DNA from: Planctomycetota bacterium
GTDB lineage: Bacteria; Planctomycetota; UBA8108; UBA1146
Reading direction: 5' to 3'
Assembly: GCA_028825265.1 (NCBI GenBank)
Contig: JAPKAM010000005.1
Location: forward strand, 1 to 63,672
Length of the DNA stretch: 63,672 nucleotides
A model generated the notes under the pieces. The model saw only the letters and a program-made list of their open reading frames with translations. It did not search any database and was not told the DNA's origin. This document shows, one piece after another, positions 1-63,672 of the stretch (position 1 is the stretch's first letter; each line of letters starts with the position of its first letter). The translations under genes were made by a program, and so were the position numbers.

Positions 1-91
1 ACTGAGACTTCACTGAGGATTCACTACGACAAAGTTTAGAAGCGATACTGAAGCCAGAATAGACGATCCCAAGATGCGAGAGGAGTTCGAG

Positions 92-1003
92 ATGACCATC
101 GATCGACGAGATTTCCTGACCGCCGCAGCGGCGCTCGCTGCAGTCAGCACTACCGGAGTTGCCGGAGCCATAGACGGCAGGAACCGATCCGAGTTCCAAC
201 GCGACGATGGATTTATTCCACTTCCCTGGGGAAAGACACGCTTCGCGGTCAATATCGAGATGTGGGGATTCGGCGGAGGTCCTCATCAAGACAGGATTCG
301 TGCGGCAGCAAAGTTGGGATACCCCGCCGTCGAGATGTGGCCGTGGCGAGGAAAGAACATCGCCGAGATTCGCAAGGCGTGCGACGAGACCGGAGTCGAA
401 GTGGCACAGTTCACGGCTTGGGGTTTTTCTCCCGGCATGAATGATCCGAAGAACCACGATCAATTTGAGAAAGAAATCGCGGCCTCCATCGAGACGGCAA
501 AGAAACTGAAGGCTCGAAAGATGACGGTGGTCGGAGGCAATGACCAGCCCGGAATGACCCAGGAGCAGATGCACGAGAACATCATCACGGGTCTCAAGAG
601 AGTCGCTCCGATGGCCGAAGCGGCCGGCGTGATGTTGATTCTTGAGCCGATGAATATCCGGGTCGACCACAAGGGGCACTGCCTCTACGGCAGTCCGCCA
701 GCGGTGCGAATCTGCAAGGAAGTGAATTCGCCGATGGTCAAGATCAACTGGGATCTCTACCACATGCAAATCACCGAGGGCGATCTGTGTCGTCGTCTGA
801 GAGAGGGTTGGGACCAGGTCGGATACCTGCAACTGGCGGACAACCCTGGTCGTAGGGAACCGGGTACCGGCGAGATCCAGTACTCCCGCGTCTTCAAGGA
901 GGCATGGGACCTCGGCTACCGTGACTTCATTGGACTGGAGTGCTCACCGAGTGTTGAAGAGGCGCTCGCTACCGAGCGTGTCAAAGCGGCGGACGTGTGG
1001 TAG
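92..1003 (+). CDS. Tat-exported hydroxypyruvate isomerase-like TIM-barrel protein (Hyi / xylose isomerase-like family)
   Basis: GAGGAG RBS before ATG 92; twin-arginine signal DRRDFL; Hyi motifs LEPMN, NWDLYHMQI, QLADNPGRREPGTGEI. Confidence 0.85.
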   Translation: MTIDRRDFLTAAAALAAVSTTGVAGAIDGRNRSEFQRDDGFIPLPWGKTRFAVNIEMWGFGGGPHQDRIRAAAKLGYPAVEMWPWRGKNIAEIRKACDETGVEVAQFTAWGFSPGMNDPKNHDQFEKEIAASIETAKKLKARKMTVVGGNDQPGMTQEQMHENIITGLKRVAPMAEAAGVMLILEPMNIRVDHKGHCLYGSPPAVRICKEVNSPMVKINWDLYHMQITEGDLCRRLREGWDQVGYLQLADNPGRREPGTGEIQYSRVFKEAWDLGYRDFIGLECSPSVEEALATERVKAADVW

Positions 1004-1013
1004 GGAAACTATA

Positions 1014-1997
1014 TTGATAAATCTCAAGTCTCTTCCGTTGTTGTTGTCGCTGCTGTTTCTGATGGCGATGGCAGGACCGTTACTTCCAGACCTTCATGCG
1101 CAGGACAGCATTCTCGATGAGTTGGAAGCGGAAGACCCCTGCTCCATCGAAATATATTCTGCTGTGAAACGTTTTCAGCCCGGGGTTCCATTTCAGGTCG
1201 GTGTGCTGATCAAACCGTTACCCGGCTGGCATGGCTACTGGCACTCCTCTCGCGATGGGGGGGATGCACCGGAAGTGATCTGGTCGTTGCCAGATGGATG
1301 GAAGGTCAGCGAGGCGGACTATCCAGTACCGACGCGGATGGTCGAGGCGGGCAACCTGATCTCGATCGGCTACAGCAAACCTTTTCTACTGCGATTTCGC
1401 ATCACTCCCACGGTCCAGGATGATGAGGAAACTCCAGCCAAGATCAGCATCCCGGTGAAGGTGATCTGGCAGGTGTGCGAGAAGACCTGTATCTACGGGG
1501 CGAGTGAAACAGAGTTGAGCATCTCCGCAGGTGGAGCACCGATCCCCATCGATACGGGTGGAAGTACGATCTTGGCCGGCTGGAAAGACCAGTATCCGAT
1601 TCCCGCAGCGAACGCACGAGGCTTCCACTTCGAGCACCAATGGATTCCAGAACAGGGAACAGAGCGGGTTCGAAATGGCACATGGGTGGTGCGCTGGGCG
1701 CGACAGGGTCACGATCGACGCCCAGCAGTTCCGCTGCAGTGGATCGCTTTTCCTCATGGCATCGAAGCGGGCTTGATCTCCGAGGCGAAAGTGCAGAAAT
1801 GGAATCCGGAGTCGACTATCGAGAATGGTCGCCGCATCGGATGGCAGGTTCATTTCCAGTTGAAGGAGTTGGGCTTGGGCTTTCATCCTGGGTTGCTGGG
1901 TGTCACACTGGTACCCAGTCCAGGAAAGGCTGCAGGGCCGGTGCCTGGGATGCCAGCGATCACTTTCGCTGGGCCAGAGTTGAAGAATCAGAAGTAA
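1014..1997 (+). CDS. Exported DsbD/ScsB N-terminal (alpha) domain protein, without the membrane domain
   Basis: Hydrophobic signal peptide; GWHGYW...G.AP.V.W motif and WQVCEKTC dithiol typical of DsbD-N; start uncertain (TTG 1014 follows the upstream stop; ORF open from 921). Confidence 0.75.
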   Translation: MINLKSLPLLLSLLFLMAMAGPLLPDLHAQDSILDELEAEDPCSIEIYSAVKRFQPGVPFQVGVLIKPLPGWHGYWHSSRDGGDAPEVIWSLPDGWKVSEADYPVPTRMVEAGNLISIGYSKPFLLRFRITPTVQDDEETPAKISIPVKVIWQVCEKTCIYGASETELSISAGGAPIPIDTGGSTILAGWKDQYPIPAANARGFHFEHQWIPEQGTERVRNGTWVVRWARQGHDRRPAVPLQWIAFPHGIEAGLISEAKVQKWNPESTIENGRRIGWQVHFQLKELGLGFHPGLLGVTLVPSPGKAAGPVPGMPAITFAGPELKNQK

Positions 1998-2049
1998 TTA
2001 CTAATGCTCAGGAGCCGTAAGGTTCCTGCAAATGGAAAGGAAGCGGCCG

Positions 2050-2625
2050 ATGAGAAGCGTCGCAACCATCTTGGCCCTAGCGCTCTGCTTGTGCAGCGGT
2101 GTTGCATTGCAGGCCGACGATGAAAGTGTCAAGAAGGCTCCTCCCGTGCTGTCTTTCGATCTGAAAGATCTCGACGGCAAGTCGGTCAAGTCCGCGGATT
2201 TCAAGGACAAGTACATCGTGTTGGAGTGGACCGAATCCGGTTGTCCTGCGGTGAAGCCTCTGTACAAGGCCAAAAAGGTACAGAAGTTGGTTGCCGAGTA
2301 CAAATCCAAGGAAGTTCAGTGGTTCTCCGTTTGCTCGACGAAGCACAACACCGTCGAGGGACTCAAGAAATTCACCCAGCAATACGGAGTCGAGCACAAG
2401 ATTCTTACCGACTTCGATGGCAAGGTGGGAAAGAAGTTTGGAGCCAAGAGAACTCCGCATGTCTTCATCCTGAAGAATGGCAAAATCTTCTACCAGGGCG
2501 CATTCGATAACCGCCGTTCGGGAGAAAACTACGTCAAGAAGGCGCTCGATGAGTTACTCGCCAACAAAGAGGTCTCGACACCTCGTACCAAGCCATACGG
2601 CTGAACGGTGAAATACGCGTCGTAG
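2050..2625 (+). CDS. Exported AhpC/TSA (PrxL-like) redoxin, predicted selenoprotein (TGA 2602-2604 = Sec)
   Basis: Signal peptide; VLEWTESGCPAV, GAKRTPHVF and YQGAFD motifs; reading through TGA gives PYG-U-TVKYAS-TAG, matching the family C-terminal PYGCxVKY motif; SECIS-like hairpin follows. Confidence 0.85.
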
Positions 2626-2643
2626 TTCACGACGCATTTTCGC
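2608..2643 (+). promoter_or_regulatory. Putative bacterial SECIS element
   Basis: Stem GCGTCGT (2617-2623)/ACGACGC (2629-2635), loop AGTTC with G at position 2; loop starts 19 nt after the UGA; lower stem GTGAAA/TTTCGC. Confidence 0.75.
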
Positions 2644-2666
2644 TTCGATGTTCTTTTAGATTCTAG

Positions 2667-2700
2667 AGGGCCCGGACGTGATCACGTCCGGGCCCTTTTT
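2667..2700 (+). terminator. Rho-independent terminator
   Basis: Perfect palindrome AGGGCCCGGACGTGATCACGTCCGGGCCCT followed by a T run. Confidence 0.85.
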
Positions 2701-2781
2701 GCATCGCTGGTACTTTCCATAGGTCGGTCCTTGGTCCACGAGTGCCGAAGGTGCATTCTGGGATCACTGATGGGAGTTCGA

Positions 2782-5685
2782 ATGTCACCAATCCGCTTGA
2801 TGATCTTGTGGCTCAGTTGCTTGGTCGGTTTCTCGACTCCGGTCGAAGCCGGCGCGAGAATCCAGGAAGATGGTTGGGTTCCGGTGCCGGTTCCTGGGCG
2901 CTGGGAAACCGCTTTCGGAGATCACGATGGCCACGGCTGGCTCAAGGCATACCTGATTCTTCCAGAGAGTTGGGCGGGAAAGGATCTGGTGCTCCACGCC
3001 GGCCGAATCGATGATCAAGATGAGACCTTCTTCAACGGCGTCAAGATCGGTGAAGGATCGGTTTGGAATCAAGATCGGATCTATGCCATCGATGCGACGT
3101 TGGCCCATGCAGGGGCCAACTTGATTGCCATTCGGATCAAAGATACCGGTGGAAGTGGCGGCATCACCGGCGGGTCCCCGTTCATCGAGGGACCGGACGG
3201 CCGTATCCGCCTCGATGGAGGAACCTGGCTCGGCCGCAAGGGAGACGACTTCTCCTGGAAGGAATGGCCCGTTCCGCAGGGGTCGTTGCAGGCGATGCTG
3301 ATGGCACGGCAGTATCTGGCCACCCAGGGAGCGGGAGCCCGTGCACCGGGTGGCGGAATGCGAACCTCGGGCGAGGCGACCCGACCGAGCGGAGATCTGA
3401 TCCTCTGGTACCGGACACCGGCCGGGAAAAATTGGAACGAAGCGCTTCCGGTCGGCAACGGCAGACTGGGAGGGATGGTGATGGGGGATCCCCGTCACTG
3501 GAAAGTTCAGCTCAATGAGGACGGAGTGTGGGCCGGGACGCCTGCCAACCGTGTCCGTAGGGGGGCGCATCTCCATCTGGACCGGGCACGCGATCTCATC
3601 TTTTCGGGAGAGGTGGTTGAGGCACAGAAACTGTTGCAGGAGCAGTTCATGTCGCCGCGTATGACTCGCTCATACCAGACACTGGCGGATCTGGAAGTGC
3701 ATCAGGCGGATATCGAAGAGTCGATCGATTACCGTCGCTGGCTCGATCTCGATGAGGCCCAGGTGACCGAGGAGTTTACCTCCGGGGGGGTCCAGTATCG
3801 CAGAAGAGTGATCGCCAGCGGGCCGGATGATTGCGTGGCAGCGATCCTCGAAGCGGATCAACCCGCATCGATCTCCATCGATACCAAACTATCGAGAGAG
3901 ACGAGCGGTTCATTGCTTGAACCGATCCGTATCGATGGGAATCGCGCCTGGATGCGATTTGGCGGGCGGGCTTCCCACGGCGAGAGTCAGTTGGGAGCCT
4001 ATTTCGAGTGCCGGGTCAGTATCGTGGTTCAAGGCGGGCTACTGAAGATGAACGGTCCCGGGGTCACGATCGTGGGAGCGGATTCAGTGCTTTTCATGAT
4101 CACGGCAGACAGCGATCCGGATGGAGAGTTCGACCGGGAGAAGTTGGTTCTGCTGCCGGATGACGATGAAGAAATCGTCGATCCTTCCAGTCGATACCAG
4201 CAATTCAAACAGCGCCAGAGTGCCGATCATCGATCGCTGATGGATCGAGTGTCGTTGTCTCTAGGCGGCGAGTCGCGTCGCGCAATCCCGACCGACCTGC
4301 GACTTCAAAGCGTTCAACAAGGGCAGCAGGACCCCGATCTGATTGCGACCTTCTTTCAATTTGGTCGCTACTTGCTGATCAGTTCATCTCGACCAGGATC
4401 TCTTCCCGCCAATCTTCAGGGCATCTGGAATCCTCACATCTCTGCGCCTTGGAACAGTGACTATCACATCAACATCAACCTTCAGATGAATTACTGGCCT
4501 GCTGAAGTGGCGAACTTACCTGAGTGCCACGAACCGCTCTTTGAGTTCATCGATGCGCTGGTGGTACGGGGAGAAGAGACCGCCAGAGAACTCTACAATG
4601 CTCCCGGTTGGGTGGCGCACCACACCAGTGATGTTCATGCCTTCACCGTGCCGATCGGGAGAACGGTATGGGGATTGTGGCCGCTGGGCGGGGCATGGCT
4701 TTGCCGTCATCTGTGGGAGCACTATCAGTTCGGGGGAGATGAAGAATTCTTGCGTGAACGTGCATGGCCAGTCTTGCGTGGCGCCAGCGAGTTTTTCTGC
4801 ACTTACCTGGTCGAGGATCCTGCGACAGGAAAGCTGGTCAGTGGTCCATCTTCCTCTCCGGAGAACTCCTACAAGACTCCCGATGGCCAGGTGGCAGATG
4901 TCGGGATGGGAAATGCGATGGACCAGGAAATCATCTGGGACCTGTTCAGCATGACTCTCAACAGTGCCAAGGTTCTGGGTATTGAAGATGATCTGGTGAA
5001 CACCATCCGTGAGACCCGAAGCCGGATGGCCAGGCCCAAGATCGGCCAAGACGGTCGTATTCTCGAATGGTCACGACCATGGCAAGAAGTGGAGAAAGGG
5101 CACCGCCACATGAGCCACCTTTATGCCCTGTATCCCGGTGAGGAATGGACCGCTGAGCAAACTCCTGAACTGGTGAGCGCTGCTCGTCGTTCGATCGAAT
5201 TTCGCCTCGCCAATGGCGGTGGGCACACCGGTTGGAGTCGAGCCTGGTTGCTCAACTTCTTCGCCCGGCTCGGGGAGGGCAACACTGTGGAGGAGAGTCT
5301 GCAGAAACAACTGTCCAAATCGACTCTCCCCAATCTGCTCGATGATCACCCACCCTTCCAGATCGACGGTAATTTTGGGGCGACCGCGGGAATCGCTGAA
5401 GCTCTGGTCCAGTCTCATGGGAAAGTGCTCCGATTGCTTCCTGCACTTCCCGATGGCTGGGCCGACGGTGAAGTGGCTGGATTACGTACCCGATTTGGGG
5501 TCGAAGTCTCCTTGCGCTGGAAAGATGGTTCCATCGAGTGGGTTCAGCTGGTTCCATCTCGTGATGTTTCATTGATCCTGGCGAGTGATGGGCAGAAACT
5601 GGATCTGACGCTGGTCCAGGGGAAGACCACTGAATTACGGACCAGCCAAGGTCGCCTGATTTCAGGTGAGCCGGTCGGAGAGTGA
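2782..5685 (+). CDS. GH95 alpha-L-fucosidase with N-terminal galactose-binding-like beta-sandwich
   Basis: GH95 motifs [64 protein letters not shown]; signal peptide; start uncertain (ORF open from 2731). Confidence 0.92.
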
Positions 5686-5746
5686 TGGATGACGCAGATG
5701 AACGGTACAATCAGATGATCCCGCTGACCCCCTGGAGGAACTCCCG

Positions 5747-7858
5747 GTGAATCCCCGCAACCTGATCATCGCATGTACCATCTTGCTCGTGATCGTCACG
5801 GCGATGGTGTTGTTTCTTCCTGACGATGGGCCGCTGAGCGGCGAGATCGATGGGCCGTCCCAGGATCCATCCACCCGCAGTGGCCAGGGCACCTCCTTCG
5901 ATGAAGGCGGGACCAGCAGCCGTGATGGAGGGGCAAACACATCTTCCAGAACTGACGGGTCGGGCCGCTCTGATGAAGACTCTTCCGCTAGCGCCGTAGA
6001 CACCACCGGTACTCGGTTTCGCAATCAAGGAACAGGATCGACCGGAGGATCTTCTGCAGTCGAATCGGGAGCGACTTCTTCCGGGCAGGATCCCCTGTCT
6101 AACAGTCGCGGAGCCGCGGATTCTCGAGGTTCGGGGAATCAGGGTTCGAAGCCTGGCTCTCGAAGGGGAAATCAGGCTTCTGCTAGCCAACTTCCAGATG
6201 GAATGGTGCGGATCAACGGTGAAGTGATGCTGGAAGATGCTCCCACCGAGGTGTTGGATCAATTGTCTGGCCATCTTCAGATCGGATCGCTGGCTGGTTC
6301 TCGTTCGATCCCGGTGATTCGTGGACGGTTTCAACTGGTCACGCCGCAGGAGGGTGCGATTCAGTTTTTTGGTGCGATCATCGAAAATCGTCCTGCCCGG
6401 GTGGTGGCTCCGATCGGCATCATCAAATCTCGAGCCGCTGGAGTGGTGCGGGTGATTCTCCGATACGACGCACTCACGATGCTCTCCCTGAAATCAGCCG
6501 TTACTGGTGAAGAGTTGACCGATGTCGAGGTGATCCGAGTGCAGGATTACTCTCGTAGTTCACTGCCTCACCCGGGATGGGCGTTGCCGGAAGATCCCCG
6601 GATCGTCTCGCAGCAAAGTCCGGTCGCGCTCGACGGGCGGATCGGGTCGATCGGATCCGCGGTGGCGCTTCACGCCCGAGCTCTAGGTCACGAATGGCGT
6701 CGGATCACCGTCGATCTGGTGGCCGGGGGTGAACGAGAACTGAGCCTTGAGCAGAGTGGGACCATCTCGTTGAGATTGTTCGGCGATACCGAGAGAGAAG
6801 GAGTGGTTCTGCGACTGCGAGAGCAAGGTCGAGCGGGATCCCCTCATTCGGAAGTCACCGTCACCGGTGTCTCGACCCAGCAACTCGAGGGACTGTTGCC
6901 GGGGTCCTGGATTGCAACATTGGAATCGGGCCACTGGGCGCATCAACCAGAGGTCTTTGATGAGATCTCCTTCGAATTGACGACCGAAGATGTGCTCGAA
7001 CTGGATTTGGAGATTCCATTCGATGATGAAGAGAGAGTCGATCTGGCGGGCTCCGTGTTCATTCCCGAGGGTTGGCAACTGGACAACTTCTCGGTGAGGA
7101 TCAGACCCACGGGTCCTGGTAGCGACCCCATCAACGACACCATCGAGGTGCAAAGTGTTTCGATGGTCAGCACCTCGATGGCCGGAGGCTTCCTCTGGGA
7201 ATGGGGTCCAGTGCAGGTGAAACAGGGGAGCCACGGTATCCTGGTTTTACCTGTCGGGGTCGGAGACCTGTTTCAGGTCGGCGAAGATGGGTTACTGGAT
7301 GCCAACATCGAATTGCCCGCACCTGTCGACATCTCGGTGCAAACGGTGCTTGCCGATGGAACGGGCGTGGCCACACCGAGTTTGATTCGGTGGGCTCCGG
7401 TTCGTCCTCCCGGAACCCCGGGTGCTGGGGCGATCCCGGTCGGATCGGCCACCAACGGTTTCTTCCAGTTCCAGGTGCCGGTGGGGGCCGTGTTGATCTC
7501 CTGCTCCGATGTGGCGTACCGACCCACGCATCAACAAGTTCAGGTCACTCTTTCGGGACCCAACGAGTTCACATTGCCACTAGAGCCCGCAATGGGGATG
7601 CGGCTCTTCCTCGATGAGAACGGAACTTCAGTTCCGTGGGATCTGGCCTGGCATCCCGCAGTGAGTGCACAGGGGCATAACGGCACAGTGGTGACCCGCG
7701 GCCGTACCGGGAATGGCTACCGGGTGCTGGTCAGTGCACCAGGGCTGTATCTCGTCACCGTTCCCGAATTGACAGGCTTCATGCCTGTCGACCCCTTTGT
7801 CGTACAGGCCATCGAAGGCAATGTCGTCGAAGAACTGATCCAACTCGAATCGGAGTGA
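5747..7858 (+). CDS. Membrane-anchored hypothetical protein with S/G/T-rich linker and beta-sandwich (carboxypeptidase-regulatory-like) repeats
   Basis: GGAGG RBS before GTG; N-terminal TM helix; low-complexity linker; 703-aa ORF. Confidence 0.65.
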   Translation: MNPRNLIIACTILLVIVTAMVLFLPDDGPLSGEIDGPSQDPSTRSGQGTSFDEGGTSSRDGGANTSSRTDGSGRSDEDSSASAVDTTGTRFRNQGTGSTGGSSAVESGATSSGQDPLSNSRGAADSRGSGNQGSKPGSRRGNQASASQLPDGMVRINGEVMLEDAPTEVLDQLSGHLQIGSLAGSRSIPVIRGRFQLVTPQEGAIQFFGAIIENRPARVVAPIGIIKSRAAGVVRVILRYDALTMLSLKSAVTGEELTDVEVIRVQDYSRSSLPHPGWALPEDPRIVSQQSPVALDGRIGSIGSAVALHARALGHEWRRITVDLVAGGERELSLEQSGTISLRLFGDTEREGVVLRLREQGRAGSPHSEVTVTGVSTQQLEGLLPGSWIATLESGHWAHQPEVFDEISFELTTEDVLELDLEIPFDDEERVDLAGSVFIPEGWQLDNFSVRIRPTGPGSDPINDTIEVQSVSMVSTSMAGGFLWEWGPVQVKQGSHGILVLPVGVGDLFQVGEDGLLDANIELPAPVDISVQTVLADGTGVATPSLIRWAPVRPPGTPGAGAIPVGSATNGFFQFQVPVGAVLISCSDVAYRPTHQQVQVTLSGPNEFTLPLEPAMGMRLFLDENGTSVPWDLAWHPAVSAQGHNGTVVTRGRTGNGYRVLVSAPGLYLVTVPELTGFMPVDPFVVQAIEGNVVEELIQLESE

Positions 7859-7862
7859 GTCG

Positions 7863-10505
7863 CTAGTCCTCGTCACCATTCACTCGTTCCTCGATGGTTC
7901 CATCTTCTTGAACAATCCAACTAACATCATCTTTGGTTCCCGGCTCACCGTCTGGACCGACGCTGACGATTCGAGCGATTCCCTGATCATCCGGAGCGTT
8001 GAAGACGGATAGTCGTTGCCCGTATGGATCGACAAGAGCGTCCTCGGCCACGGAATCGAGCATCCTGGCAGCGGCTGGAACAGGAGTTCCTCGTTCACGA
8101 TTCTTGATGCTGGCTGCCATCTCGCGCCCGAGGCGACTGGCGGCGATCTGTGCCTCGATACGAAGTCTCTCATCTCGACTTTTCTGCATCGGGTTGCTGC
8201 GATCCCCTTCGGGGTTGATACGGAAGCGTTGATGATCGATCTCTTGCGGGAAGATATTGTTGCTGCGATCGGCGTCTGCAATTTCAAGTCTGGGATCGAT
8301 CTCGACCCTGACCACAGGCTCGTCGGTGACCAGTAACCTCGATACGGCTCGTGGATCGGAGCGCCACAACTCCGCTGGGATCCTGAAATCCTCAGTCTTT
8401 CCCGATTCGTAGGTCACTCGCAACGGCACCGGCATCAGCAAACCGCCAAAATTTCTCAGCCGAATCACGGTGAAGTTCCAGTCTCTCTCGATCAGTGCGG
8501 CATCTCCTTCATCGAGACGTGAGAGGAAGCGTTCGTACCCTCTTCGGTCCTCTTCCGTCACCTCAAGTTCGTCAAAGGAGTTGTAGAAATCGAGTAACTC
8601 CGGGTATCGATCGGAACGCATCGAAAGACCCGCATTGCCCGCACGACTGATCCATTCCGGATCGGAATCTCGTTCTTCCTGTTGGAGAGGCTTCTCCACA
8701 TCCGGATTGCCGGTATCGAGGTGGTAGCGCACCACCCGCTCGACGGCGAAATCGGTGTGATCGGTGGTGTAGAACCAACCGCGCCAGAACCAGTCCAGAT
8801 CGACTCCGCTGGCATCTTCAAGGGTTCGGAACAGGTCTGCGGGCTCCGGTCTACGGAACGCCCAGCGCCTGGAGTATTCAGCGAAGGCGAAATCGAACAG
8901 CTCTCTCCCGAGAACGCTTTCTCTGAGAATATTGAGTGCGGTGGCAGGTTTTGCGTAGGCGTTGTTTCCAAACTGTAGCAGTTGCTCACTATTGGTCATG
9001 ATGGGCATCTGGTCGGTGCTGGTGATGAAGCCGGTGATGTTGCGTGCTTCACCCCTGCGAGATGGGTATTTTTCTTCCCATAGTTGTTCGGCGATGAACT
9101 GGGCAAAAGTATTGAGGCCTTCATCCATCCAGGTCCACTGGCGCTCATCCGAATTGATGATCATCGGAAACCAGTTGTGCCCCACCTCATGAATGATCAC
9201 ACCGATCAACCCGTACTTGGTTCTCTCTGAATAGGTTCCATCCTCTTCGGGCCGTGGACCATTGAAACAGATCATCGGATATTCCATGCCCCCGATGGGG
9301 CCATTGACACTGATGGCAACGGGATAGGGGTAAGGGATGCTGATCTGCGAATAGACCTCGACGGTGTGGGCCACGGCATGAGTCGAATAACGACTCCACA
9401 ACGGCTCCCCTTCATTGGGGTAGAAGGACATCGCCATCGTGGTGCCCCCTCCTGGCACGGAGACTCCCATCGCATCCCAGATGAATTTCGGAGATGCCGC
9501 CCAGGCGAAATCTCGGACATTCTTGGCATCGAAGGTCCAAGTCTTTACGCCCTTGGATTCCACTTGTTCGTTTGCCAGAGCCTCTTCGGGTGTCACGACG
9601 AAGATCGGTCGGTGGGAGTCTCTGGCCGTGGAGAACCGTTCCTTCTGTTCCTCGGTGAGAACGTCATTCTGATTGACCAGCACACCGGTCGCGCTGACGA
9701 TGAAGGTGTCAGGCACCGTGATGGAGACCAGGTAATCGCCGAATTCGAGGGTGAATTCACCACTGCCGATGAACTGTTTGTTTTGCCAGCCGGCGTAGTC
9801 GGTGTAGGCGCACATACGAGGGAACCACTGGGCGATCTCGTAGATCGCATTCCCGGCATCTTCAAACCACTCGTATCCACCTCGAGCCCGCATGACATCG
9901 GCATTGACGATGGAGTGATTCCACTCCACATCGAATTCCAGAACCTCTCCGGACTTGAGCGGTGAGGCCAGATCGATGCGCATCATCGTGTCGACGATCA
10001 CGTGATGAAAATCGGTACCGGCTGGGCTGCGTACCGCCAAAATTTCATAGCCACCCTGGAACTCTTCTTCGAAGGCCAGGCGCCGCAGCCAGCGAATACT
10101 CTGTTCCTCTCCCAGGTCACTAGGATCTCCAGCATTGCCGATGGAGTCGCTGCGGAAGCGGTTCTGGTCCAGTTGCATCCACAGGTAGGTGAGTTTGTGG
10201 GGTGAGTTGTTGTGGTAAGTGACACGTTCCTTGCCATAAATTCGGTGATTCTCGGCGTCGAGGGTGACCTGGATATTCATGTCAGCCTGTTGCTGCCAGT
10301 ACCCAGGTCCAGGGGCGCCCGATGCCAAGCGTGCCTCGGTGGGTGTCGGTAGCACGTCATCGAGTTGACGGAATGGATCTTCTCGATCGAGTTTGTCGAT
10401 GGCTAGAAATGGCGGTGGGATGTCATCGTGAGGATCGTGGCACAGCCCGATGGTTGGAAGTAGCCCCAGGATGAGGAGTGCAGGAAAGCGCATGAAAACC
10501 ACCAT
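7863..10505 (-). CDS. M1 family metalloaminopeptidase with C-terminal extension
   Basis: GGMEYP and HEVGHNW-x-DEG zinc motif; YWQQQAD; signal peptide. Confidence 0.92.
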   Translation of the reverse strand: MVVFMRFPALLILGLLPTIGLCHDPHDDIPPPFLAIDKLDREDPFRQLDDVLPTPTEARLASGAPGPGYWQQQADMNIQVTLDAENHRIYGKERVTYHNNSPHKLTYLWMQLDQNRFRSDSIGNAGDPSDLGEEQSIRWLRRLAFEEEFQGGYEILAVRSPAGTDFHHVIVDTMMRIDLASPLKSGEVLEFDVEWNHSIVNADVMRARGGYEWFEDAGNAIYEIAQWFPRMCAYTDYAGWQNKQFIGSGEFTLEFGDYLVSITVPDTFIVSATGVLVNQNDVLTEEQKERFSTARDSHRPIFVVTPEEALANEQVESKGVKTWTFDAKNVRDFAWAASPKFIWDAMGVSVPGGGTTMAMSFYPNEGEPLWSRYSTHAVAHTVEVYSQISIPYPYPVAISVNGPIGGMEYPMICFNGPRPEEDGTYSERTKYGLIGVIIHEVGHNWFPMIINSDERQWTWMDEGLNTFAQFIAEQLWEEKYPSRRGEARNITGFITSTDQMPIMTNSEQLLQFGNNAYAKPATALNILRESVLGRELFDFAFAEYSRRWAFRRPEPADLFRTLEDASGVDLDWFWRGWFYTTDHTDFAVERVVRYHLDTGNPDVEKPLQQEERDSDPEWISRAGNAGLSMRSDRYPELLDFYNSFDELEVTEEDRRGYERFLSRLDEGDAALIERDWNFTVIRLRNFGGLLMPVPLRVTYESGKTEDFRIPAELWRSDPRAVSRLLVTDEPVVRVEIDPRLEIADADRSNNIFPQEIDHQRFRINPEGDRSNPMQKSRDERLRIEAQIAASRLGREMAASIKNRERGTPVPAAARMLDSVAEDALVDPYGQRLSVFNAPDDQGIARIVSVGPDGEPGTKDDVSWIVQEDGTIEERVNGDED

Positions 10506-10632
10506 TCCAGTTCGTAATCATTCAGTTGGCGATGACATCCTGGAATCCTCCGGATGGAGTCAGCGACCAGGATGGAAACTGAACCGAATCGGCATGATAG
10601 CCGCAGCGGGTCTCTTGAACTACTGCCGAACT

Positions 10633-10665
10633 GGGTCCGTGACTCTTTTGAGCGTCACGGACCCC
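10633..10665. terminator. Intergenic hairpin, possibly a terminator, after the CDGSH gene
   Basis: 11-bp inverted repeat GGGTCCGTGAC...GTCACGGACCC. Confidence 0.5.
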
Positions 10666-10669
10666 ACCG

Positions 10670-10903
10670 TCAGGAGTGAGAACCGTCGCAGAAGGGAGCG
10701 CCGGAAGTCTTCTTACAGGCGCACAGCGCAACCTTTTTTTTCTCTTCCACTTCGAACACAACGGGGGTCATGCCGGAGCCGGAATGACTTCCATCGCAGA
10801 AAGGATGATTGCTGGATTGGCCACAGGCACACCAAGCATATTTGCCGGCGTCTAGTTCGATGACCACTGGTTTGTTGTCCACGGATCTAGGTTCTTGATT
10901 CAT
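10670..10903 (-). CDS. CDGSH iron-sulfur domain protein (two CDGSH motifs)
   Basis: [17 protein letters not shown] and [17 protein letters not shown]. Confidence 0.92.
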
Positions 10904-10907
10904 GACT

Positions 10908-11993
10908 TTATTCCGTCTCATGGATGGGTTGAAGAAGTCTCAGACCTAAGTGGCTTGAGAATTCCGATTCGACAATTTCGTTCCAGAAGCATTTCTTGGA
11001 GACATTACTGGAAGGGCGCCCGTTGATCTCGAGGTATGGATTCACGAAGTAGTTGAGAACGGGACCGGCCTGTCGCGGAACCAGTGTCAAGTCTCGACCG
11101 GTGCTGAGGGTCACTCGGTTTTCGGAGTGAGTGCCGAAGTATCGTCCGGCGTTTTGCGGATCTTTATCTGCTTCAGAAATGTCCACCGGAATCCAACCCT
11201 GACCGGGCACATGGAACTCTGCCCAGCAGTGATATCCTCCGGTCTGATATTCACCGACCACGGATTCATATTTACCCCACATACCGATCTGGAACCGGGA
11301 TGGAATGCCGCTCGCAAGGCACAGGGCATTGAAGTAGGTGTGGAAGTCAGTGCAGTTTCCTTTTCCCACATCACAAGCATGCGAGATGTCACCACGACCC
11401 CAGCCCTGATGCTTCTGGTCATAGGACATTCGATCCAAGATGAAGTCGAAAAAGGCTAGAGCCTTTGCCAGGTCAGTGGTCTTGTCGGCGGTCAAGAGTT
11501 CGGCTTCTCGTTTCACCTGAGGAGTGACATAGCAGAGCGAAGATGGAGTCAGGTACTGCGACATCGAATCTCGCGAACGATCATCGGTTTGTTTCGCCAC
11601 CTGGGACTGGTCGATGGAGTACGCGTAACGATCGACGTCGTACTCGATCGTGAAGTTCATCTGTGCAGAGGAACATTTCCCTTCGAAATAGTACATCGAG
11701 TTTCCGAAACGCGACTCGCTGGAAAGAGTTCCTTCGATGGGCGTACGAACCTTCATGTTGGAAATGACCTGATGGTCGTCATCGTGAGGAACGGGTATCC
11801 AGAGCTTGAAATCATCTCCGATGGTGCAGTCCTTCATCGAACTGACATATCGGATGTGGAACACTCTCTCGAGCTGACCTGTCCGCGTCTCGGATGTGGA
11901 AAGCAGCCCACACCCGGATGTCAGGAGCGAGAAGCTCAGCAGTAGCAGTGTCATCTGCGTTCTGGACCGCGGGAAACGGCGGAAGGCGTGCAT
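10908..11993 (-). CDS. Transglutaminase-like domain lipoprotein
   Basis: GNCTDFH, YHCWAEF, GWIPVD catalytic triad pattern; lipobox-like LTSGC; GAGGAG RBS. Confidence 0.88.
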
Positions 11994-12098
11994 TTTTAGC
12001 TCCTCGAACCAGCAAACTTGTAGCGATGAGAATGGTCATGATTGAATGGAAAACCGAACATCTGTGGGGTCGCCATCGTGCTTCACCAGTGGGTCAAG

Positions 12099-12938
12099 TC
12101 AAGGTATTACAAGTGGCTGGCGCGTTGGCTTCGAAGTGGTCTTCTCGATCTCACGCGATCCATTTTCAAACAGTTGTTTGAGGTCACTCTCTTTTAACGA
12201 GTTCTTTAGCATCTGATCGATTCGATCCTGAGTCCACCCGACTCGACCTTGTGAATGGACACCTATGATGATGGTCTCTTGGATCTCGTTGAGGATTCTC
12301 GAGATGTAACCCTTGGCGATTGCGATGATCGGACTCCACATCAAACGTTTGAAGGTGCCCACCTCTTCCCGTTTCATGACTCCGTCGATGATGATGTCGA
12401 GATTCCTGTGGATTCTGGATGAAGTGGAAATGACCACTGCATCGCCCCACACTTCAGCGGGTCGATTTACTGGCGCTTCGAGAACCCCGGGAATCAGGCT
12501 GAGCAGTGCGTGGAGCATCTGCTGCTCCTGCTCAACCCCATCTCCACCCTGCTTCTTTGCCGAATCGATCATCTGGCTTTTGATCTCTGGTACGGACTTG
12601 CCAGAGATGCGGGATATTCCTTGAAGTCCCGCCTCCAGCATCTGATCCGCGACGGAGTCATCACGATCCACTGCGACGTAGATCAGTTGACGTGGTTCTT
12701 CTCCTGACATTCTTCGGAAGGCTTCTGCAGCGGTATCGGCATGGCCTGCGATTTCACGAGCCGCCCGCACGCTGGTCGCATAGACCAGAACTCCTTCTGA
12801 CTGATAGAGATCCCGCCCCCAGGCGACCAGCGGAAGGCCGCCCTCCTCGGTGACCCGCTCGACCTGCCGACAACCGGTCATCAAGATCGACATCAGCGCC
12901 AACAGGTAGATGAGTTGGGAGCTACGGGAAATCACCAT
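12099..12938 (-). CDS. Hypothetical lipoprotein
   Basis: 279-aa ORF, lipobox-like LMTGC, GGAGGA upstream. Confidence 0.65.
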   Translation of the reverse strand: MVISRSSQLIYLLALMSILMTGCRQVERVTEEGGLPLVAWGRDLYQSEGVLVYATSVRAAREIAGHADTAAEAFRRMSGEEPRQLIYVAVDRDDSVADQMLEAGLQGISRISGKSVPEIKSQMIDSAKKQGGDGVEQEQQMLHALLSLIPGVLEAPVNRPAEVWGDAVVISTSSRIHRNLDIIIDGVMKREEVGTFKRLMWSPIIAIAKGYISRILNEIQETIIIGVHSQGRVGWTQDRIDQMLKNSLKESDLKQLFENGSREIEKTTSKPTRQPLVIP

Positions 12939-13045
12939 AGATGGGCACCTTCCTCCATCTCCATCCGTGCCGAGCCGGCAAACGATGCGGTGGAAATGCT
13001 GGGTTACAGAGCGGATCTAAAACCACGCAGTTGAATCAATCGGAA

Positions 13046-13645
13046 TCATTCATCTGGAGCATCTTTATCGCTGGGAGGTTGCATTTCCAGAATCAATTCC
13101 ACTCGATCGGCGAGGGAAGGGGTCGAAAACAGACGATATCGTTGTTCTGTACTCATCGGGGTGATCATGATGAGGATATCGGAAAGTTGTTGTGCCGAGG
13201 TGTCCTCGGGAAGGTCGACATCGTTTTTGAGTTCGGAGATCGATTCCTGAAGTGACCGAGTTTGCTGGTCGGAAGTAAAGGAGCTTGACTCGACGAGATC
13301 TTCTATCCGAGCCTCAGGATACAACTGGTTACCGATATGAGGATGAATCCTGACACGCTTTTCACCCAGGATCATCACAAGGAAGCGCCCGTCTTCAAGA
13401 GTTTGATATTGTTGGAGTCTTCCCTGGCACGCGATCGGTTGGACCGGTGCATTCTCTTGGAGACGTTCCTTGTCTTTTCCTAGAACCGTCCCGAGGATGA
13501 TTTCGCCAGCATTGTCGAGCAGGTCACGGGTCATCTGGCGGTAACGGGATTCAAAGATGTGAAGAGGTAGAATCTGGCCGGGAAAGAGAATCACATCGGG
13601 CAGCGGAAAAAGAGGTAGTATTCTGGGTCTGGCTTCAAGATTCAT
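13046..13645 (-). CDS. LON peptidase substrate-binding (N-terminal) domain protein
   Basis: LPLFPLPDVILFPGQILPLHIFESRYRQM. Confidence 0.9.
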   Translation of the reverse strand: MNLEARPRILPLFPLPDVILFPGQILPLHIFESRYRQMTRDLLDNAGEIILGTVLGKDKERLQENAPVQPIACQGRLQQYQTLEDGRFLVMILGEKRVRIHPHIGNQLYPEARIEDLVESSSFTSDQQTRSLQESISELKNDVDLPEDTSAQQLSDILIMITPMSTEQRYRLFSTPSLADRVELILEMQPPSDKDAPDE

Positions 13646-14073
13646 CGTGACTTCGATCCAGTGGAAAAGGCCTTGGCGGAGCCGATATGAAATACGAAGT
13701 GGAAAGAAAAGTGGCGACCGATGGTCTGCAGTATCGACGGATCATGTTTGCTTTCATGGCGCTTTCATGTGGCGGATCGAGACGATTGCGATCTTTGCTA
13801 CACTTCAGTATGGGCTAGTTTTGGTGAACTTTTGGGCTCGATTTCGGAACTGATTTTGGTCTCTCTCTGGACAGTGGAGTTGACGACAACCGGGCCGGAG
13901 TCGTTCCAGGTTCCTGCCTCTAAAAATCTCAATCACCCCAACGATGAGAGTCGAATAGGAACCTATCAGAGAAGGGGCGAGGATTCCATGACGCACAGCC
14001 GAAGTATCATGCTCGATGACTCCGCAAGATCGACCTTGCCATCGACCGGTAAGAAAAGGAGTGGAGTGTCTCG

Positions 14074-14742
14074 ATGATGCGTCAAGATAAAGCAGATAAG
14101 GTGGCGAAGATTCTCGCCCGGTTGTATCCAGATCCTCCCATCCCACTTCAGCACGACAGCACATTTACTTTGTTGATCGCAGTGCTGCTCTCGGCGCAAA
14201 CCACCGATGCGAGGGTCAATCTGGTGACCCCTGGGCTTTTCAAACGAGCCAGGACTGCCGCAAAGATGGCCCAGCTGGAGGTGGCGGAGATCCTCGAACA
14301 GATCCGGACTTGCGGGTTAGCACCGAAGAAGGCGAAAGCGATCAGGGATCTCTCGCGGATCCTTGTCGAAAAGCACGGCTCCCAGGTGCCGGCACACTTC
14401 GAAGGTCTAGAGGCGCTCCCTGGAGTGGGGCACAAGACCGCCAGCGTGGTGATGGCGCAAGCATTTGGAGTTGCGGCATTCCCGGTCGACACTCACATCC
14501 ATCGCCTGGCGGCCCGTTGGGGTCTCTCCACCGGTAAAAACGTCGAGAAGACCGAGGCGGATTTGAAGAAGTTGTTTCCCGAACGGCTGTGGAATGATCT
14601 GCACCTTCAGATCATCTATTTTGGTCGTGAGCACTGTCCGGCCAGGGGACACGATCTCTCGACCTGCAAGATTTGCTCATGGGCAGCCACTGCGAAAAGG
14701 GTTCGTGAAGAGGCGAGTAAGAAGGGTGGTGCTAGGCGTTGA
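14074..14742 (+). CDS. nth: Endonuclease III
   Basis: LLIAVLLSAQTTD, HhH motif LPGVGHKTA, PVDTHIHR, C-terminal Cys cluster. Confidence 0.95.
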   Translation: MMRQDKADKVAKILARLYPDPPIPLQHDSTFTLLIAVLLSAQTTDARVNLVTPGLFKRARTAAKMAQLEVAEILEQIRTCGLAPKKAKAIRDLSRILVEKHGSQVPAHFEGLEALPGVGHKTASVVMAQAFGVAAFPVDTHIHRLAARWGLSTGKNVEKTEADLKKLFPERLWNDLHLQIIYFGREHCPARGHDLSTCKICSWAATAKRVREEASKKGGARR

Positions 14743-14804
14743 ACTTCTGATCGAGAAGTTCTGGCGGCGATGCGAGCGGCGATGAGAGCGGCGAGCAGCG
14801 ATGA

Positions 14805-14848
14805 GAAACACCCCGCCCGGCTTCAGCGCCGCACGGGGTGTTTTTCTT
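14805..14848. terminator. Bidirectional terminator between convergent genes
   Basis: GAAACACCCCG...CGGGGTGTTTTTC inverted repeat with A/T tracts on both flanks. Confidence 0.7.
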
Positions 14849-14875
14849 CCTCGGTGGCGCTACCGCCCCGATCGA

Positions 14876-16216
14876 TCAGCAGCCGTTGTAGATCTGGCAG
14901 TTCTGCGGTTCTCCGGCATTTCCACAACTGGGGAAAGGAGGAGGAGGTGCCGCTCCGTTGGTGAAGATGTAGGAGATCAACCAGACCGGATCCGCAACAT
15001 CGAACAGTTGGTCTGCATTGGAATCCTTGGAGTCGTGGCAGGTTCCTTGAGGACCCGAGTTGAAGATTTCCTGCAATGACCAGACGACATCTGCGACGTC
15101 AGTGATACCGTCGCCATTGGAATCCCCGCGAACGAAATCCAGCACCGACTGAGGATTCAGGATCAGTGATCCATCATAGGTTATGGGGGCAAGGCTCTGA
15201 TTGTTGAAAGTGATCACATTGAAGATCGGTGGAGTGCTGTGACTTTGCCAGGAGAGTGGTACGGTCGCTCCTACCTCATCTCCGGCCAGGACCGATTGCA
15301 CGGTGGATCCCGTTAGGCTGACGGCATTCGTTGGACTGGAAAACTGGATGTATACCGGCAACTGAAAAGCGTACACCACTCCAATCGCCCAACCCGATTC
15401 GGTCAGGATCGCCTCGGAGAATGCAGGGTTCGCCTGAGCGACGGGCCCGGCCACCATGGCTCCCGTGGGAACGATGTAGGTCGAGTCGGTGACCAAACTC
15501 ATCGAGAAGCCTTGAGTGTTGGAAGGGTAGGTCGCATTGGCTGGATCTTCTGCGATGGTCATGAGTGCGTTGAAGTTGGCCGAACCGTCGATGGGGTCAT
15601 AGTTGACCTGTTTGTCGGGAGCGGTGAAGTAGAACAGTGTCGGAGGCTGCTCGAGTATCTCGATGGTGCCATCGGTGCTACTCATCGGATTCGAGCTTCC
15701 ATTGACCACCGCGACGCTGGAAACCGGTGGGTTGCCGAGGATATTGCAGAGGCCAACAGTGGTCAACGTCCCGGCCGGTCCGAGCAGGCGGTAAAAAGCG
15801 GTTCCGATCTCGGTCGAACCCACATCCATGACGGCACAGGAGGTGAAACAAATCACGCATCCGACCGCCCAGCCGCCCGATTCAAGGTTTTGCTGGAGGA
15901 AATCAGGTGGCGAACCATTCTTGATGGTTTCCATCTCGGTGGACCAGTCGATGACGTAGTCAAATTCTCCTGTGCCGGGTCCAACCGGTTCTAGTGCGAC
16001 CATGTTGGTATCGTGGCAAACTCCGAAAGAGAACCCCTGGACCCCTGTAGGAGCGGAATGGGTGAGAGTGAGAGTGACTGGAACGAGTCCGCCTTCGGCT
16101 GCAGAGCCGCTGGAGAAACTCATGTCGTAGCCACCACCCATGGCTGTGGCCAGGGCTGGAAACTGAAATAGCATCAGGCTGGCCAGTATTGCAGCGTGGA
16201 TCGGTCGAATTTTCAT
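14876..16216 (-). CDS. Secreted protein with two cohesin-like beta-sandwich repeats and a C-terminal dockerin-like domain
   Basis: Signal peptide; repeated QGFS...GWA.G.V motifs; C-terminal FVRGDSNGDG..DVAD...DSNAD..FDVAD duplicated Ca-binding loops. Confidence 0.75.
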   Translation of the reverse strand: MKIRPIHAAILASLMLFQFPALATAMGGGYDMSFSSGSAAEGGLVPVTLTLTHSAPTGVQGFSFGVCHDTNMVALEPVGPGTGEFDYVIDWSTEMETIKNGSPPDFLQQNLESGGWAVGCVICFTSCAVMDVGSTEIGTAFYRLLGPAGTLTTVGLCNILGNPPVSSVAVVNGSSNPMSSTDGTIEILEQPPTLFYFTAPDKQVNYDPIDGSANFNALMTIAEDPANATYPSNTQGFSMSLVTDSTYIVPTGAMVAGPVAQANPAFSEAILTESGWAIGVVYAFQLPVYIQFSSPTNAVSLTGSTVQSVLAGDEVGATVPLSWQSHSTPPIFNVITFNNQSLAPITYDGSLILNPQSVLDFVRGDSNGDGITDVADVVWSLQEIFNSGPQGTCHDSKDSNADQLFDVADPVWLISYIFTNGAAPPPPFPSCGNAGEPQNCQIYNGC

Positions 16217-16459
16217 GGCGATCGTCTCCTCTTATGATTCAGGTGTTACCGTGGAATTCCTGGCAACAGACTCCGTCTCCCGTGATGATCGCCATGGCGA
16301 AGCCAGACCGATCAGTTGCATATTACCTCTCACCTTAAATACTATCGGACGACGGTGTGATTCGATAGGAGCGGTTCACGAGGTTCAGGAGAGACTCATT
16401 ACGATATTTGTACTAATTCGTCACAATAAGTCCTGCAAACTTGACTGGAGAGGCTGTTG

Positions 16460-18175
16460 ATGTCCGATATACACGATACGGCTGCCGGTGAAGCGGCCAG
16501 GCCTGACAATTTCATCGAGAAAAAGATCCTTTCGGATGGGAGTTCCGGACCCTCTGGCGGGCGGATTCAGGTTCGATTCCCACCAGAACCGAATGGCTAC
16601 CTGCACATCGGCCATGCCAAGGCGATCTGTCTCAACTTTGGTCTGGCTGCAAAATTTGCTGGACGCTGTAATCTTCGATTCGATGACACCAATCCGTCTC
16701 GTGAAGAGCAGGAGTATGTCGATTCGATTCAAGATGACATCCGCTGGCTCGGATTCGAGTGGGATCAACTGTGTTTTGCATCGGACTACTTCGATCAACT
16801 CTATCAGTGGGCGACCCAGTTGATCGGTCAGGGAGACGCCTATGTGTGCGATCTCACAGGTGAAGAGGTTCGACAGTACCGTGGAAGTTTGACCGAGCCT
16901 GGGCGGAATGGCCCGCATCGAGGGCGCTCCATCGAGGAAAACCTGGATCTGTTCGGCCGCATGAAAGCGGGAGAATTTCCTGACGGGGCGAAGACGCTAA
17001 GGGCCAAGATCGACATGGAATCTGCCCATATCGTCATGCGGGATCCGGTCATGTACCGAATCCACCGCTCGATGCATCACCGAACCGGCGATACCTGGTG
17101 CATGTATCCCACCTACGACTGGGCTCATGGTCAAGGCGATGCCATCGAGGGCGTGACTCATTCATTGTGTAGTCTTGAGTTCCAGAATCATCGACCGTTG
17201 TACGATTGGTTCCTCGAAAAGGTCGGCCTCGAGGAGCAGCCCCGACAAACCGAGTTCGCCCGACTGGCACTTTCTTATACCGTGATGAGCAAGCGGTCCT
17301 TGAGAACTCTCATCGAGGATGGGCATGTCGAGGGGTGGGACGATCCACGACTTCCGACTCTCTCGGGAATCAGGCGTCGCGGTTACACTCCAGAATCGAT
17401 TCGGAATTTCATGGCAGGAATTGGAGTGGCCAAGTTCAACTCGATCATCGAATATTCGGTGCTGGAAAATTCGGTTCGCGATCATCTCAACAAGATTGCG
17501 ACCCGCAGGATGGCCGTATTCGATCCTCTCAAGTTGGTGATCGAGAACTTCCCTGAAGACCTTCAGGAGATGGTTGAAGCGGTCAACAATCCAGAGGATC
17601 CGCAAGCAGGCACTCGCCAGTTACCCTTCGAGAGGCAAGTATGGGTCGATCGTGATGACTTCCGCCTCGAACCGCCGAGAAAGTGGCGTCGACTGGCTCC
17701 CGGTGCCGAAGTTCGATTGCGATACGGGTACTGCGTGACGGTCAAGGAAGTGATCCAGGATCCCGATAGCGGGGAGGTGCTGGAGTTGAGGTGTGATTAC
17801 GATCCAGACACGGCTCGCGGGCAGACTCCCGACGGCCGAAAAGTTCGAGGCATCATTCACTGGGTTCCCGGTTCGTGCTGCGTCGAGCTACCGGTGCGGC
17901 TTTATTCGCCACTCTTCAGCGTTGCGGATCCTGATCATGTTCCGCAAGGAAAGTCTCTGACCGATTTCCTCAATCCCGATTCGCTGGTCGAGACTACCGC
18001 CTTGTGCGAGCCCTTGCTGGCCGAGGCGGCCGCCGGAGATCGTTTCCAGTTGGAGCGGGTGGGCTACTTCGTGGCGGACCAGAAGTTGTCGAAAGAAGGG
18101 GCGCCCCATCTGGCGAGAATTGCCCCGTTGAGGGATTCCTGGGCCAAGCAAGAGAAGCGGCAGGCTGCTCCCTGA
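16460..18175 (+). CDS. glnS: Glutamine--tRNA ligase
   Basis: RFPPEPNGYLHIGH, LRFDDTNP, MSKR, GWDDPRLPT, FQLERVGYF. Confidence 0.96.
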   Translation: MSDIHDTAAGEAARPDNFIEKKILSDGSSGPSGGRIQVRFPPEPNGYLHIGHAKAICLNFGLAAKFAGRCNLRFDDTNPSREEQEYVDSIQDDIRWLGFEWDQLCFASDYFDQLYQWATQLIGQGDAYVCDLTGEEVRQYRGSLTEPGRNGPHRGRSIEENLDLFGRMKAGEFPDGAKTLRAKIDMESAHIVMRDPVMYRIHRSMHHRTGDTWCMYPTYDWAHGQGDAIEGVTHSLCSLEFQNHRPLYDWFLEKVGLEEQPRQTEFARLALSYTVMSKRSLRTLIEDGHVEGWDDPRLPTLSGIRRRGYTPESIRNFMAGIGVAKFNSIIEYSVLENSVRDHLNKIATRRMAVFDPLKLVIENFPEDLQEMVEAVNNPEDPQAGTRQLPFERQVWVDRDDFRLEPPRKWRRLAPGAEVRLRYGYCVTVKEVIQDPDSGEVLELRCDYDPDTARGQTPDGRKVRGIIHWVPGSCCVELPVRLYSPLFSVADPDHVPQGKSLTDFLNPDSLVETTALCEPLLAEAAAGDRFQLERVGYFVADQKLSKEGAPHLARIAPLRDSWAKQEKRQAAP

Positions 18176-18217
18176 GGTCGATCGGTGGAGATGGCCCGCA
18201 GAATGCAGGATAGCCTC

Positions 18218-18337
18218 GGGGGAACGGGATCGAGTTCCCGAGCCGACCCTGAATTCTTAGGTCAGCAGTCCTTCGGTCCGTAGGGAATCTGCCAACAGGG
18301 AATCGGCATATTGGGCCAGTGATCCGGGACCGCCTCC
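18218..18337. ncRNA. Candidate structured RNA (long interrupted rod)
   Basis: Nested complementarity GGATC/GATCC, CCCGA/TTGGG, GCCGA/TCGGC, CCCTG/CAGGG, GCAG/CTGC in the intergenic region after glnS. Confidence 0.3.
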
Positions 18338-18483
18338 TTGACCGCCCCCCCCATACTTGCGATTCTGAGCGATCTTGGCGGCTTGAGTCCGCTCACGTGT
18401 TTCGTCCGAGTTGCTTCGTCCGAGCTGCTTCGTCACAGGGGTCATTCTGGCCTTCTGGAGGGAGCATTCTGAAAGGAATAATC

Positions 18484-20232
18484 ATGCGAACCTTTGCCAT
18501 CACGATGTACTTCTGTTCCCTGATGTGGATCCCCGCAATTGCGACGGCCTCCGATGGATCCGAACCAAAACTCACTGAGATGCAGCAGAAGTTGATCGAT
18601 ATCGGAATCGAAGATAACCAGGTGGTCGACGTCCTGGACCAACTGGTCAACGGCATCGGTCCTCGGTTGACCGGCAGTCACCAGGATCATCTGGCTTGTG
18701 AATGGGCGCGGGATCTGTTCATCGAGTTCGGTCTGGAAAACGTCAAGATGGAAGAAGCAGGACAATTCAATGTCGGCTTCCAGCGGGGTGCGTGGCGAGG
18801 CCACATGATCTCCCCCGAGCGGGTCGATCTTGAGTTCGGTACTCCTGCCTGGTCTGCGGGCACCAGAGGAGTGCAAGAGGGTCCGGCAGTGCTGCTACCG
18901 GATTCGGTCGAGGACCTCGATGTGGATGCGATGAAGGGCGCGTGGATCGTGCGCCCTGCTCAGCGAGGACGGCAGGATCGCGAGGCGCGTCAAGCTCAGC
19001 GTGAGGTGACCGAAAAGCTCGAAGGTGCGGGAATCGCCGGCTGGATCTACCCGACCCGTGGCGAGAACATCAACGTGTACGGCAATCATCGGATCACCTG
19101 GGATGATCTACCGACGATTCCGCGCATCAACCTGCGCAAAGATCAGTACGACATGATTGTGGAGAAGTTGAATGGCGATGAGGAGGTCACTCTTCGCATC
19201 GACGTCCGCAACCACTTCCAGCCAGGACCAGCCAAGTTTTACAACGTAGTTGGCGATATTGTGGGCAGCGAGTTTCCCGATGAATACGTCATCGTGGGGG
19301 GCCATATCGATTCATGGGATGGGGCTACAGGGACCACCGATAACGGTACTGGAACCGCCACGACCATCGAAGCCGCACGGATGTTGATGGCCACTGGAGC
19401 GAAGCCACGTCGTACCATTCGTTTCATGCTATGGAGCGGTGAAGAGCAAGGGCTGCTCGGCTCGAAAGCCTGGGTCGATCAGAACCCGGAACTGCTCGAT
19501 AAAATCTCTGCTGTGTTCGTCTATGACGGTGGACCCAATGCCATCGCAGGACTTCCCGCGACCGCAGCGATGAAAGATGATTTTGAAAAAGTCTTCACTC
19601 CGATGATGGATCTTAATCCCGACCTACCGTTCAAACTCACCGATGTCGATGGAATCCCCCGCGGTATCGGAAGTGACCACGAGTCGTTCCTCGCCCGCGG
19701 TGTTCCCGGCTTCTTCTGGACACAGGAAGGGCGAGCAGATACATGGCACGGTATTCACACACAGTTTGACACCTTTGATCTGGTGATTCCTGAATACCTG
19801 GAGCATTCGACCACGGTGATTGCTCTCGCTGCACTGGGTGTCGGTAATCTCGACGGTCTTCTTTCTCGTGAAGGAATGCTGGAAGAGAATGGCGGTCGTC
19901 GCCGCGGCGGTGGTGGCCGGAGACTGGGCGTGATGCTCGATGGAACCACCCTTGTCGAGGTGATGCCAGATTCGACCGCTGCCAAGGCCGGGATGAAGGC
20001 GGGCGATAAGATCATCAAGATCGGAGATGAAGAAGTGTCCGATCGTCGTTCACTGATTCGCGCCATCATGGGAGGTGAATCGAAGCGCAAGGTCGTATTC
20101 GAACGCGAAGGAAAGAAGATGGAAGCCATCATCGAATGGCCGCGGCCTGATGGAGAGGGCTCTGAGGACGCAGCCCCCGCAAAGCCGAAGGTCGAGAAAA
20201 AGGAAGAGAAAAAACGAGGAGCTGTTCGCTGA
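18484..20232 (+). CDS. M28 family (carboxypeptidase Q-like) peptidase with C-terminal PDZ domain
   Basis: IGPRLTGS, GGHIDSWD...DNGTG, WSGEEQGLLGS, SDH, HTQFD; PDZ LGVML...AAKAGMKAGDKI. Confidence 0.92.
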   Translation: MRTFAITMYFCSLMWIPAIATASDGSEPKLTEMQQKLIDIGIEDNQVVDVLDQLVNGIGPRLTGSHQDHLACEWARDLFIEFGLENVKMEEAGQFNVGFQRGAWRGHMISPERVDLEFGTPAWSAGTRGVQEGPAVLLPDSVEDLDVDAMKGAWIVRPAQRGRQDREARQAQREVTEKLEGAGIAGWIYPTRGENINVYGNHRITWDDLPTIPRINLRKDQYDMIVEKLNGDEEVTLRIDVRNHFQPGPAKFYNVVGDIVGSEFPDEYVIVGGHIDSWDGATGTTDNGTGTATTIEAARMLMATGAKPRRTIRFMLWSGEEQGLLGSKAWVDQNPELLDKISAVFVYDGGPNAIAGLPATAAMKDDFEKVFTPMMDLNPDLPFKLTDVDGIPRGIGSDHESFLARGVPGFFWTQEGRADTWHGIHTQFDTFDLVIPEYLEHSTTVIALAALGVGNLDGLLSREGMLEENGGRRRGGGGRRLGVMLDGTTLVEVMPDSTAAKAGMKAGDKIIKIGDEEVSDRRSLIRAIMGGESKRKVVFEREGKKMEAIIEWPRPDGEGSEDAAPAKPKVEKKEEKKRGAVR

Positions 20233-20270
20233 GAACTTCAGAACCACGCACTACAGGGCGTTCGAGTCGG

Positions 20271-21560
20271 ATGGGTTTCACTCTTCGACCCGAACGCCTT
20301 TTTGAATTCACATTGAAATCCACCTTCGGATCCAGCGTCGGTTGGCTGTGCGGTCTCTGGCTGAGCATCGCCACTCCAGCGGGGATGCTCCATGCGGTAG
20401 ATTCCATCACCTCGCATGTGCCCAAGCCGATCAATATCGAAGTGGATGTGCGAGAAGCGGAAACCGAAATGTTTCTGCTCGTCGATGAAACCTTGTTTCT
20501 CCACTGGTTTTCTCTCGCCCCCAAAGCGATCGATGACCTCGATCCGGAGGTGAAGAGCGAATGGGGAGACTATGGAAATCGAGTGGTGGAATGGCTCGAT
20601 TTGCATGCGCCAGTTCAGGTGGATGGGGTCCAGCTGATTCCAGTGCTTACTGATCTGGAGTATCAGGAAGGATTCGATCTTAACGATCTGATGAACTTCG
20701 TCGCCATCACCGTGACCTATCCGACCAAGGCGCGGCCCCGGCAGCTTGATTTCATCTGGAGTCGGTTCGACACCGAAGATGGTTTTCCTCTCGAATCGGT
20801 CTATTACGTGCTCTCCACCAGAGACGATTATCAGGTATACCGATTCCAGGAAGACACACCCGGCTGGAGCTGGAGCCCGCCCGAGGCGGAGATGATGATC
20901 GACCCGGAGCTGGTGGCACCGGGAATCCGCATGCCGTGGTTCAGTATCGACCTCCTTCCGGTTCTGTTCAGTATCATTGGTGTGATCGTGGTCTGGAGAT
21001 CGAAGCGATTCACAAGGATCACGGTCGCCACTGGATTGATCTGCGCTGCATTCGCCTTATTTTTCCTGGGAGAAACCAAGGTCGATGTCCGTCCATTCTG
21101 GCTCTCGCCAGTGGTGCTGCCTCCTCCCGATCAAGCGGAAGCCCTTTTCGAAAGTCTTCACAGGAACATCTACCGCGCGTTTGACTACGAAGATGAGGAG
21201 CAGATTTACCAACTGCTCGCACGAAGTGTTTCCGGTGAGTTACATCAGCAAATTTACGACGAGATTCACGAAAGCCTGATGATGCGGATCGAAGAGGATG
21301 CGGTCTGCGATGTACGTGCAGTGCGATCTCTAGACACAGAAGTCATCGCTAATCCTAAGGTGGTGGAGCCGATGTTTCGGGTCCGTGCCCGGTGGGAAGT
21401 GATCGGTACAGTGAAGCACTGGGGACACAGCCACTGGCGGAAGAATTTATCAACAGCGCTGTACGATGTTCGTTGGATTCCTGAAATCGGATGGCGAATC
21501 GATGGAGTCGATATGGTGGAACAACGACGTCTGGATGATGGTCAGGAGTTGATCAAATGA
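20271..21560 (+). CDS. Hypothetical membrane protein leading the ABC transporter cluster
   Basis: Two central TM helices; C-terminal HWGHSH motif; stop overlaps the next ATG (ATGA); start uncertain. Confidence 0.7.
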   Translation: MGFTLRPERLFEFTLKSTFGSSVGWLCGLWLSIATPAGMLHAVDSITSHVPKPINIEVDVREAETEMFLLVDETLFLHWFSLAPKAIDDLDPEVKSEWGDYGNRVVEWLDLHAPVQVDGVQLIPVLTDLEYQEGFDLNDLMNFVAITVTYPTKARPRQLDFIWSRFDTEDGFPLESVYYVLSTRDDYQVYRFQEDTPGWSWSPPEAEMMIDPELVAPGIRMPWFSIDLLPVLFSIIGVIVVWRSKRFTRITVATGLICAAFALFFLGETKVDVRPFWLSPVVLPPPDQAEALFESLHRNIYRAFDYEDEEQIYQLLARSVSGELHQQIYDEIHESLMMRIEEDAVCDVRAVRSLDTEVIANPKVVEPMFRVRARWEVIGTVKHWGHSHWRKNLSTALYDVRWIPEIGWRIDGVDMVEQRRLDDGQELIK

Positions 21561-22222
21561 CGGGTTCTCCTGTTTCAGTCTCCGACCTGGTTCATTGCCA
21601 TCCGGGTCAACAACATCCGATTCGTGTCGACAAGATCGCCATCGAAGCGGGAGAAAAGGTCGCCATCATGGGGCCATCCGGCTGCGGGAAGACGACGCTT
21701 CTCTCGTGTATTGCTGGCATTCTATGTCCATCCTCGGGCGAGGTTCAGGTCGGGGAAATCAGAATCGACCAGCTATCGGATGCGAAACGCAGGAAGTTTC
21801 GCCGAGAGCACATCGGGCTGGTATTCCAAGAGTTCGAATTGCTCGAACACATCGATGTGAGGGAGAACTGCTATCTTCCGATGTGGCTCGATGGTCGAGA
21901 GCCGACTGCGGAGGAACAATCCAAGTTACTCGAGCGGTCTCGCCGCTGTGGCATCGAGGATCTACTCCACCGGAAACCGAGGGCACTCTCCCAGGGAGAG
22001 AGGCAGCGGGCGGCGGTCTGTAGAGCGCTGATGACATCCCCATCGTTGATCCTGGCCGATGAACCGACTGGCAGTCTCGATGGAAAGTCGGGGAGAGCGG
22101 TACTGGAACTGTTATTTGAGGAGGCCGATTTGACGGCAGCTACGGTCATCGTTGTGACCCATGATTCGTCCATCCTGGCGGGATTCGATCGAGTCGAGTC
22201 GCTGACGGGAAGTGCCTCATGA
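21557..22222 (+). CDS. ABC transporter ATP-binding protein (LolD/MacB-like)
   Basis: GPSGCGKTT, IGLVFQ, LSQGERQR, ILADEPTGSLD, VTHD. Confidence 0.93.
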   Translation: MTGSPVSVSDLVHCHPGQQHPIRVDKIAIEAGEKVAIMGPSGCGKTTLLSCIAGILCPSSGEVQVGEIRIDQLSDAKRRKFRREHIGLVFQEFELLEHIDVRENCYLPMWLDGREPTAEEQSKLLERSRRCGIEDLLHRKPRALSQGERQRAAVCRALMTSPSLILADEPTGSLDGKSGRAVLELLFEEADLTAATVIVVTHDSSILAGFDRVESLTGSAS

Positions 22223-23397
22223 GTGGCCCGATGCTGAGACTGGCTCTACGATCGCTGGCACATCATAAGGTAAGAACCGTGGTACTCGCACTGTGCATTG
22301 CACTGGTCGGGGTGCTTCCTGCTGCGGTCGATGGATTGCTCGATCTGTATCGTGCGAGACTCGAGGCGAGGGCGGTATCGACACCGCTGGTGGTCGGGGC
22401 TCCGGGAAGTCGATCGGATCTGTTGATCCATGCACTCTACTACAGGGGTGTGGTGGAGCGGACCATCGAGATGAAGGTCGCCATGGAAGCGGGCGAATCT
22501 GGTTATGGCGTACCGATTCCCATCCACCTGGAGGGATCGGTGAATCAATATCCGCTGGTTGGAACCACTCCTGATTATCAGGAATTCCGAGGGATCCTTC
22601 TGCCGTCCGGGCAACACTGGCCACAACGATTGGCCGAGGCCGCGGTGGGAACCGGAGTTGCGAAAGCCCTCGATCTTTCGGTCGGCGACTCCATCGCCAC
22701 CGATGTCCATAAACTCCACGATCTGGCTGGATCTTATCCTTTGTTACTGAAGGTGACTGCGGTGATTCCTGCCACGGGCACACCAGACGATGACGCCGTG
22801 TTCGTCAGTTTGCACACCTCCTGGGTGGTCACTGGAGAAGGACATGGGCACCTGGAAATCGACCCGGAGAAGGACTTCCACTTGGTGCTGGAGAGCAAGA
22901 GTAATCACGTCACGGCCTCCGCCGCGGTGGTGGAAGCGGTCGAGGTGACCGCGGAGAACGAGGACAGTTTTCACTTCCATGGAGATCCGGATCAGTTACC
23001 GATCACTGCATTGATCATCCACGCCAAGGATGAGAAGGGTCGCACGATTCTCCGTTCGAGGTTTCGCAGGCAACAGGATCTGCAAACCATCGACTCGGAG
23101 GTGGAGTTGAGAGAACTACTGACGGTCGTGATGAGAGCGAAGGCGATTCTCGATGCCAATTCGATGCTGGTCATGGTGGCGACGACACTCCTTCTGGGAT
23201 TGATCGTGACACTCGATGTGAAAGTCCGGGAGCGAGAAGTGAAAACTTTGGAGAGAATCGGCGCTCCACGGGGTTTTGTTGCTCGTTTGCTCTTCACCGA
23301 GGTTGCCATCGTAGTTCTCTGTGGCGGATTCCTGTCCCACTTGTTGGCCATTGCTGCGATTCGATTCGTGGCGGATGGTCCTCTGCTCTTACCGTGA
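22219..23397 (+). CDS. ABC transporter permease (FtsX/MacB-like) with His-containing periplasmic loop
   Basis: One N-terminal TM, large periplasmic loop, three C-terminal TMs; RE..TL.RIGA motif; GHGH and HFHG. Confidence 0.85.
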   Translation: MSGPMLRLALRSLAHHKVRTVVLALCIALVGVLPAAVDGLLDLYRARLEARAVSTPLVVGAPGSRSDLLIHALYYRGVVERTIEMKVAMEAGESGYGVPIPIHLEGSVNQYPLVGTTPDYQEFRGILLPSGQHWPQRLAEAAVGTGVAKALDLSVGDSIATDVHKLHDLAGSYPLLLKVTAVIPATGTPDDDAVFVSLHTSWVVTGEGHGHLEIDPEKDFHLVLESKSNHVTASAAVVEAVEVTAENEDSFHFHGDPDQLPITALIIHAKDEKGRTILRSRFRRQQDLQTIDSEVELRELLTVVMRAKAILDANSMLVMVATTLLLGLIVTLDVKVREREVKTLERIGAPRGFVARLLFTEVAIVVLCGGFLSHLLAIAAIRFVADGPLLLP

Positions 23398-24368
23398 TAA
23401 AGGACGACTCGATGCGGCCACGTCAATTGATGCTACTCCTGTTGCTGGTGGTGGCTTCGGTCAGTATCGGCTGTTCGATGGATTCGGCACCGGCCGCCGG
23501 TGAGGGTGATTCCTCGATCATCGACAGCGGCACCCCGCTGCAATTGGTGGTTTCCATTTCACCGTTGGCATGGATCGCATCTGAACTGGTGATGGATCTG
23601 GGCGAGGTGACGCCACTGATGCCCACGGCTGCCGACCCAGCCCGCTGGATCCCCGACGATGCCGCTCTGGAGACTCTTGCGGCTGCGGATCTCATCATCC
23701 TCAACGGAGCGAATCTAGAGGGATGGGCTCGAAGATACTCGCTTCCCATCGTCAAGAGCGTCGAGGTGGCTAGGGCCTGTCGTGAGCAATGGCTGCACTA
23801 TCCGGATGTGGTGACTCACAGTCATGGTCCAGAAGGCAGCAGTTCTTACGAGGGGATTGCCGGCCACACCTGGCTCGACCCAGAGCTTCTGATCGTGCAG
23901 GGAGAGAGGATTCTTCATCGGCTGATCCAGCGGTTGCCCGAACATCGGGCTGCACTGGAGAAGCGCTGGAGTCTGCTGGTGCTTCCGCTCGAGGCACTAG
24001 CGAAGCGGATGTCGAAACTGGCCACGACCCATCCGGAACTCTCGGTGCTGACCAGCGGTCCCTTCTGGGTCTATCCCGCGGCCAAGATGGGGTGGTCGAC
24101 CCAACGTATCGATCTCGACCCGCAAGGAAAATGGAACGATGGTCTGGCCGCCGACCTCAAGCAACTTCAGATCCGCAGCGGAGCCCTGATATTGCTTTGG
24201 GATCAAGTTCCAGCGACACCACTGGCCGAGCAAATATTCAACGAAACTGGCCTGGTCAGCGTGGTGTGGCCGGTGGCGGATTCGTTGGGAGAAGACCATC
24301 GGCAGTACCTGGAGATCCAACAACAGGTGCTGGATCGGTTGGAAACCGCCCTGTCAGAGTCCCACTGA
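23394..24368 (+). CDS. Metal ABC substrate-binding lipoprotein (ZnuA/TroA-like)
   Basis: Lipobox-like SIGC; ADLIILNGANLEGW; THSHG; HTWLDP. Confidence 0.85.
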   Translation: MIKDDSMRPRQLMLLLLLVVASVSIGCSMDSAPAAGEGDSSIIDSGTPLQLVVSISPLAWIASELVMDLGEVTPLMPTAADPARWIPDDAALETLAAADLIILNGANLEGWARRYSLPIVKSVEVARACREQWLHYPDVVTHSHGPEGSSSYEGIAGHTWLDPELLIVQGERILHRLIQRLPEHRAALEKRWSLLVLPLEALAKRMSKLATTHPELSVLTSGPFWVYPAAKMGWSTQRIDLDPQGKWNDGLAADLKQLQIRSGALILLWDQVPATPLAEQIFNETGLVSVVWPVADSLGEDHRQYLEIQQQVLDRLETALSESH

Positions 24369-24513
24369 CCGTCCTTGACCTGGCCACAACCAGAGCGGAC
24401 GATCACTGCTGATGTCGTTTTTCTCGGGTGCCGATTTTCGGACCCCATTTCACATGGCGCGCAGTTCCTGCGGCGCCGAAAACTAGGGTTTCGATGGCCC
24501 AGGAGGTATCTCG

Positions 24514-26529
24514 ATGATGAGACCGATCCGATGTGCCCAGTGGCTGCTCACCAGCGGTTTGCTGCTCTTCTCGCCGTTTGTTTTGGCGATCGATGTACCA
24601 GCAGTCTTCAGCGATCACGCAGTCCTTCAGCGCGACATGGATCTGCCAGTGTGGGGAACCGGGGCTCCGGGGACCGAGGTTTCTGTCAGTTTCGCCGGTC
24701 AGGAGAAGAAATCTCAGGTCGACGATCAAGGCCAGTGGTCCGTCACTCTGGAGCCGTTGGCCGCCAGCGCAGAGGGTCGAGCGATGACCATCGTGGGCTC
24801 CGATGGAACCATCGTGGTCAAGGATCTTCTGGTCGGAGAAGTGTGGCTCTGTGGTGGTCAGTCCAACATGGAATGGCAAGTTCGAAGTTCGATGAACTCC
24901 GATGAGGAAATCGCCGCCGGAGATCTTCCCTGGTTGCGAAGGATCAAGGCGCCCCATCTTCTATCCAGGAATCCCGAGTTTGATATTGCTGCGGCGTGGG
25001 AAGTTTCGACCCCGGAGACGGCAGGAAATTTCACGGCGATCGGTACCTTCATGGCACGGCGTCTCTACGAGGAACTGGGAGTTCCTGTTGGATTACTCGA
25101 TGTCAACTGGGGTGGGACTCGTATCGAGCCCTGGACTTCAACTGTGGCGATGAAACGCCATCCAAGGTTCAAGGAACGGGTCTCAAAGTTGGAGAGAGAA
25201 GAGGCTCGCTGGGGGAATCGTTCCGCCGAAGAGATCCAGAAGTTGTATCGCGAACAGGTCGCCCAGTTCGAGAAAAGGACTGGCGAGTGGTGGGACAAGA
25301 AACTAACCGGAGATCCTGGCGTCATCGGATCCTGGGCTGAACCCGCCTTTTCCGATGACAACTGGGAAGAGATGCCAGTTCCAGGACTGTGGGCTGGTGA
25401 GAACCAAGGTTGGGACGGATTCGTCTGGTATCGGAGGACCATCGAAGTTCCCGAGCAGTGGAAGGGGCAGGATCTGCTTCTGCAGCCGGGGGCCATCGAT
25501 GATGCCGACATCACATTCTGGGACGGTCAGGAAATCGGTCGCACCACCAATCAACACGCACTGATGCGCAGTTACACCATCTCCGGTGATCTGGTTCAGT
25601 CCGGCAAGGCAACGATCGCTATCGCCGCCCTCGATACTGGCGGTGCCGGCGGGATCACTGGATCTTCATCGATGATCAAAATCCGTCCAGTCAGCGCCAA
25701 GGAAGATGAAGCGATCCCCCTGGCAGGGAATTGGAAGATCAACCGGGGAAATGCCTTCTCCGGTGATCGAGGTCCGAATCCACCGCAGCCCATCGAGGCT
25801 CCCGGTCGCAAGACCAGCGATCCAGGTGTGATGTTCAATGCGATGCTCTCGCCATTCAGCGGATACGGCATACGAGGAGCCATCTGGTATCAGGGAGAAT
25901 CGAATGCTGGGCAGCCCACCGAGTATGCAGAGTTGTTGCCCCTGATGATCGGGTCGTGGAGAGAAACTTGGGGCCAGGGAGATTTCCCCTTTGGCATCGT
26001 GCAATTGGCAGCGTTCAAGGCAATCAGCGACAACCCGGTCCAGGGTGGCTGGGCCACTCTTCGGGAAGCTCAGGACTTCACTCACCGGGTCGTCCGCAAC
26101 ACCGGGCTCGTCGTTCTGACCGATGTGGGGGATGCACGAGATATCCATCCTCGTAACAAGCAGACGGTTGGCAAGAGACTCGCCGATTGGGCACTCCACC
26201 GCTGCCACGACAGGTCGGACTTACCAGAATCTGGACCCTTTTACCGTAGTCATGAGGTCGATGGAAAGAGCATCGTGCTAGCCTTTGATCATGTCGGAGA
26301 TGGCCTGACCGGCCGTCGTGGACAGAAGATCGATGGATTCGCGCTGCAGGGCACCGATGGAAATTGGCATTGGGGAGAAGTCGAGATTCTGGATGGGGGC
26401 CAACTTCGCATCAGCCATCCAGCCGTGGAGTCGCCAAAGGCAGTCCGATACGCTTGGCAAGACAACCCGGTGAGGGCCAACCTGGTCTCGAGTCATGGAT
26501 TGCCAGCGGCACCCTTCAAGACCGATTGA
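24514..26529 (+). CDS. Sialate O-acetylesterase family (SASA) protein with inserted beta-sandwich
   Basis: FSDHAVLQR, GEVWLCGGQSNM, WGGTRIEPW, IWYQGESN, DIHPRNK, VRYAW. Confidence 0.92.
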   Translation: MMRPIRCAQWLLTSGLLLFSPFVLAIDVPAVFSDHAVLQRDMDLPVWGTGAPGTEVSVSFAGQEKKSQVDDQGQWSVTLEPLAASAEGRAMTIVGSDGTIVVKDLLVGEVWLCGGQSNMEWQVRSSMNSDEEIAAGDLPWLRRIKAPHLLSRNPEFDIAAAWEVSTPETAGNFTAIGTFMARRLYEELGVPVGLLDVNWGGTRIEPWTSTVAMKRHPRFKERVSKLEREEARWGNRSAEEIQKLYREQVAQFEKRTGEWWDKKLTGDPGVIGSWAEPAFSDDNWEEMPVPGLWAGENQGWDGFVWYRRTIEVPEQWKGQDLLLQPGAIDDADITFWDGQEIGRTTNQHALMRSYTISGDLVQSGKATIAIAALDTGGAGGITGSSSMIKIRPVSAKEDEAIPLAGNWKINRGNAFSGDRGPNPPQPIEAPGRKTSDPGVMFNAMLSPFSGYGIRGAIWYQGESNAGQPTEYAELLPLMIGSWRETWGQGDFPFGIVQLAAFKAISDNPVQGGWATLREAQDFTHRVVRNTGLVVLTDVGDARDIHPRNKQTVGKRLADWALHRCHDRSDLPESGPFYRSHEVDGKSIVLAFDHVGDGLTGRRGQKIDGFALQGTDGNWHWGEVEILDGGQLRISHPAVESPKAVRYAWQDNPVRANLVSSHGLPAAPFKTD

Positions 26530-26540
26530 GGGGCGACGAG

Positions 26541-28013
26541 TCAGGGACCACCGACCGCCAGCATCAGATCGAATTGTGCCTGGTTGTGGGAGACGATGGA
26601 ATTGAGGGAAGCGGTTCGAGCTGCGGCGAGATCCGCTTCCCGTCCGAGCAGTTCTTCCAGTAGTGCGGCACCAGCCTTGTAGCGTGAATCGATCAGTGTC
26701 ATCGCTTCTTCTCCAGCTTCCAGTTGACGCTGGGCAGCGGTCATTGCCGATCGTGAAGCTTGCAGCCTGGCCAGGCTCACGCGGATCTGCGCAATGATGC
26801 GAAGTTCCAGTTTTTTCACCTTCAGCTGGATCTCCTCGAAGGCGGCCACCGCCCGTCGATGAGAAGCGGTCGCAGCGAGCCCAAACTGCCAGCCAACCGC
26901 CACTTCAGCGGTCTCCTGGTCCGATAGGTCAGCCGAATCCGCGCCGAATCTACCGACCCTGGATCTGGCGCTGATGGTCGGGCGACCCCATGCAGAAGAC
27001 GCCCGGCTGAGGGATCGAGCCGATTCGGCCCTGGCGCGAGCGGCCATCAGATCGGGCCTTCGGTCGAGTCCTCTTTGGATCAGTTGAGCGACATTCGACG
27101 GGTCCAGCGCGAATCTATTGGGAGTGATTTGGGTCGAAACGGGAACCAGAAATGGATCGAAACTGGGATCATCCGAGAGCACCAAAAATTCAGCGAGTTT
27201 CACCGAGGCGATCTGGGCGTGAGATTGAGCGAGAGCCAGATCTCGATCGGCTGCGGCTTCTTTTGCCAGTGCCCCGAGGAAATCTTCACGCAGCCCATCC
27301 CCGGCATCGAGCCTGGCACTGGCAGTCAGGGCGAGTTGCCGACCAAAACGAACCGCACGCTCTGCGATTTCGATTTCGCCGTGGGATCGGACCAGCTCGT
27401 GAAATAGCTGGGCTCCGCGATGGATGGCAAACTGTTCAGCCCAATAGAGCATCTGTTCGGTGGCTTCGAACTGACCCCGCGCTGCCTGGTGACGATGCCA
27501 ATCTCCCCAAGGATCGAGATCGAAGCGCAGTTCCATTCCAGTGAAGAGGCTGTTCTTCGAAACATCGACGACCGTTCCATCGGTTTCCTGCGCGGCACCA
27601 TCGGTGCGTGCATAATCGATTCTCGGGCCGATGGTTGGCAGGAATGCAGAAGTGGCGATCTGTTGAGTGGCCACTGCCGCATCGAGGCGCTGTCGAGCCA
27701 TATGAATCGACAGCGCTTGGTCCTTGGAGAGCTGTAGAACGACATCCAGTGTGATCGGATAGATCGTAGTCTCGCTGGATGTATCTGCAGGGAGGGGCTC
27801 GTTGGAAACCTCGATCGCCAAATCAGTTAAATCGCCGGGCTCGTCATCGCGTCGCTCGGGTAAACCAATTGTACGGGCAGGATCCTGCTCGACCGTCTCG
27901 ATCGGCTGCGGAATCCAGAGAGCCATTTCACTCGACCGATGACGGGTCGAAGTGTCCGTGCTGCACGAGCTCAGAGCTATGGCCATCAGAGTTATGGCGA
28001 ACCATCGCAACAT
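26541..28013 (-). CDS. TolC-family outer membrane efflux lipoprotein
   Basis: Lipobox ALSSC; OEP-type helical repeats; last gene of the RND operon; ORF open from 28091. Confidence 0.85.
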   Translation of the reverse strand: MLRWFAITLMAIALSSCSTDTSTRHRSSEMALWIPQPIETVEQDPARTIGLPERRDDEPGDLTDLAIEVSNEPLPADTSSETTIYPITLDVVLQLSKDQALSIHMARQRLDAAVATQQIATSAFLPTIGPRIDYARTDGAAQETDGTVVDVSKNSLFTGMELRFDLDPWGDWHRHQAARGQFEATEQMLYWAEQFAIHRGAQLFHELVRSHGEIEIAERAVRFGRQLALTASARLDAGDGLREDFLGALAKEAAADRDLALAQSHAQIASVKLAEFLVLSDDPSFDPFLVPVSTQITPNRFALDPSNVAQLIQRGLDRRPDLMAARARAESARSLSRASSAWGRPTISARSRVGRFGADSADLSDQETAEVAVGWQFGLAATASHRRAVAAFEEIQLKVKKLELRIIAQIRVSLARLQASRSAMTAAQRQLEAGEEAMTLIDSRYKAGAALLEELLGREADLAAARTASLNSIVSHNQAQFDLMLAVGGP

Positions 28014-28087
28014 GATACTCTCCGCTCGATACGAGAAACCGGTCAAATTACTGGACCATGGATGACGGATAGGGTGGGTATCGAGGA

Positions 28088-29482
28088 TCAAGGATTGGCT
28101 CCCACCGCTTCGACTCGGTCGCCTTCTTGTACCAAACCTTTACCGATTAGGATCACCTGCTCGGTTCCGCTCAAGCCTTCAGTGATTTCAACGGTAGTGC
28201 CGTCATCGAGTCCGATTTTGATCGGGAACGCCTGGCAAATTCCTTTGACCACGCAGTACACGTGGTATTCACCGGTTGACCCGAGTAACGCCTGAGCCGG
28301 AAGGGTCAATGCGTTTTTCCGCTCGATCAATTTGAAATCGACGGTCGCAAACATACCCGGATAGATCTGCCCTTCCTTGTTCTCGAGCAAGATCTCAACT
28401 GTCATGGTGCGTGTGCGTCGATCGAGATTTTTAGCGATCCGCGAAACGGATCCCTGAAACTTTCTATTCGGATAAGCGCTACAGGTGATCGCCGCCGCGT
28501 GACCCTCCTGGATGTAAGGGACATCCGGTTCAGGGATTTGAACGTAAACGCGTAAGCGACTCAAATCTTTGAGTGAAACGATCGCGGTCGTCCTGGATGA
28601 AGAAGATGTGACGATGGCGGCACCCGGATCGAGAAATCGTTCAGTGATAATTCCAGAAAATGGCGCCCGAATCTTGGTGTATCCGACCATCGTGGTGGCG
28701 AGATGGACCCGAGCGCTAGCGCTGGCGATGGCGGCTTGTGCCACGGCGACCAGGCTATCGAGAGCTTCCTTTTCCGATTGCGCCACTTGGATGTTCGCTG
28801 CTGCGGCTCCCACCATCGCTTCCGCTGATGTGACCGACTTTTCGCCAATCGCCACATCGCTGAGAGCCTGAAGATGATCTCTCTGGGCAGTTTCGAGCTG
28901 AGCATCGGTGGCGGCATCTTGCTCGTGGAGTTGGCTCACTCGATCGAGATGAATCTTCTCGGCATGGTGGATGGCTCGTGCCTTGTCTAGTTTTGCGTGG
29001 GCTTGCAATACTGTAGCGTCGGCCTGAACAAGTCCTGCCCTGGCTGCAACGATCTGAGATTCTCCGCCGGTCGCTTTTGCCTGAACCGCACCGAGCTGGG
29101 CCCGGGCTTCCAGCACCTTGGCCTCGGCACGGCGCAGCTCGTCAAACAGTTCAGGAGCATCGAGGACTGCGATCACCTGGTCCTTCTCCACAGTGTCTCC
29201 GATATCCACGTGGATCTGTTCGAGATAACCATTGGTCCTGGCGTAAAGAGTCGCCTCCTGGACTGCATGAATCTCGGCAGGTTTCGATGGGAGTTCGTAG
29301 GTGAGGGTTTTCTGGGCCGGTTGGATGACGGTGACACGAGGTGTCTTGCCGCCCGACTGTGCAGCGCAAGGCGGTGTCGAGAGCCCCATGACCAGAATCA
29401 TGAGCCAGAGCGAGGAGTGCTGGAGACCACCAGCTCCATTCGACAGGCGGGTGATGGACTTGTGGTTCGAAGATCTGATCAT
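28088..29482 (-). CDS. RND efflux periplasmic adaptor (MFP)
   Basis: GYL..IHVDIGD.V lipoyl-like halves, long coiled coil, IRAPFSGII, PGMFA. Confidence 0.9.
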   Translation of the reverse strand: MIRSSNHKSITRLSNGAGGLQHSSLWLMILVMGLSTPPCAAQSGGKTPRVTVIQPAQKTLTYELPSKPAEIHAVQEATLYARTNGYLEQIHVDIGDTVEKDQVIAVLDAPELFDELRRAEAKVLEARAQLGAVQAKATGGESQIVAARAGLVQADATVLQAHAKLDKARAIHHAEKIHLDRVSQLHEQDAATDAQLETAQRDHLQALSDVAIGEKSVTSAEAMVGAAAANIQVAQSEKEALDSLVAVAQAAIASASARVHLATTMVGYTKIRAPFSGIITERFLDPGAAIVTSSSSRTTAIVSLKDLSRLRVYVQIPEPDVPYIQEGHAAAITCSAYPNRKFQGSVSRIAKNLDRRTRTMTVEILLENKEGQIYPGMFATVDFKLIERKNALTLPAQALLGSTGEYHVYCVVKGICQAFPIKIGLDDGTTVEITEGLSGTEQVILIGKGLVQEGDRVEAVGANP

Positions 29483-29486
29483 TGTG

Positions 29487-32400
29487 CTATTCCTTCCGTA
29501 ACTCATCGCGGGCGAGCAGGTCACTGATCACTCGAGTTTTCCCGGAAATGAGTTCATAAAGTATCGGAACGACGAAGAGTGAAAGCCCCATCGCTGCTAG
29601 TACTCCTCCGATGATCGCTCGAGCCAGAGGAGCATTTGCGCCCCCTCCGAATCCGAGGGCCATCGGAAGGAGTGCCAGTACTGCTGCAAGAGAAGTCATC
29701 AGGATGGGGCGAAGCCGTGTGCGAGCAGCGGTCTGAATTGCCGCTCGAGTTTCCTGCCCTTCGTCCCGTAATCGATTTGCGTAGTCGATCATCAGCACGC
29801 TGTATGCGACGACGATCCCCGTCATCATGATGATTCCCATGAATGATTGAATGTTCAGGTTGGTGTCGGTGAGATACAGCATCCACGCCACCCCGGTGAA
29901 GCCGAGCGGTACCGAGGCGAGGATAATCAGTGGATCTCGGAAGGAACGGAATATTGCGACCATCACCAGGTAAACCAGCATCGCAGCCACCAGTAGGCCG
30001 AAGGCGAACTGTCCGAAGGAATCTCGGGCTTGCTGGATCTCTCCTTTGATCTGCACGCGATATCCCTTATCGCTGTATTGATCCATCAGTTTCTGCATTC
30101 GTGGCGATTGTTCCAGTCGCTGTTCGATATCACTGACGACGCTACCTAGGTCTTTCCCGACAACATTGGCGTAGACATTGGTCACCCGGGTGATGTTGAC
30201 GTGGTTCACCACGGTGGGACCGGTGGTGCGTTCGAATGTGGCGATGTTTCTCAGCAGGATCGGTTCGGTGGAATCTCCCGAACTGGGTCGTATCGGAATG
30301 TTTTCGAGGGTAGCAAATGAATTGATCTCACCTTCCGGGTACTGAGCACCGATGAAGTAGTGATTGCGTTTCTTCTTATCGATCCAGAAGGAAGGACTGA
30401 AGGTGACACTCGAATTGGTCGCCGTGATGATGTTCTTGACCACTTCATCCGGGGTGATTCCGAGATAGGCCGCCTTGACTCGATCGATCACGATGTGAAT
30501 GGAAGGGTAGTCGAGACGCTGGGCTACTCTGACATCGACCGCTCCGGTAACCTGACGAACCTCCTCGGAGATGGTGCGTGCGATCTCCTGGCCTACTTCG
30601 AGCTTGCTTCCGGTAACCTGGATATCGATCGGAGAGGGCAGCCCGAAGTTGAGTGCCGCAGTGAGAATCCCGCCGGTATCGAAGGCGAACTCTATGCCCG
30701 GAAACCGTTGTGTCAGACGCTCTCTCAGTAGCACCGAATAATCGATGGAACTTTTCGAGCGCTCTTCCTTTAACTGCACCAGCATGAAAGCGTCCATCGG
30801 ACCGGTATTGGGAGTGTAGGCCGCAGGCCAATCCATCAGTACGCCGAGATTCGAGATCAACATCTGAAGATCGGAAGAGGCTTCCTCGTCACGAGGGTCC
30901 CACTGGCCGATCACATCCTGAACCTCATTCTCGACCTTCTCGATTAGCAATTCAGTGTTCTCGATGCGGGTTCCGGATGGGGCTCTGACGAAGATGGTGA
31001 ACTGGCCTGAGTCGGTCGCCGGGAACAGCTCCTGGCCCACTTTTGTTGGTGCAATACTCCAGGGAACACCTGGAATCAGCCCCAGGGAAATCAGGAAGAA
31101 GATGAGTACCGAGAAGCCGACCAACTTTTTTCGATGAAGGACTCGATCGAGCATCGTTTGATAGAGACGACCGATACTCTGGAAGAATGCTGGCTCGTGT
31201 TCCTCACTGCTGCCGCTTCCACCAGGCTGGGCCTTGAGGAAACGCGCGCAGCAGAGCGGGACTACGGTCAGCGCCACCAGGAATGAAGCCGCCATCGACA
31301 GGATCACGCTGATCGCCAGTGGCGTGAACAGGAACTTGGAGATTCCACTGAGCAAGACCACAGGGAAGAACACCACCATGATGGTGATGGTGGCCACAAA
31401 CACCGGGCCGGCGACTTCGCTGGCTCCATCGAGGGCCGCTCGGGTCGGGGTTTTCCCTAGGCTCAGATGGCGAGAAATATTTTCCAACGTCACGATGGCC
31501 TGGTCGACGATCAGCCCTACCGCCAGTGCCAGCCCCCCCAGCGTCATGCTGTTGATGGTATTGCCACTCAGATACAGGCCGATGAATGTCGCCAGGGCGG
31601 CCAAGGGAAGCGACAGCAAGATGATCAACATCGAGCGGACACTTCCGATGAAGATCAGCACGATCAGCCCGGCCAAAAATGCGCCGATCAGAGCCTCATG
31701 TTCGAGGGCGGAGATGGAGTCTCGAACAAAGATCGACTGGTCCATCACGACCTCAAGAAGGACATCATCGGCACCTTCGTACATATCGACGACTCGCTGG
31801 CGGATCTGTGTCAACTTGTCGCGAATCTCGTTGACGATCTCGATCGTATTTGCGCCCGGTTGGCGGTAAATGGGAATGTAGACCTGGCGACGGCCATTGA
31901 TCCGTACCACGTTGGTTTGGATCGATTGAGTGTTTTCAGCCTTGGCAACATCGCGCAGGAAGACGGGTTTCCCATCGACGATTTTGATCAGTATGTCATC
32001 CAGTTCCGGAATCTCGTCGACCATTGCATTGGTCGTGATCATGTAATCGAGGTCACCCAGTTTCGCATTGCCGGTCGGGATGAAAACATTTTGGTCCTGG
32101 ATCGCCCGAACCACATCCATCGGTGACAACTGACGAGCTTCTAGTTTTTCTCGATCTAGATAGGCGAAAATCCTACGTAGCACTCCACCGTAGACAGCAG
32201 GGGCCACCACTCCGCGAATCGACTGCAAGCGGTTACGCAGTTCGTAGTAAGCGACATCGTAGAGTTGCTGTTCAGACATGGTTTCCGAAGAAACGCTGAC
32301 CAGGCACAGCGGCACGGACGCCGTCGGGTCAAACGGCATTACCATCGGCGGAATCGTGCCAGGTGGAAGGTAAAACAGGTCACTCATCGCGTAACTGGTG

Positions 32401-32723
32401 ACCTGGGACATCGCACTTTCCATGCTGATGTCTTCGCGGAAGAAGTCCTTGACGATGGACACACCGGTCATCGATTTCGCTTCTTGATGGGAAATCCCGA
32501 CCGATTGGCCGGTCCAGCGCTGCATTCGACTGCTGATGTCCCCTTCGACCACCTCGGGAGGCATGCCGTTGTAGAAGGTCACGACCTGAACTGCTGGAGT
32601 CCTGAAGATCGGCAGCAGGTCCGATGGGAGTTTGGTCAGGAAGATGATGCCGAGGGAGATCACGGCGAGCGTGATGACAAGGATGAGATATGGAAAACGG
32701 AGTGCTGATCTGACGAGCCACAT
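29487..32723 (-). CDS. RND efflux transporter permease (AcrB family)
   Basis: GANTI, INSMTLGGLALAVG, RLRPILMTS; about 1080 aa. Confidence 0.95.
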   Translation of the reverse strand: MWLVRSALRFPYLILVITLAVISLGIIFLTKLPSDLLPIFRTPAVQVVTFYNGMPPEVVEGDISSRMQRWTGQSVGISHQEAKSMTGVSIVKDFFREDISMESAMSQVTSYAMSDLFYLPPGTIPPMVMPFDPTASVPLCLVSVSSETMSEQQLYDVAYYELRNRLQSIRGVVAPAVYGGVLRRIFAYLDREKLEARQLSPMDVVRAIQDQNVFIPTGNAKLGDLDYMITTNAMVDEIPELDDILIKIVDGKPVFLRDVAKAENTQSIQTNVVRINGRRQVYIPIYRQPGANTIEIVNEIRDKLTQIRQRVVDMYEGADDVLLEVVMDQSIFVRDSISALEHEALIGAFLAGLIVLIFIGSVRSMLIILLSLPLAALATFIGLYLSGNTINSMTLGGLALAVGLIVDQAIVTLENISRHLSLGKTPTRAALDGASEVAGPVFVATITIMVVFFPVVLLSGISKFLFTPLAISVILSMAASFLVALTVVPLCCARFLKAQPGGSGSSEEHEPAFFQSIGRLYQTMLDRVLHRKKLVGFSVLIFFLISLGLIPGVPWSIAPTKVGQELFPATDSGQFTIFVRAPSGTRIENTELLIEKVENEVQDVIGQWDPRDEEASSDLQMLISNLGVLMDWPAAYTPNTGPMDAFMLVQLKEERSKSSIDYSVLLRERLTQRFPGIEFAFDTGGILTAALNFGLPSPIDIQVTGSKLEVGQEIARTISEEVRQVTGAVDVRVAQRLDYPSIHIVIDRVKAAYLGITPDEVVKNIITATNSSVTFSPSFWIDKKKRNHYFIGAQYPEGEINSFATLENIPIRPSSGDSTEPILLRNIATFERTTGPTVVNHVNITRVTNVYANVVGKDLGSVVSDIEQRLEQSPRMQKLMDQYSDKGYRVQIKGEIQQARDSFGQFAFGLLVAAMLVYLVMVAIFRSFRDPLIILASVPLGFTGVAWMLYLTDTNLNIQSFMGIIMMTGIVVAYSVLMIDYANRLRDEGQETRAAIQTAARTRLRPILMTSLAAVLALLPMALGFGGGANAPLARAIIGGVLAAMGLSLFVVPILYELISGKTRVISDLLARDELRKE

Positions 32724-32951
32724 GTTTGGACTGCTCCAATTCATCCGGGGTCAAGGACACTCCCGGGAAGGGAAACTCTTCACTACCCGCAATTGTGGGA
32801 TTAACACTGCAGTGTAGAAAGAAGATCAAAGTCTCGTAATCGAGATGCCAAACTCGCCCCCAGCATCGGCGACCGCAAGAGGCGGGGAGGGAATTTGCAA
32901 GTTTCCAGCGCACTAGGGGAGTGGGGGGGGAGCGAACAAATTATCGGGTCG

Positions 32952-34307
32952 TCAGAGTCGAAGTCCCGGTAAGGCGCCACTGCTATCTCCGATATGCTCG
33001 ACTGGCGAGCCTGCAGCGTGGGCCATGGAGAGGAACAGGTTACACATTGGAGTGCCCTTGGTGGTGACCAGATGACGCCCGGGGTCGATCAGTCCGTGAC
33101 CCCGTCCGGCGATCAAAACAGGTAGGTTGTCATGATTGTGTCGATTTCCGTCCCCGATGGCGGATCCGTGGATAACGACGGTCGAATCCAGCAATGAGTG
33201 CTCTCCATCTTTCACCTCGCGGAGTCGTTGCACGAAGCGGGCGAACTCCTCGACCTGCCAGCGATTGATGGTGCGAACCTGGTCGACCTGGTTCTTGTTT
33301 CCCTTGTGGTGTGTGAGGGTGTGGTGCCCTTCACCCACGTCGAGATGGGGGTGGGTACGATTGGAGCCTTCGTTGGCCCACATGAAGGTGCAGACACGAG
33401 TCAGGTCGAGCCTGAATGCGAGAATGATCAGTTCGTGCATCAGCTGAATATGTGCACTGATTCCGCTGGGTGGGGCTTGTCCGAAGTCGGGGAGGTCACT
33501 CTCTTGGCGCTCTAGCATCTCCATCTGTTCCAGTCGATCAATACGACGCTCGATGTCCCGGATGCCCGCAAGATATTCGTCCAGGCGTCGACGGTCTCGG
33601 ATCCCCAGTTGCTGCTCGAGGCGCTTTGAATCCTCCAGGATGAAATCGATGATGCTGGAGCGTCGAGAGATTCTTTTTCGGCGTGCATCGCTGGTTTCTC
33701 CGGCACTTCCTCTCAGGAACATCCGCTCAAAAACGCGCCGGGGTTGAGTTTCATGGGGAAGAGGTCGGTTCGCTCCCGCCCAACTGATGTTCGACGAATA
33801 GGCACATGAATATCCGGAGTCACAATTACCAGACTGTCTTCCACCTTCGGTGCCCAGTTGCAATGAGGGAATCAAGGTCTGCTCACTCACTGCAGCAGCA
33901 ATGATCTGATCGGCAGAAATCCCCGCATGAATATCTTCTCCAGCAGTTTTGAAGGGATGGGCGCCAGTCAGGAAGCAGGCGGCGGAACGGGCGTGGTCAC
34001 CAGGACCATCGCCGAGGGCACGAGCGTTGTGGTGGGCCAGACCACTGACCACCAGTACATCTTCGCGGACCGCTTCCAGAGGCTTGAGAATCGGTGAGGC
34101 GATCCAGTCGGAGCCTTGACCAACAGGAGACCACTCCGCTTGATGGACGCCATTGGGAATGAAGAGGAACACCGTTCTTAGGGCTGGAGCGATCGGCGGA
34201 AGTGTACTGGCCAGTGCGGTCAACGGGCTCATCGCATCGAGCCAGGGCAACGCCATCGCTGTCCCGAGCCCGCGCAGAAATGTACGACGATGAATCGGAT
34301 AGGCCAT
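32952..34307 (-). CDS. DUF1552 domain protein (Tat signal)
   Basis: HRRTFLRGLG..MALPWL, PNGV, CDSGYSCAYSSNISW, GNRHNH.NLP. Confidence 0.92.
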   Translation of the reverse strand: MAYPIHRRTFLRGLGTAMALPWLDAMSPLTALASTLPPIAPALRTVFLFIPNGVHQAEWSPVGQGSDWIASPILKPLEAVREDVLVVSGLAHHNARALGDGPGDHARSAACFLTGAHPFKTAGEDIHAGISADQIIAAAVSEQTLIPSLQLGTEGGRQSGNCDSGYSCAYSSNISWAGANRPLPHETQPRRVFERMFLRGSAGETSDARRKRISRRSSIIDFILEDSKRLEQQLGIRDRRRLDEYLAGIRDIERRIDRLEQMEMLERQESDLPDFGQAPPSGISAHIQLMHELIILAFRLDLTRVCTFMWANEGSNRTHPHLDVGEGHHTLTHHKGNKNQVDQVRTINRWQVEEFARFVQRLREVKDGEHSLLDSTVVIHGSAIGDGNRHNHDNLPVLIAGRGHGLIDPGRHLVTTKGTPMCNLFLSMAHAAGSPVEHIGDSSGALPGLRL

Positions 34308-34382
34308 GACGCGATCGCTCCTCTCACCGGTAGATGAGACACTGCGCTGGGGGGAGAAACAAGCGACGAGCCCCCCACCTGA

Positions 34383-36620
34383 TCAGCGGACCAGCCGCCG
34401 TCGAAATGCCTCCAAGAGGACAATCTCCTCGATCAGTGCAGCGATCGTCGCTTCTGATTCGAGTCGCACCAGCAGTCTGGCCACCGCCGGGGCATCATCA
34501 TCAACCAGTCCACGACCTAGAGCATAGGTCAGGAGATTTCTCGCCAGAGATCGCTGGAACCCGGACGAGTTCTGGATGTTCGCGCGGAGATCCTCGATGC
34601 CTTCGAGCACCGATCCATCGGGAAGCTCGCCACGGTCATCGATCTCACCGGTTCGATAGCGACCGATGGCATCAAATCGTTCCAGTGAGAATCCCAGTGC
34701 GTCCATTCGGCGATGACAGATGCTACACGCCGGTTCGTTGCGATGGAGTCGCAACTGTTCTCTCAGTGGGAGATCGGCCCCTTTCTCACCGGGCAATGGC
34801 AAGGATCCGGCACCGGGAGGTGGTGGCGGAGGAGCAGCATCCAGCAAAACCTCTAGTAGCCACTTACCGCGTAATACCGGAGAGGTTCGCTGACGGGTAC
34901 TGGTGGCAAGCAAGACGCTGGCCTGAGAGAGCAGTCCGCCACGAGGTGGCTCGACTTCGAGAAGCCGCATCTCATCGCCGGTGATCGGTTCGAGACCATA
35001 GTGACGAGCCAGTCTCTGATCGACAAAAGTGTAGGGGGCCGCGACTAACTCGTTGATCGGCAATCGCTGACGCAAGATATGATCGAAGAATTCGATCGTT
35101 TCTAACCTCATGCTGTCGAGTAATTTCTTGTCGAACTTGGCGAAGATCTGGGGATCTGGCTGAAGGTCCCCGAGGTCGCGGATCCTCAGCCATTGCGTTG
35201 CAAAATTACTGGCCAGAGATCGTGATCTTGGATCGACAAGTAACCTGCGCGTATGGGTCAAGAGTCCCGCGGAATCATCGAGTTCGCCACGACCCGCGGC
35301 CGCGAGCAATATCGGATCCGGGGTGGTACCCCAGAGAAAGTACGCAAGCCGTGTGGCGAGTTCATGTCCAGATAGATCACGAATGGTCCCGGGTTCAGCA
35401 TCCGTGGGGTCGATCTCGAGTCGCAGGATGAATCTAGGAGAAGCGATCGCCGTCACCACCGCTGCCCGAAGCAAGGATTCTGCCGAGGTTTTATCCAGTG
35501 CCGCCTCGGTGGCGGTTTCCACCAGACGTTGGCATTGTTGGGGGGTGACGGGCCCTCGCCAGAATCGCGGCAGCCATTCCTGGATGCCTCGTGCGAGTCG
35601 TGCCGTTGGAGTCCCATCTCCGGCCAGTGCTGCGGTCTGAAAGACCGATGGTTCCAGCCCTTCCGCGGGACCTTTGACGGTGAAGGAGAGGATGGCTGCA
35701 TTTCGGTCTCGTTGTGAAGGCTCAGGATGGTCCGGTTTGTAGTAGTCATTGATGAAAGTGGCAGAGATTTTGTGAGGGCCCGCAGGAACAAGGAATTCGA
35801 TGCTTCTCATACCTGGTTGATCTCGAGACTCCGGAATGTGAATGACTCTTGGCTTTTGATTCCCGATCTGGACTCGAAAGCGCGTCGCTTGGTCCCCGGC
35901 TTGCTGACCCCAGCCGTGAATGTGGATCTGATAGGTGCCGGTGCGAGGAAAGTGATGATCGACGGAAGCGGTTCCTCTGCTGTAGAAGAAGGCACTGTCG
36001 GAGAGCACCCTTCCTGCACCCTCAACGGTGATCGCATCGATGGCATAGTGGCTGGTGGGAGTCTCGTTGCCGTCATCGAGAATGACGGCACTGACCGCAA
36101 CCTCCTCGGCGATCCGGAACAGCCGCTCGATGAAGGTGTTGGAGAGCGCTCCCCCCTGATTGTCGAAGCCATCCGATGACGGATCGGCGGGAAGATGGCG
36201 CTGGATGTCGATCTCGACCCCGGTCAGATCAAGAATTGTCGCTCGGAGCTCCGATCTTCCGAGCCTACGGGGCCCGACAGTGCCGGGCAGTTCAGGTCTC
36301 GACTGTAATATTTCCTGCAACCAATCCCTCAAACTTGAGATCATCACATCGCGCTGCTGAGAAGTGGGTGCGGGCTCTCCTTCTGGAGGCATCTCTCCAC
36401 TGGTGATGACTCGTTCGATCCGTCGCCAGTCTTCCAGCAGTGCGCTGGCTCCATCTTCGATCAGTACTTCCAGGTCGATTCCACCCTTGGGCTTCTTTCC
36501 CGAGTGGCAATCGGTGCAGTGACTCTGGAGCCAGTGGGAGATCGGCTCGGGAACCTGGGCGATCGTCATCGCAGGTAGTAGTAGTACTAATAGTAGTGGC
36601 CAGAACAGCTGTCGGAGCAT
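34383..36620 (-). CDS. DUF1592/DUF1588-family planctomycete cytochrome c-containing protein
   Basis: CTDCH and CSICH haem motifs, RRL...GFDN, ELATRLAYFLW, RTSPVLRGKW, YALGRG; ATG 36620 overlaps the upstream TGA. Confidence 0.9.
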   Translation of the reverse strand: MLRQLFWPLLLVLLLPAMTIAQVPEPISHWLQSHCTDCHSGKKPKGGIDLEVLIEDGASALLEDWRRIERVITSGEMPPEGEPAPTSQQRDVMISSLRDWLQEILQSRPELPGTVGPRRLGRSELRATILDLTGVEIDIQRHLPADPSSDGFDNQGGALSNTFIERLFRIAEEVAVSAVILDDGNETPTSHYAIDAITVEGAGRVLSDSAFFYSRGTASVDHHFPRTGTYQIHIHGWGQQAGDQATRFRVQIGNQKPRVIHIPESRDQPGMRSIEFLVPAGPHKISATFINDYYKPDHPEPSQRDRNAAILSFTVKGPAEGLEPSVFQTAALAGDGTPTARLARGIQEWLPRFWRGPVTPQQCQRLVETATEAALDKTSAESLLRAAVVTAIASPRFILRLEIDPTDAEPGTIRDLSGHELATRLAYFLWGTTPDPILLAAAGRGELDDSAGLLTHTRRLLVDPRSRSLASNFATQWLRIRDLGDLQPDPQIFAKFDKKLLDSMRLETIEFFDHILRQRLPINELVAAPYTFVDQRLARHYGLEPITGDEMRLLEVEPPRGGLLSQASVLLATSTRQRTSPVLRGKWLLEVLLDAAPPPPPPGAGSLPLPGEKGADLPLREQLRLHRNEPACSICHRRMDALGFSLERFDAIGRYRTGEIDDRGELPDGSVLEGIEDLRANIQNSSGFQRSLARNLLTYALGRGLVDDDAPAVARLLVRLESEATIAALIEEIVLLEAFRRRLVR

Positions 36621-37189
36621 CACTCGCGCCTCCTTGGCTTTTCCGAGCCCGTTGCAAACTGCGAGAGATCGATGTCGTGCAGTCGATGCAGATCCTCGGC
36701 AAACTTCGCGCTCAGCACCGAGTTCATCCAAAGAGCCAGCAGCCCTGTGCCGGGAGGAAGATTTCCCTGGTCGATCCAGATGATGAGGGTGCCACCATTC
36801 GGCAGCGGTTTGAGGGTGATGGAGCCACTGGCATTGATCGTTTCGCTTTCGATGGCTCCTAGGTACCAGATTCCTCGATTCGGCTCGACACGATCGATGG
36901 TCAAGGTCCCGTGACTGGAGCGGCTCGACCAGCGGTAACTGTGGCCGCTGCTGGCTGCAGTGCCCGCGACTATGACGGTACGATCTCCGTATTTCTGATG
37001 GTCCCAGCCGACCCAAGGTTGCCACCGATTGAAGTCGGAGATCAGTGGGTAGAGTTCGGCTGCTGAATGAAGCGATGTTTGCTCGACCGTGACGCTCCAG
37101 TTGGAGGGGAGCAACAATGCAGAGACGGAGATCACCAGCAACAAGAAGCCGCCGCAGCCGAGCAGCAGCAGTTTTCGGAGCAGTTTCAT
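36620..37189 (-). CDS. SRPBCC (polyketide cyclase-like) family membrane-anchored protein
   Basis: N-terminal TM then LP..W.V...DF..WQPW pattern. Confidence 0.8.
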   Translation of the reverse strand: MKLLRKLLLLGCGGFLLLVISVSALLLPSNWSVTVEQTSLHSAAELYPLISDFNRWQPWVGWDHQKYGDRTVIVAGTAASSGHSYRWSSRSSHGTLTIDRVEPNRGIWYLGAIESETINASGSITLKPLPNGGTLIIWIDQGNLPPGTGLLALWMNSVLSAKFAEDLHRLHDIDLSQFATGSEKPRRRE

Positions 37190-37399
37190 GGCAGTGACCT
37201 CCCGCTGATGGGTGGAAGATACAGGAGAGTCTCGAGCGAAACCAACCTCGTCACTTCAACCCGCGCCGCACATAGGCTTGAATCCAGTGATGAAGCCGGC
37301 CGACACTTACTATCGGGTAGATTTCGATCGAGCCATGGTGAATGGTATCTTGTTCTTGAACCGCAACGATCACCGCTAACGGTTCGATCTGGAGGAAAC

Positions 37400-37912
37400 A
37401 TCGCCAAAAAAATCCTGCTGACTCTGAGCCTGCTGCTGGTGCTTTTTTTGCTGCTGGGGTCGCTGCTGCCTGGAAGTTACTCGGTAACCCGAACCCTCTT
37501 CATCGAGGCGCAGGCCGATCGAATTCATGCACTCCTGGCGGATCTTCGGTCATGGCCAGAATGGACCCCGTGGAATCAGCAACTCGATCCGACGGTTCGA
37601 TTTCAGTTTTCAGGAGCCGAGGGGGTCGGCTCCAGTTACTCCTGGCAAGGAGACCAACTGGGCAAGGGGGTGCTGGAGATCACCAGTTCCGAGAGAGGTC
37701 GTGGTGTCGTCTACCTTCTTCGATTCGAAGGAACCCCTCCCGCCGATGGAGTGATTCAGATCACACCGATGAAGGGGGGCTGTGAGGTGTTGTGGAAGAT
37801 GAGCGGTGACACTTCACGACCCCTGGGCCCTTACCTGGTCCCGATGATGGATTCCTTCATCGGGGACGACTTGGAACAGTGCCTGAAGGGCCTGCAGGAG
37901 CAGTGCAGATGA
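37400..37912 (+). CDS. SRPBCC family membrane-anchored protein (apparent ATC start)
   Basis: KKILL TM, LPGSYSVTR, DLRSWPEWTPW, GVGSSYSWQG, D.EQCL..L; GGAGG precedes ATC at 37400. Confidence 0.75.
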   Translation: MAKKILLTLSLLLVLFLLLGSLLPGSYSVTRTLFIEAQADRIHALLADLRSWPEWTPWNQQLDPTVRFQFSGAEGVGSSYSWQGDQLGKGVLEITSSERGRGVVYLLRFEGTPPADGVIQITPMKGGCEVLWKMSGDTSRPLGPYLVPMMDSFIGDDLEQCLKGLQEQCR

Positions 37913-39306
37913 GGTCTGTCCAGTGGCTTCTGCTGGTCGTGCTGATCTTCACCACCGTGGAGTTACTGGCAGTGGAAGAGGACCCCCCCCCCAACATCTT
38001 GTGGATCGTCTCCGATGACCAACGTGCCGACACCATCGCTGCACTGGGTAATGCGACCATCAAAACACCCACGCTAGATCGACTGGTCCGACAAGGAATC
38101 AGTTTTCAGCACGCTTACTGTATGGGGTCGACCAGCGTAGCGGTCTGTGCACCGAGTCGGTACATGATGATGACCGGTAGATCTCTGCATCGCTTACCCG
38201 GAAACATCTACAACATTCCGGTAGATGAAGTGACGCTTCCGCAAAAGTTGAGGCAAGGGGGCTGGAAGACCTTCTTCACCGGCAAGTGGCATAGCGGAAA
38301 AGCAGCCTTTGCACGCTCATTTAGCGACGGAGGGGAGATCTTTTTTGGTGGAATGGGAAGCCATACCCGCCTACAGGTTCATGACTATCAACCCGATGGG
38401 AAGTACTCAGATGAGGATCGCCATCCGCTCCCCGGATTCTCATCGACGACCTTCGCAGATGCGGCGATCAAGTTCATCGAAGAGCAAGAAAGTTCCTCGG
38501 ATGAAACTCCATTTCTCGCCTGTGTCTTCTTCACTGCACCGCACGATCCGAGAACTCCTCCACAGAAGTTCCAGCAGATGTATCCGCCATCCCGGATGAA
38601 GTTGCCGACCAACTTCCTGCCAGCGCATCCTTTTGACAATGGAGAGTTGAGGGTGCGAGATGAGAAACTGGCGCCATTTCCTCGCACTCCTCAGGTGGTG
38701 AAAGAGCATCTCGGTCTGTATTACGGAATGATTTCACAGATGGACGAACAGATCGGGAGAGTGCTCGATGCTCTGGAGAAGAGTGGGCTTGCGAAGAACA
38801 CCTTGGTGATTTTCACATCGGATCATGGACTGGCGGTGGGAAGTCATGGGCTTCTTGGAAAGCAAAATCTGTACGAGCATTCGATGAGAGTACCGATGGT
38901 GATCCAGGGACCAGGAATCGAAGCGGGTCGTGAGAGCGACCAACCGATTTACCTGCACGATCTGGTCGCCACCATCTCTGAGGCGGCAGGAATTGACCCT
39001 CCGGAGTCTTCGGAAGGGCGCAGTTTTCTGGGCACGATTCTTGGCCACCCGAAAGAGGCTCGAAAGCAGATCTACACCGCATACAAGGGGGTGCAGCGAG
39101 CCATCCGTCACCACAACTGGAAGCTGATTCGGTATCCTGCTGTCGATCGAACTCAACTATTTGATCTGGACCAGGATCCGTACGAGACCACCGATCTCTC
39201 AGGAGCTGAAGAACATCAGGGCAAACTGAGGGATCTGTTGGATCGGTTGCATCAGCAAAGAAAAAAGAACTCCGATCCACTCCTCAAAGATGCCGAGTCC
39301 CGTTGA
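37909..39306 (+). CDS. Sulfatase (formylglycine-dependent)
   Basis: PNILWIVSDDQR, CAPSR (CxPxR), GKWH, FTSDHG, GKQNLYE. Confidence 0.95.
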   Translation: MRSVQWLLLVVLIFTTVELLAVEEDPPPNILWIVSDDQRADTIAALGNATIKTPTLDRLVRQGISFQHAYCMGSTSVAVCAPSRYMMMTGRSLHRLPGNIYNIPVDEVTLPQKLRQGGWKTFFTGKWHSGKAAFARSFSDGGEIFFGGMGSHTRLQVHDYQPDGKYSDEDRHPLPGFSSTTFADAAIKFIEEQESSSDETPFLACVFFTAPHDPRTPPQKFQQMYPPSRMKLPTNFLPAHPFDNGELRVRDEKLAPFPRTPQVVKEHLGLYYGMISQMDEQIGRVLDALEKSGLAKNTLVIFTSDHGLAVGSHGLLGKQNLYEHSMRVPMVIQGPGIEAGRESDQPIYLHDLVATISEAAGIDPPESSEGRSFLGTILGHPKEARKQIYTAYKGVQRAIRHHNWKLIRYPAVDRTQLFDLDQDPYETTDLSGAEEHQGKLRDLLDRLHQQRKKNSDPLLKDAESR

Positions 39307-39370
39307 TCATGAGATCGGATGCTGGCAACATCTCCGATTCACTCAAGACCGGAAAGGGAGTCCCTTGGCA

Positions 39371-40555
39371 ATGATCGAACTGGACAAGAGAGCCGCCCGC
39401 TTGGCACAGCGAGGGCACCCCTGGCTCTACCGTGATGACCTCAAAAAATCTGATCTGGAAGACTCCGAATACTCGACCGGCGCCATTGTGCGGGTGCTCG
39501 ATCCGGAAGGTCGCGATCTCGGGATTGCATTTGCCTCTACACGTTCAAAGATCGCATTGCGATTGTGTGGCTCCTGGGCAGGGGAAGATTCACCGGGCCT
39601 CGAGGAGTTTCTGGTCGATCGGATCGAGCGCGCCATCCGATTACGGGAAGGGATGGCGCCGGCGGATGGAGGGGTCCGGCTGGTTCATGGTGAGTCCGAT
39701 CTGATTCCAGGACTGGTGGTGGATCGCTATGCGGATGTGCTGGTCTTACAGGCCACCACTGCACTGATCGATAGCGCCCTGCCACTGGTGACCAAGATAC
39801 TATCGGACCTGCTTTCTCCCCGCATGATCCTGGCACGCAACGACCAGGCCGTGAGGCGACTGGAAAAACTCCCCGAAGAGGTGGTACTGCTGGCCGGTGA
39901 GTCAGTTGAACGAGTGGTCATCGAGGAGAATGGTATCCACCACATCGTGAGGCCGTATGCAGGGCACAAGACCGGGATGTATCTCGACCAACAACCCGCA
40001 AGGCAACGTGTCAAGGAACTCGCATCCGCAGCCAAGGTGCTCGACCTGTTTAGTTACCAGGGCGGGTTTTCAATGGCCGCATTGGGCGGTGGCGCGACCT
40101 CGGTTCAGATGGTGGATCAATCGAAAGTCGCATTGGAACTGGCCAAAGAGACCGCACTCCTGAACCACTTTGAAGTTCCGGAGATGATCCGTGGCAATGT
40201 ATTTGATGTGATTCGAGACCTGAGAAATGAACAACAGTTCTATGATCTAGTGGTGCTGGACCCTCCAGCTTTCTGCAAGAGTCGTCGTGAAGTCGAGGGA
40301 GGAATTCGAGGGTACCGCGATCTGAATCGTGGAGCTCTCAGGCTACTGGCGCCAGGTGGACGGCTGGTGACCTGCTCCTGCAGTCACCATCTGAAGTCGG
40401 AGCTGTTCGAGGAGACGATTCGTCAGGCAGCCCTCGATTTGCCATTCAGGGTCTTCGTCGAGGAGCGAATGGGAAGTGGTCGAGACCATCCTGCACTGCT
40501 CAGATTGCCAGAAACGGAGTATCTGAAGGTGAGGATCTTGCGACGCTGGGACTGA
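39371..40555 (+). CDS. Class I SAM-dependent rRNA methyltransferase (RlmI-like)
   Basis: GHPWLY, HGESDLIPGLVVDRY, GHKTGMYLDQ, VLDLFSYQGGF, LDPPAF, TCSCS, ETEYLK. Confidence 0.9.
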   Translation: MIELDKRAARLAQRGHPWLYRDDLKKSDLEDSEYSTGAIVRVLDPEGRDLGIAFASTRSKIALRLCGSWAGEDSPGLEEFLVDRIERAIRLREGMAPADGGVRLVHGESDLIPGLVVDRYADVLVLQATTALIDSALPLVTKILSDLLSPRMILARNDQAVRRLEKLPEEVVLLAGESVERVVIEENGIHHIVRPYAGHKTGMYLDQQPARQRVKELASAAKVLDLFSYQGGFSMAALGGGATSVQMVDQSKVALELAKETALLNHFEVPEMIRGNVFDVIRDLRNEQQFYDLVVLDPPAFCKSRREVEGGIRGYRDLNRGALRLLAPGGRLVTCSCSHHLKSELFEETIRQAALDLPFRVFVEERMGSGRDHPALLRLPETEYLKVRILRRWD

Positions 40556-40615
40556 CCGGGAGAACCGATTACCATGAATGTGTGATCGGCACTTTATTGC
40601 CAGAACCCGGTTCGG

Positions 40616-42181
40616 TTGTGGCTGCCGCAGGATTTGCCCGAAGTGGAACGGAGCATCCGATGGTCAGGGGGTTCATTGAATGAAGCAACCCGCATCATCG
40701 GTCGGTCCCGCAGTTCGGACCTCGTGATTCCCTCGGCTAGAGTTTCACGTCGCCACTGTTCCCTGATTCCCTCGGGAGATGGTTATGTCCTACAAGATCA
40801 TGACTCTCGCAATGGAATCTGGGTCGAGGGGAAAAGGGTAAAATCCTCCTATCTGAAGAAGGGTGATCGTTTCGCCGTCGGTAGTTTCCGCGTTCGTATC
40901 TGTCGGGACGGCACCTTGGAACTGGAAGGCAAGGTCGATCCGAAGCAGATGATGTTGCGCGAGAAAATCCGTCATGACATTCCGGCGATCATTTCTATCT
41001 TGGTCTGCGTGGCGATCGTCCTGGGCATTTACCTGGCCCAAGAAGAGGTATCAGCACCAAAGAAGTGGCTGAAAGAACCGGTCCTTGCCGATCCGATGCC
41101 CCTCTGGACCCCATCGCAAGAGGATGGTCCCCAACTAGCGCAAGGCGAAGTTCGCGATGGGGATACTGAGGCAGGCAAGCAACCAGGTACCGATGGAGTC
41201 GCCGAGTTCGAATCCGCGGACGAGACGATGGGTTCGCCGGAATGGGTCACCACCTCGGGTCGGATCTGGACTCTGGATGAGCTGCTTGTACTGGCAGAAG
41301 CCATCGATGGGACGGACCGAACAACGGCGGAGTCTGACGCCACTGGCGAGTCTCCGGACCCTGCGAAGGTCACCGAGGTGGGCCAGTTGGAGTGGCCTCC
41401 GGCAGGGAATTCATCAGCGGATTCATCAGAGAATGCATGGGCGGAAGTGGAGCGCCTCAGGCGCGACAAGCGAACTCGCCGAAGGCGTGGACACCTCCCG
41501 ACCGCGGTGGGAAGTGGTGCGGCGCAAGCGACGACTTCGAATACCGCGGTGGTCCCATCGATGAGTTCTCCGGAGTGGCTCGAACTGGGGCGCGCGGCAT
41601 TGGGCTCGTATCACCTGCCCGAACGGGTGCTTCCCGACTTTAGCCTGGCCATCGAGTCGCTCGGTGAAATCGGAACCGAGGAGTCGTGGCAGAATCTCAA
41701 TCTTCTGAGGATCGAGGCGAAGACCCTTCTTCGATCGGTGGCTTCGAGGGCGAAACAGATCGGAAAGATGTACGGTCATCTCGATCGAAATCCTGACGCT
41801 CCACTCTCCGGACAGGATCGCCGAGAGGCAGAATTGGCCCTCAACCTGCTCGTTCTGATTCAAGAGCAGATGGAAGTTTTGCTCGATGCACGAGATCTGG
41901 CCTTTATTGAACTGACACACCCGGAACAGCCGGATCGGCTGGGATTTGCCCTTTCTGTGGCGATGGAGGACAAAGACGACGAACTGCTCGACCTGGTGCT
42001 GGAGCAGATGCACTCCAGTAATGCCGAACAATTGATCCCTGCGCTGATAAAAGGATTGAAAGTTCCCGCTGCAACCAGGAAATTGAAGGTACAGGCGACT
42101 CTTCAGCAGATCACCGGACAGAGTTTTCGGTCCGGATCTGAATGGGAGAACTGGTGGAGAAACAAGGAAGGAAGTCGATGA
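40616..42181 (+). CDS. FHA-domain membrane protein with extracytoplasmic helical (HEAT-like) C-terminus
   Basis: IIGRS...VSRRHC...D..SRNGIWV FHA motif, one TM helix, C-terminal LQQITGQ..W..WW; start uncertain. Confidence 0.8.
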   Translation: MWLPQDLPEVERSIRWSGGSLNEATRIIGRSRSSDLVIPSARVSRRHCSLIPSGDGYVLQDHDSRNGIWVEGKRVKSSYLKKGDRFAVGSFRVRICRDGTLELEGKVDPKQMMLREKIRHDIPAIISILVCVAIVLGIYLAQEEVSAPKKWLKEPVLADPMPLWTPSQEDGPQLAQGEVRDGDTEAGKQPGTDGVAEFESADETMGSPEWVTTSGRIWTLDELLVLAEAIDGTDRTTAESDATGESPDPAKVTEVGQLEWPPAGNSSADSSENAWAEVERLRRDKRTRRRRGHLPTAVGSGAAQATTSNTAVVPSMSSPEWLELGRAALGSYHLPERVLPDFSLAIESLGEIGTEESWQNLNLLRIEAKTLLRSVASRAKQIGKMYGHLDRNPDAPLSGQDRREAELALNLLVLIQEQMEVLLDARDLAFIELTHPEQPDRLGFALSVAMEDKDDELLDLVLEQMHSSNAEQLIPALIKGLKVPAATRKLKVQATLQQITGQSFRSGSEWENWWRNKEGSR

Positions 42182-43161
42182 TGATTCCTGATTCATTCAA
42201 ACGATTGAGTCTCATTCTGTCTGGCACGCTGGTGCTCAGTTTTAGTGGTGATCTGGCAGCCGGGGATGGCGACGACACTCGGATCACTCCTCGATCGGTT
42301 CCGAAACTGACGGGGACCGAGGTGGCCAAGCGGGTGGACCTGATGCTGTCTGGGGTCACCTGGCATGGCAACTTCGACGATGCGATGGCCAGCGCCGTGG
42401 AACAGGGTAAGCCACTCTTCTGGCTCCAGATGGTCGGAAAAATCGACGGCGGTTTGTGAAGCGCTGGGCATTCATTGAGAGCCGTGACGCTCTCAGAACC
42501 AAAAGTGATCGAAGTACTGAAAGATCAGTTCGTTTGCGGTTGGAGAAACATCAAGGGTCAAGAATCCTACGCAGGAAAGTCCCATGACCATCCAGTAGAG
42601 AGCACTGCACTTCAAACCAGTAACGGTGCCGGGGGACGCAATGTGCAGATGCTCTTCATCTCCCCTTCGGGGAATGTACTGCACTGTTTGCCAGGATACT
42701 GGGATCCGGATGGAATGATGCACGAGATCAAGTTCATCCTCGAACTGGCCAAACTGGAAGGCTCTGATCTGCCTCTGCTGGAAAAGAGAGACCAGTTCCA
42801 GCTTTCGCATTTAAATCATGCCGCCAACCATTCGGAGCAGATGGTTGCTGATTCACATCTGCAAGGCTTTGACAAGATGCGAGAAGACCAGGTCCAAGGC
42901 AGCGATTTCCGCCGGAAGACCGATGGAGATGTGATACGCACCGTCGATCAGGTGATGCATGAGCGAATGGCCCGTCGACCGATGATCTCGATCGAACAGT
43001 TCGATATCGGAACAGTGGTCGATTACGGCACTCGTTTTTATGATAAGGGCGGAGACGGTTGTTGCGATCTCGACAAGGGCAAGCCGACGGCTCCCAAGCG
43101 CATGAAGCCACCGGCCGGTGGCTACAAGAAATCAGGTGGCTGGAAGAAATCTGGCAGATGA
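42178..43161 (+). CDS. Exported thioredoxin-fold, Selenoprotein-N-like protein, predicted selenoprotein (TGA 42457-42459 = Sec94)
   Basis: ORFs 42142-42459 and 42475-43161 share a frame and are separated only by one TGA; joined sequence W...A...GKPLFW...GKIDGGL-U-SAGHSLR.VTLS...V...L...FVCGW is a continuous Trx-like fold; SECIS-like hairpin follows; ATGA overlaps at both ends. Confidence 0.82.
42471..42498 (+). promoter_or_regulatory. Putative bacterial SECIS element
   Basis: Stem TGAGAGC (42476-42482)/GCTCTCA (42489-42495), loop CGTGAC with G at position 2; loop starts 23 nt after the UGA; TTC/GAA extension. Confidence 0.72.
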
Positions 43162-43787
43162 GTCTCGGGATGGAAGCCCTCGCATCGATGCCGGGGGCTT
43201 CCATCCGATACATCCCTGATTTCCTCGACGATCGTGATCAGCAGCGCATTCACCAACAACTTCGCCAACAGATGCAATGGAGCCAGCAACACATCACTGT
43301 GTTTGGCAAACGGCATCTGATTCCACGCCTCGAAGCATGGCACGGCGATCGTGGTGCTTTCTACCGCTATTCAGGAACGGATCACTCTCCTCATCCTTGG
43401 ACTGCCGCTCTCGACCAAATTCGAAACCGGCTGAAGAGTTTTCGCGAGGATCTGCAGTTCAATTCAGTGCTGGGCAACTGTTATCGAAACGGTGAAGATG
43501 CGATGGGATGGCACAGTGATGACGAGCCGGAACTGGGCCCGGATCCGTGCATCGCATCCATCAGTCTCGGCGCCCCTCGAGATTTCCGCATGAAGCATCG
43601 AACTAGAAAAGAACTCGATCCGGTCAAGATTTCACTTCAGCCCGGCTCGCTGTTGATCATGGAAGGGGAAACCCAGCAACACTGGCTCCATTCGATTCCT
43701 CGACGCCGGGGAAGAAATGCCGTTGCAGAGCGAATCAACCTGACCTTTAGAAACATCCTGACCTTCAGAAACATCGAGGAGATCTAG
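43158..43787 (+). CDS. Alpha-ketoglutarate-dependent dioxygenase, AlkB family (ALKBH2/3-like)
   Basis: PRL.AW, FNSVLGNCYRNG.D.MGWHSDDE, HWLHSIP, RINLTFR. Confidence 0.93.
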   Translation: MSLGMEALASMPGASIRYIPDFLDDRDQQRIHQQLRQQMQWSQQHITVFGKRHLIPRLEAWHGDRGAFYRYSGTDHSPHPWTAALDQIRNRLKSFREDLQFNSVLGNCYRNGEDAMGWHSDDEPELGPDPCIASISLGAPRDFRMKHRTRKELDPVKISLQPGSLLIMEGETQQHWLHSIPRRRGRNAVAERINLTFRNILTFRNIEEI

Positions 43788-44704
43788 GGAGCCGGGATGG
43801 AGGTCGCTTCGAGGGCTCTCATGAAATCCTCGGGAGGACCCACCTGGAACGAAAGCTCTTGCTGGCTGATGGGGTGATGGAATGCGATGGTTTCGGCGTG
43901 AAGTGCGGGTCGATCGATCCAGGGTGAGGAAACGCCATACCGGGTGTCCCCGATGATGGGCAATCCAATACTCGCCAGGTGGACTCGGATCTGATTCCTG
44001 CGTCCGGTTTCAAGGCGTGCTTCGATCAGCTGGTGGTCTCCCTGGACATGAAGTTTCTTCCATCGCGTGATCGCTTCAATACCGTCGTCATCTTTGTGCG
44101 AAATACGCATCTTCAAGGTACGAGGATCTTCGGACAGAGATTTGGTGACGATCCCTTCAGAAAAACTCGATTTGCCCTGACTGATGGCGAGATATCGACG
44201 CTCCATCTTGCGACTCTTCAGTTGTCGTCGAAGTCCCTCTCGAGCATCGGGTGTTCGTGCAATCGCGATCACGCCGCTGGTGCCTCGGTCGAGACGTTGA
44301 ACGACAAAGAGCGCCGGGCGCTTTTCTCCTTCTTTTCGTAGTTTCCTGGAGATCTCGCCGAGCAAGCAGATTTCTCTTTCGTCTTCATCGGTCGGAACGG
44401 TGAGTAATCCCGCCGGCTTGTTCACCACGATCACATGACGATCTTTATGCAGAACTTCCAGCCCCTTGGAGAGTAACTGTCGCTGTGCGGTGCGTAGTTT
44501 CATCGGCTCCGGGTTGGCTTCGATGGCATCGCCGGCACTGAGGCGAAATCCGGGATCCATCACCACATGGCCGGCAACCTTGACACCTCCGCGGCGGATG
44601 ATGTCCTTGGCGCGTCGATGTGGGATCTCCATCTGGGAGTGGATTTCAGCCTGCAAGGCGCGGCCCGCCTGCTGAACTTGCCAGTTTTTTGTATTTTGGT
44701 TCAA
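43784..44704 (-). CDS. RluA-family pseudouridine synthase with S4 domain
   Basis: VVNKPAGL, QRLDRGTSG, LETGRRNQIRVH, PIIGDTRYG; GGAGG before TTG 44704. Confidence 0.92.
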   Translation of the reverse strand: MNQNTKNWQVQQAGRALQAEIHSQMEIPHRRAKDIIRRGGVKVAGHVVMDPGFRLSAGDAIEANPEPMKLRTAQRQLLSKGLEVLHKDRHVIVVNKPAGLLTVPTDEDEREICLLGEISRKLRKEGEKRPALFVVQRLDRGTSGVIAIARTPDAREGLRRQLKSRKMERRYLAISQGKSSFSEGIVTKSLSEDPRTLKMRISHKDDDGIEAITRWKKLHVQGDHQLIEARLETGRRNQIRVHLASIGLPIIGDTRYGVSSPWIDRPALHAETIAFHHPISQQELSFQVGPPEDFMRALEATSIPAP

Positions 44705-44989
44705 ACGACCTCCAGGCCGGAGATGCTGCATCTTCGATCGCTGGTTGTCCAGCGATGCTCGACCGGGAAGTGAATTGCTGGTAGCCTCTTCTGATCGACC
44801 GCTGTGTTCTGGTGGCCACGACCCCGCAGGAAGGGGACCGTTCAGGACCCGTACCGATGCAGTGTCGTCGAATTGTGGACCGATACAGGACACCCAGCCC
44901 ATCTCGGCCAGCCCTCGTGCTCCCCGGGATGCTGCTCAAATGGCCGTAACCCATCTCGGTTTTCGGTCGACAGATTGGTGGTGGACACG

Positions 44990-47062
44990 ATGTCCCCAGC
45001 GTTAAAAAAATCAAGATCCTCCGCTCGATCGTCCCAACCGATTGCCGCCGATCGCACCGCCTCAGAGAATCTCTATCTTCCGATGACGGTGGAGGAATGC
45101 ATTGCGAAACGGTGGCTTCCACAACCAGGAGAATCTCATGACCCCGCAAGTCATGGGATTGACTTCGTCCTCGTCACCGGCGACGCCTATGTCGATCATC
45201 CATCCTTTGCCAATGCAGTGATTGGTCGTCTGCTCGAAGCGCGCGGATATCGGGTCGCCATCCTGCCCCAACCGGACTGGCGATCGGTCGAGCCGTTCCG
45301 CAAGTTCGGGGCTCCACGCATCGCCTGGTTGGTTTCTGCAGGAAATCTCGATTCTCATCTCAACCATTACACCGCACACAAGAGACCTCGTTCCGATGAT
45401 CAGTACTCCCCTGGCGGTAAGGCGGGAATGCGACCAGACGGAGCGACCATCGTTTATTCACAACGGTGTCGTGAAGCTTTCCGTGATGTGCCCATCATCG
45501 CAGGGGGTGTCGAGGTGTCGATGAGAAGGATGACTCACGTCGATTACTGGGCTGAGAAGATCAAGAGATCTCTTATCCTCGATTCCAGGAGTGATATCGC
45601 CGTCTACGGTATGGGAGAAAAAGCACTGGTGACCATCGTTGAGAGACTCGAGAAGGGTGAGCCGATCGACTCGATTCGCGATGTTCCAGGCACGGCATAT
45701 GGCATCGGCAAACATGGGAGACCGCATTTCATCGACCGGTCCACGTGGCAAGAGGGAACACCCTGGTGGGATCAGCATTGCTGCGATCCGAAAGTCGCTC
45801 TGGAGTTGCCCTCTTTCGATGAGATCCGAGGAGATGATGAGCAGAGCAAGGAGCGATTTGCCCGTGCTCAGCACATTTTTCATCGAGAGCAGAATCCGGA
45901 TAGCGCTCCAATTCTGGTTCAGCGCCATGCCGATCACACGGTGATCGTCAATCGGCCGATGAAAGCCCTTTCTACCGTGGAACTCGATGCGATCTTCGCA
46001 CTTCCCTACACCAAGGAGCCACACCCGGCATATAAGGGCGAGAAGATACCCGCTCATGAGACGGTCAAGTTTTCCATCAACATCATGAGAGGTTGTTTCG
46101 GCGGCTGTACTTTCTGTGCCATCACCGAGCACCAGGGTCGAGCAGTGTCATCGAGAAGCGAAGAGAGTGTTCTCGAAGAGGTCGCTGCATTGAAGAAATT
46201 AGATGGCTACAAAGGTGTCATCAGTGACCTCGGTGGACCCACCGCCAACATGTACAAAATGCAGTGCACCCGACCCGAGATCGAAGCTCGTTGCCGCAGA
46301 CCATCATGCGTCCATCCGACGGTGTGTAAGTTGCTTGGAACGGACCATGGACCGGTGAAGAATCTGATGAAGAAGGTGCGGGAGTCCGATGGCGTCAAGA
46401 TGGTACATGTGGCATCCGGAGTGAGAATGGATCTGGCGAACCTCGACCAGGAATACATCGATGATCTTGCCGCACACCACGTGGGCGGGCACCTCAAGGT
46501 GGCTCCAGAGCATATCGATGAAGAGACTCTTCGTTTGATGAAGAAGCCTGGCATGGATACCTACATCGAGTTTGAAAAAAGATTCCAGCAAGCGAGTGAC
46601 CGTGCAGGCAAGGAGCAATACCTGGTGCCTTACTTCGTCTCGAGCCATCCGGGGTGTGAGCAAGATGCTGCGGTACGTGTTGCAGAGTTTCTTGAAGCAC
46701 GCCACCTCAAGCCGCAACAGGTTCAGGATTTCATTCCAACCCCTGGAACGCCTGCCACCTGTATGTGGTGGACGGGAATCGATCCGACCCGGATGAAGTC
46801 GGTCTTCGTCGAGAAGAAGATGAGGAACAAGCGAAAACAGCGGGCGATGCTGCAGTGGTGGAAGCCAGAAAATCGGCCACTGGTTCGAGAGATGCTTCGC
46901 GAGAGTGGCCGTGAAGATCTGATTGGGAATCACCCGGGAGCCCTGGTATCAACCCACGATGCAAAGGCGGGCACGGGTCAGGTTTCTCCGCGTAAGATCG
47001 GCCGAAAGCCGCAAAGTCGGCGATTGGGTCGGAGTTCCGGACGTGGCCAGCGACGTACCTAA
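44990..47062 (+). CDS. YgiQ (UPF0313) family radical SAM protein
   Basis: VTGDAYVDHPSF, RGCFGGCTFC (CxxxCxxC), DLGGPTANMY, LKVAPEH, QVQDFIPTP. Confidence 0.93.
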   Translation: MSPALKKSRSSARSSQPIAADRTASENLYLPMTVEECIAKRWLPQPGESHDPASHGIDFVLVTGDAYVDHPSFANAVIGRLLEARGYRVAILPQPDWRSVEPFRKFGAPRIAWLVSAGNLDSHLNHYTAHKRPRSDDQYSPGGKAGMRPDGATIVYSQRCREAFRDVPIIAGGVEVSMRRMTHVDYWAEKIKRSLILDSRSDIAVYGMGEKALVTIVERLEKGEPIDSIRDVPGTAYGIGKHGRPHFIDRSTWQEGTPWWDQHCCDPKVALELPSFDEIRGDDEQSKERFARAQHIFHREQNPDSAPILVQRHADHTVIVNRPMKALSTVELDAIFALPYTKEPHPAYKGEKIPAHETVKFSINIMRGCFGGCTFCAITEHQGRAVSSRSEESVLEEVAALKKLDGYKGVISDLGGPTANMYKMQCTRPEIEARCRRPSCVHPTVCKLLGTDHGPVKNLMKKVRESDGVKMVHVASGVRMDLANLDQEYIDDLAAHHVGGHLKVAPEHIDEETLRLMKKPGMDTYIEFEKRFQQASDRAGKEQYLVPYFVSSHPGCEQDAAVRVAEFLEARHLKPQQVQDFIPTPGTPATCMWWTGIDPTRMKSVFVEKKMRNKRKQRAMLQWWKPENRPLVREMLRESGREDLIGNHPGALVSTHDAKAGTGQVSPRKIGRKPQSRRLGRSSGRGQRRT

Positions 47063-49308
47063 TCGTTGGTTTTTTCAGGACTTCCAGGATCAGGCAAGAC
47101 GGTAGTTTCTGGCTTGTTGAGGAACTCCTCATGGGCCGCCTTCAACCAGCGATCATCGGGATGCAGAAGTCGTGCCTTCTGCAATGCTGCGATGGCCTGT
47201 TTCGTTTGGCCACCATCATCCAACGCCACCGCATGGACCAGAGCATAGCGAGGGGATTGAGGGGCCAGTTGAACCGCCTGAGCCAGTGCCACCAGGGCCT
47301 GCTCCTTTTTTCCGACCCGGACCAGCGCCAGACCGAGTGCGTGATGTAATCCGGCATCGTCTGGAACTCTTTCGATGGCCTGTTGCAGCACCTCGATACC
47401 CTCGGCATCCCTGTCAAGAGTTCGGAATGCGTCTGCAAGGTTGACGGATGCGGGTCCAAAAGAAGGGGTTCTCTTTAGCGCCTCCTGGTAGCAGCGGATC
47501 GCTTCCTCGATGTCTCCTCTTCTGGTCGCCAGTGCCCCCAGATTGACATGGGATTCGGGACGATCACCATTGATCTCTTGCATCGAGATGTACTCCGCCA
47601 GCACTCGGCTCAGTTGTAGTCCGGCCCCTTGTGGGTCAGCGGAGAGTTCGCGCTGAATCGGCGATAGTAATTCCGCAGCAACGGTGCGGACGATGCGACT
47701 CGAATCACGCAGCAGATCGAGCAGCACTCCGTAGGTCTGCTCGAGCGGAAGACCGTCGAGTGCCAGCGCTGCCTGGCGACGCACCAGCGGATCAGAATCG
47801 GTGAAGCTACGGGACAGAAGATCAGAGTTGGTTCGATTGAGGAACGGGGTCAGTTCGGCCAAGGCCGTGGCACGGACGATTCCGGGGGTCTTTTCATCTT
47901 CGAGTACCATGCGGATCAATTCGGGGGCCACTGGAGAGTTATTTCTGGCGGCATGGAGCGCTTCGCCCCAGTGGAAATCACCCGATCGGCCATCGGGAAA
48001 CCACTCCCTCACTTTTTCTGCAGCCCAGTAATTCTCTTTATCCTGATGGCAATCATTGCATGCATTCGGGGTTCCGATGCGAATCGAAAGATCGGGGCGT
48101 GGAACTCGAAAGGAGTGATCGCGGCGAGGGTCGACCCCCATGTAGGTACGAGAAACCATGTGGCATTCGATACAGGATGCTCCGGTACTTTTGGGAGTGT
48201 GATGGTGATGCGATGGAAGGTCGTAGATCGCTGGATCGTGGCATCCGATGCAGAGAGAGTTTCCTTCGATGTGAAGTTTTCCACCATGGGGCTCGTGGCA
48301 GTCAGAGCAGGTCACCCCCTCTGCGTACATGCGGCTCTGGAGGAATGAACCATGCACGTAGACCTCATCGAGAATCTGACCATCAGGGTGATAGAGACTG
48401 GTATCGAGCAAACTGAGCAGATGAGTTTCGGAGAGGGGAGTTCCAGGCACAGATCCGTCGACCAAGGCAGTACGGCGAGAGTGACAACGAGCACAGGTCT
48501 CGGTTTCATCGTGATGGATTCTCTTGGGACTCCTCCGCGCGACCTTTTCTCCCGCTGGGCGAACCCAGGTGGCTTGATCGCGATGAAACTGTACCGGGAG
48601 GCCCTTCGGTGATCGACGATACCGCGGCTCTTCACGCTCTTCCTTTGTTGCTTTGGCCCACGTTACGTGATCACTACCGGGGCCATGGCACGCTTCACAA
48701 GAAACATCGAGTTCTTGCCAGTGGGTGTTAAAGGAATCACTCTCGAGATCGTAGTTCTTGACCATTCCGGTGGAGTGACATTCTGCGCACATGTGATTCC
48801 AGTTGTTGAGAACTCCCGACCAGTGCAGTGGATCTCCTGCAGGAGTTTTCTCGTCGGGAAAGAGCGGATACCAGCGAGCACCTCCAGCGGCTTCAGGTGT
48901 GGCCCAGGCGATGGGGAACGACTGGAGCCGACCCTTCTCTCCTTCCACCAGAACTTGCTGACAGGGGCTGGTGCCGAAGAAGTAACGAACCGGTAAGGTC
49001 TTTTTTCCGGAGGAGTCCTCGACCTCGATTACGGGTCGTTCATCGACTTGCAGAAAGCGCGACAGGACCCCTCCCGAAGAGACCTCAGTGCCGTCGAAGG
49101 GCGCCCGAGAAGCGGGATCGGACACTTCCAGCATCGAAAGATCATGGTGAGAGCCGCTCCACCGCGAGTGCTCTCCCTGGTGGCAACTGGCACACACTGC
49201 TCGTCCCACATGGGTCGGTGGTTGCTGAGCCCCGAGCGAGCCCATCCATAGCAATGTGAGTGAGATCAGCGAAGAGATCGGCATCCTATGGGTTCTCGAA
49301 CGGCTCAT
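47059..49308 (-). CDS. Octaheme c-type cytochrome with HEAT and TPR repeats
   Basis: Eight CxxCH (CASCH, CAECH, CEACH, CARCH, CSDCH, CIGCH, CIECH, CNDCH); signal peptide; C-terminal TPRs; GGAGGAG RBS. Confidence 0.9.
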   Translation of the reverse strand: MSRSRTHRMPISSLISLTLLWMGSLGAQQPPTHVGRAVCASCHQGEHSRWSGSHHDLSMLEVSDPASRAPFDGTEVSSGGVLSRFLQVDERPVIEVEDSSGKKTLPVRYFFGTSPCQQVLVEGEKGRLQSFPIAWATPEAAGGARWYPLFPDEKTPAGDPLHWSGVLNNWNHMCAECHSTGMVKNYDLESDSFNTHWQELDVSCEACHGPGSDHVTWAKATKEEREEPRYRRSPKGLPVQFHRDQATWVRPAGEKVARRSPKRIHHDETETCARCHSRRTALVDGSVPGTPLSETHLLSLLDTSLYHPDGQILDEVYVHGSFLQSRMYAEGVTCSDCHEPHGGKLHIEGNSLCIGCHDPAIYDLPSHHHHTPKSTGASCIECHMVSRTYMGVDPRRDHSFRVPRPDLSIRIGTPNACNDCHQDKENYWAAEKVREWFPDGRSGDFHWGEALHAARNNSPVAPELIRMVLEDEKTPGIVRATALAELTPFLNRTNSDLLSRSFTDSDPLVRRQAALALDGLPLEQTYGVLLDLLRDSSRIVRTVAAELLSPIQRELSADPQGAGLQLSRVLAEYISMQEINGDRPESHVNLGALATRRGDIEEAIRCYQEALKRTPSFGPASVNLADAFRTLDRDAEGIEVLQQAIERVPDDAGLHHALGLALVRVGKKEQALVALAQAVQLAPQSPRYALVHAVALDDGGQTKQAIAALQKARLLHPDDRWLKAAHEEFLNKPETTVLPDPGSPEKTND

Positions 49309-49400
49309 CTCTGCTCCTCCGAAGTGGTCGAATCCTTGGATCGATCGATGAAAGATCATGCTCGATCGATCGCAGTGAGTCGAGAGGACAGGTCTTCAGA

Positions 49401-49950
49401 TCAGGGACAAGCGGCGGTCGGATCACAGATCAAGCCATCGGCAGTGGGATCGACTCCACAGTCGTTACTGTCGGGGTCTGGTAGTGGCGATCCGCCAGAA
49501 AAGAGTGTTCCCAGACCAGTGATGGCGTCCGCGATGTTCTTCGATCCGTCATCGTTGATATCGCAGGAATTGGGGCAGTCACTCGCTGCTCCACCACTGA
49601 AGAGTGAAGCGAGCAGCGAGCAGGAACACGCAATCGGCGATGTTAAAGGAAGCATCCGAATTGCAATCTCCTCGATGAAAAGGGATGCCATTCGGTGGTG
49701 GAGGGGGAGCGGCCGCAGACTCACCGGCGGTGATGGCGACCTTGTCGATGGCCCACCACCCTTGGTTCCCAGGACTGGTGTACATGATTGGGAATGCCAC
49801 CTCCTCCGATCGGCTATAGTGGAGGGTACACAGGCAGGGGAAGATCCTCAGCACCAACAATCCAGGTCCCCAGCGTTCGAGGGGATGGACCGGGACATGA
49901 TCCTGGTGTAACAGACAGGCATGAGATTGTAGTACTGGCTCAATTGGCAA
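49401..49950 (-). pseudogene. Frameshifted remnant of a dockerin-like domain protein
   Basis: FHRGDCNSDASFNIADCVFLL lies in one frame and ASLFSGG...CDINDDGSKNIAD in another; the junction is a 7-bp tandem duplication AGCGAGC x2 at 49608-49621. Confidence 0.75.
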
Positions 49951-50008
49951 CCCCCGGTATTCGGGCAGTGAGAATCAGAGTCCAACGAGGGGCTCGACAG
50001 GGAGTGGC

Positions 50009-51202
50009 ATGAATCAAAGAAGGTTGGATCAACTTCTGAAGCCCCTTGTGGAGGAGGAGCGGTTCGCCCTGTACCAGGGGCTCGCTCGATTTGCAGATGA
50101 GGAGCTCGCCGACAAAATTCTCGGCTGGGAGAGAGCCCATCAACTCCTGCCTCAGGATGTCATCGGGCAACTGGGAGAAATGGGTGTGTTCGGCTTGCCG
50201 ATCCCGGAGCAATACGGCGGGCAAGGGGGCGGCATGACCGATCTGCTACTGGCGGGTCTGGCACTCTCTTACCAGAGTCAATCGATCGCCATCACGCCCG
50301 GAGCGGCAGTTTCTCTGGGAGCCAATCCGGTGCTGAAATTTGGTACCGATGAGCAAAAAGCTAAATTCCTTCCTGAACTCTCGGCGGGTGATCGGATGTT
50401 CTGTTTCGGATTGTCTGAGCCGGGGCGCGGGTCGGATGCCGCAAATCCGCAGGTGGTGGCCACTCGTGAGGGGGATCACTTCAGGCTTCGAGGAGAGAAA
50501 TGCTGGAGTACTAACGCTGCATGGTCGAGTCACATCGTGGTACATGCGTTGACCGATCCTGATGGTCGAAATGGGCATCGAAGTACCTGTTTCATCATCC
50601 CCATCGATCGCGAAGGGGTGCACTACCAGGAGATGGAAGGAAAGACGGTCTGGCCTCTTTCCTCTACGGGTTCCGTTGCTCTCGATGGAGTCGTGGCCAC
50701 CGAAGACGAAATTCTAGGCGATCTCAACGAGGGGTTCCGAGTCATGGCCACGACCCTCAATGGGGGCAGATTGTTCGTCGCTTCGATGGCTTTGGGATCG
50801 CTGGCGTTCGCCCTCGACAAGACCCGGAATTATGTCCAGCAGAGAGATCAATTCGGTGGGCCGATCGGTCGCTTTCAGCGCGTTCAGGATGTGGTGCTGG
50901 AGATGGATCTGGCGCTGGAAAGAAACCTGACCTGGTTGATGCATCTGGCGCAGGGCCATGACCGCGGAGAGATCCAGCGGGAACAGGCTGCAAAGGTGAA
51001 GATTGATTGCAGCCGGGTCGCGTCGAAACTGCTGTTGGATGCGATGGAAGTTTGCGGTGGAGTGGCCGGTCTCGACGAGTTCGGGCTGGCACGTCACAGT
51101 GCGGACCTGTTTGTGACCCGGGTCGGAGAAGGATCTAATCGGGCACTGATGACTCAGGCGGTTCGTCCGCTATTGCCAGACATCGCGGATCAATTGCAGT
51201 GA
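50009..51202 (+). CDS. Acyl-CoA dehydrogenase family protein
   Basis: IPEQYGGQG, FGLSEPGRGSD, LRGEKCWSTN, RDQFGGPIGRFQ, GEGS. Confidence 0.93.
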   Translation: MNQRRLDQLLKPLVEEERFALYQGLARFADEELADKILGWERAHQLLPQDVIGQLGEMGVFGLPIPEQYGGQGGGMTDLLLAGLALSYQSQSIAITPGAAVSLGANPVLKFGTDEQKAKFLPELSAGDRMFCFGLSEPGRGSDAANPQVVATREGDHFRLRGEKCWSTNAAWSSHIVVHALTDPDGRNGHRSTCFIIPIDREGVHYQEMEGKTVWPLSSTGSVALDGVVATEDEILGDLNEGFRVMATTLNGGRLFVASMALGSLAFALDKTRNYVQQRDQFGGPIGRFQRVQDVVLEMDLALERNLTWLMHLAQGHDRGEIQREQAAKVKIDCSRVASKLLLDAMEVCGGVAGLDEFGLARHSADLFVTRVGEGSNRALMTQAVRPLLPDIADQLQ

Positions 51203-51212
51203 TGAGGGCGGA

Positions 51213-52856
51213 TTATTTTCTGCTAGGCATCGGATAGCAGTACTGGGTGTATGGCGTTTCAGATTTACTTTGGAGTTCGAGGTGGCGGACCAGAAGTGAC
51301 GGACTGATGGTCGACACCGGAACGAATCCACTCTCGGCTCCACACCAACCATTATCCAGTACCGGTTGATCTCCAGCCGCGATGATTCCATGAACAGCAT
51401 TGAGAGGTGTACCGATGAAGTTGATTCCTCGAACCAACTCCTCGCGTCCATCGGGATAGATCCTCGAAGCCAGGTTCACCTCCCCGAGAAAGGCCTGGAA
51501 GTCATAGGAATCGGTCGCCGTTTCTCCTCCGGTGGCATCGATGATGCGGATCCCATACGGAAGTCCCTGCTGCTTGATCTGATCGATCAGTTGTTTCCTG
51601 AGAGACTTCGGGTCCAGTCCGTTGGAGGCCTCGAGGATTGTGACACCCATCCGGCTCATCGAGCGCTCATGCCGTCTCGATCGGGCGTGACCATTGGATC
51701 GGTGTCTTTTATTGACCGGAATCTTGCCCGTCAGAAACCCGGTCAATTTGCCAGCCTCGATGAGGCGGGCATCTGCAGCGGGGGTTCCCTCGTCGTCAAA
51801 TTGGTAGTGGCCGACCAGGCCGTGCTCTCGATCATTCGAATCGACCCACGATGCCTGGGTTGGATCGTCGTGCAGTGTCAAGAAATCGGGAAGGACCCGA
51901 TTGCCCAGGGCATCGGCAAAGGTCTTGGCCTCGCCGGTGGCGCGCAGTCGGTTTCCCTCTAACCGATGGCCAAGTGCCTCGTGAATCAGCAATCCTGCAG
52001 CAACAGGCTCTAGCAGGACCGGCCCCGAGTAGGAGTGAATCTTCGGTGCCGCTGCAATCTTCTCTAGTTGCCTTGCCGCAGCTCGAATCTCCCTGCGAAA
52101 ACTGTTCAGGTCGGGTAACTGATCTGGATGTGGAGTGAAGTGATTCACGGTCCACGGAATTCCATCTCCCTTGTCACTCAGATACCAGAGGTAGGCATTC
52201 AACTGCCAGTAAGCGAGGCTTTCGATGGAGACGGATCCATCGGAGTTGACGAATATGTTGGTCTGATGGCGAACTTTCAGTTCTACGTGACTGTTTCGAA
52301 TTCTCGGGAAGTCGAGCAGCGTGGCACTGGCTTTCTCGACATAGTCTGCCCAGTACTCGTGGTCGATGGGGGGGAGGTCGACCGGATTTTGGGCCTGAAG
52401 CGCAGCACTCTTCTGCCAGGCTGCGAGGTGTTCACAGGTATCGAGATAGGTCAATTCGTGAGCACGTTTTCGAAGGAAAGCCTCTTCCGCTTCCCGATAC
52501 TTGGCATCGGTCAGTCTCCAGAGTCCGATTCGCATAGGGTCCGAGCGATCGGAGATGGGCAACTCGACGTATCCATACGACTCATCTTCGTCGGAGTTGT
52601 CGAACAGACCACCATCGGTGACCTGATCACGGCGGTAACTCCCGACCCGTGCATCGGCGAGACAGTTTCTGCGCTGATACCGTTCATTCTTGTAGAGAGC
52701 TCCGTACCTGGCTTCAACTTCGAACAGGTCGAGGTCTCGAATCAGGTAAGAGAGGTAGAACAACTTCGGAAATCCGGGTTTTCTCAGTCCTAGGGTGGCT
52801 CGTTTCGCCTCGGTCGTCGCGAGACGAGCCAACTTCAATGCGCTTTTCCTGTTCAA
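51213..52856 (-). CDS. TldD/PmbA family metalloprotease
   Basis: HEALGHRLEG, DDPT, FDDEG, SNGHAR, CGAESG.VPVS; TTG start overlaps the apt stop. Confidence 0.88.
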   Translation of the reverse strand: MNRKSALKLARLATTEAKRATLGLRKPGFPKLFYLSYLIRDLDLFEVEARYGALYKNERYQRRNCLADARVGSYRRDQVTDGGLFDNSDEDESYGYVELPISDRSDPMRIGLWRLTDAKYREAEEAFLRKRAHELTYLDTCEHLAAWQKSAALQAQNPVDLPPIDHEYWADYVEKASATLLDFPRIRNSHVELKVRHQTNIFVNSDGSVSIESLAYWQLNAYLWYLSDKGDGIPWTVNHFTPHPDQLPDLNSFRREIRAAARQLEKIAAAPKIHSYSGPVLLEPVAAGLLIHEALGHRLEGNRLRATGEAKTFADALGNRVLPDFLTLHDDPTQASWVDSNDREHGLVGHYQFDDEGTPAADARLIEAGKLTGFLTGKIPVNKRHRSNGHARSRRHERSMSRMGVTILEASNGLDPKSLRKQLIDQIKQQGLPYGIRIIDATGGETATDSYDFQAFLGEVNLASRIYPDGREELVRGINFIGTPLNAVHGIIAAGDQPVLDNGWCGAESGFVPVSTISPSLLVRHLELQSKSETPYTQYCYPMPSRK

Positions 52857-53398
52857 TCTCTTTCCTCCAGCAGGTGAATCACCTGAGCATCGGGCAGTTT
52901 GGCTCGCCCTCCGAGAAAGGTGAGTTCCATCAGAAAGGCACAACCGATGACGACTCCGCCCATCTTTTCGACCAGTTCACAGCAAGCGGCCATCGTGCCA
53001 CCGGTGGCCAGAACATCGTCGACCAGCAATACTTTTTGACCGGGCTGGATCGAATCGGCGTGGATCTCTACGGTGTCGCTGCCGTATTCGAGGGAATACT
53101 CGACCGAGTGAACTTCTCTGGGGAGCTTTCCCGGCTTTCGAATCGGCACGAAGCCGACTTCCATTCGCATCGACAGCGGCACTCCGAACAGAAACCCCCT
53201 CGACTCAGGGGCTGCAATGATCTCGACGCCTAACTGGCCAACCCTTTCCTCGAGCAGTTCGATCGAGGTGGCGAAGGCACTGGGGCACGCGAGCAGGGGA
53301 GTGATGTCCTTGAACTGGATCCCGGGAGCCGGAAAGTCTGCGACCGTGGCGATCTTGCTCCTGAGGAGGTCGATGCGGCGATCTGTCGATTCATTCAT
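52853..53398 (-). CDS. apt: Adenine phosphoribosyltransferase
   Basis: DFP.PGIQFKDIT, ESRGF, RKPGKLP, YSLEYG, VDDVLATGGT. Confidence 0.96.
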   Translation of the reverse strand: MNESTDRRIDLLRSKIATVADFPAPGIQFKDITPLLACPSAFATSIELLEERVGQLGVEIIAAPESRGFLFGVPLSMRMEVGFVPIRKPGKLPREVHSVEYSLEYGSDTVEIHADSIQPGQKVLLVDDVLATGGTMAACCELVEKMGGVVIGCAFLMELTFLGGRAKLPDAQVIHLLEERD

Positions 53399-53500
53399 GG
53401 AAATCCCCCTCCAGTGGAGACGGTCCTGGACCGTCGCTGTTGAAGGGGGAAATGCTATCCGAAGGCTGGATGGGGTGGAAGAGAGCCGGCGGCTCGAAGC

Positions 53501-54364
53501 TTAGCCAGTCATCTCCTCGTATTGCTCGTCGTAGATCTCCGGTTGCTCGATCTGTCCCTCTGCGACCAACTCCTGGAGTTTGCCGAGGGCGTCATTCTCG
53601 ATCTGACGCACCCGCTCACGTGACAACTTCACCCGTTGACCGATTTCCTTCAAGGTCATCGGTTCTCCATTATCGAGACCATATCGCATGCGCAAGATCT
53701 TGGTCTCGCGAGCGTCGAGGTGACCGAGCAGGTTATGAATCATGTCGACCTGGATCTTCTTCTCGAGGGAAGCGTGAGGCTGAGTCTGCGAAGGATCTTC
53801 GAGGATGTCGGAGATGGTCCAGGAGTTTTCGATCGAGATGGTCTGGCTGACAGAATCTGCAACATAAAGTGCATTCTTGATGATGTCAGTTTTTTCCATG
53901 GGGATTTCCATCCGCTCGGCGATCTCGTGGAATTGTGCGGGGCGTCCCAGCTCGATGGTGAGGTCAGCGGCTGCTTTCTTCCACTTGGTGATGGTTTCCA
54001 CCATGTAAGAAGGGATACGAACCGATTTTACCGTGTCGATCAGCGCTCTTTTGATCGATTGCTTGATCCACCAGGTTCCGTAGGTGCTGAAACGGCATTC
54101 CGCTGCCGGGTCGAAGCGCTCCACTGCTTTGAGTAGGCCGAGGTTTCCTTCCTCGATCAAGTCGAGCAAGGGGAGACCGCGTTCGACATAGTGCTTGGCG
54201 ATACTGACCACTAGTCTCAAATTTGAGTGAACCATCTTGTCGCGAGCTGCGGGATCGCCTTGGCGAACCAGAATTGAAAGAGCTCGTTCTTCATCCGCTG
54301 TGAGGAGCGAATGGCGATTGATATCCAGGAAATATGCCTCAAGGCCGACCTCGCGAGCAGACAT
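53501..54364 (-). CDS. Sigma-70 family RNA polymerase sigma factor (RpoD/RpoS-like, no region 1.1)
   Basis: NLRLVVSIAK, DLIEEGNLGL, FSTYGTWWIKQ, TLKEIG...SRERVRQIE. Confidence 0.93.
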   Translation of the reverse strand: MSAREVGLEAYFLDINRHSLLTADEERALSILVRQGDPAARDKMVHSNLRLVVSIAKHYVERGLPLLDLIEEGNLGLLKAVERFDPAAECRFSTYGTWWIKQSIKRALIDTVKSVRIPSYMVETITKWKKAAADLTIELGRPAQFHEIAERMEIPMEKTDIIKNALYVADSVSQTISIENSWTISDILEDPSQTQPHASLEKKIQVDMIHNLLGHLDARETKILRMRYGLDNGEPMTLKEIGQRVKLSRERVRQIENDALGKLQELVAEGQIEQPEIYDEQYEEMTG

Positions 54365-54448
54365 GCGGTGTTCCCTTCCAAGGAGAGCATTGTGATCGAG
54401 CCGGGAGTCGGCCCACGATCACCGGGGCGTTTGTTGCCCATGGAAGAG

Positions 54449-57262
54449 TCATCGGTCGCGAGGCGGGTTCATCTTTACTGGATCTGCGGATCTTTCTGAT
54501 CTTCTCTTCCACCAATCTTTCCAGCGCTCCGCAATTTCCTCCTGTGCGGTGGTCCTTTCACGGGTATCGGTGATGGAGAAAGTGTTCCACCAGCCCATAT
54601 CTGCCCCTGTGAGGCGTCGTAGCAGCGGAATCGAATAATTGCGGAGATTACGGGTGTCGCAACGCTGGACAAGCACTGCGAGGAGCCGCTCCCTGGGAAA
54701 ATTGCCTTCATTTGCGTGACTGGCGACCCACGACTCGATCGCCCGTAGTGCCACCGGTAGCTGATTTTCGAGGATGCGGTTGCGCTCGGAGGAGGGTGTT
54801 TCGAGCCATCCGAGCACCAGATCGACGGTCTCCAAGTCGCCGAGGAGGAGCAGTTGCTCCATCGATTTCTGGGCTTCCCGGGTGGCCCTCTGTTCCAGTA
54901 CCTGAATACCCCTGAACAGCAGTTCCCTGCCACGAAGGTCTCCCAGGACCAGCAATGCCCGCGCCACCGCCTCGCTCTGAGATTGTTCCCAGAGTGTGAT
55001 CAGGAGTTCCCTGGCAGACTCGAGTTGCAAGGTGGTCACGATGTCGATGACGGTATTTCGAGTGGTCTGCTGTGGTGAGTTCAATTGGGTCAGCAGTGTC
55101 TCCTCAATCGCGTCCCAGCTCGGTTCCGATTCCCAGCCCTGTTGCTTCTCGGCCTCATCGGCATCGATCACCTCCATCAGGACGAGGGTCTGGTAGGTGA
55201 CCAGCGAGCGAGACTGGGCACTCTCGGAACCCAATCTGGCGGAACTGACCCGGTGGACCCAGCGTCGCCAGCGCGGACGCAGCCGTGCGAGGACCGGACG
55301 ATCCTCCACCAGCAAGATCGATCCGGAAAGTCGATAAGTGTTGCCGCGCGTGGCTTCAACCTGGATCGATTCGTCCTCGCCGTTGTCCTCGATGGCGATG
55401 AAACGTCGTCCCACCTGCAACACCAGCCGCTGGAGTCTCAATGGATCGGTCTTGCCTTCCGGATCGATCCTGAAATCTGCCAGGGTCAGCCGGACCCACT
55501 GATTTGATTCGGTCTTCTGGTAGAGCTGGTCGTCTTCCAGTCCCGCTAGCTTCTCTTTCCAATACTTGGCCTGTTTGGTCCAGTAACTCTCGTCACGAGT
55601 TCGGACCTTCGTGGTGGTAGGGCTGCCTAGATTCTTCGAGAGCAGTTGAAGCGCAGTAGAGCGTTGGTTGTTGGAACCATGGGCGAGAACTTCGATCAGG
55701 GTTTCGAACAGGAGGCGGCGGATGGACGGTGGTAGGAAGTTGTACTGGCTCAACCGAGTCACCGAGTTCCTGACACGGAATCCGATGGTGGTGTCGGTAC
55801 TGACGAGCCCTTTGGCAAATCCCTTGCAGACCTGCTTCCAGATCTCTTCGGGAACCTCCTTCAGTTGCTGCATCTGAGCGGCCAGAACACCGACGGCAAT
55901 TTCCGAGTGCTGGGTCGGGATCAGATGGCTGACGCTTGTGAGCCACTCCAGTGGTAACTGCTCCGATTGGTTGGAGAGGAATGCAAGGGTTCCCAGGATC
56001 AAGGGGATTCGACCGGGAGCCTGGGCCAGATCCTCGCCGAGTGCATTGCGGACGCGACCATCGAGGGCCTCCATCCATTGGTCGCTGGGAACATGGCGGT
56101 GCAAGGCACTCCATATCGAGGCCATACGAGAGTTGGTCCAGCGCAGTATCGGCAGTGCCGCCGGTGAGAGAATCGCTTCGATCACGCTCTGTCCGTGAGT
56201 CGAGGCAAACTCGGGATCCTCGATCCGCTGGAGCAATGCATGCCAGGTGAGGTGCTGCCTCCACGGTGAGAGATCTCCGCAGTGGCGAATCATTAACTCG
56301 ATCGACCGATCGATATCGGCCTCGATGAGGCCGGGTATCAGTGCATCGATTCGATCGATCGAGATCGAATCGGTGCCGTCGAGATGATCTGCAATCAGGT
56401 CGGTGAGATGCTGCCGGGCCGTGGTCTCTCCACTGCTCAGAAGCGCCATCGAGTGAGCATCCAGAACCCGAGCGTTCGCTCCTTTGGCGGGGGCTGGAAG
56501 GATTTGCGGCTCGGGCCAGATGCTCGCCAGCATCCAGAGTGCAGGATCTTCGGTTCTGGGTAGATGCTTCAATATGGCCCTGCGAAGCCTTTCGGCGGGT
56601 TCCATTCGTTCCAGTTCCTCGGAGGGGTTGTGGTGTATGACTGCGGCCCAGGTCGCCAGTTCGCCGACCGTGGTGGTCTCTCCCAGCGCATGTTCCATCG
56701 CCACTCGTTCTTCGGAGAGGATCACCCAAGGGACTCCAGGGTCGAGACCGCGAGCGGGGGGGCCGCTGATGATGGTGGTGTTGACTCCAGGAAAGAGGAT
56801 CTCCACCGAATAGGGTGCTTCGGTCCCTCGGATCTCGACCTGGATCCTGCGCTCCTCGGTGGCGGAGGTGACGCTGCTCTGGATCAGGTCGTTTCGGGTG
56901 AAGCGGATCGAGGCCGAATCGAGATGGGTTCGGCGTGACAGAATCGAACCCTCGCTAGCATTTCCGATTCGCACGACATCGACGATCAAGATGGGCGGTG
57001 AGAGTAGCGAGAGCATTTCCTTGATGCGAGCTCGAACCTCGGGATCTGGGTGCTGCAGCGAGGAGCGTAGTGCGTCGACTGCAGCGGGTCCGGCGTCCAG
57101 CAGTTTTCTGGCCGCCTCTTCCCGTATCGACCAATTCTCGTCGCCCAGATTCTCGATCCAACTTGAGATGTCGGAACGGGTGACCGCCGGTTCGTCATCG
57201 ATGGCTGACATGGAGAGGGTAGGGAAAGCCAGGAGCGATAGTGAGAGAAGAATCATCAACAT
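54449..57262 (-). CDS. Large exported HEAT-repeat-like hypothetical protein
   Basis: Signal peptide; LGDENWSIREEA...DPEVR HEAT unit; 937-aa ORF. Confidence 0.7.
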   Translation of the reverse strand: MLMILLSLSLLAFPTLSMSAIDDEPAVTRSDISSWIENLGDENWSIREEAARKLLDAGPAAVDALRSSLQHPDPEVRARIKEMLSLLSPPILIVDVVRIGNASEGSILSRRTHLDSASIRFTRNDLIQSSVTSATEERRIQVEIRGTEAPYSVEILFPGVNTTIISGPPARGLDPGVPWVILSEERVAMEHALGETTTVGELATWAAVIHHNPSEELERMEPAERLRRAILKHLPRTEDPALWMLASIWPEPQILPAPAKGANARVLDAHSMALLSSGETTARQHLTDLIADHLDGTDSISIDRIDALIPGLIEADIDRSIELMIRHCGDLSPWRQHLTWHALLQRIEDPEFASTHGQSVIEAILSPAALPILRWTNSRMASIWSALHRHVPSDQWMEALDGRVRNALGEDLAQAPGRIPLILGTLAFLSNQSEQLPLEWLTSVSHLIPTQHSEIAVGVLAAQMQQLKEVPEEIWKQVCKGFAKGLVSTDTTIGFRVRNSVTRLSQYNFLPPSIRRLLFETLIEVLAHGSNNQRSTALQLLSKNLGSPTTTKVRTRDESYWTKQAKYWKEKLAGLEDDQLYQKTESNQWVRLTLADFRIDPEGKTDPLRLQRLVLQVGRRFIAIEDNGEDESIQVEATRGNTYRLSGSILLVEDRPVLARLRPRWRRWVHRVSSARLGSESAQSRSLVTYQTLVLMEVIDADEAEKQQGWESEPSWDAIEETLLTQLNSPQQTTRNTVIDIVTTLQLESARELLITLWEQSQSEAVARALLVLGDLRGRELLFRGIQVLEQRATREAQKSMEQLLLLGDLETVDLVLGWLETPSSERNRILENQLPVALRAIESWVASHANEGNFPRERLLAVLVQRCDTRNLRNYSIPLLRRLTGADMGWWNTFSITDTRERTTAQEEIAERWKDWWKRRSERSADPVKMNPPRDR

Positions 57263-57538
57263 GTGTCAGGCTATTTTCCGGGTCCATTGCACATGGACCT
57301 AGAGTCTCCTACTCTTCCGCCAGAGGCGAATCTTCAAGAAAACACTTCAGTAGGCTCGGTTCTGCTGCCGATATTCCCCTTGGAGCCTCTTGTACCAAGC
57401 CCTGCTCGAGTTGGAGTCATCTCGTTGACTCCAACTTGAAACGGTCGGGCAAGAGCAATGCACAAGGATACCCTGAATCGGGATCTCATGCAGGTTGGAC
57501 CAAATGCCCTGATCGGGCAGCAGCCAGGAGGATTGACC

Positions 57539-59155
57539 TTGTCGAATGACTCGCTCGAACTCGAACTTCGCGAAGGGCTTCAGGGCCTCGATGAAGTGCA
57601 GTTATCTCGACGATGTGAGTTCCTCACTGCATCGTTATTGGGAGTTTTCCTGGAGCAGTTCAATGCTCGCTGTGCCAGTGCCTTCCTAGTCACCTCCGAG
57701 GGCCAAGATGGAGAGTTCAAATGCGAGGAGATCGCCACCCGTGCGGTGGGTGGGCAAAGGCATCCCGAAGCGATCAACCTGAAGATGGTTCAGCAACTGT
57801 CAGCGCTGGATGGACCTCAGTGCACGGCAGGAAATCGCCCGTCTCACCAGGCCCATCATGGCCCCATCCTGTCGGTTGTACTTTCGTCCAGTCGCCAGGA
57901 GTTGGTGTTGTTTCTGGTCGAGGCGGATGCCAGCAGCGGCTTTGATCAAGACTCTGCCGACTTGCTGGCCACGATGGTGGAACTGGTTGAAAGTGAGATC
58001 ATCGATTCGCTGCTGATCAGCCAGCAGGCCCAGAGAATCGAGAATCTAGAGAATCATATCGAGCGAGCCGAGGAAACTCTGGCCGATCATGACATCGAGC
58101 TGCCGATTCTCGATGAGGTTCAACCCGCCATCCCAGACGAGACCACAGCGACTCTCCATTCGCTCGGTGGAGTTTCCAGTTACGACTTGGTGATGTGCGA
58201 GCTCCTCTCTCACCTGGACCGATTGCGCGAATCGGACCTGAGCGTGTTGATCTCAGGGGAAACCGGTACTGGCAAGAGCCTGCTCGCTAGAGCCCTTCAT
58301 GAGGGGACCTGCCGGCAGCATCATCGATTCGAGGTGGTTTCCTGCGGGGCGCTGACACCGAGCCTGGTCGAGGGTGAACTATTCGGCTGGCGTAAGGGTG
58401 CTTTCAGTGGAGCCGATGAAGACCAAAGTGGTGTTTTCGAACGAGCCAGTGGTGGTGTTGTGTTTCTCGAAGAGGTCGGGGATCTACCCCTCGAGTTTCA
58501 GCAGAAACTGCTGCGAGTGCTGCAAGAGGGACTCCTTCGCCCGGTCGGGGGCTCGGAACTGATCCCTGTCGATGTAAGGATCGTGGCCTCGACATGCCAG
58601 GATCTCCCCGAGATGGTGCGGGCAGGGAAATTCCGTGAAGACCTCTACTACCGGTTGGCCGGATTTACCCTCGAGGTGCCTCCGCTGAGGGAGCGCATCG
58701 TGGATATCCCGCACCTGATCGAGCAGTTCTTTTCCGATGCCCTGGAGCAGGACAGTCCGACACGAAAGTTTTCACGCAGTGCGATGACGGAACTGGTCGC
58801 CTACCCGTGGCCTGGAAATCTGCAGCAACTGCGAAATGTCGTGAATCAGTCGGTTCTCGCCAGCAAACAGCGGATCATTCCCCGCAAGATGGTCGAGAGC
58901 TACCTCGAGAAGCCTTCGGGGGAACGACTTCATGGTGAGAAAGTCCAGTCGACGGTCGAGGAATTGGTCCTGAGAATCCCAGCAACCGAGGGATTCAACG
59001 ACATCGTTGCAGAGGTGGAGCGACTGGTGATTCTCACGGCATTGCGCAGAAACCGCGGCAACAAGTCGAGGGTCACGAAGCAGTTGAAGATTCCGCGCCA
59101 GACCCTCTACAACAAACTGGATCGCTATGGGATCGACGAGTCCGAGTACAAGTAG
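57539..59155 (+). CDS. Sigma-54-dependent (NtrC/Fis family) enhancer-binding protein with GAF-like N-terminus
   Basis: GETGTGKS, ELFG..KGAFSGA, FREDLYYRL, PPLRER, WPGN, C-terminal Fis HTH; AGGAGG before TTG 57539. Confidence 0.9.
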   Translation: MSNDSLELELREGLQGLDEVQLSRRCEFLTASLLGVFLEQFNARCASAFLVTSEGQDGEFKCEEIATRAVGGQRHPEAINLKMVQQLSALDGPQCTAGNRPSHQAHHGPILSVVLSSSRQELVLFLVEADASSGFDQDSADLLATMVELVESEIIDSLLISQQAQRIENLENHIERAEETLADHDIELPILDEVQPAIPDETTATLHSLGGVSSYDLVMCELLSHLDRLRESDLSVLISGETGTGKSLLARALHEGTCRQHHRFEVVSCGALTPSLVEGELFGWRKGAFSGADEDQSGVFERASGGVVFLEEVGDLPLEFQQKLLRVLQEGLLRPVGGSELIPVDVRIVASTCQDLPEMVRAGKFREDLYYRLAGFTLEVPPLRERIVDIPHLIEQFFSDALEQDSPTRKFSRSAMTELVAYPWPGNLQQLRNVVNQSVLASKQRIIPRKMVESYLEKPSGERLHGEKVQSTVEELVLRIPATEGFNDIVAEVERLVILTALRRNRGNKSRVTKQLKIPRQTLYNKLDRYGIDESEYK

Positions 59156-59173
59156 CCGAGCGACGCTCTCATC

Positions 59174-60574
59174 TCACAAGGTTCGCAGGATCAACTCCGC
59201 CACGGCGATGAAGATGATCGCAGCGGTTACATCGTTGAAACTGGTGATGAACGGACCTGCAACCAGAGCCGGGTCGAGGCCGATTTTTTCACAGAAGATC
59301 GGCAAGGCAGTGCCGCAGGCGTTGGCCAGGATGATCCCTGCTCCGATTCCAAGCGCCACCGCGAGGGGGAAGTGGAACCAATCAGTGGAACCCTCTGATC
59401 CCGTAGCGAGTGCCAGGACCAGACCGACCACGCCGCCAATCGCGAGCGCGATGAAGATCCCGACCACCACCTCCTGACGGAACAATCTCAGAGTCGTACG
59501 GCCCAACTCGATATCACCTACGGCCATTCCACGCACCACCATCGTCGCGGACTGGGTGCCGACTCCGCCGGCGATGCCCATCACTAGCGGGATGAAAGCA
59601 GCCAGCAACAGTCGCTGATCCGATCCAGAGGAGAGGATCTCTGCCAGGCTTCGTTCATCGGGGTGCATCCAGGCCAGGATGAATCCGCTGATCACCGGCA
59701 ACAGCAGCCAGGGGATTCGCAGCAGTGCCCTGCGGAGCACCTTCTGCTGGGCGGGATGCACCTTGGGAGCTCCCGCTAGGCGGTAGATGTCCTCATCCGC
59801 CTCATCACTGAGAATCTCGACGATGTCGTCAAAGGTCGCCACTCCCAGCAGGTGGTCGTGATGATCGACCACCGGGATCGCTTGCAGGTTGTAGCGTCGA
59901 GCCAGATGCGCCACCGCCTCCTGATCCTCGTCCACGGCGATGGAGATCACTTCTGTTTCCATCAACTCGGAGACTTGGGTGTTCGGATCTGAACCGAGCA
60001 GGTCGCGGATCGAAATGACTCCGATCAGGTGTCGCTGGTCGTCGATGGCATAAACATAGTTGAACACCTCGGCCTCGATGTGTTTTTGGATCAGCGAGAT
60101 GGCTTCTTCGGAAGTGAGTGGAGGATTCACTGCGATGTAGTCGAGGGTCATGATGCCACCCGCTGAATCGTCCGGGTGCTGCATCAGGCGCAGCAACTCG
60201 ACGGTGGTTGCAGGATCCAACCCGGATAACACCTCGCGGCACTGCGCCTGGGGCAATTCGTTGAGGAGGTCGGTGGCCTCGTCCGGCGGCATTTCTTCGA
60301 TGATCAACTTGAGGTCCGTGACATCGAGATGCTCGAGGACCTGTTCTCGTGAGGTGGGGTCCGTCTCGTCGATGACCTCGGCCTGGGTTTCTGTTTCGAT
60401 GTTGTCGAAGACTCTCAACTTCTGATCGGAATCGAGATCATCGAGAACGCGCGCGATGTCTTCGGGGCGGATGCTCTTTAGCGTCGCTCTCAATTGCCGA
60501 TCGGGTTCGGCGCTATCGAGAGCCGCTCGGATCGCATCTCCGAGGTTAGTAGGGTCTTGGGCTGAGTGAGGCAA
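59174..60574 (-). CDS. mgtE: Magnesium transporter MgtE
   Basis: SAGGIMT, CBS pair, GGVGTQS, DPALVAGPFITS.ND. Confidence 0.93.
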   Translation of the reverse strand: MPHSAQDPTNLGDAIRAALDSAEPDRQLRATLKSIRPEDIARVLDDLDSDQKLRVFDNIETETQAEVIDETDPTSREQVLEHLDVTDLKLIIEEMPPDEATDLLNELPQAQCREVLSGLDPATTVELLRLMQHPDDSAGGIMTLDYIAVNPPLTSEEAISLIQKHIEAEVFNYVYAIDDQRHLIGVISIRDLLGSDPNTQVSELMETEVISIAVDEDQEAVAHLARRYNLQAIPVVDHHDHLLGVATFDDIVEILSDEADEDIYRLAGAPKVHPAQQKVLRRALLRIPWLLLPVISGFILAWMHPDERSLAEILSSGSDQRLLLAAFIPLVMGIAGGVGTQSATMVVRGMAVGDIELGRTTLRLFRQEVVVGIFIALAIGGVVGLVLALATGSEGSTDWFHFPLAVALGIGAGIILANACGTALPIFCEKIGLDPALVAGPFITSFNDVTAAIIFIAVAELILRTL

Positions 60575-60911
60575 GTGCAGATCCCATTCCTCTCCATGAC
60601 CTGTGGCAACGGCTCCTCACCGTTGTCCCCGGTGGATCGTCGCCAACCCCCCCTGACAATTCAACAGATCCAACGCGGGTTACTCCTGCCACCGTGGCAG
60701 GAGTCTGCCGCCACTTCGGCGGGCGCCTGTCATTTTGGCAGCCAAAGTCCGCAGCGGACCGCAACTAGTTCCAGCAGAAGATTCATAAATGCCCATCAAT
60801 GTGCGACTTAGAAGAGCATTGCGAACTCGTCGCTGCGCGGCACGATCGTTGCGAAAAAGGAAGATGACCGGGAAAGTCCGGGATCGAAGACGGGACCACG
60901 AAGGGACTACG

Positions 60912-61367
60912 ATGCAGGCGGAGATCTTCATGCCGGGATCCACTTCCCGTGGGACTCGCTATCGGGTTCTACTCGCCGATGACGATGCGGGGGTTCGTGG
61001 CAGCCTGACCGCCTTGCTCGATAGTGCGGGGTTTGAAACCGAAAATGCAGGGGGCGGCGTCGAGGCGCTGGAATTGCTCTGTCGGGTTCAGTCACCGGCT
61101 TCCGACGAACGGGTTGAGTTCAGCCCTTTCGATTTCCTGGTGCTGGATGTGCATATGCCAGACCTGCCCGGAGTCGAACTGCTGAGAAGGATCCGGACCG
61201 AGTTTCGCTGGCAGTTGCCGGCACTGTTCGTCAGCGGCGAAGCGAGTGCCGCACTGAGAAAAGATGTAGAAGACGCAGGTGGTTTCGCATTGTTGCCGAA
61301 ACCGGTCGAGCCAGATCTATTCCGGAGCAGTGTCCGGGAACTGGTTCAAACCTTGCTGAAGAACTGA
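60912..61367 (+). CDS. Single-domain response regulator
   Basis: VLLADDD, LVLDVHMP, L.KPV receiver motifs; start uncertain. Confidence 0.88.
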   Translation: MQAEIFMPGSTSRGTRYRVLLADDDAGVRGSLTALLDSAGFETENAGGGVEALELLCRVQSPASDERVEFSPFDFLVLDVHMPDLPGVELLRRIRTEFRWQLPALFVSGEASAALRKDVEDAGGFALLPKPVEPDLFRSSVRELVQTLLKN

Positions 61368-61456
61368 CAACAGATCTTTGACTGGATTCCGCTGAGGAAT
61401 CCGCAGAGGTCTTCATGAGAATGCCCGCATGGGCACGGGAAAGAGAGGCGACTCCG

Positions 61457-61753
61457 ATGGCGAAACTGAATCTTCGTCCGCTGAACGACAAAATCGTCGT
61501 CAAGCGACTCGAAGCTGAGGACAAGACCAAGGGTGGGATTTTCCTACCTGACAATGCGAAGGAAAAGCCGAGTGAGGGGCGCGTGATGGCCCTCGGAGAC
61601 GGCAAACTCCTTAAGGATGGCAAACGTGCCGATTTCCAGGTCACCAAGAACGATCGTGTGATCTTCAGCTCCTACGCCGGAACCCAGATTAAGGTTGAAG
61701 GCGAAGAGTACTTGATCATGAGTGAGGACGACGTCCTCGCGATCGTTGGCTAG
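61457..61753 (+). CDS. groES: Co-chaperonin GroES
   Basis: [32 protein letters not shown]. Confidence 0.97.
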
Positions 61754-61824
61754 TTCATCGAGATCAACCCAGTCATCCGCCGGGAAATCCCTGGAGGATG
61801 CCGATAATGAGAGGAAGCGACACG

Positions 61825-63486
<1,662 letters not shown>

Positions 63487-63513
63487 CCTAGCGAACAGTT
63501 ACATTGCAGATGG

Positions 63514-63550
63514 GGCCCCGTTCCGCACACCGCGGTACGGGGCCTTTCTC
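63514..63550 (+). terminator. Rho-independent terminator after groEL
   Basis: GGCCCCGT-CCGC...GCGG-ACGGGGCC hairpin followed by TTTCTC. Confidence 0.75.
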
Positions 63551-63604
63551 ATCCGGCTAGATGTTGAAGCGGGAAGTTGTGGTTTGAGGAAAGAGAAGAG
63601 AGAT

Positions 63605-63672
63605 CGAGACGGTAGAACGAGACGGTAGAACGAGACGGTAGAACGAGACGGTAGAACGAGACGGTAGAACGA
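63605..63672. repeat. Perfect 13-bp tandem repeat (CGAGACGGTAGAA), 5 copies plus a partial copy, running off the window end
   Basis: Read directly from the sequence. Confidence 0.95.

Follow-up and report, generated by a model that had tools for sequence, protein, structure and literature searches.

Positions 2050-2625 on the forward strand of the window (the whole analysed stretch of Planctomycetota DNA, 63,672 nucleotides) hold a gene that very probably encodes a 191-residue exported redoxin of the thioredoxin fold in which the in-frame UGA at codon 185 is decoded as selenocysteine (Sec). Standard bacterial Sec decoding of this codon is strongly supported by comparative sequence evidence, which comprises codon alternation at the position of a conserved C-terminal Cys, a covarying hairpin of the bacterial SECIS type, the presence of selC, selA and selD, and public contigs that carry the same codon. 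The assignment of UGA to Sec185, as proposed in the first-pass annotation, is therefore retained. The location of Sec at this Cys position would mark the residue as functionally important in an uncharacterised protein family. The features considered are the following.

921..1997, + strand: upstream gene encoding a secreted DsbD_N (DsbD-alpha-like) protein (Pfam PF11412, synteny)
2050..2115, + strand: predicted Sec-type signal peptide MRSVATILALALCLCSGVALQA (read from the sequence; hydrophobic N-termini in homologues)
2050..2601, + strand: redoxin/AhpC-TSA (thioredoxin-fold) coding region up to Gly184 (Pfam, AF2 model, fold matches)
2242..2244, + strand: TGT codon of Cys65, the redox Cys that is invariant near the N-terminus, in the motif C-P-A-V (homologue alignment)
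2602..2604, + strand: UGA very probably read as selenocysteine 185 (aligned to the conserved Cys of YG-C-x-V-K-Y)
2605..2625, + strand: TVKYAS, the translated tail, with the true TAG stop at 2623-2625 (in-frame conservation)
2617..2635, + strand: bacterial SECIS-type hairpin with a 7-bp stem and apical loop AGUUC (bSECIS criteria, covariation)
2668..2700, + strand: probable operon terminator of the intrinsic type, in which a perfect 14-bp palindrome, GGGCCCGGACGTGA/TCACGTCCGGGCCC, precedes TTTTT (direct reading)

Reading frame, TGA codon and C-terminal tail

Direct reading from the ATG at 2050 (Met1) reproduced the frame described at first pass, which reaches TKPYG (ending AAG CCA TAC GGC), encounters TGA at 2602-2604 as codon 185 and continues with ACG GTG AAA TAC GCG TCG TAG. 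Gene callers annotate only the portion from 2050 to 2601. An ATG at 2032 represents an alternative start of the gene.

The codon was TGA at all 50 Sec-form loci examined, and neither TAA nor TAG was found in its place among these loci, while the terminal stop varied (TAG at 44, TGA at five and TAA at one). Since TGA is the commonest ordinary stop of the genome (1045 of 1647 long frames), this constancy is supportive rather than decisive. The tail U-x-[VIA]-[KHR]-[YF] was kept in frame at 30 of 30 order-level loci. Variation after the TGA was mainly confined to third positions in the V codon (minor-allele fractions of 0.18/0.02/0.44 at positions 1/2/3) and the K codon (0.11/0.02/0.33), both of which lie 5' of the hairpin stem in the window's clade. 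Public contigs derived from three sequencing runs in two studies showed no variant at 2602-2604, which confirmed TGA rather than TGC or TGT. The covering contigs included a variant strain in which 17 differences lay elsewhere and these three positions were unchanged.

Exchange of Sec and Cys among relatives

The statement made at first pass that the family ends in PYGCxVKY was borne out by database homologues, since YGC-x-[VI]-[KHN]-[YFW] was present near the C-terminus in 96 of 120 clusters. The 22 closest clusters (54-91% identity) all ended exactly at [PA]YG, and the remaining two were partial or other. At the genome level, matches with one in-frame TGA that reached about residue 190 were obtained, at 41-99% identity, in 32 of the order's 34 genomes including the own one, counts that refer to kin rather than to independent samples. 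Beyond the order, 18 further matches elsewhere in the phylum carried TGA, which was present in 32 of 82 match rows of the phylum sample. All 20 newly examined TGA loci placed U in the YG-U column, and in none of them did it stand at the N-terminal Cys.

The 50 TGA loci and 16 TGC/TGT loci shared a single alignment column, with conserved residues after the codon, so the alternation of TGA with TGC and TGT that the first-pass annotation had suggested looking for is indeed seen. A tree of 66 rows contained nine Sec/Cys changes, at least seven of which were forced by well-supported branches.

A SECIS-type hairpin over the stop codon

The hairpin downstream of the TGA consists of a perfect 7-bp stem, in which GCGTCGT (2617-2623) pairs with ACGACGC (2629-2635), and the loop AGTTC (2624-2628). 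Stem and loop were correctly recognized at first pass, and the distance of 19 nt given there holds from the TGA to the start of the apical loop, not to the start of the stem, which is 12 nt away. With only six codons after the UGA, the hairpin overlaps the last two sense codons as well as the true TAG stop and extends into the 3' UTR.

Published criteria for bacterial SECIS elements are a loop of 3-9 nt, a stem of 4-16 bp, a G in the first two loop positions, a UGA-to-loop distance of 16-37 nt and an MFE <= -7.5 kcal/mol (PMC13188914). The window hairpin lies within all of these ranges (7 bp, AGUUC, 19 nt and -9.6 kcal/mol for the isolated hairpin). In a strict bulge-free version of the test, 39 of the 50 TGA loci but none of the 16 Cys loci passed; the other 11 TGA loci failed. 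Folding of the 65-nt context gave a z of only -1.6 against shuffles, so that the single sequence is weak evidence alone and the comparative data carry the case. Across 17 distinct hairpin sequences, 99.2% of the cells were paired, compared to 24-49% when the alignment was slid as a control, and six of the seven pairs had changed on both sides. The covariation score was 0.686 vs 0.194 in shuffles, none of 500 shuffles being as high, and the A-G-U of the loop was invariant. The bacterial SECIS element predicted at first pass thus stands, with published criteria, a covarying stem and the lack of such a hairpin in the Cys forms in its favor.

An Rfam search of 2450-2800 at E <= 10 returned six matches, all below their gathering scores and none to a SECIS family; the best of them, VrrA (33.1 bits vs a gathering score of 50), spans the hairpin and the terminator, and all six were judged to be chance matches. 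A heuristic scan of the window for a TGA followed by a hairpin gave 20 matches that were mostly noise, with only those at 2602 and 42457 standing up. The scan also listed a match at 61365, which follows a response-regulator-like ORF and has a 16-codon extension.

Selenocysteine machinery in the genome

Genes for tRNA-Sec (selC, 70 bits, anticodon TCA), selA (527.5 bits) and selD (349.6 bits) are present in the genome and all reside on one contig. A list of the frames on this contig with TGA read through proved too noisy to be of use at the 57% GC of the genome. The selD gene is itself of the Sec type, with one in-frame TGA and a downstream hairpin. The own assembly yielded no selB with TIGR00475, PF09107, PF09106 or tblastn with the SelB of a congener: the best TIGR00475 match was an EF-Tu-like 402-aa gene, PF09106 and PF09107 had no match, and the congener SelB matched only other GTPases. 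A 645-aa candidate for selB was LepA-like in sequence and was rejected. In contrast, selB was detected above cut-off in 32 of the 34 genomes of the order, including all eight congeners. The assembly is 90% complete and divided into 200 contigs, so the absence of selB is probably a gap. The survey of sel genes recommended at first pass was accordingly positive for selA, selC and selD and negative for selB in the own assembly, with the congeners as the counterweight.

Alternative readings of the UGA codon

An ordinary TGA stop, which would truncate the redoxin at Gly184 with loss of the C-terminal Cys and leave the hairpin as a terminator or mRNA-stabilising stem, is very unlikely. It would agree with the gene callers, which let the sequences of the 22 close clusters stop at YG, with TGA being the commonest stop of the genome and with the failure to detect selB. 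The window hairpin is also followed by ATTTTCGCTT, a T-rich run, and a consensus terminator scan called it terminator-like. This T-run, however, is not conserved in relatives, and a separate strong candidate terminator is located at 2668-2700. The palindrome at 2668-2700 is absent from the list produced by the same scan; relatives likewise possess a distinct GC-rich hairpin 3' of the SECIS one. An ordinary stop is further contradicted by the motif x-[VI]-K-[YF], which follows the TGA in frame and varies at third positions 5' of the stem, by the invariant A-G-U loop with its fit to the SECIS criteria, by the lack of TAA or TAG at the codon in 50 loci even though the real terminal stops vary, and by the occurrence of the hairpin in 0 of 16 Cys forms.

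Even less probable is read-through of the UGA that is stimulated by the hairpin and inserts an amino acid other than Sec, e.g. near-cognate Trp or Cys. Such read-through would by itself account for the conserved tail, and it would suit an assembly in which selB was not detected. Against it, the alignment places the codon specifically at an invariant redox Cys, the alternation on the tree is between Sec and Cys rather than Trp and Cys, the geometry of the hairpin is that of a SECIS, including G-U in the loop, and the genome contains selC, selA and a Sec-type selD, with selB in eight of eight congeners. A private nonsense mutation, pseudogene, or sequencing or assembly error, for which nothing beyond the bare in-frame stop would speak, is refuted by recurrence of the same TGA in 32 of the order's 34 genomes and in the 18 matches elsewhere in the phylum, as well as by the public contigs from two studies, including the second strain; its probability is negligible.

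Export, fold and family of the redoxin

The predicted signal peptide implies that the redoxin would be exported to the periplasm; the AF2 model has low pLDDT for residues 1-30. Pfam assigned the protein to Redoxin (3.4e-13) and AhpC-TSA (8.4e-13), and no dedicated NCBIfam model matched it. The mean pLDDT of the model was 91.4, with about 90-97 in the C-terminal block. The best fold matches were 3u5r, 2ywo/2cvb and 2ywi (TM 0.74-0.75 over 170-174 columns). Profile matches to 2ywi (5e-29), 3u5r (2e-25) and 2cvb (9e-20) ran through both CP[FY]V and GCx-IKW.

Two hallmarks of these structures are present in the window protein, namely a single conserved Cys at the first CxxC position, followed in the consensus by P-[FY]-V, and a C-terminal block in which YG-U-TVKY corresponds to IGCSIKW, IGCNIKW and IGCTIKW of the PDB chains. 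Sequence and model together indicate that the protein belongs with the uncharacterised 2ywi/3u5r/2cvb redoxin group, which we take to be 'PRX_like1' (cd02969) of CDD; the term 'cd02969' occurred in none of the papers that a literature search listed.

The N-terminal Cys is kept, as was noted at first pass. Cys65 is encoded by TGT, none of the 50 TGA loci had U at this position, and its counterpart in the thioredoxin CxxC is the first Cys (WC of WCPPC in 3kcm). Among 121 members the motif was CPFV in 63, CPAV in 22 and CPYV in seven, so that Val mostly occupies the position of the second Cys. Some relatives with a complete CxxC (CPWC, CPYC, CPAC) retain YG-U, and CPVC was also seen among relatives.

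Neighboring redoxin classes differ from the window protein in their motifs. Peroxiredoxins carry the peroxidatic Cys in PxxxTxxC, at the second-CxxC position (in part after PMC13188914, otherwise general background), while the window reads W-T-E-S-G-C65-P-A-V68, without T at -3 and with Val at the second-Cys position, and the family consensus around the N-terminal Cys is LEWxNxxCPFV. The TlpA/ResA/CcmG group, whose thioredoxin fold bears a Redoxin-type insertion, has WCxxC where the window has C-P-A-V; ResA, DsbE and Etrx share the fold (TMq 0.50-0.62). The UxxC/UxxU 'Prx-like' selenoproteins have U where the window has Cys65.

Upstream gene and proposed redox relay

The gene preceding the redoxin gene encodes a protein with a Pfam PF11412 DsbD_N domain (E 3.4e-10, 40.4 bits vs a cut-off of 25) and is probably co-transcribed with it. 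A Cys pair, C186-x3-C190 (numbered from the GTG at 921), and a WH.YW block were both invariant in the alignment of this protein. Its true start is probably later than 921 and beyond position 1003, where the preceding gene ends, as judged from stops in the leader at one locus. An orthologue was located upstream on the same strand at 29 of 30 order-level loci and at seven of 16 Cys-form loci. The genome also encodes a DsbD_TM protein.

In the standard bacterial route of decoding, which the comparative evidence strongly supports here, the hairpin at 2617-2635 would recruit SelB with Sec-tRNA(Sec). In the exported protein, Cys65 and Sec185 may form a selenenylsulfide/selenol-thiol redox couple. 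The upstream DsbD-alpha-like protein, through its invariant CxxxC, would keep the redoxin reduced in the periplasm and might itself draw electrons via a membrane DsbD-type conduit; the redoxin would in turn reduce an oxidised periplasmic substrate such as protein disulfides, sulfenates or peroxide. It is synteny and analogy that suggest this link between the DsbD_N protein and the redoxin.

As to which residue attacks the substrate, we lean slightly toward Sec185, with Cys65 (part of CxxC in some relatives) recycling it, because Sec/Cys exchange marks residue 185 and relatives with CPWC still keep YG-U. Sec is the substrate-reactive residue in most characterised selenoenzymes, which points the same way. 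The opposite assignment, which was the first-pass view and in which Cys65 attacks while Sec185 only resolves the mixed disulfide, substituting for the second Cys that CxxC would have provided, is a serious competitor that falls moderately short of an even chance. Cys65 aligns with the nucleophilic first Cys of CxxC, and most members have Val for the second Cys. PMC3091736 assigns a resolving role to the C-terminal Cys of 2ywi-type templates. In addition, CxxU is common among accepted selenoproteins, many families having Sec at the second position (PMC13188914 Table 1), and the first-pass view that the Sec placement is the opposite of the usual one was thus overstated. On the other hand, retention of YG-U next to CPWC, CPYC or CPAC argues that residue 185 is not a simple stand-in for the second Cys.

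Taken together, the reading in which Sec185 is the attacking centre of a two-gene relay from the DsbD-alpha-like protein to a Sec-redoxin, and in which the redoxin represents a new Sec family that is widespread in marine Planctomycetota and carries Sec on a structured C-terminal YG-U-x-V-K-Y segment, is put forward tentatively, its chances being close to even but not quite reaching it. If this is true, repeated Sec/Cys exchange would reveal which residue is catalytic throughout the 2ywi/3u5r/2cvb family.

Novelty and significance

Sec nearly always marks a redox-active residue. Public database entries for the redoxin, named 'redoxin family protein' or 'peroxiredoxin', end at Gly184 (...YG), and the functionally marked residue is consequently missing from the databases. 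No matching family was present among the 119 prokaryotic selenoprotein families of the 2026 inventory (PMC13188914). A paper on Planctomycetes selenoproteins, PMC4807772, gives its candidates in supplementary Table S9, which may include a homologue.

If Sec185 is correct, Sec/Cys exchange would point to the Cys of the C-terminal G-C-x-[IV]-K-[WY] as a key residue, and an orphan family with three solved structures would gain a functionally marked residue, while the conserved DsbD_N neighbor would suggest a testable electron donor. The Sec form would then occur in nearly every genome of a marine planctomycete order and add to selenium use by ocean bacteria. The gene would also show that a bacterial SECIS element can sit over the true stop codon, an arrangement that gene finders do not anticipate.

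Comparison with known systems

In the DsbD pathway of Gram-negative bacteria, DsbD-alpha hands electrons to thioredoxin-fold partners, among them CcmG, DsbC and DsbG. The window resembles this arrangement in that a DsbD_N protein with an invariant Cys pair adjoins a ResA/CcmG-like thioredoxin-fold gene in a genome that also encodes DsbD_TM, a likeness seen here at the level of the genes. In contrast to DsbD, the DsbD_N domain belongs to a secreted protein of its own, which carries a C-x3-C pair and is extended by an extra region at the C-terminus, and the acceptor, unlike the DsbD partners, has no CxxC and would use a distal Sec instead.

The closest relatives of solved structure are 2ywi (Geobacillus kaustophilus), 3u5r (Sinorhizobium meliloti SMc02350) and 2cvb/2ywo (Thermus thermophilus), with whole-length likeness in sequence and fold and PDB chain alignments that begin near the N-terminus, at residues 12-20. 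All share C-P-[FY]-V where helix 1 begins, together with the C-terminal G-C-x-I-K-W. They carry Cys where the window protein has Sec, and 2ywi and 2cvb contain a further Cys three residues before the N-terminal one (CNHC-P). The function of these proteins is uncharacterised, so the match itself supplies no mechanism.

Thioredoxin-fold selenoproteins listed in PMC13188914 Table 1 include the Prx-like thiol:disulfide oxidoreductase (PF00578, UxxC/UxxU), Prx TxxU, Redoxin UxxC, cd02970 UxxS, and UGC-TlpA and Prx-SUH, both CxxU. Like the window protein, these are bacterial Sec-containing proteins of the AhpC-TSA/Redoxin fold found through Sec/Cys homology; PMC1088965 describes them as frequent in marine metagenomes. 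The listed proteins have Sec in or beside a CxxC-type motif at helix 1, where the window encodes Cys (TGT), and unlike in these families the window Sec is situated 120 residues beyond Cys65 in the C-terminal YG-U motif.

Sec close to the C-terminus, with truncated database entries as a consequence shared by the proteins concerned, is a feature that the window protein has in common with other systems. Mammalian thioredoxin reductase has a C-terminal Sec in GCUG. Among bacteria, PMC13188914 Table 1 names the C-terminal-Sec families UXX-star and KCU-star, in which, as in the window, a few residues separate Sec from the end, and for this reason the bacterial SECIS must reach past the stop into the 3' UTR. 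The folds and motifs of UXX-star, KCU-star and thioredoxin reductase differ from those of the window protein, in which another six residues come after Sec and the x-V-K-Y tail, conserved and structured (pLDDT about 90-97), belongs to the domain rather than being a free end.

In-frame TGA of the redoxin gene

The redoxin gene and the hairpin at its 3' end comprise the following features.

2050, + strand: ATG start of the redoxin ORF, with an alternative ATG at 2032, read from the sequence
2617-2623 (GCGTCGT) and 2629-2635 (ACGACGC), + strand: two sides of a perfect 7-bp hairpin stem, loop AGTTC

The ORF runs to AAG CCA TAC GGC, is followed by TGA (2602-2604) and continues in frame with ACG GTG AAA TAC GCG TCG TAG; translation of the TGA as U yields a 191-residue product with U as residue 185. 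The first-pass annotation had described this ORF, TGA, in-frame tail, stem and loop accurately, and its proposal that the UGA encodes Sec185 is upheld by the TGA/Cys column in relatives, the in-frame tail, a covarying bacterial SECIS (bSECIS) hairpin and the presence of selC, selA and selD. Recoding of UGA185 to Sec via a SECIS hairpin lying across the stop codon is strongly supported, and the redoxin is very probably a genuine selenoprotein made by the standard bacterial mechanism.

A sequencing error at the TGA of the window is excluded. Logan contigs of sequencing runs X2, X4 and X6 (two studies) cover positions 2602-2604 without difference, with none of the TGC or TGT codons that the first-pass annotation had named as refuting its reading; X2 may be the source sample and so is not independent, and X4 and X6 carry no mark as a possible source of the assembly. 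One covering contig comes from a co-occurring strain that differs at 17 other places, almost always at a third codon position. In runs X2 and X4 the Logan contigs of both co-occurring strains stop within the hairpin, at 2625, and another contig restarts at 2605; the assembly graph probably breaks here as the strains diverge past the SECIS hairpin.

TGA/Cys alternation among relatives

The read-through redoxin was searched against 34 genomes of the window's order and matched 33, the exception being G006. In 32 of these (own genome included), which belong to two families, the best match contained exactly one TGA and reached approximately residue 190 at 41-99% identity, and one genome (G001) carried the Cys form only. 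All 30 order loci returned displayed an in-frame [PA]YG-TGA-x-[VIA]-[KR]-[YF], with tails including TVKYAS*, SVKYKKS*, SIKFKKS*, TVKYRR* and RVKYPKAAPAS*; conserved residues past this codon are what the first-pass annotation had proposed to look for in homologues. Among 401 genomes sampled across the phylum (E <= 1e-25), 74 gave a total of 82 match rows, 32 of them with a TGA (14 within the order and 18 outside) and 50 without. The TGA matches from outside the order (18) were fetched for comparison, together with another two TGA loci from within it and Cys forms, and U fell at the YG-U column in all 20 newly fetched TGA loci and at the N-terminal Cys in none; loci L064 and L065 were left out of later counts due to a pattern mismatch.

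The 50 TGA loci gave 45 distinct 30-mers, all with TGA as this codon, and variation at positions 1/2/3 was 0.18/0.02/0.44 for the following V codon and 0.11/0.02/0.33 for the K codon. This pattern is a coding signature, and because these codons lie 5' of the stem in the clade of the window, the hairpin cannot explain their variation. Repeated exchange of Sec and Cys at a single column is usual for true Sec sites. A maximum likelihood tree of 66 domain sequences with this column masked required nine state changes, at least seven of them forced by well-supported branches, and both forms occur as adjacent tandem paralogues in two genomes (G126:C40:73534-74905 and G241:C304:4804-6200). Most order genomes also contain a second, distant redoxin paralogue of 27-36% identity without an in-frame stop (G000:C200:733-1212 in the window's own genome, and equivalents).

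SECIS-type hairpin

The hairpin overlaps the final two sense codons as well as the TAG, with its stem starting 12 nt and its loop 19 nt past the TGA. The local fold of the window is unremarkable by itself (z = -1.6 vs shuffles), and the case therefore rests on comparison with relatives. Twenty-five core-clade loci gave 17 distinct sequences, and in their alignment, anchored on the terminal TAG, the 7-bp helix was paired in 99.2% of cells with both-sided changes in six of seven pairs (variants include GCGTCGT/ACGACGC, GCTTCAT/ATGAAGC, AAGTCGT/ACGACTT and GCCGGT/ACCGGC), and loop A-G-U was invariant. The covariation score of 0.686, vs 0.194 in shuffles, was reached by 0 of 500 shuffles, and slid controls were 24-49% paired.

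PMC13188914 describes bSECIS elements as having a 3-9 nt loop with G in its first two positions, an upper stem of 4-16 bp, a UGA-to-loop distance of 16-37 nt and an MFE <= -7.5 kcal/mol. The hairpin pointed out by the first-pass annotation lies within these limits in a strict bulge-free implementation (-9.6 kcal/mol, 7 bp, loop AGUUC, 19 nt). The strict test was passed by 39 of 50 TGA loci vs 0 of 16 Cys loci and a looser one (stem >= 6 bp within 6-30 nt) by 43 of 50 vs 2 of 16, counts to be taken as contrasts and not as frequencies because the TGA loci were chosen for fetching and the genomes are related. A consensus scan flagged the hairpin as terminator-like because ATTTTCGCTT comes after it; this T-run is not conserved in relatives, and a much stronger palindrome lies downstream.

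2668-2700, downstream of the hairpin: palindrome followed by TTTTT, read from the sequence

In alignment A1, TAG serves as the true stop of 44 among 50 Sec-form loci, vs approximately 23% of long frames genome-wide. Its U closes the hairpin stem and its A and G open the loop (window 2623-2628), and stop codon choice therefore appears to be constrained by RNA structure. Two loci, L086 (G303:C51) and L087 (G241:C304), encode YG-U-x-V-K-Y immediately followed by a second TGA; the same codon would then serve as Sec and, four codons on, as stop, and the SECIS-type hairpin starts at or just past the second TGA. The UXX-star and KCU-star families, with Sec near the C-terminus (PMC13188914), are a precedent for a SECIS reaching beyond the stop codon.

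Selenocysteine machinery

Of the selA, selB, selC and selD genes whose presence the first-pass annotation had made a check on its reading, three are clustered on one strand of contig C47 in the window's own genome (G000), and selB is not adjacent to them and was not found in the assembly.

C47:7443-10095, - strand: selA, selD and selC cluster

The cluster encodes a tRNA-Sec (70 bits, anticodon TCA), selA (527.5 bits) and selD (349.6 bits), which is itself a selenoprotein gene with an in-frame TGA in SCAG-U-AAK and a hairpin approximately 20 nt past the UGA. The top TIGR00475 match in G000 was a 402-aa EF-Tu-like gene, SelB wing domains gave no matches in this genome, and a congener's SelB as query recovered only other GTPases. 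selB scored above cut-off in 32 of 34 order genomes, including all eight congeners, and the assembly (200 contigs) has a completeness of 90%; we read the missing selB as an assembly gap, which is still a gap in the evidence.

Protein family and structure

The redoxin matched Pfam Redoxin (3.4e-13) and AhpC-TSA (8.4e-13), NCBIfam gave weak sub-threshold matches only (e.g. ResA, 41 bits, cut-off 170), and no selenoprotein-specific NCBIfam model matched. A search of 5.8 billion proteins provided 120 listed homologues, 96 of which end in YGC-x-[VI]-[KHN]-[YFW], in agreement with the PYGCxVKY ending stated in the first-pass annotation (partial or other in two). The 22 closest clusters among the matches listed (54-91% identity) all stop exactly at [PA]YG, and this same-residue truncation would be the outcome of gene calling at a conserved Sec codon, a systematic annotation error that the Sec reading corrects. 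Columns invariant in alignment A2 (54 sequences) are C65, D121, G124, G127, T135-P136, G150, D153 and Y183-G184, with the Cys/Sec column next.

The AF2 model (mean pLDDT 91.4, C-terminal blocks approximately 90-97) places a short strand at 185-186. Its top PDB fold matches were 3u5r, 2ywo/2cvb and 2ywi (TM 0.74-0.75 over 170-174 columns), followed by ResA-, DsbE- and Etrx-type periplasmic reductases. In a profile search the 2ywi, 3u5r and 2cvb chains, all uncharacterised depositions, were alignable to the redoxin from C-P-[FY]-V through I-G-C-x-I-K-W. Profile alignment placed Cys65 opposite the first Cys of WCPPC in 3kcm. The redoxin carries C-P-A-V without CxxC and, unlike peroxiredoxins, lacks the TxxC arrangement; some relatives have CPWC, CPYC or CPVC, yet retain YG-U or YG-C. 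Membership in the 2ywi-type redoxin group, and correspondence of the Sec column to its conserved C-terminal Cys, are strongly supported. In PMC3091736, 2ywi was picked as template for a Cys at the Prx domain C-terminus, which its authors regard as a resolving cysteine.

Genomic context and proposed mechanism

921-1997, + strand: upstream gene with a DsbD_N domain (PF11412, E 3.4e-10), 53 nt from the redoxin gene

Of 30 order-level loci, 29 have an orthologue of this gene upstream of the redoxin gene (two of them partial, at contig ends), and L043 lacks one. An upstream orthologue is also present in L054 and, among the 16 Cys-form loci, in seven from other families; 20 loci were too short to be counted. 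Its product contains an invariant C186-x3-C190 and a WH.YW block (alignment A3), and a 777-aa DsbD_TM ORF is present on C133 of the same genome. DsbD-alpha reduces thioredoxin-fold partners, and by analogy the DsbD_N protein and the redoxin look like an extracytoplasmic reductive relay, suggesting a testable two-gene redox module. The redoxin would be exported via its N-terminal signal-like segment, Cys65 and Sec185 would form a selenenylsulfide couple reduced by the DsbD_N neighbour, and the substrate may be a peroxide or an oxidised thiol target in the periplasm; we lean slightly towards Sec185 as the attacking residue. The neighbouring genes are not evidently connected with the redox pair: 74-1003 encodes a TAT-signal xylose-isomerase-like TIM-barrel protein, 2731-5685 a 984-aa GH95 glycoside hydrolase and 5747-7858 a protein of 703 aa without Pfam match.

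Comparison with known selenoprotein families

The window contains a second, probable selenoprotein.

42142-43158, + strand: candidate selenoprotein ORF, TGA at 42457-42459 in GKIDGGL-U-SAGH

It has 105 open codons before the TGA and 233 after; its N-terminus is signal-like, and a hairpin lies 15 nt past the TGA. Family matches were weak (Thioredoxin_7, E 0.089; VPGUxxT type 2 model, 15.6 bits, cut-off 275), and 17 of 21 genomes searched gave a match, all 17 rows (27-100% identity) with at least one TGA inside.

Table 1 of a 2026 review (PMC13188914) lists 119 prokaryotic selenoprotein families and subfamilies. Its thioredoxin-fold AhpC/Redoxin entries comprise Prx (TxxU), Prx-like (UxxC, UxxU), cd02970 (UxxS), Redoxin family (UxxC), thiol-disulfide isomerase-like (UxxC), UGC-TlpA, Prx-SUH (CxxU) and VPGUxxT, none of which has Sec at a C-terminal YG-U; PMC9312934 and PMC1088965 likewise give UxxC for both 'Prx-like' and 'Redoxin family'. 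No description of a C-terminal YG-U redoxin was found in the literature searched, supplementary tables (including S9 of PMC4807772) lying outside that search. As far as checked, the redoxin is a new member of the selenoproteins made by the standard bacterial mechanism, an orphan redoxin family in its Sec form whose Sec lies outside the CxxC-type motif. The Sec site draws attention to a key residue of this orphan family, for which structures have been solved.
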